Part shown: positions 1-32,207 of the stretch, piece after piece
Position numbering within the stretch: position 1 is the first letter of the stretch
Layout of the letters: the number at the start of each line of letters is the position of its first letter
Assembly (NCBI RefSeq): GCF_004010195.1
Contig: NC_057752.1
Span: forward strand, 10,395,737-10,427,943
Origin: Chiloscyllium plagiosum
Taxonomy: Eukaryota
Reading direction: 5' to 3'
Length of the DNA stretch: 32,207 bases
Made by a program: the position numbers and the translations under genes
Notes under the pieces: generated by a model
Database searches by the model: none
What the model saw: the letters and a program-made list of their open reading frames with translations, nothing else
Told to the model about the DNA's origin: nothing

Positions 1-390
1 GAAGAGCTTCTGTGCAGAGGAGATGACCTGGGGGGTGCAGTGAGAGAGGGACTCACTGAAACCTTTGTAGAGGGAGAAAGAGAGCTGCTTCAAGGAAGGC
101 ATCCTTGTAAGAGGATTCGCAGTAGGTTGAAATCTGAGGAGAAAGTGAGGTCTGCAGATGCTGGAGATCAGAGATGGAAATGTGTTGCTGGAAAAGCGCA
201 GCAGGTCAGGCAGCATCTAGGGAACAGGAGAATCGACGTTTCGGGCATTAGCCCGAATGCCCGAAGCCCTGAAGAAGGGCTAATGCCCGAAACGTTGATT
301 CTCCTGTTCCCTAGATGCTGCCTGACCTGCTGCGCTTTTCCAGCAACACATTTCCATCTCTGATCTCCAGCATCTGCAGACCTCACTTTC
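1..390 (-). mobile_element. 5' end of a Penelope-like retroelement with an inverted terminal (pLTR-like) duplication; the element continues off the left edge
   Basis: Minus-strand ATG at 100-102 opens MPSLKQLSFSLYKGFSESLSHCTPQVISSAQKLF, which runs off the window. It is preceded by a 114-bp inverted repeat pair (141-254 / 277-390) containing GATGCTGCCTGACCTGCTG and a CTGAAGA...GAAAC hammerhead-like core. An inverted pLTR with hammerhead motifs is characteristic of Penelope-like elements; family recognised from memory. Confidence 0.65.
141..390. repeat. 250-bp near-perfect palindrome (114-bp arms, 22-nt spacer)
   Basis: 141-254 is the reverse complement of 277-390 except one G/T pair (235/296). 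This explains the mirror-image ORFs 40..363(+) and 168..521(-). Confidence 0.97.
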
Positions 391-689
391 CCTTTAAAGG
401 GAAGCTTACTGGGACTGTTTGAATTCAGAACAGCATATGTAAGTCTAGCTGGAAAGACTGAGTTCTGTAGGGATTCTTTATTCTGGTCTTTGTGTTTCAT
501 TGTGTAATTTTGTGTATACATTTTTGTTTTTAAAATCTATTAGTCAACCTAGCTAGCTTCTGGGTAACTTTCACTGTACACTTACCGAAACAAATTGCAA
601 AGTTATGGTCTGGGGCTGCCTGCTTAATGTTTTGAGTGGTCTGGTCTAGGCCATAAACAAATGATTTTGCCTTCGAATGTGAAAGTTGA

Positions 690-1480
690 TCAGTAAATTT
701 GCAGACCAGACAAAAAAAACAAAGTGGAAGTGGTAAATAATGAGGGAGATGGCCTTTTGATTACAGGAGGATACAGATGGGCTGATCAGTGAGAAACTGA
801 GTTCAATCTGGATAAGTGAGGTGCTGCACTTCAGAACAAACAAGTCAAGGGGATAGATGATTGGGAGAACCCTGGAAAACAAAGGTTTCGGAAAACCTTT
901 TGGTGTGCATGTGCACCAGTCCCTTTTAGGGATCAGGGTAAATGGTTAAGAAAGCATTTGGTATACCTGCTGAGGCACACAGTTTACGAGCAGGGAGATG
1001 ATGTTGGAACAGCATAAAATGCTGGTTGGGCCACAGGATCCATACAGGGAGGATGTGGTAGCACTGGAAGTTGCGGAGGAGATGCACCAGGATGTTGCCT
1101 GGGCTGGAGAGTTCATGGAGGAATTGGACCGTGGCTTTCCTTGAAGCGGAAGAGATTGATTGATTGGGCCATGATTTGAGGAGCATAGGGTAGACCAACC
1201 TTTCCCTTTGATAGAAGGGCCAGTGACTAGGGGCATCCTCTTTTACAGTAAGGGGAAGAAGGTTTAGAGGAGTTGAGGAGAACCTTCACCCAGACACTGG
1301 TAGGCATCTGAAAGTTGCTGCCTGTATGAGGATGTTGGAGGCAGAAACCCTCAGCATTGCAATTGCACATCTAAGCACTTAAATGCTTAGGCATACAAGG
1401 CTATGGGCCAAGTACTGGAAAATGGGATTAGAATAGGTGTTTGTATCTGCTCTGGCCAAAAATGGGCCTATTTATCATCT
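690..1480 (+). mobile_element. Degraded CR1-type LINE, 3' part of ORF2 and tail
   Basis: Typical CR1 3' phrases: gagttcaatctggataagtgaggtgctgcactt, ggtgtgcatgtgcaccagtccct, accaggatgttgcctgggctggag, actagggggcat, ggctatgggccaagtactggaaaatgggattag. Many indels, no intact frame; boundaries approximate. Confidence 0.75.
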
Positions 1481-1647
1481 GGACTGTCGATCTGACTTTG
1501 ATTTGACCTCCATACCACTGATCTCCCCCATCTATAATTGTGCAGTCACTCCTTGGGCAAAGTGATAACTCCATTCTTCAGGTGTGACTAACCTAATTTT
1601 TGGCTACTTTTTTCCCTTGCGGTATTTAATTGTTTAATCTTTCTCAG

Positions 1648-1765
1648 AACCACAGTGAAAAGCTCCTATTTGGGACATCCATCACAGAACTCTCTGGAAG
1701 CCTACCGCTATCTGGATTGTGGGTCCAATTCAACAGTATATAGAAGACCTCCTTTGAATCACTGA
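1648..1765 (+). CDS. tmem106c: Last coding exon of a TMEM106-family lysosomal membrane protein, probably TMEM106C (partial; upstream exons outside the window)
   Basis: Pyrimidine tract and acceptor tttctcag|A at 1647/1648, then TTVKSSYLGHPSQNSLEAYRYLDCGSNSTVYRRPPLNH* (TGA 1763-1765). This matches the TMEM106 C-terminus (S/TY-x-GH..Q.S.E...Y(V/L)DCG.N(S/T)T) with the conserved Cys and N-glycosylation sequon. TMEM106C is the convergent neighbour of COL2A1 in human. Confidence 0.85.
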
Positions 1766-4700
1766 GACCTCTACAGTCTGATTGGAAATGATGGTTCAAA
1801 GCAACTTCTTCAATTGTTTTCATTAATGTGGGACTTCTCTCCTCCCTGTTTAGCTGGAAAGTGACTGCAGCAAGTAGATTTGAGGAGTTTTCTGTTTCTG
1901 CACTCTTTTTATAAGGCATGTGGCCGTGTAGAGCATCCTTAACCTTGTTTTGTTTTTAATCAAAAAGGTTTGAGAGCATTGCTTTCAACCTTCCTGAGTA
2001 GTTGCTTTTTCCATAATGTTTCTCCCCTAGGGGAGAAGCCTTTGTTTCAAAACCTACCTCATGTGTGCCATGCTGTGTGCCCTCCAAGTTTCATACAAAA
2101 GCCTCCCATAGCAATGAACTTTTATACAACACAACCATGCATACAAGTTAAAGTCTACTCAAAGCTGCACTAGACCTAGGATATTTTTTGTCACTACCAT
2201 CCTTTCTGAATTCCACTTCCCAGTTGATGTTAGACTAAACTTGAATTGCTTCTCCCTCCTGGGTTTGTCAAACTCTTGCAACACATTTCCCCGCCCACCC
2301 CATGCTTACCCTTCCTTTTTGACGAGGTTGTAAATGTGCTTATATCTAAAATGTAGCCAAAAGAGACCTTCAAGTTAAAACAATAACAGGTTTTCATTTC
2401 ACCAAGTTAGCCTAGGGACATTCAATAGTTCATACACCAGTCGATGCAAATGCTGGATGTGAATTATTAGCATTAATAGATATCTTTTAAAGCTTTCATG
2501 TATGATTTGAAAATCACTAGGGAGTACACAAATGGAGGATTGCAAGCCAAGTTGAATGAAGGACTAAACAAGATGCATCCCAAATTAACACTGTATAATG
2601 GAGCTTTTTATATTAATCTTTCTTGATGCAACTTCAAAAAATGCATAGTAGTTTTACAATGTTCGCATTCCTACCACAGTAGTAATTTAAAACCTGTACT
2701 GTTGGATTTATACACTTAACTTGCATGGCTAACAATAACTTTTTAAATTTAATGATGGAGCCTGATGCAAGTTTATTTTTACACACCATTCAACCCCTAA
2801 AATGATCTGGTTTAGTGGTTTTTCTCCAGCTATGTCAATGATGCACTTGCTGTTTGTTGACTGTTTGAAATAACTTTTTATTTAAATGCCCACCTTTTTG
2901 TATGCGTGCAAGCAAATGCCAAGACAGCTGAAGCCATGTTCAGATTACCAAAATAAGAGGGAACTGGTCTTAACTAGCTTAATTGGAAACTGGTTGCAAG
3001 CTGTTTTTGTTTTAATATTTTATAAAACTTGGTTTGCCAATTGCAGTGTACCTGTTAAAGGTGACATGCATGAATGTTTTAGCTTTTCCATTGGGGCAAA
3101 CTGAACTGGTACAAAGGAAAGACTGAAGAAATAGGGGGAAAAGTCTGAAAGAATGGGTTTTATTTTGTGTAATTTATTCAAGATGTTTTTGTACTCCCAG
3201 GGTATTGCATAATATAAGGCACAGGATTTGTAAAAGTGAAACAAAAAGCAGACACTGGAAGCTTGCTGTGAATCAATTTTTAACTCTAGTTTAAAAAGTA
3301 GAGATTGAAGTTAGCAGGGTTTACACTTGGCAATGAACTAATGTGGAAAATGCATTTTTTTGGGGGTCAGGGGTGGGACAATATTGACTTTGCTGGTGTA
3401 AAATGTATGAAACACTTCCATCTGTGTGCTATATTGTTAAAATGTAACTAACCAACTGAATGAGTAGATTGTGATATAGAACATCAAATGTAATAACAGA
3501 AGCACTGGAGGGTAGGAACCCCAAAAAGTTCTAAGCTTGAGATACCAGTAAGTGTTACTAATATTGGAGAGGGAAAAGAGAATGACTTTCCTAAATGTAA
3601 CTCTCTTCTCCGCCTTGCCCCTCTTCCCACCCTGGTGGGCACTGTCCAATTTAATATCCCTGGTTCAGGTTCTTTTTTTTCAAACTGATAGGTTGAGGGG
3701 TTTTCATACTATGTCAGCCAGTATTATACATTTTGTGATAGTTTAACGTTTTCACAATATAAAGCTGTGTTGATAGTTTGCTGCGAGTTTCACTTGCTGT
3801 TGGAGGCTGCTGCATCAGTCCTCATCCTTTTGCTAGTCTTCATCCAAAGCAATGAGCTAATGCTCTGAACCTATCTATTCACCCATGGGTGTGAAGCAGA
3901 TAGCAAGTTAAGCCTGAAATGTGTACAAGGTTGTGGTTTATGAGCAATTGGCAGTATTAACAATTACTTTTCTGACTTGTTTTAACAAGACCCCACCCAG
4001 TAAGGTTTTTTTTTGTTGTTTCTTTTGTGCAAGTGACCCTTAGTGTGTCTTGATTCTTAACACTTCACCATTGGACAGATGCTGGAACTTCTCAGGTAGT
4101 GTTTGGACAATCCTGTTTCAGTGGCTGTTTTGATTCTATCTGTAGAAGGGTTGTGTTTTTTAATCCATTGTGTATTGTACTGTATTGTATACTGGAAAGA
4201 AAAAATTTTGGCCTGAACAGGTTGGAATGTCTTGGCACTCTGAGCTGATGTGCATTGTTTAAATGTAATGCTGTCAGTTAGTGAGCACTTTTTTCAAATA
4301 AATGTTCTGGGACTAGTGTATTGGCTTATTTCAGTGATGTGAACAGCTGCTCTGGGCTTTTAAATATTTCTTGCTACTGTACTGTGTTGCATTTAGTAGA
4401 CTGTGAATCTAGTACCATGCCTTGGCTGTAATCTTCTCAAATGGGCTATTAAAGTAACCATCTGGAAATTTTGCGCAAAGATTCATTGCTGTGCTGCTTA
4501 ATGGTTGCATAATTTTCATTGGTGTGCAAGCGCTAATCTTTCACCTCAGTAATATGGTAAGTGGTAATGACTTTCTTTGGGTCATTCTAGTCGAGCCAGG
4601 ACTTTCTTATTGACAAAGGTTTCATTGTTTGTTTTTTGACCCATATGCTGTTGGGGGTGGGTGGGTGGGGTTGAAGAATGCTGTTTTCTTGTGGTATCTC

Positions 4701-6107
4701 CTTTTTAAGAGAAAAGCAAAGTGCCTGCTGCAGTCCTTTTTGAGCAGATGCTGAAGTTGCCAAGACTAGGGCAGAAACATCCTGTTATGAAGAGCAGGGA
4801 GCTGGCAATGAGGACAAGAATTGGCCAAGCTGCATCGCTTCAGTTTGTGTTGCAAGAACCAGACCACACCGTGCAAAATGGTTAAAAGGAGTTGAGGATT
4901 CCATACCACTGGGACTGTTTTGAACTGAGGTGCAGATGTGTGCCGTTGTCCCTCCTTTTTCAAAAGGGATCCAGCTGCTGGTGAATGTGACTTGGGTGGA
5001 AACACTTCAGTTGGCAGTGAAATCCTATGTGGCAGAGGTGCTGTTCCATTTTACTGCAGGAATACTTAAAACTACATGAGGTTTATCTTTAATAAAACGT
5101 TTGGAAAATCTACTGTTGTCTAGTGGTTTTCTTTTGGTGTCATCGAGCTTCTTTCTTCCAATTTCCCACTTTTTAAAAAACATTTTTGTGGGGTTGGGAC
5201 TGATGCATGTGAAATCACATGGGACAGGATTGTGGTTCTTGGGTCAGGCTCCTGGTGTTGCAGGTGAGTTTATTTCCAATGTTTTTAATTCTTGTCCCCA
5301 ATTAGTGACTGGGCCTGCTGTGCCTCCAGTCAGGATGGTTGGGTGTTTCTCCAAGCTGCAGGCCCAGTGAGAAGCCCTTTCTACATGGAGTGTGGGTTGG
5401 GTGGATTTTTTTTTTTTTTGTTCAATTGAAAGCTATTAAGTCTGTGTTTGGTCGCAGAACCCTTCCAGAGGGCAGTCTGCAACCTCCACCCTGAGGGTGT
5501 TTTTGGGGGTGGCAAAGCTACTAAAGGTATCTTACAGCACTGGTGTTGAATGACTGTGTACAGGCAGGCTTGTCTGAAGCAGCTGCCTTGCTCCTAACAC
5601 CATGACTAACCCTCTGGCTTGCTGGGTTGGGGGAGAAAATGGCACTTGTTTCCAGCCCCTTTTTAAAGCCCTGTGCCAATTTACCTCTCCACAAATGCAT
5701 TCTTGTTATGTCACTTCATTCTCCAGTCCCATCCCAAATTCCATTTTGGATCATTGCATGGTCAGTGATTTAATGGTGCCAAGTGTATTTCTAATTGGAC
5801 ATAAAATTTGCTAAACTTGTGCTGAAAGTATTCCAGTGCTGCGCAAAATGCGTTCACTTGCTTTGATGTTTATGGTTCATTCAAACTGCAAATAGTTAAA
5901 GAAGACCACTGTTTAGAGGGAGGGGATGGTAGTTGTGTACAAGACCACTGATGAGCATAAAAATGTAACCATAATTTTCCAGGGCCTTTTGCAGTGCAGT
6001 GTAAGCATACCTCTGAGCCAAAGGCTTGGGTTCAAGTCTAAGGTGTGCCATCTTGTCTAAACAACAGGAAACTGGTGTTTTGTGCTAAACTACAGGCTTA
6101 CAATAAA
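1766..6107 (+). other. Probable long 3' UTR of tmem106c with candidate poly(A) signals
   Basis: Repeat-poor, T-rich sequence after the stop; AATAAA at 4297-4302, 5091-5096 and 6102-6107. The true end cannot be fixed from sequence. Confidence 0.4.
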
Positions 6108-6779
6108 ACCAAAGCACAGACTTCAAGAACTATATTGAAGCTCTGATTAAAATAACAGCCCTTCCTTTCTCCTTCAAACTCAGCCAATCGAAGGCTGAAA
6201 TGTGATTTTTCAGGCTTCCACCGTACGCCGATCTCTTACAATAGATCACTCAAAAGCTGGATGTTTTGCCTTGTTGGTTGACCAGCAATTAATATTGTTT
6301 CCCACTTTTTAAAAAAAAACTTGAATACAAGCCCTGCAGCTAAATAGCATGCCTTTCTTTGATTCATGCTATCATTCAACATTTTGGAACAAAATTAGTT
6401 TCTTGTCCAACCTGCTTCAGTTTGGCAGAGTTGGCTTTGAGGTAACTTCAATTCAAGCTGCTTAATTATATAGAATTTTGGTGCCAAGCTTGTCTAAGAT
6501 GCATTATGCTTGAAATATGTATCATCTAACTCCTCTGATTATTGTGGATGGAAGTCTGAGGCTTGGTGTGCAATCCAGTGAGTTCATGCTGTTGGAATGC
6601 ACCAGGATAAGTAGAAGTAGTGTGGGGTGGAGAAGAAATCTGCTCTAATCTTTTGATCAGATGTATTCTACCAGTATGTAAACATTCAGTCTGATTTTCT
6701 GGGACTTCTGTATCTTGTACTCTTATTCTGTCTTTCAATTATCCTTTCCTTTGGTTGTAATTTATTACTTGGCTAAGAG

Positions 6780-7045
6780 ATAGCCAAGTCTCAAGGTTCT
6801 GGTTTCAAGCCATTCTGGGACATGTTGAGACCAGCTGCCCTGCAGTTGAACAGGAAGTACCATGCTGTCAGGTCCTGTTATTCTACATCCCTCAGGATGA
6901 AGAGATGAGCATTTTTCTCTTCAGTGGGTAAAATTTAACTGCTGTATTTCCTATTGCTTACAATAGCGACTACACTTCAAAAGCTTGAAGTGCTTTTGAG
7001 GCATGTGCTCAGGAAGTGTGTACTTATTGAAACTATTCTTTCTCT
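6780..7045 (+). mobile_element. Old degraded SINE (SacSINE1/Deu-domain-like)
   Basis: aaggttctggtttcaagcc head; gctgtatttcctattgcttacaatagcgactacacttcaaaag and gtgcttttgagg 3' part resemble the shark Deu-SINE tail. Confidence 0.5.
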
Positions 7046-7254
7046 TGTTTGTCTTTTTGACAGTCTGGATGAGACATCTTCTTTCAATTTTATTACAAAG
7101 TCACTTGGAGCATTTCAGCTGTGGCTAGCATGCTAATCGCGTCCCCACATAACTGGACTTTGATCTAGTGTAATTATATTCTAAATGTTCACACCATGTC
7201 AAATCAGTGTTGGGAGCAGCTGGGGCTAGTGTGGAACTCCAGAATGGCATAGGC

Positions 7255-7430
7255 AAATTGGGGTAGGTGGCAGGTGACATTCAGCAGAGAAGTGATGTAA
7301 TGCACTTGGCTGGGAAAACATTGAAAGATGATATAAAATAGGGGGTGCAGGAACAGAGGGATCTGGGTGTATATGTGCATAGATCATTGAAGGTGGCAAG
7401 ACTGGTGCTGAGAGCAGTTAATAAAGTACA
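7255..7430 (+). mobile_element. CR1 LINE fragment
   Basis: ggaacagagggatctgggtgtatatgtgcatagatcattgaaggtggcaag (the EQRDLGVYVHRSLKVA motif of CR1 ORF2). Confidence 0.7.
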
Positions 7431-7914
7431 AATGTCCTTTACAGGGCATGCTCTAGAAAAAGCCTCACTAAATTAGTTGAGCATGATTTCTCTTTCACAA
7501 AACAGGAGACTTGGATAAGTTCAAGGTAATCAGTTATGTCTATAGTGATTAGTTTATACTATTTTCCCTGAAACAACTGTTAAGCTAACTGGTCAGTAGT
7601 TTCTGCCTCCCTTCCCTCTTTTTGAATAGTTATTTTCCTAATGGAAAGGAGCTCTTGCTAAATTGAGTTTCAGAAAATTAAAACTGACGTAGCAACTGTT
7701 TCACTGGTAACTTCCTATGGTGTTAAAAGATGTGTTGCCGATCTGAGAACTATACCAGTATGTAGCAAGCAATACAAAACATCCAGGCATGCTCAAGACA
7801 AGGGACAAGTGCTGTTCAGACCAACCAAGTGTCAGGAAATGACCATCTCCACTTGACCTTCAATAGCCTTAGCATCACTGAGTTCCCACATTATAGCAGT
7901 AGTTAACAACAGAT

Positions 7915-8220
7915 GATCTGATTGGAGGTATTCAAAATCCTGAATGTACTGGATAGAGTAAATAGGGAGAAACTGTAGAGGAACAAGGAGCAGGAAGAAG
8001 TTTAGTGATGCCTAGAAGAAACCAGGGTAATGTGAAGCAAAGCTTTTTCGTATGGTGAGTAATTGTGGTCTGGAATGTACTGCCTAGAAATGTGGAGGCA
8101 TTGCTGCTATCAAAATAACCACCCAATGTGTAAAGGTACAGAGAAACAGCAGGAGCTTTGCACAAGGTAATGATGCCCAGTTAATCGAAGGTAGGCACAA
8201 TGGGTCAAATGGTCTCAGCC
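7915..8220 (+). mobile_element. CR1 LINE 3' fragment
   Basis: gaggtattcaaaatcctg...ggatagagtaaatagggagaaactg...gtctggaatgtactgcct...gggtcaaatggtct; standard CR1 3' end, degraded. Confidence 0.6.
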
Positions 8221-8229
8221 ATATAAATA

Positions 8230-8740
8230 CTCTGGTTACACCTGCAAGGCAGAGGCTGGGAGTCTGTTGGCAAGTAATTCTACAAAGTGCAAGTGAATGG
8301 TTTGATGGAATGCATTCCAGATAAGTTCGGATCCAATAATACTTAAGTTTGCCACGATCCAGGACAAAGCAGCCTCTTCAGTGGAACCTCATTCAATGTC
8401 TTAGAAGCTCCACTAACATCACACTGGCATTTATATGTTGCAGCACATCTTATCACTAGCACAATGTCCAAATCTGCAACTTCCATTTAAAGGGATGTGG
8501 ATTGTAGGTCTGTGGGAACATTGCCATCACCACCACCACCTGCAAGTTCCCCTCCAAGACCATTGACTTGAAAATATATAGCTTTTCCTTCACTGCTATG
8601 GGGTTCCAATCCAGGAACATCCCCCACCACCCCTCCCTGACAGCAGAGAGTCATTAAGTGTGAGAAGGTGGTGGTGAGCTGGCAAAAGTCAATTGCTGCT
8701 GGGTTGACCAGTCTTGCCCACTTCCTATGAGTGAATTAAG
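8230..8740 (+). mobile_element. Degraded LINE 3' fragment (second shark LINE family)
   Basis: ccaggacaaagcagcc, caccaccacctgcaagttcccctccaag, gacttgaaaatatatagc..ttccttcactg. Its tail resembles the fragment at 30295-30440. Confidence 0.55.
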
Positions 8741-9060
8741 ACAAAAACATCTTCAATTAGGAGACTCTTCCAATCTACATTTGGGAATCCAGATTGTAGG
8801 AAAGCCTTGGCAGGATGACCAGTGCAGAAGCAGATTTGGAGACTATCTGTTCTGGTTATAGGAGACTGCTCCTGATCCCAGCTGCTTATGTCCACCACCT
8901 CCTTTTATTTCCACTTTGATCCACTGCAAAGCAGAAGTATTGTCCTGTTCGGTTAGCTCCTGCCATGCATTGTAAATGCCTCATCACCAGGGAGGGTGCC
9001 TTGGAGTGCCAAACATTTTACCTTTTATTGCATACACTGTGCTCAAAGCATTGGGCTCAA

Positions 9061-9371
9061 GGGCAGTGCGGTGGCTCAGTGGCAAGCACTGCTGCCTCAC
9101 AGCACCAGGGTCCCAGGTTTGACTCCAGCCTCAGGCAACTGTGCAAACTCCACAGAGACAGACATTCTCCCCGTGTCTGCATGAGTTTCCTCCAGGTGCT
9201 CCGGTTTCCTCCCACAGTCCAAAGATGTGCAGGTCAAGTGAATTGGCCATGCTAAATTGCCCATCGTGCATTAGTCAGAGGGAAATGGGTCTGGATGGAT
9301 TACTCTTCGGAGGGTCAATGTGGACTTGTTGGGCCGATGGGCCTGTTTCCACACTGTAGGGAATCTAATCT
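9061..9371 (+). mobile_element. HE1-like tRNA-derived SINE (elasmobranch V-SINE)
   Basis: ggtggctcagtggcaagcactgctgcctcacagc (A box), ggtttgactcc (B box), ctccggtttcctcccacagtccaaaga core, and a CR1-like tail gggcctgtttccacactgtagggaatctaatct. Confidence 0.9.
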
Positions 9372-10820
9372 TTCTGTATATCTAATTTAGTAAAAAAAAA
9401 ATTAGGCTGTATCCTGTTCAATGTCTAAAAGCATCACTTTGAGTTATTGTGACTGCAATAGGTTGAATATCTAGATAATGGAGGTGGGCTGAGAGTACAT
9501 GAATATGAATGGGAAACAAAGTTAAAGATACCAGTACCGAGTGGCAAGAAACTGATATTATGTTGTGATCACAAACCAACTTGAGCTGAGGTTTGTGTAT
9601 GACATACCAGGGATGCATAAAGTCGTTTGGCACTTATTACTTACACAGTTCACTTGCAACCTTTCATATTTCCCAAAATTTCTCACTAAGCCCCAGCCTC
9701 AAAGCTTATTAAAATTAGTACTGCTTTCAGTTATGTGTCTAGCATATAATTTTGGAAGCTATTAGTTCCAAAACAGTAATCTTTTATTAAATTAATAATT
9801 ATCATTACATGTCTGTTAGCTGGCACTTTAAGGGAATGATTTTTGCTGTCCACTACTCCCATCATACTCACTTTGTTTTCCCCATAACTAGTCAGCATCA
9901 AGTCCTAGTTTTCAAAAAAATCACTTCCTGTGTTAGGACTGCACTTCAATGCAAAAGGACCACTCTAGCGGAAGCAAGATGGCAAAATGTGGGCCAGATA
10001 CAATGATGTAGGTATGAGACGGGACCTGAAACCTTTTGAGTATTACAACTTTATCAAGGGATTTGTTACCTAACAAAATTGGATACAGTGTAATACTGGT
10101 AATACTGGAGAGTTACATTAACATTATTCCAGTTTCTGCAAAAGACTTTCATTCCTCTGCATAATTCAATTGTGGGGAATAGTGGATTTTAGTAGAATCA
10201 TTTATAAATAGTTTGTAATTTGTTCTGCACTCAATTCAGTCACTCTGCAGATGTCGGACTGAAACTCCACAGGATAGGGTGGAGTGATGGTATTACATTT
10301 CTCCTAGTACAGCTTTCACGAAGAGTAAACTTAGGTGGGTGCAAAACCAATGTTGCACCTGCTTTCAATTGCCTCTTTTTATTGCTATATTAAACTGTAT
10401 GCCTTTAGGAACTTTTTTTCTGTAACCTAGTGGCTAGTCTGTGTCTGGTCTCTGCTGAGTTATCTGATTGCAGCTGGCATAGCATTTGGTCCTACAATTT
10501 GTGTTAGTGGGTTGGAATAGGGAGGGGGCAAAAATCAGTTAGGCTTCCTGCTCTGGCTTAAGTCTGTGGTGCCATTTTGAGCATGCAGTCTACTTGACTA
10601 TATTCCTTATTTGACATAGCGAGAATGACGACTTGGGCTTGATGGGGAGAGGTGGCTGCCACCATTCACTGAGATAAGGAAAGTGGGGAGGGGAAAAAAA
10701 AGTTATTGTCACCCTTAGACTCTGCCCTACTGATGAGCTCTGAATGCAAGCCACTGAATAACCTGTCAGATCAAAAAACAGCTGAAACCATGCTGGGTAC
10801 TTTGTTTTTTTTAGTTAAGT

Positions 10821-12216
10821 TTTATTTGTGTTTTCATTTTCTGTCATGAAATATCCCAGACTAGATAAACATTCAATAAAGATACATCATAGGATGGACT
10901 TAATACAAATAAAAAAAATCAAAACAAATGTGTTTTTGTTAATAGAAAAGCTTTCTATCTTTATTGCTGCAAAGGAGGGGTAGTGGGTTGAGGGGAAAAA
11001 AAAAGTACAAAGTGACAGAATCCTTTCACATGGAACAAGTTCATTAGTGTTGTGATGGGAATGTTCTAGTCTACCATGCTTAAAACCAGTATTGCAAAAT
11101 TATTTAAAAACATTAGAACTATTTTACATATACAAAATAGTACATATCCTTGGTTTGTTTTGCACCCCCCCCCCCCCCAAAAAAGTCTACCTCTTTTTTT
11201 TCCCCCCTCTAGTTACAAGAAAAAGGTTGCATGAAAGCAAGAGATGCATGAAATTAGGGAGAAAAATAGGTTGTAGGAGAAAAAATAAGATTAATTTTTA
11301 TCCACATGCCTAACTTTGGAAAACATAAGGGAAAAAAATTCTGTGAATGGTTTTCACCAGGTTTGTTTGAAGATCAGACCACACATCATCCACAGAGAAT
11401 TTTTTTTGCTGCAATACTGATTTTGTTCTTTATAAAAATGACTGGATGTTAAATTGGTGTTACAGTTCTGTAACAACACAAATGGCAGCTTCAGAATTGT
11501 TTTTAGTCAGCACCATCAAATCTTGACTGGATCCCTCTAGTTCACTAAACTGCCACAGAAGGAGACACCAGAAGCCAAAAAAAATGGGAGCACCTTTTTT
11601 TGTTCTAAATTGAATTGGAAATAAGAATGATCATCAGGACTTTTTTTTTCTAGCTTCTGTCCCTGCTACTGTGTGTTTAGTCCCTTTAAGATCATTAGTG
11701 TGAGGTAGCTTAAACTGGGGAAGTTCTAGATTAGTTGTTCCAAACTTCCTTCATCTTGATAGAAAAAGAGGGCAGGCAAAGTTAGATACTGGAGCAGTTC
11801 GAGTCTCTCAAAGTCTGCAAAAAAAAAATAAAGCCCAGATCAACTTGTACTTTCCACATTTTTTATATCAATTGTTCTCCATGTTACAGACTGGTTTTAC
11901 AACATAGCACCATTTTTTTATATTTTACACAGTCTCCTGCTAGTAACCTTTATTACAGACTGGTACGGTATGAATTTTAGTAAGACCTGCGCTGGTATAA
12001 TCCAGGGGAGGGCCTTCAACAGATATCAGTAACACTTCCACCTGACATGACGATCTTACAGGAAAACAATAAATAAATTAACCGTTTTCACAGTCTGTCC
12101 AGCTAGGCCATGAAGTCCAAAATGTAAGCGTGTGGATGAATGGAGTGATGGATTGGATCAGCCATTCAGTGCAGAAGTCCTAGAAGTGATTGGAAAGTAC
12201 TGAGGTCCTTAGTATT
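10821..12216 (-). other. col2a1: col2a1 3' UTR with alternative poly(A) candidates
   Basis: Follows the stop at 12217-12219. Minus-strand AATAAA at 11949-11954, 10960-10965 (U-rich downstream) and 10821-10826, plus a TATAAA variant at 11862-11867 with a downstream U-run. miRNA seed sites are listed under findings. Confidence 0.65.
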
Positions 12217-12363
12217 TTACAAGAAGCAGACTGCGCCAATGTCAACACCAAATTCTTGATCTGAACCACCAATATCCAAAGGTGCAACATCCACAATGGG
12301 CAAACGGGTTGTTTTCTGTGATCTGTATTCAATGACTGTCTTGCCCCACTTGCCAGTATGTTT
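12217..12363 (-). CDS. col2a1: Collagen alpha-1(II) terminal exon (human exon 54 equivalent), C-propeptide end
   Basis: cag|[48 protein letters not shown]; 147 bp. Confidence 0.97.
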
Positions 12364-12939
12364 CTGAAAAAAGAAGAAAGATATTTTCAGTTTTTGACAG
12401 TCTAAATTAAACAGATATTCTTCAGTAATGACTTAACTTTTATGCAACAACTTTTAAGTTGGTTTGAAAATGTCACTGAAAATTATTTCCTCCATCTTAT
12501 TTATTCAGTTTTTTTTTTGTCCTAGTGTTTCTTCAGAAGCCATAAAAGAAGGATTCTCAGAGGTCCGGTCACCTTTATGTTGTGTTAGCTGATAAGCCTG
12601 ACCTTTGCAATGCTCAGTTTCTTTACACGCTCTGTTACCCATGCCAATGTTAAATGTCAGGTGGCAGTCCATTCCTGTTACCTTTCCAAGATGTCCACAG
12701 TTTTCTCCAAGACATTTATTGTGTTCAGGTAGCCCCTGGGTTTAATTCAGTGCCTCAGAATGAGATTGCAGTGTTCTACTACTCAAGTTAACTGTCTTGT
12801 CAATATCCTTATTCCATAAACATTCAAACTGAAGTTGCATGCTTCACAATCCAAGGCTAACAAATTTGTCTTTCGTGCTGCACAGTTAGATTTAATGTTC
12901 TTATTAACTTTAATCAGAAAAAAAATCTCCAAAACGTAC

Positions 12940-13182
12940 CGTGCAACCATCTTCCAAGACAGTGTATGTGAACCTGCTGTTTCCTTCCGCTCTGATTTCA
13001 ATGTCATTTGAGCCTTGCAACAGGAGCGCCTTCTTCAGATTGCCAGAAGCTCTGTCCATGTAGGCAATGCTGTTCTTACAGTGATAGGTGATGTTCTGGG
13101 AGGCCTCAGTAGACAGTAGACGCAGGAAAGTCATCTGGATGGCAGCAGTGTTGGCTGTCAAACTACTATCGCCATAGCTGAA
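12940..13182 (-). CDS. col2a1: Collagen alpha-1(II) exon 53 equivalent (C-propeptide, chain-recognition region)
   Basis: 243 bp, AG/GT flanked; [81 protein letters not shown]. Confidence 0.97.
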
Positions 13183-14184
13183 CTGTAAGAGAAGACAGAA
13201 AGAAAGACTCGCTGAAAAGTCTCACAAGCACTTCCCAGCAGCCTGGATATGAAGGAACAGGAAGGTTTCAAGTTAAATCTGCAGTCTGCTGATCTCGAGC
13301 CAATGAGCGACAACAATTGCCCTTTGTCCAGCCTACATTTAAACAGGGAGAAAAATCAAATGGCGTTCTTACTCATCATCAGGAGAGAATCACTAAGACT
13401 ACCTCAGACAAACTGTATTGCATCATAGAGGGAAATTTGAAAATCTAAAGCTGTTAATGTAATGGAGGGAGAAGAACAGCAGTCGGTCCTAATGGGAAAG
13501 GTTGCTTGGATGAACACTGGGTTTCAAAGTGTGAAGCTGCCACTTCTGTTCAGGATGAACGAGATGGACATTCAACAAACTTGTCAAAGCCACTTGGGCA
13601 GGGTTTAACTCCTAAAGGAAATGAGTCAAAATTTGGGAAATTAGAATCCAGAAGAAACTGCTTTATTCAAACTGTAATTGACAGTGTCAATAGGTTCAAG
13701 AGACAACACTGTGGGTTATTCGTTTTCTCTGTTCTTTTCCTGAAGGTTTAGCAGGCCCCTCATTGGGATGCAAATCCCTCTCTAACTGAAGAGTATAAAG
13801 ATGGCTGCAGTGCCCAATTGAGGCCAGCTCACTCAGCAGAATTGGCCATTGGATCTGGTGGCTGTTTGATCTGTACTGCTAAAATACTCAACAGATAAAC
13901 TGACTCAGCCATTGGTTGAATTTAGCAAAGATAAAAAGAATATAGTGACAATGCAGGTAGACAGCATCTGTCAAATAGAGGTGTTTTTTAATGTGACTGG
14001 TCTCTTATTTCTATAGCATTGAACATTCTACTGTAAAAGTGCTGAAGTAGGTCACTTGGGCAGACAGGATTTCCTTTTGGTGTGAGGGAGAGTTCTCACT
14101 AACTCGATGGATGATACATACTCAGCATTAGTCACTTTTTTATTGTTAACCTCCACACAAGAATTACAGTATTCAGGTACTTAC

Positions 14185-14372
14185 ATGGAAACCACCATTC
14201 ATAGTCTCGCCAAACCATACATGCTTCTTGTCTTTTCCCTTGCTTGTCCACCAGTTCTTGCGTGGAATGCTTGTTGGGTTGGGATAGACACAGGTCTCAC
14301 CAGTTTCCATGTTACAGAAGACCTTGATGGCATCGAGTGTGCAGCCCTGGTTAGGATCGATCCAGTAATCAC
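14185..14372 (-). CDS. col2a1: Collagen alpha-1(II) exon 52 equivalent (C-propeptide)
   Basis: 188 bp, phase 1 start; (G)[62 protein letters not shown]|gtaagt. Confidence 0.97.
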
Positions 14373-14782
14373 CTGCAACACATTCACAAACTCAGAAATG
14401 GTTGACATTTCACACCATTCCATGCTCTATACTTCCAACCACAAAGCATGCAATTCAGTTAAAACACGGATATAGAATGTGAATCTTTTTACTGATTAAT
14501 GTCCGTCTGGAATAAGACCTCAGAAACAATTTAAAAGTATCTATCTTTGTTTCAATGAAATTAATTCAGAGAGCTTATACTGCAATATGAAGAAGATCAG
14601 ACATTTGAAATATTGAGGTGCTAAATTTTGCTAAAGTATTGTGGCTTGCTAGATCCACCAAGGTGGCTGCAAAGGTGCAGCTGAAACAAATACAGAATTC
14701 TAAACATGACACTAAATTTACAGCGAGTGCTCCATTTTAGGCAATTCTACTCATTTAATTTTAGATCCTCACGTCTACCTAC

Positions 14783-15071
14783 CACTCTTCCAGTCTGAAT
14801 GACAAAGTTTCAGGTCTCGGCAGGTACGGGCTGGGTTCTTCTTGCTTCCTTCTGGGCTGCGGATATTTTCGATTTGGTTGTTGAGGGATTTCAGAGTGGC
14901 ATCAACCTCAGCATCATGTTGGCGCAGGAATGGAGCAGCCTGGTCAGCCCGGAAGTATCGGAGTGGGTCAGGAGCTTTCTCAGGTTGTGACAGACCAGCA
15001 AAGGCAGACATATCGATACCAGGGCCTGGAGGACCAGGGGGACCAGGAGGACCAGCATTACCAGGAGGACC
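14783..15071 (-). CDS. col2a1: Collagen alpha-1(II) exon 51 equivalent (helix end, C-telopeptide, start of C-propeptide)
   Basis: 289 bp; [96 protein letters not shown]. The [10 protein letters not shown] telopeptide is diagnostic of type II collagen. Confidence 0.98.
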
Positions 15072-15163
15072 CTGTTGGGAAATATTCAGAGTAACATTAA
15101 CACCTGTGACACAATAATGTGAGGGAGGCGATAAACTCACTAGTCATGGGAACCAATAAACTA

Positions 15164-15412
<249 letters not shown>

Positions 15413-15772
15413 TTACAGAATGCAAATAAACAATTGAAAAAAAAATAGCTGATTGGATTCTGCACCCATGACTCTACATTGTAATTCCAGATGAAAGTAT
15501 TAGGCTGCAATTCACATCAAATTGTGAATAAGTTCAATATAAGTTCATCTTTGAATGTTGAAAGGCATTGCATGTTTTGAGGAAGCATTTATTTTGTGGA
15601 ATTAATCTTCGGTGTAAGGTTTGTAATGGTGGTATTTGGAGGATATCATTATTAAATGGATATCTGAATACTGATGATGTGGCATTGTGCATTTTGGTCA
15701 GTCTTTATGCAGAATTCTGGAGATGCTTTTTTTTTCTAAAGCAAACCCAGTAAAACTGAAGGCAATACTTAC

Positions 15773-15826
15773 ACGAGGACCAGCAGGACCAGCAGCACCA
15801 ACAGCACCTTGATCGCCAGCAGGACC
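15773..15826 (-). CDS. col2a1: Collagen alpha-1(II) exon 49 equivalent
   Basis: 54 bp; GPAGDQGAVGAAGPAGPR; acceptor ttttcaag, donor gtaagt. Confidence 0.95.
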
Positions 15827-16859
15827 CTTGAAAAGAAAGAAAACAGGAATGTTATAGTTGCACTGAATGTGAAACAATAGAATGAACTACATACAATGAT
15901 GAATATAAGATCCACAATTCCAAAGTTCTTCCTGTTTAGGACAGAAACTCTCATAGTCCAGGTGGTCGCGAGCAGAATCCACCCCTTTTCTCTGATTGAA
16001 AGTTTACACTGGGAGTAAGGAGCAGGCCAAGAAACCGATAAGATCAAGAGACGATTCAACTTTGCTATGCATTAGCAGCTGTTGCCCCTGAATGCTGACC
16101 AACTTTGCAATGTCCAGAGCACACAAGCATGCATTTAACTAATCCTAATGTGGTGCTCACTACTTCAAACAGCAAGGATGGAAACAGCATTAATTTGTTA
16201 CTAATGTACACCACTCTTTCCAAGCATAAGGGGACTGTTCTCAATCTGCAAATACTTAAATGAGGAGGACCTTAAAAATGGATTGAATATTTAACATGAA
16301 CCTCTTAAATCACATTAAAGGTAAAATCTATGACTTTTGCCATGATTTATCAAACTTTTCAAATATCATTGCTCAAAACTACATTTTCAAAAATTGTTTT
16401 GCAAAATTAACCATGCCTGCTAATTATCTGATTTTCCAATGCCTTTTAGTGTTTGTGGTGAAGTGACTGGTGGGCACACCCAGAACTGCCTGCTAGTTTT
16501 GACCAGGTGAGACAGTGTTGTTTGGTCTCACTGCAACAGACATTGGAAGGCCCCCTCACAAAGGCAGCCAATATATTCGCCATGGAGCTGGGTGTACAAA
16601 TCAATCTGATGCCAGCAGTGAAGTGGGACTGAGGAATATGTACTGACAAGACAGGTTGGTATGGGTTATTCAAAAACAATTTGAGATTCTTGACCTTAAT
16701 ATTCATCCCTGTTCCTGAAAGCCTTGTGCTATTTTAACGAGAGACAAAGTTGTATGACAAAATGCAAATAAATTCTGAGACCTCAAATCATTTTACCTCT
16801 AAAACTGGAATAAAATGTTTCTTAAATTGGACAAAACCCAGTGGTTTAACACCCCTTAA

Positions 16860-17510
16860 ACACTGGAACATTGAAGATTGGAACAAGAGTAGGCCATTTG
16901 GCCCCTTGACCCTGCCCCGCCATTCATTATGACCATGGCTGATTATCAAGCTCAATACCCTAATCTCCCCATCCCTTCCATATCCCATTAGCCACAAGAG
17001 CTATATCTGCTTCCTTCTAGATGTTTTAACCATTTTCTACAGTGGTGAATTCCACAGGCTCACCACTCTGAGTGGAGAAATTTCTCTTCATCTCAGTCCT
17101 AAAAGGTTTATCTTTTATCTTTAAACGATGACTCCGAGTTCTGCACTTTCCCACGATCCTGTATCTAATCCGTCCCCTCTTGTTAGAAATCTCCCAGTGG
17201 AATTGTGAGCACAGTGGTTCTATGAGATTTCCTCTCATTCTACACTCCAGTGAATACAATCCCAACTGATTCAATTTCTCCTCATATGTTAGTCCTGCCA
17301 TCCCAGGAATCAACTTGATGAACCTTTGCTGCATTCCCTTTATACCAATAACATCCTCAGATAAGGAGAGCAAACTGCACACAATATTCTAGCTCTGTTC
17401 TCACCAATGCCCTGTATAAATTTAAGAAGGCATCCTTGTTCCTGTACTTGAATCCTCTTGCTATGAAGTTTGCCTTCTTATTGCCTGCTGCACCCGAATG
17501 CTTACTTCCG
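16860..17510 (-). mobile_element. CR1 LINE 3' end (5'-truncated), relatively well preserved
   Basis: ORF track 17026..17382 gives QQRFIKLIPGMAGLTYEEKLNQLGLYSLE..RG.LIE and RTRSHRLKIKDKPFRTEMKRNFSTQ (CR1 ORF2 C-terminus); tail gggccaaatggcctactcttgttcc. Confidence 0.9.
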
Positions 17511-18449
17511 GCCTTAACTGTAACCAGAGCAGCCACAGTTATTCAGGCATGCATTATCATTAACCTTCACTTTCATTAACACTAGGGAATGTCTAAGCGC
17601 TTTGGAGGATTTCATTATATTAAAGATGCTATACAAATACAAGCTGTTGTTGTTATTTGGATCCAGTGTATATTTGGTGGGTGTAGGTTTTCCTTTGGTA
17701 TCACTAACATGCCATCTGAGCCCAGAGTATATCAGTATATTCTTCAATTAACTAGAAGAGACCAGTTGGAACAGCCTAGTATCTCCCAGTGGAATTGTGA
17801 GCACAGTGGTTAACACAGCATCTCCTCATTGCAGCATTGAGCTCTGACTCCAGTCTGTCACGTGACCAATAAAACACTCCTCTCTCAATGTACCGAAGCT
17901 GGGCAGTTTGACTGATCTTGTTGGAACCACAAAAAAGTGGATTGCCAAGCTCTTTCAGAAACACCACAAAAACAGTTGCTATAACGATGGATCAAAAATA
18001 CACAATAGTCTCAATGTTATTGATGTGATGTAAAGCATAGTGCAGGCAGTGTTAGTCCCTATTAGGTTAGTATTATATCATGAGGTAGCGGTAGTGTGTT
18101 AACAGTCTCAGTTGTTGTAGCAATATGTACTTTTACATGTATTTTGTAGTCTGGATTGTGGATACTGATGATTGAGGCTTTAACGTTGGATGGATGTGAA
18201 AGCCATGGCTGAGCAGGAATCTCTCCTGCTCTTATAGCTTGCCTTTGATATGTGTTGAAAGGATTTGCAGGTTGATGCTCAACCTGCTTGATCACATTAT
18301 GACAGCACTTTCCTTCGCTGTCAACTGCTCAATTCAAGAACATTGAATTTAACACAGATTGGGAATTAAGCCTGGTTCCTTTTGGTCTGTATGGCTGTAT
18401 TATATGTCACATGTGCAGCAATTCCTTGCATGAGTCTGCGTATCGGACA

Positions 18450-18815
18450 TTGAGCTGAATTGGTGTCACACTTGCTGCTGAGTCAGTAGTTTGCAGTTTC
18501 CAACCCTCATGAAGAACTTCGACGTGTCATCTGGGCTGCTGTGTTATTGCTGCAGTGAGAGGGTCCTGTGGTACCAGGAATGAGTGAGACCTTTCCTGCC
18601 TGTTGTGCTGGATGGTGAAACCCTACAGCATGACTGCAAGACATGTAGTTCAATTCTCCTGGTGTTCTAATCTCAAGCAGATCACCAAAACTGGATTTGA
18701 TAGTTATTCTTTCATTCATTCGATCTTGCTGAGTACAATTTTGCTGCCTAATTTAAATGGAATCACAAATATTTCAGTGTGAAGTGTTTTAGAATGTCCT
18801 TAAGCATGTGATGAG
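18450..18815 (+). mobile_element. Old degraded SacSINE1/Deu-like SINE, interrupted by the HE1 SINE
   Basis: ggtgtcacacttgctgctgagtcagtagtttgcagtttcc head; gctgcagtgagagggtcctgtg; gcagatcaccaaaactggatt; gtgaagtgttttagaatgtcct tail. Confidence 0.5.
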
Positions 18816-19167
18816 ATCATAGAATCCTGACAGTGTGGATACAGGCCATTTGGCCCATTGAGTTCACACCAACCCTCTGAAGAGCATCCCACTCAGACCC
18901 ACCCCACTACCCCCTATAACCCTATATTTCCCATGGTTAATCCACCCAGCCTACACATCACTGAACACTATGGTGCAATTTAGCATAGCTAATTCACCTA
19001 ACCTTAACATCTTTGGATTGTGGGAGGAAACCGGCGCACCCAGAGGAAGCCCACACAGAGATGGGGAGAATGTGCAAACTCCACACAGACAGTTGCCCGA
19101 GGCTGGAATCAAACCCGGGTCCCTGGTGCTGTGAGGCAGCAGTGCTAACACTGAGCCACCGTGCCAC
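18816..19167 (-). mobile_element. HE1-like tRNA-derived SINE
   Basis: Reverse complement reads gtggcacggtggctcagtgttagcactgctgcctcacagcaccagggacccgggtttgattcc...ccggtttcctcccacaatccaaaga...gggccaaatggcctgtatccacactgtcaggattctatgat. Confidence 0.92.
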
Positions 19168-19190
19168 AGTATGAATGTATATTCTTGTCA

Positions 19191-19397
<207 letters not shown>

Positions 19398-19988
19398 TTA
19401 ATACAAGAGGTTAAAGCAGGTTTGTCAAGTCTTGCTGATCTGGAACACGATTCACATTTTGGGTTAAAATAAGAAGTGTCAACCTTTACAGAAACAGATG
19501 CAACTACATGACAATATCGGATGCATTTCACATGTTTCGTTGAAATTCCATTGCCATTAAAATAAACTGTATTGCAGTTTCATTTAAAGGCCTATGTGCT
19601 TCAATAGAATTGTGATCAGATTTTCAGATTATGTTCCTGATGCTGACAGTTCTGGGTAAGACTCCAATAGAGTTCTGAAATATTTAAATTGATTAGCCAC
19701 CTCTAATCAAGGGTTACTACTCTGTATCTGTTCCCACTGCTGGAGAATTACCTCAGGGGCAGGCCTGCACTGTGGAGCATTCCCTCACTGGTTCCGTGTA
19801 ATCACAGAAGGAGGCCATTTGGCCCGTTTGCACTGTCTCTCTGAAGGTTGTGATTATTAATTAAACAAATTGCTCTTTTCTATAACAGTTAACCTAATTT
19901 TTTTCAACTTCCCTTGCTCTGTCGAATTAGTTGAAAGAAAGTCCATAAGATACTGTTTCAAAATATCACATGATTTAAGGTTACTTAC

Positions 19989-20042
19989 AGGCATACCACG
20001 GGCACCAGCAGGACCAGAAGGACCCATTGGACCTTGAGCACC
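19989..20042 (-). CDS. col2a1: Collagen alpha-1(II) exon 47 equivalent
   Basis: 54 bp; GAQGPMGPSGPAGARGMP; tag/gtaagt. Confidence 0.96.
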
Positions 20043-20274
20043 CTACAAAGGAAAATAACTTTATTAAATCAATAATAAAACACAAACCAGTAGAAACATT
20101 GCTAGTCACCAAAATTACTCTGTGTTAGATCCTTTAGTTAAAAACATAATAAAACTAACTAAAGAATTTAACAAGTGAATAGATAAAATCTGTCTGACAC
20201 ACTTGGCTAATATTACTTGCTTATTGTTTGCAAGCGACTGCAAATTAAATAATAGCAATGTCCCGCATACGTAC

Positions 20275-20382
20275 AGGCTCCCCTCTGTTTCCTTGTTTGC
20301 CAGTTGGGCCGACAGGACCGGGAGCGCCAGGGGCACCAGGAGCACCAGGGGCACCAGCAGGACCAGTCTGACCTCGGTCACC
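20275..20382 (-). CDS. col2a1: Collagen alpha-1(II) exon 46 equivalent
   Basis: 108 bp; [36 protein letters not shown]; cag/gtacgt. Confidence 0.96.
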
Positions 20383-20711
20383 CTGTTAAGGAGAAGGAGA
20401 AAGCTATCATCAGCCATTCAATGATCTTTCAAAGAACAATAATTGTCAGGTTTGAAGCTGAAATCTTTTCAGTGGAGAATTGATATTTCACGACATTATT
20501 TTCAGGCTTGATCATGGCATGAACTGCTTTACCGTACGCAATGATTAGACCAGAGATCCCAGGAAGAAGTGGATGAATATTTCAAGCAGCAAAGTATATG
20601 AGAATTGGGAGAAAGTGAAATTGGTTTTGGATTGTTGATAGCAACACAATGGGCCGAATGATTTCCTTCAATGCTACAAACCTCTCCAGTTCTGGCACTC
20701 TAAGGGCTGGC

Positions 20712-20952
20712 AACAATGGTGGAGCAGTAATGTCATTGACCTAATAATCCAGAAACCCCCCCACTAATGTTCTGGGGACCTGGGTTTGAGTCCTACCATG
20801 GCAGGTGGTGAAATTTGATCTGGAATATAAAACTTGACTAATGGCAGCCATGTCAGAGAAGCCCCTCTGGTTCTCTCATGGTCCAGCTATCAAGGACAGA
20901 CAATAAATGCTTGCTCAGACAGTGATGCCCATATTCCAAGACTGAGTAAAAA
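20712..20952 (+). mobile_element. tRNA-derived SINE with LINE-like tail
   Basis: ggtggagcagtaatgtcattgacctaataatccaga...ggacctgggtttgagtcctaccatggcaggtggtgaaatttga...caataaatgcttgc..agtgatgcccatattcc; tail shared with the fragment at 30295-30440. Confidence 0.65.
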
Positions 20953-22398
20953 TATAATCTGTAAGTTTTCAATACCGGAAATATTTTAAAGGGTTTCTTT
21001 AAATCATTGACCATAGCATGACACATTATAATCTCCACTGGTAGTCCCTCGCAGACAAGCGTGACACAGAGTTGTTACATCAGCTTCACAATTCGGGGAG
21101 CCAATTGTGAATGATCCTGTATTTTGTGACCCCTGTTCCTGCTTGACACTGGCTGTCTTTCTCTGCAACTTGTAATAACTGGGTTTCTTTGAATCCTGTC
21201 TGTCTGGCATAGTTTTTGAGGTACAGTACAAGAAGTCTCTTTTGTTTTTTCCCTGATAGTGGAACATGGACCCACTCCTCTCTCCACACAGCACTGGTCC
21301 TATGTCAGATGAATGGAATTCTCTCCCTCAGCTCGCCACTGGCGGCATTGCCCAGAAACAAACATTTTCTGTAAGTGATCCTTTCCTTGTGTCTGTCATT
21401 GGCATTAGATGTACACATTTACAAAAGTGAACTCACCACATATTACAGTCCAACTGAGTGAACTGGAACACAGTTAAAAAAAATTAAAGAAGTTCAACAT
21501 TGTTCTTCCAAATAATTTCAACCATGTTAACTGAAACCCGAACAAAGAGCAAGTCTGTTACAGTTAGTTATTTAGCTGCTACAGTTAAGCTATTATATTC
21601 TTCAGTTTTTCACTTAATTTGTTATGGAGACTAGCTAATTATCTGTTTGGACTGCTTTTAACTAGTATCTAACCATTTTGTTTTCTTTGCTACAATTGCA
21701 ATGTACCCGGAGAGTAACATTCAATCTCTCAAATTCCCACATTTTCAGAAAACGGTGAGGAGTTCTGCATGTGCTTTTATTGGAGGAGACAAACTTGAAG
21801 CGGATTGGTAACTAATGTTCACTATTTGGATGTTTAGGTGTTTCACTTCTGAGTGCAGTGGTTTAATACTTCTCCTTTCTGCCCGGGCCTTTGTTCAAAC
21901 CCACTCCAGACTGATTTAGAGTTACAAGTTGATTTTCGGTAAAGTGCAAGAGTCCTCTATCGTAGGAGCTCAGATAGCTTCATCGGATTACATTACAACA
22001 TGAAAACAAGCTATTTGGCCTAGCCAGTTTGTCTTGGTGTTTAACCTCCATGTCGTTGCTAATCTAAATTCCAGCCCCCTGTCCTGTTTCCATATCCCTG
22101 GATTGCTCTTCCTTTCAGCCACCCGGCCTTAAATATGAACTCATCTCAGTCATTAAGAGTGACTGTGCAATGCAAATTCAGTTCCCATTTAATATGGGTT
22201 CACAGTTCAAACTGTCGCAGCTGTGACTGGGTGGTCTTCTAGTGTTGGGATTCAAGCAGGTTATTGGGCCGAAGGGAGTTTTATTTTTGTAACTAATTTC
22301 CTGATCCTCAGAGAAAAATGATTGGTGAGTATTTTTATATTTATGTCTTTGGAAAACTCAATCACTAATTTTCTTCAAAATTAATGTCCAAGTCTTAC

Positions 22399-22452
22399 CT
22401 TCATACCAGATGCACCATCACGACCAGGAGGACCATCAGCACCAGGGTTGCC
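22399..22452 (-). CDS. col2a1: Collagen alpha-1(II) exon 45 equivalent
   Basis: 54 bp; GNPGADGPPGRDGASGMK; cag/gtaaga. Confidence 0.96.
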
Positions 22453-22523
22453 CTGTAAAGAGATGCAAGGCAGTCAGAAGTGACAGAGGAACACAAGACA
22501 AAGATAACACATTTACAGAATCA

Positions 22524-22652
<129 letters not shown>

Positions 22653-22969
22653 CTAGAGGGAAAAGCAAAATGGCGGTTACATATCAGAATATGTTTGGCG
22701 GTTTTTTTTTCAAATATCTTAAAGTTGGAAATGACTGTTGGCATCAATGTTAATACCCCTGCTCCAGGTGTTGGTCACTTCAGGAGTGTGGCCTGTGCAG
22801 TGCACTCTTAATCCATTCGTTGAGCAGGAGCAGCACGAATCTAAGTGACCCGGATGCAAGGTTGCCCAGGAGGAGAACAGTGGTGTTGCACTGCTTCTCA
22901 ACACTTTGGGCTACCAACCCAGGCACAATGACCTGTGAATAGCTGGCACAGGAAGCCAAGAGTAAATTC

Positions 22970-23600
22970 GGAGGCCATGACAGAGCACTGCCATCGGCAA
23001 TTCAATGCCAACATCTAGATGCATTTTTTATGGCATTGCCAGTGACCAAAGTGTCGAAGATGTTTTGATATTTCTTTGTTCAGGTGCTCCCAGGGGTGGA
23101 CCAGGCCACAGGAAGTGACAGATGTATTATTTTATAGCTTCGAGCAAGCCATGGCACGAACCACAAACCAGCAGCAGCAGCAACATTGTGTGACCAGGCA
23201 TCAGAATCGGACCTGGCTGCTGGGTTTCACTCTCTCCAGGGCTCGCAGTTGGCAGCCCCTGTCCACAAGACTGTGGCCGACATGAACACAAAGGGAAGTT
23301 TTTCCATCAGTGTGGCAGCCCACCTCTCAGCAGAGAGTAACAATAGACTCCCTGAGAATGCTCTTCATGGCTTGACTTCAAAGCAGTTGTGTTTATGCCA
23401 GCTTTACTTGAAGAGGGCAGATGGCTCCTGAGAGACCCAGAGCACTCTTCAAACTGGGTTCAAGCTATCCATGCAATAACCACAGCTGGACCGTGGGTGT
23501 AATGAGGGTCTAGTTCATTACAGAACATACCACTGGGATCTTAAAGCAGGTATCTCCACTGATTCGGCCATACCTTACAATACAGCCATCCCAGGTTCTC
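22970..23600 (+). pseudogene. Degraded PIF/Harbinger (HARBI1-like) DDE transposase
   Basis: Collinear motifs across frameshifts: AMTEHCHRQF (~22974), ALPVTKV (23033), QEVTDVLF (23109), DQASESDLAAGF (~23192), NTKGSFSISV (23285; cf. NRKGxHSxNVQ), RLPENALH (cf. RxPGSxHD), GRWLLRD (23416-23436; cf. GWLLGD), ITEHTTGILKQ (23517; cf. IExxxGxLKxRF), TLQYS (23572). Confidence 0.75.
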
Positions 23601-23629
23601 ATAAATGACATTAACTATTGCTATGTCAG

Positions 23630-23990
23630 TTTGTCTCATTTGATGGCATTTCATTCATGAAATCCAAAGGTTATGAGTTCCTGCATTACTCTTGAGCACA
23701 TGGTCAAGGTGAACACCTCAATGCTGTACTGAAGGACTGCTGAACTATTCAGGCAGATGGAAAAGGTTCATAGAACCACTCAAAGTAAAGGAGGGAATGC
23801 TCCTGGCATCCTTGCCATTACTTATATGTCTCAAACAACAGATTAACTGGTCACGCATCTCATTCACCGCTTGTGCGGTCTCCATGTGCTGAAAGGTGCC
23901 TGCCATGTTTGCCAAGTTGACTGTACTTTAGAAGCAACTTTATTCACAATGTAACACTGGGAATAATGTGAGAGGAGTGCGTGCAATTTT
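23630..23990 (+). mobile_element. Old SacSINE1/Deu-like SINE inserted at the 3' end of the transposase remnant
   Basis: aaggttatgagttc...gcacatggtcaaggtgaacacctcaatgctgtactgaagg...aacagattaactggtca...gcctgccatgtttgcc. Confidence 0.55.
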
Positions 23991-24360
23991 GTTTTTGCTT
24001 TTAGTTTGCAAAGATATCTTACCAACAAGGAGGAACAGAACGGCAAAGACATGGCAAAACAAAAGCTGGAGAGTGTGAACATAGAAGCTGCTTTTGCAGG
24101 GAAAGCTGGGATATGGTCTTCAGTTTAAAGGTGTCTTCCAGTTAGTACTGTTGCTGTCCATGTGCAGAAACGACACATCCCTAAGCCAGCTGCAGTTGCA
24201 CTTCCTTCTGCAGATCCTCAAACCTTAATGGAGGACGTTGTAAAATTCTGACTGAAATTAACAAAAACTACAGATATTTACATAACGCCTTCAGCATAAT
24301 CAAATGACACTGACCCAGTAAAGAAACACTCAGACCAATGTAAAAATCAAATCCAGTGTT

Positions 24361-26231
24361 TTTATTCCAAGCATTAGGTGTTCAGTGAATGTAGTCAGCT
24401 TTGTACCTGTGGTTTGATGTAGTACAGAGTGCCTGGCTGAGCCCGTCTTCTCCTCAGCGATTCCCTCGGAAGGAGACAGCATGTTGTCTGACTGCTCAGT
24501 CCCACTGTCAAGTTGGTGGAACTGTCGTGCACAGGACTTCCATGTCGTAAGGACTGCAGTCGCTCTGCAAACCGGTCATCATGACTCTGGATGGTCTTGC
24601 TGCTTGCACCTGTTTAGTTTCAGGCACACCTACTGCCACTTGTAACGGGATAGTTAATGGCCTGGATCATTCGAGCCAACATCTGCTCATTAACTGCTCC
24701 CCTCCACTGGGCAGTCCTGCAAAGTGTCCACTGAGTTGGCAATGGAACCTTGGGCATCTGGAAGGTCTGTGAATCCTTACTCAAAATGTTGTCTGCATCC
24801 AGTCTCCAAGTGTGCTGAAGTTAGCAAAAAAGAGCATCCTCCAGACTGGAGTCAAAGGTTTCTATAGTAGTCATGTGAACATTCATGAGAAATGTCTGCA
24901 CTACACCAATGACTTGAACTCTGGAAATTCCCTGCAGATGCCACTCCAATTACCAAACACTGTGTGGACAACTGCAGTGCAGACAACCACATGCTCATGC
25001 CTGTACAGATCGAGGTAGCGTACTCCTCCACAATCCTTTCAACGTCTTGCAGTGAATGTTCCAAGCACACTCCTGGCTCAGCTGGATGATCTGCTCAGAC
25101 AGCAATTTCTGCTGGTCAGCAGATCCCACGCGGTTCTCCATGCTGGACTTTTGCTCAGCAAATGCCTGGTCTGCTACAGCCAACATCACTTGCTCCTCTT
25201 CACCCGTGAGTTGTGACTTACCCTGCAACCCTTCCTGTACCTCACCACCTACATCCAAAGAGTTGTGTAGCTGTTCTTGACGTTTGACAGAGAGTGATTG
25301 TGATGCACAGTGCTGTGAACAGTTGCCTTTCTCACAGACACTGCTTCTTGCTATACTCCATTTCTGTGAAAAGAGAAGATAATGTGTCATTCTGTGGTAT
25401 TACCGGCATTGTTACTTAGCTTGAGCATGTATCTGAATGACAGTCATTCAACAGGACAAAAGGGTACAACATGAACATTAAAGTACTAGCCATGAACTCG
25501 TTTGAAGCTTGCAGCTTTGTCGTCCCCCACTCCCTCTATACTCTCCCCGCGTAATATTTCCAAAGTGGCGTTCTTGGACAGGGTAGGGGACTTGTATTGG
25601 CTGGGTCCAGTGCAGCACTGCTCTCGCTGATTGAAGGCCATCTTGTCCTGCAAGTAGAAGAACAGTATTGGTAGATTGAATGTACACAGAGCACTGACAA
25701 TGTCATGCAGTTGTACAGTTTCTGTGACATACCAGATATTCTCATTAACTGGGTTAACCCTGTTCTGTTCACTTCTAAACAGTTATTGTCTAAATCCCCT
25801 TTTGGAATTGTTGCAGTACACACAAATTTGCAGAAGCACTTCAGAACTACATGTGTCTTAAACATATATACCCCCATTCATTGCCTTTGTATCTCTTGGC
25901 AGTGCTGCACTGGTTCACCTCCTCATGCCAGTTTTCATAGAGAAGCACAAAAGGATGAGAAGGTTGCCAGGGTTGACTTTCTTGCATGTCCAGTTATGGC
26001 AGGTGCGTATTAATATTATTGACTTACCTTAGCCGAATTCTTCAGATCTGCTGGCCACTTGCTGAGATCTTGGAGACAGCGTTTACGTGCTCCACGATAT
26101 CTTTCCATACCTGCTGAATCAGGTGTCTGAGGAGTGGCCCTCTGTGCAGGTACATGTTCGCCCAGTCCTTTTATTAAAGCCTTTAGCGCCTGGTTGTCAA
26201 AATGGTACTTCCTGTGCCTGGTACAGTCCAT
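24361..26231 (-). pseudogene. Degraded, intron-containing Myb/SANT-like (NAIF1/MSANTD-type) gene of a Harbinger element
   Basis: Exon 1, 26231-26028: RKYHFDNQALKALIKGL, then in the +1 frame VWKDIVEHVNAVSKI, then KWPADLKNSAK|gtaagt. Exon 2, 25647-25491: cttgcag|DKMAFNQREQCCTG...TLEILRGESIEGVGDD. Exon 3 from the acceptor at 25364 has coiled-coil-like residues (LEHSLQDVERIVEE). AATAAA at 24361-24366. Confidence 0.72.
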
Positions 26232-26324
26232 TGTCCGCAGAGGATTGCTGTGAAAATAGCTGCACTGGGCTGACACGCGCAATTTCAATGCTTTAAGCAG
26301 CTGCTTTAGCGCTGAACCTACACC

Positions 26325-26485
26325 ACCAAAAACAGATTAACTCACCATTCACCTCATTTGCTGTCCGCTAATTAGCTGCTGCATTTGCCAATATCATAGC
26401 ACTCCGAAAGTAAACCATTGCTTTTTAAGCGCTTGAGATGTTTCTGTGGGACATGGTAAGGCAGAATACAAACCTTTTTTTTCTA
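26325..26485 (+). mobile_element. 3' fragment of a SacSINE1/Deu-like SINE
   Basis: aaacagattaactcaccattcacctcatttgctgt...gctgctgcatttgcc...taagcgcttgagatgtttctg. Confidence 0.5.
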
Positions 26486-26856
26486 TAAAAACAAAAGTGT
26501 GCTGGCAATGATTATCAATGCTTTGCTTTTATTGGATGCTGCATTTTGCGATCATTATAGCGCATGTTATCTCGCATTGAAAAGAAGTTCAGCCAACTTG
26601 TGCTTCATGGCCCAATTAAACCTTAATTTGTGCAAAAACAGTGATTGCTAGACTTTAAGGTGCTCTTAATTATAGCCCCTGACCAGTATCTGCTGGCTGA
26701 TGGTGTGAAGTACCTAGTTTTATGAAACATTCACCACATGGTCTAACAGAATAAATGTCAATGTACACAATACAGTTCACAACAGTTTTCAGAGTTTGAG
26801 TCTTGGTCATTATCTTGAAAATGTTAAGCTCCCACGTATTGTGATTTTATAACCAC

Positions 26857-27065
26857 CATGACCCAGTACTCAACATGATCTAGTACACAACATAATTACT
26901 ATTTCAATAAGTTAGGTACAGTGCTCAGTGAAACAATAAGACTCAACATGCTCCAGTACTCAAGTGTGATCCAGTATGCATTCAGAAGCAGTATTCAGTG
27001 TGTTCCACAGCAAGTTGCGATCCACCACACCATATGAAAATTACACAGTGATCCAGCAGACAATA
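26857..27065. repeat. Degenerate 17-bp tandem repeat (CATGATCCAGTACTCAA-like)
   Basis: catgacccagtactcaa / catgatctagtacacaa / cataattactatttcaa ... catgctccagtactcaa / gtgtgatccagtatgca. Confidence 0.6.
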
Positions 27066-27094
27066 TGGTTCACTGCACAGGGCGTAATGGAACA

Positions 27095-29830
27095 TGCTAC
27101 AGACTTGATCTTATATTATATAGTCTCCAGGGTTGGTGCCTATATTATATAATTCATAGGGTCAGTCTCTACACTGTATATGCTATAGGGTTAATCTCTG
27201 TGCTATGTATTCTTTAGGGCTGGTCTCTGTACGTTATAGCCTATAGGGCCAATCCCTATACTGTGCATTCAACAGGGCTGGTCACCATGTTGTATGGTCT
27301 ACAGGGCTGATCCTACTACTGTGTATTCTATAAAACTGGCCTCCATGTTGTATATCTCTACACTATACAGCTCATGGGTTCAGTCTCTGTACTGTACATT
27401 CTGTAGGGCTGATCTCTAAAACTGCATTCTTTACGGCTGCCCTCTAAACTATGTATTGTATGGAGTTATTTTCAATACTTTAAATCCAGCAGGGCTGGCC
27501 TCTCTACCTTGTATTGCAAAGTGCGAATCTCTACTCTGTACATTCTACAGGGCCGGTCTCTGTAACATGTTCCATTGAGATTGTCTCTATTGTGTACATT
27601 CTATAGAATGTTTCCCTATTCTGTAAGCTGTGTCGGGTTAATATCTATACTACAAAATCTATTGGTTTCTACACTGTACATTTTATAGGTCTGGTCTCTA
27701 ACTTGTACTTTCTACCAGCTGGTCCATGTAACATGCAGAGCTGGACAATGTGTACATTTTATTTACCTTCCATTGTACATTCTACAGGATAGGATTTGTG
27801 ATGTATATTCCATAGGGTTGATCTCTGTATTGTACATTCTACAAATCTGCAACCAGTGTTATACCCTACAAGGATGGACAGCATGTTATACATTCTGTGG
27901 GGCTGGGTGTATAATGTACATTGTACAGGGCCATTTAATGTTATGTGTATTCTATGGGATCTGCCTCTATCCTACACATTCAATGGCACCTTTCTGCAGG
28001 GCTTACACTGTACATTCTAAAAGGCCAGATCACATATCATATATTCTAATCAGGCCATTCTATACTGTACATTCTACAGATATGAGCCCTATACCTTACA
28101 TTCGACACAGTTGGTCTCTATACTATACATTCTACAGAGCTGGACTCTATGCATTCTATTAGCTGGTCTCTATACTGTACAATCTATAGGTATGGTTTCT
28201 ATGCATTCTACAGGACTGGCCTCTGTTCTATATAGTTTATAGGGCCAGTCTCTGTTCCATAGCGACTAAAAGACTGGTCTCTACACTGTACATTCTATCT
28301 GGAACCAGATTCTATAATGCACAATCTTTAGCATCACTCTCTATATTGTAGATTCTACAAGGCTCATCTCTGTACTATATATCTTATAGGGCTAGTCGTG
28401 ATCCTGTAAATTCAACATGACCTGCTTGTATAAAATGTAGGGATGGTCATTATACTATCTTGTTCTACACTATAATGTAGGGCTGTTTTCTGTTGCATGC
28501 ATTCTCTAATCTCTTATTTTAAATTTCAGTAGACCTAATATAGATGCCTGGTTCAGACTGAATTCTGTTCTCCAAATAAAAGTATGATGCTGGTTTCTTT
28601 ACTATCTATATGCAAGCGCTGTTCCCATTTTGTATTGATTTGAGGGTTGCTTTTACACTAAATGCATGACAGGACTGTTTTTAAATACTATATACCATGG
28701 AACTGGTCTCTATGTTGACCATATTACAGGGCTGCTCCCTATGTCATACATATTACAGGAATAGTCTTTGATAGCATGATGATGAATTTAGATTACAAAT
28801 CTGTTCTTTATATTAATTACTATGCATTACAGCCTATTGAACACATTGCATGCATTACTGGGTGATATTTATATTGTATTTGTATGTATAACTCATTAGA
28901 GGCCTCTTACCCATTCTCATAATTATATGCAAGTTACTACCCTGTTTAAAGGGCTTTTCTCCATATTGCGTATATTATAGTTCTGTTTCCTTTGCTACAT
29001 ATATTACATGGTTGCAGGATTGGTCCCTACATTGCAGAAATTACTTGTGAGAGTCCACAGACTGCCTGTAATATAGAAGTATTATTTCTATAAATATATA
29101 CTGTCAATATTATAGACTGCTCCCTATTCTGTATAGAGAATCACAAGGTTGACAGATATACTTTCGGTATTTGTTTAATCTCTATTATTTTATACTGCAG
29201 GGCCAGTACCTGTATATTACAAGTCTGTATTGGACTTTCTGTATTACTGGCTTTGTTTCTAAATTTTTACATTGCGGACTGGCCTCTTTATTTTCCAGGT
29301 TTAATTACATTTTAGAAACGTTTCTGTATACTGTGTTTACTATAGTCCTGGTATCTGTCCTATAGTAATTAAGCTGGAGTCGATACTATGCAAGTTGGCC
29401 TCCAAGTTGTACACATTGGGTTAATATCTAATGCCTTCGTTAAAATTCTTAAATTGTACATTTTAAGTGACTGGTCTCTATTCTATGTTGGTTTCTTCTG
29501 TATATATTAAAGAGCTAGCCGCTATTTGTCTTAACACTCTTGATATTAGGCTAGTCTCTCTCTTGTAGTATTACAGTGCTGGTTTCTGTATTGTATTTAT
29601 ACCATAGTTTGTTTTTTATCCTGTGTATAGTCAGGACTGATCTCCACCCATTCTCTCTATTGCACATATATGGGAATGCTCACTTCCATATTCATTGCGG
29701 GACTATTTTTTTTTGTACTGTATATGTTACAAACTACTCTGTATTACAGGGCAGATGTCAGTACATTATATTTGACAGAGCAGATCTCAGTGTTGTATCT
29801 ATTACAGGACTACTTTGTACTGCATATCAT
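27095..29830. repeat. Degenerate 29-bp minisatellite (consensus ~CTACAGGGCTGGTCTCTATACTGTACATT), about 2.7 kb
   Basis: Consecutive 29-nt units from 27241: ctatagggccaatccctatactgtgcatt, caacagggctggtcaccatgttgtatggt, ctacagggctgatcctactactgtgtatt. Regular to about 28400, increasingly decayed to about 29830. Confidence 0.85.
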
Positions 29831-30065
29831 TTCGTTCTGTTTTAATATTATTCAAGTCATTTTGCATGTTCCATTTGACTTCTATAATTAACTCATTTTT
29901 GCTAACTGCTATTAATGGGTTCTACCGAGTCAATAACTCTCTGGATCTTACGTGTATGGTCATTGTTGAGTCTGATTAGTTTTGCCATTACTGAGAGCAC
30001 AACAGTAAGGTGATGTTGGGACTAATTACACTTTAAATGCAAGGAGTCAGTTTTATGTAATGTCA

Positions 30066-30185
<120 letters not shown>

Positions 30186-30294
30186 CTACCAGGGAATGAA
30201 ACAACACTTAGGACCATGAACTGCACATTGTAAAGTAACAGAAAGCAGCGAAACAAAATCAACCAAGAAGACTGTTCTCAAACCGACCACAAAC

Positions 30295-30440
30295 AACAAC
30301 AGCACTGTGGGTGCACCTACACCACACGTGGACTGAAGCGGTTCAAGAAGGGCAACTCCCCATCGTCTTCTCAAGGCACAATGAGGGATGAGCAATAAAT
30401 ACTGGCCCAGCCAGTGATGCCCACATCCCCTGCATCCATT
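30295..30440 (+). mobile_element. Short LINE 3' tail fragment
   Basis: aacagcactgtgggtgcacctacaccac..ggactgaagcggttcaagaagg...gggatgagcaataaatactggcccagccagtgatgcccacatccc. Confidence 0.7.
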
Positions 30441-30497
30441 TTTAAACAATGGAAGCACTGCTTGTTTATGTTGACCTTTCTCTTATTCTATACTTAC

Positions 30498-30659
30498 AGG
30501 AGGACCGTCTTCACCGGGTTCACCTTTCTCCCCAGGAGCACCAGCTGGCCCTTGAAGACCAGGGTCACCAGCGCGTCCAGCCTGACCAGGGTCACCACGT
30601 AGGCCTTTAGGACCATCTTTACCAGGAGCACCAGGAGGACCCACTGGGCCTGGGTTACC
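30498..30659 (-). CDS. col2a1: Collagen alpha-1(II) exon 42 equivalent
   Basis: 162 bp; [54 protein letters not shown]; cag/gtaagt. Confidence 0.97.
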
Positions 30660-31582
30660 CTGTAGCAAAAGAAGCAGCCATTACTACACAAAACTAAAGA
30701 AACGTACTCGTGGGATGAATAAAAGCAACTGGGACTTTAATAAACTCCATAATGATACATACTGGCTCTTCACACTGGCTGACAGTTAGAATTCCCTAAA
30801 TTGCTCGATAGAACACTATTTTAAAATGGTCATCCGGAACATTTCATGTTCATTCATTTTCTGGATTTAAATTGTAACCATAATGGGATCTCTTTTATTC
30901 ATATTCCAACAGCCCACTTCCCAATTCTTGCCAATTATCTGTCAGAATGCTCACAGCACAACAACTCAACCTGAACACTCATCTCTTTGCATTCACTGGC
31001 CTGTGAAAGGTCTGCATTACTACCTTCAAAGTCAGGGTGCTGTTGCACTGCACACGCAAGGCACACTCCTCAATGATTTACCAATTTTCGTTATCCATCA
31101 GGGCTGTGCAATGGTTCCTGCCATTTTGCCTGAAATCAGCAGCTATTCTATGTGTTAGAATTGTTACTTGGACCTCTGGAGAGGGTAAACGGCCATTTAG
31201 ATTAGTTTCTGCCTCAACTTCAGAAGATGTTGCATCTTGCAGCATGTTTTACTGGATTGTAATAATGTACATGGGTCCAGTGCACGCACACAGAGGTACC
31301 TATTGTTTCTGTCTGAGCATAGACAGTAAGTCAAGTTGTTTCAACCTAAGGAAGTGTCAGATCCAAGCCTAATCCTTCATTTTCTAGCTGGGAATACTAC
31401 ATAATGATTAGGAAGAGGAACCCTGGTTGGTTTCTGCCACTTCTTAACCCAGAGCACTCATGCTTATTGTAGTACACTATTTGCAAAAAAACACCAGATC
31501 TTTTTCCTGCTTCCCAAGGATAATTTTTACCAAGAGCTACAAAACAGAGAGAGGTCATAATCAAACCCGGAATGTTACTTAC

Positions 31583-31636
31583 ATTAGGACCAGGTGGACC
31601 AACCCTACCAGCAGCACCAGGAAAACCAGTTGCACC
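31583..31636 (-). CDS. col2a1: Collagen alpha-1(II) exon 41 equivalent (gene continues beyond the right edge)
   Basis: 54 bp; GATGFPGAAGRVGPPGPN; cag/gtaagt. Confidence 0.96.
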
Positions 31637-32075
31637 CTGAAAAGAAGAAAAGATTGAAGATGAGAAATCACTTGAATTTATGTCAAGGCAGAGTTGCAGT
31701 ATCATTTAAACATTGTTTCATAGTACACTGTGCACATTGTCATTTTAATAGTGATCCTGTCTCCCTCTCTATCTAATTCATATAATAATCACAATTCCCC
31801 CTTTTAACACTGCACTGTAGTTCCTCTTTATATCCAAACAGTGCTTTGCACTCAACTCTTCCCCTGTACAAATCTGAATGATGAGCTCAGAAACCAGTTT
31901 GAAATCAATGGGATTGGCATGGACTGAGATTATTAACATGATACTCCACTATAATGTGGGTCAGGAGAGGGGATGATCTTAGATGCATGCAATAGCACCC
32001 ACAATAGGCAGAGGGTACATGGGTTCTAATTTGGGATTTCATGATTGAGCAAAGCCAATGATAGGGGGAGAGTAC

Positions 32076-32207
32076 ACAGGGCTGTGGGAGGGGAATTAAA
32101 TGGGTGGAGAGGGTCAGTGATCGGGCACGTGTTTATACAGGGGTGTGGGAGGGGGATTAAATGGGTGGAGAGGGTCAGTGATGGGGGATGTGTTGATATG
32201 GGGCTGT
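32076..32207. repeat. G-rich ~61-bp tandem repeat, truncated by the window end
   Basis: acagggctgtgggaggggaattaaatgggtggagagggtcagtgat... starts at 32076, again at 32137, and a third unit begins near 32200. Confidence 0.85.

Follow-up and report, generated by a model that had tools for sequence, protein, structure and literature searches.

The window, a stretch of 32,207 bp from Chiloscyllium plagiosum lying at G000:C43:10395737-10427943, carries on its minus strand a fibrillar collagen gene, recognizable by its Gly-X-Y exons and a C-propeptide exon, and one intron of this gene holds the decayed remains of two convergent genes of Harbinger type. The intron measures 7425 bp (22653..30077, minus strand, GT..AG) and is followed downstream by a Gly-X-Y exon at 22545..22652; in run X4, a contig of 59 nt runs directly from the end of exon 30078-30185 into this exon. 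A sequence-only reading of the window had placed the element in a 7.4-kb intron of col2a1; the intron and the fibrillar collagen host stand, and the name col2a1 is our presumption from the human exon peptides, the sequence analysis itself indicating only a fibrillar collagen.

The transposase and Myb/SANT remnants

The transposase remnant lies on the plus strand in two parts. The first (22770..23621) has an approximate start at which no ATG was identified, and contains about six frameshifts and two to four stops by alignment; the second (23992..24144, end approximate; nhmmer E=4.9e-6) encodes the acidic C-terminal tail as far as the former stop. The gene had been read at 22970-23600, where it is indeed present, but its extent is longer, beginning about 200 bp earlier and resuming at 23992 to end near 24144. 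Window 22803-23620 matches the intact transposase-like open reading frame L002 (nhmmer E=5.7e-25), its sole match among 41 loci, and in nhmmer against L002 the alignment covers 22815-23621, with an envelope from 22776 (E=1.7e-28). A frameshift-aware profile built from 39 elasmobranch proteins scored 98.9 on the remnant versus 35.2±3.2 for shuffles (maximum 42.7, n=25). In a Pfam scan of six unjoined window fragments there was no transposase match, and Myb_DNA-bind_5 reached just E=0.14; the DDE_Tnp_4 type of the remnant is assigned by homology to L002, which itself matches DDE_Tnp_4 at E=2e-37. The second catalytic Asp (WLLRD, 23422..23436) and the catalytic Glu (TEHTTGILK, 23520..23546) are kept, while the block that runs from AGF...QG to MN.KG (23216..23296, plus strand) has lost IDCTH and with it the first catalytic Asp, all three as originally noticed.

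Between the two parts lies an insertion of about 370 bp (23622..23991, plus strand), at which the alignment of the L002 query ends at base 1047 and resumes at 1052, so that just four query bases are missing across the gap. The gap is regarded as an insertion because the majority sequence of 60 younger copies in this genome reads through uninterrupted; an intron in the transposase was considered and ruled out, the relatives being uninterrupted and the stretch being a dispersed repeat. A profile of this repeat matches window 23739-23931 and nine places in other loci (1.2 Mb), the window matches being partly circular since the window had served to find the profile seeds. A second copy of the repeat lies upstream of the Myb start (26310..26437, plus strand) and may extend to about 26500; five further short contigs of run X16 fall on 26305-26394. 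The repeat may alternatively be the right arm of the element itself, although it occurs in both orientations in unrelated loci. The insertion may resemble the 3′ end of SacSINE1/Deu-SINE. SINEs of sharks, that family included, are treated in the accessible part of PMC5499810.

The partner remnant occupies the minus strand in three exons: exon 1 (26028..26231), with a Myb/SANT-like domain and two frameshifts; exon 2 (25491..25647), an open frame whose donor reads GC; and exon 3 (24600..25363), a frameshifted, helical C-terminal region with an approximate 3′ end that matches exon 3 of the intact gene L037 (nhmmer E=2e-18 to 5e-20). Its introns of 380 and 127 bp are bounded by GT..AG and GC..AG, respectively, and AATAAA at 24361..24366 (minus strand) is a candidate poly(A) signal. 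With a profile built from 11 host Myb exons, the Myb exon scored 85.3 versus 30.5±4.0 for shuffles (maximum 41.8, n=60), and the other 23 of the 24 window tiles scored 34 or less; the reference proteins for the Myb gene carry PF13873. The sequence-only reading is borne out in its three-exon Myb/SANT-like gene, in the poly(A) candidate, in the convergence of transposase and Myb, an arrangement that recurs in other copies, and in the frameshift-aware search that it proposed, with both genes far above shuffles. Cluster searches beyond the window yielded generic Myb and collagen clusters only.

With about six frameshifts in the transposase, about eight in the Myb gene, stops in both and an incomplete DDE triad, the element is dead: it has neither two intact open reading frames nor a full set of catalytic residues. 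The view of it as an ancient autonomous Harbinger holds insofar as the remains are those of a Harbinger-type element whose two genes converge, but the copy is dead today, its first Asp deleted. Terminal inverted repeats (TIRs) with a TWA duplication had been anticipated near 22700 and 26300-26700; no TIR pair and no target duplication were found in the window element. Two candidate right termini, at 26595 and 26678 (26585..26678, minus strand), emerged from a loose motif scan in which chance is possible, with no left partner found; the one at 26678 is preceded by CAG, which may also be chance. Across 1.285 Mb of loci, the motif scan yielded three candidate terminus pairs and no consistent target duplication. 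The left arm was probably deleted, because the transposase starts only about 120 bp from the host exon, whereas two younger subfamilies conserve at least 700 bp 5′ of the transposase start.

On its gene content, the fossil is a two-gene PHIS element of Harbinger type with which both Harbinger and Nuwa appear compatible. In the accessible text of Han et al. (2015; PMC4482050), Harbinger is defined by a TWA target, NuwaI by CWG and NuwaII by C|TNA|G, and the group within PHIS is left undecided here because Harbinger and Nuwa differ in target site and carry the same two genes.

Intact relatives in sharks and rays

The nearest relatives of both remnants are intact genes elsewhere in the genome: the transposase-derived L002, an intronless open reading frame on contig C1 (G000:C1:69.92M), and the three-exon, Myb-derived L037 on contig C22 with its paralogue L036. 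Orthologues of all three occur in both sharks and rays. Those of L002 reach 91% identity in catshark and 88% in sawfish, the catshark orthologue having lost two catalytic residues; exon 3 of L037 reaches 89% in Heptranchias and 78% in Narcine, and is also present in skates. An intact open reading frame conserved across distant species is one mark of a domesticated gene; all three show it and are probably such genes. No Myb gene was found within about 14 kb of L002; L037 has no transposase closer than about 13 kb, and none was found on 20 of the 25 kb of the L036 contig. NCBI annotates these genes as "putative nuclease HARBI1" or, for two species, as "nuclear apoptosis-inducing factor 1"; a search with exon 3 of L037 returned 14 proteins, and no bony vertebrate is named as the source of any of them.

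L002 is one of five intact, intronless Harbinger-type transposase open reading frames (L002-L006; C1:69.92M, C17:57.24M, C37:6.09M, C11:67.42M and C88124), of which the other four are 47-56% identical to it. All five are conserved in other sharks and some in rays, four of the five are without at least one catalytic residue, and on this sequence evidence they are likely domesticated genes; further clades of the same kind appear in other species. Candidate partners for L003-L006 are further intact Myb exons that share the splice point (L038-L042; C47, C27, C37 and C39); among them, the Myb exon of L042 is 81-100% conserved across sharks.

The transposase had been described as HARBI1-like. It is not especially so: proteins of L002 type score 149-191 with the window transposase, and one of the HARBI1 clade 43. 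When this genome was searched with a bony-fish protein of the HARBI1 clade, identity did not exceed 43% in the scored candidates (116 of 3720), and the HARBI1 clade contains none of the elasmobranch proteins compared; canonical HARBI1 may be missing, unassembled or unscored here.

Beyond these intact genes, the genome holds many Harbinger-type fossils of several subfamilies. PF13359 gave 144 matches in the 150 scored of 1321 first-look candidates in the 3.56-Gb assembly, six of them long intact open reading frames, and PF13873 gave 11 matches in the genome search. A downstream minus-strand Myb (score of at least 45) accompanied the transposase at 5 of 60 transposase-anchored loci and a same-strand Myb at none; at 57 Myb-anchored loci the transposase was convergent in nine, upstream in one and on the same strand in one. 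The majority sequence of the 60 younger copies retains D, D and E in its uninterrupted transposase reading frame, and the apparent termini of the younger families start GGG. Neither a profile of the 60 younger fossils nor three Myb-side subfamily profiles matched the window element. Some remnants lie close together: L072, L075 and G000:C37:30.82-30.93M are three alike transposase remnants with frames of 183-243 aa within 110 kb, probably a tandem duplication, and at L088, L117 and L082 at least two transposase remnants lie within 9 kb, some of them inverted, suggesting nested or clustered insertion.

Origin of the intronic copy

The explanation we favor, and hold to be probable, is that the fossil is a broken two-gene Harbinger-type copy from the lineage that gave sharks and rays L002 and L037/L036. 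It rests on the resemblance of both fossil genes, since each is most like those intact genes. When 144 transposase proteins were ranked against the window, four of L002 type came first (149, 148, 136 and 122), the next scoring 89, and at the DNA level the window scored 87 bits with L002, 17 with L005 and nothing with L003, L004 or L006; ten younger fossils, for comparison, gave 42-126 bits with all five. Over ten references, the ratio of best to second lineage was 1.69 for the raw window sequence and 2.17 with the insertion removed, and was at most 1.18 in every one of the 30 younger fossils, out of 60, that were scored in this way.

On the Myb side, exon 3 of the window matches that of L037 at E=5e-20 and that of L036 at 4e-14. 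The joined exons align with L037 over 326 columns with 106 identities, eight frameshifts and three stops, at a score of 205 versus 39±6 for shuffles (maximum 57, n=40), and the intron positions and phases of the remnant are those of L037. By type, the scores were 179-211 for L037, 176-188 for L036 and 48-83 for other Myb genes, so that L037 and L036 are, as far as their sequences indicate, equally eligible as the partner type of the fossil. The C-terminal part scored 118 versus 51 or less in 60 control loci, which were gathered with another Myb type as query and are consequently biased away from L037.

Phylogenetic placement is less sharp. In the protein tree, the window branch is 1.9-2.1 long and unplaced within the chondrichthyan clade; approximately unbiased (AU) tests rejected the window with neither L002 (p=0.38) nor L005 (0.37) nor the younger fossils (0.24), and rejected only its grouping with the HARBI1 clade, at p=0.045 in a quick tree with a long branch, that clade being labelled HARBI1 presumptively, from NCBI names. 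DNA identity of the fossil to both L002 and L037 is about 60%, and at third codon positions its identity to L002 (0.53) falls within the upper end of the range among the fossils (0.40-0.54). Nor do its non-coding parts clearly match L002 or L037 (p 0.04-0.47). The tree and the low identity would suit an ordinary dead copy of an unsampled Harbinger or Nuwa family, for which L002 and L037, themselves from different families, would simply be the nearest slow-evolving references; so would the scoring of 109-150 of thousands of first-look candidates, whose numbers are not copy numbers. Such an origin is nevertheless unlikely, as the two-fold score margin is absent in 30 other fossils and the Myb match is full-length, exon 3 included, whereas Myb proteins of different Harbinger families are reported to match in only a short part of the domain (PMC9392472, in the part accessible).

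Searches of the genome with window pieces, as DNA and as protein, found no full sibling copy, returning the window itself and three matches of 46-60 bp. Two loci gave partial matches to the window copy only, L201 (in the exon 3 region) and L213; the latter is the sole sibling candidate at the DNA level, and as a protein is not L002-specific (ratio 1.12). This lack of siblings and of ends might point to a pseudogenised duplicate of a co-domesticated two-gene host locus, moved by segmental duplication rather than transposition, and insects show co-domestication from one insertion (accessible text of PMC9710019). We consider a segmental duplicate improbable, more so than an unsampled family: the element lies within a collagen intron, at 120-135 bp from a host exon, its flanks are without match to the L002 or L037 loci, and both genes are equally decayed.

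Less probable still is a chance neighbourhood of an L002 retrocopy and an unrelated Myb remnant. The L002 reading frame is intronless, which makes intron loss uninformative, and the 5′ side is truncated, as such a retrocopy might be; yet the convergent layout is typical of the family, the Myb remnant keeps both introns, and there is neither a match to the L002 UTR nor a poly(A) tract after the transposase.

In two relatives, 1.8% and 2.3% different, contigs carry the element, complete or almost so, in this position beside the same exons. Both gene remnants show 1-2 bp indels in these relatives (12 of 21 indel rows shown), and in run X17 the element differs at 95 of 4098 positions and the sequence beside it at 7 of 403. 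In run X4, which is probably RNA, the join from exon 30078 to 22652 reaches a depth of 4503 versus 9-15 over the intron, and none of its contigs, which show presence only, has a joint inside the element; single-cell run X22 contributed two reads from about 2% of the run. The relatives' indels and the exon join fit neutral decay of an intronic passenger. Exaptation of the remnant by the collagen gene, for regulation or alternative polyadenylation, could draw on the Myb exons lying on the host's transcribed strand, with sense-strand splice sites and AATAAA present. It seems very improbable, however, as run X17 divergence is no lower inside the element than beside it and includes frameshifting indels, and the exons in the run X4 contigs are joined directly.

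Under descent from the L002 and L037/L036 lineage, the copy would have inserted during the active period of that lineage, at about the time of the shark-ray split or earlier. Loss of its left arm, arrival of the retro-repeat and neutral decay would have followed, the copy being removed from transcripts along with the intron; in each of several other insertions of the same lineage, selection would have preserved a single gene. Active elements work through both proteins: the Myb protein carries the transposase into the nucleus and binds the element ends, and cutting and pasting is done by the DDE transposase; HARBI1 likewise binds NAIF1 (both in the accessible part of PMC9392472). By analogy, the L002 protein is predicted to bind the L037/L036 proteins.

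Known two-gene systems and Harbinger elements of cartilaginous fish

A DDE transposase with a separate Myb/SANT gene is likewise the constitution of PIF/Harbinger elements of the PHIS superfamily, whose mean length of about 4.1 kb compares with a coding span of about 3.5 kb in the fossil (PMC4482050, accessible part). The fossil differs in being dead and about 40% diverged from its nearest relatives, with the first Asp deleted and the TIR and TWA duplication not found. NuwaI and NuwaII carry the same two genes, and NuwaI TIRs start GGG as do the younger families here (same source). Those younger families (60 copies) share the layout of the window copy, which their profile misses.

Among host genes, HARBI1 and NAIF1 are a mutually binding transposase- and Myb-derived pair (PMC9392472, in part) and serve as the model for L002 with L037/L036, although L002 falls outside the HARBI1 clade, sharing 43% identity with its member P0105. 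Insect co-domesticated PIF/Harbinger pairs also recruited both genes, in a model of one insertion kept in place (PMC9710019, accessible text), whereas the intact genes here are unlinked and joined only in the fossil. Plant HDP1-HDP2 and ALP1-ALP2 similarly illustrate recurrent recruitment of both genes, as far as the sources available on them go.

A single dead intronic transposon is ordinary. Surveys, however, as far as their accessible text goes, describe sharks as being without PHIS elements (Han et al., 2015; PMC4482050) and elephant shark as being without Harbinger, with a call for testing of other cartilaginous fish (Etchegaray, 2022; PMC9179366), while this genome contains many fossils of several subfamilies; for whale shark, PIF-Harbinger is already listed (PMC8455134, in the part seen). 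The consulted part of PMC9392472 treats Harbinger-derived genes shared with humans. We found no paper on elasmobranch-specific Harbinger-derived genes, in a search mostly outside subscription journals, and repeat tables for whale shark may list the family. What the sequence-only reading lacked is the tie, drawn from sequence comparison, of the fossil to three intact elasmobranch genes, a set that is apparently undescribed.

Once unlinked, a transposase gene and its cognate Myb gene are difficult to match up, and a two-gene fossil offers a direct pairing hypothesis. Here it concerns conserved elasmobranch genes labelled HARBI1, NAIF1 or uncharacterized, and is open to binding and co-expression tests. 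A wider proposal, more tentative than the origin of the copy and somewhat less probable than its converse, is that sharks and rays possess an undescribed Harbinger-derived gene family (at least five transposase-derived and several Myb-derived members), with the fossil as a witness that L002 and L037/L036 were partners and may still form a nuclear complex.

Some further observations concern the window and related genes. The collagen intron also contains a degenerate 29-bp tandem array (window 27137-28980 and 29742-29807). Rfam and tRNA scans were empty. Window 131-393 is a MITE-like fold-back repeat that matches a common repeat profile on both strands. Fragments at 689-925 and, with E=6e-7, at 7225-7467 are similar to an open frame in L033 and are presumably LINE reverse-transcriptase tails. 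A distant type of transposase is represented by L007 (G000:C31:21.59M), an intact 374-aa DDE_Tnp_4 reading frame with 26% identity to L002. In Pristiophorus japonicus, the annotated 523-aa protein P0048 combines Myb/SANT and transposase regions with D, D and E, and is either a real fusion or an annotation join.
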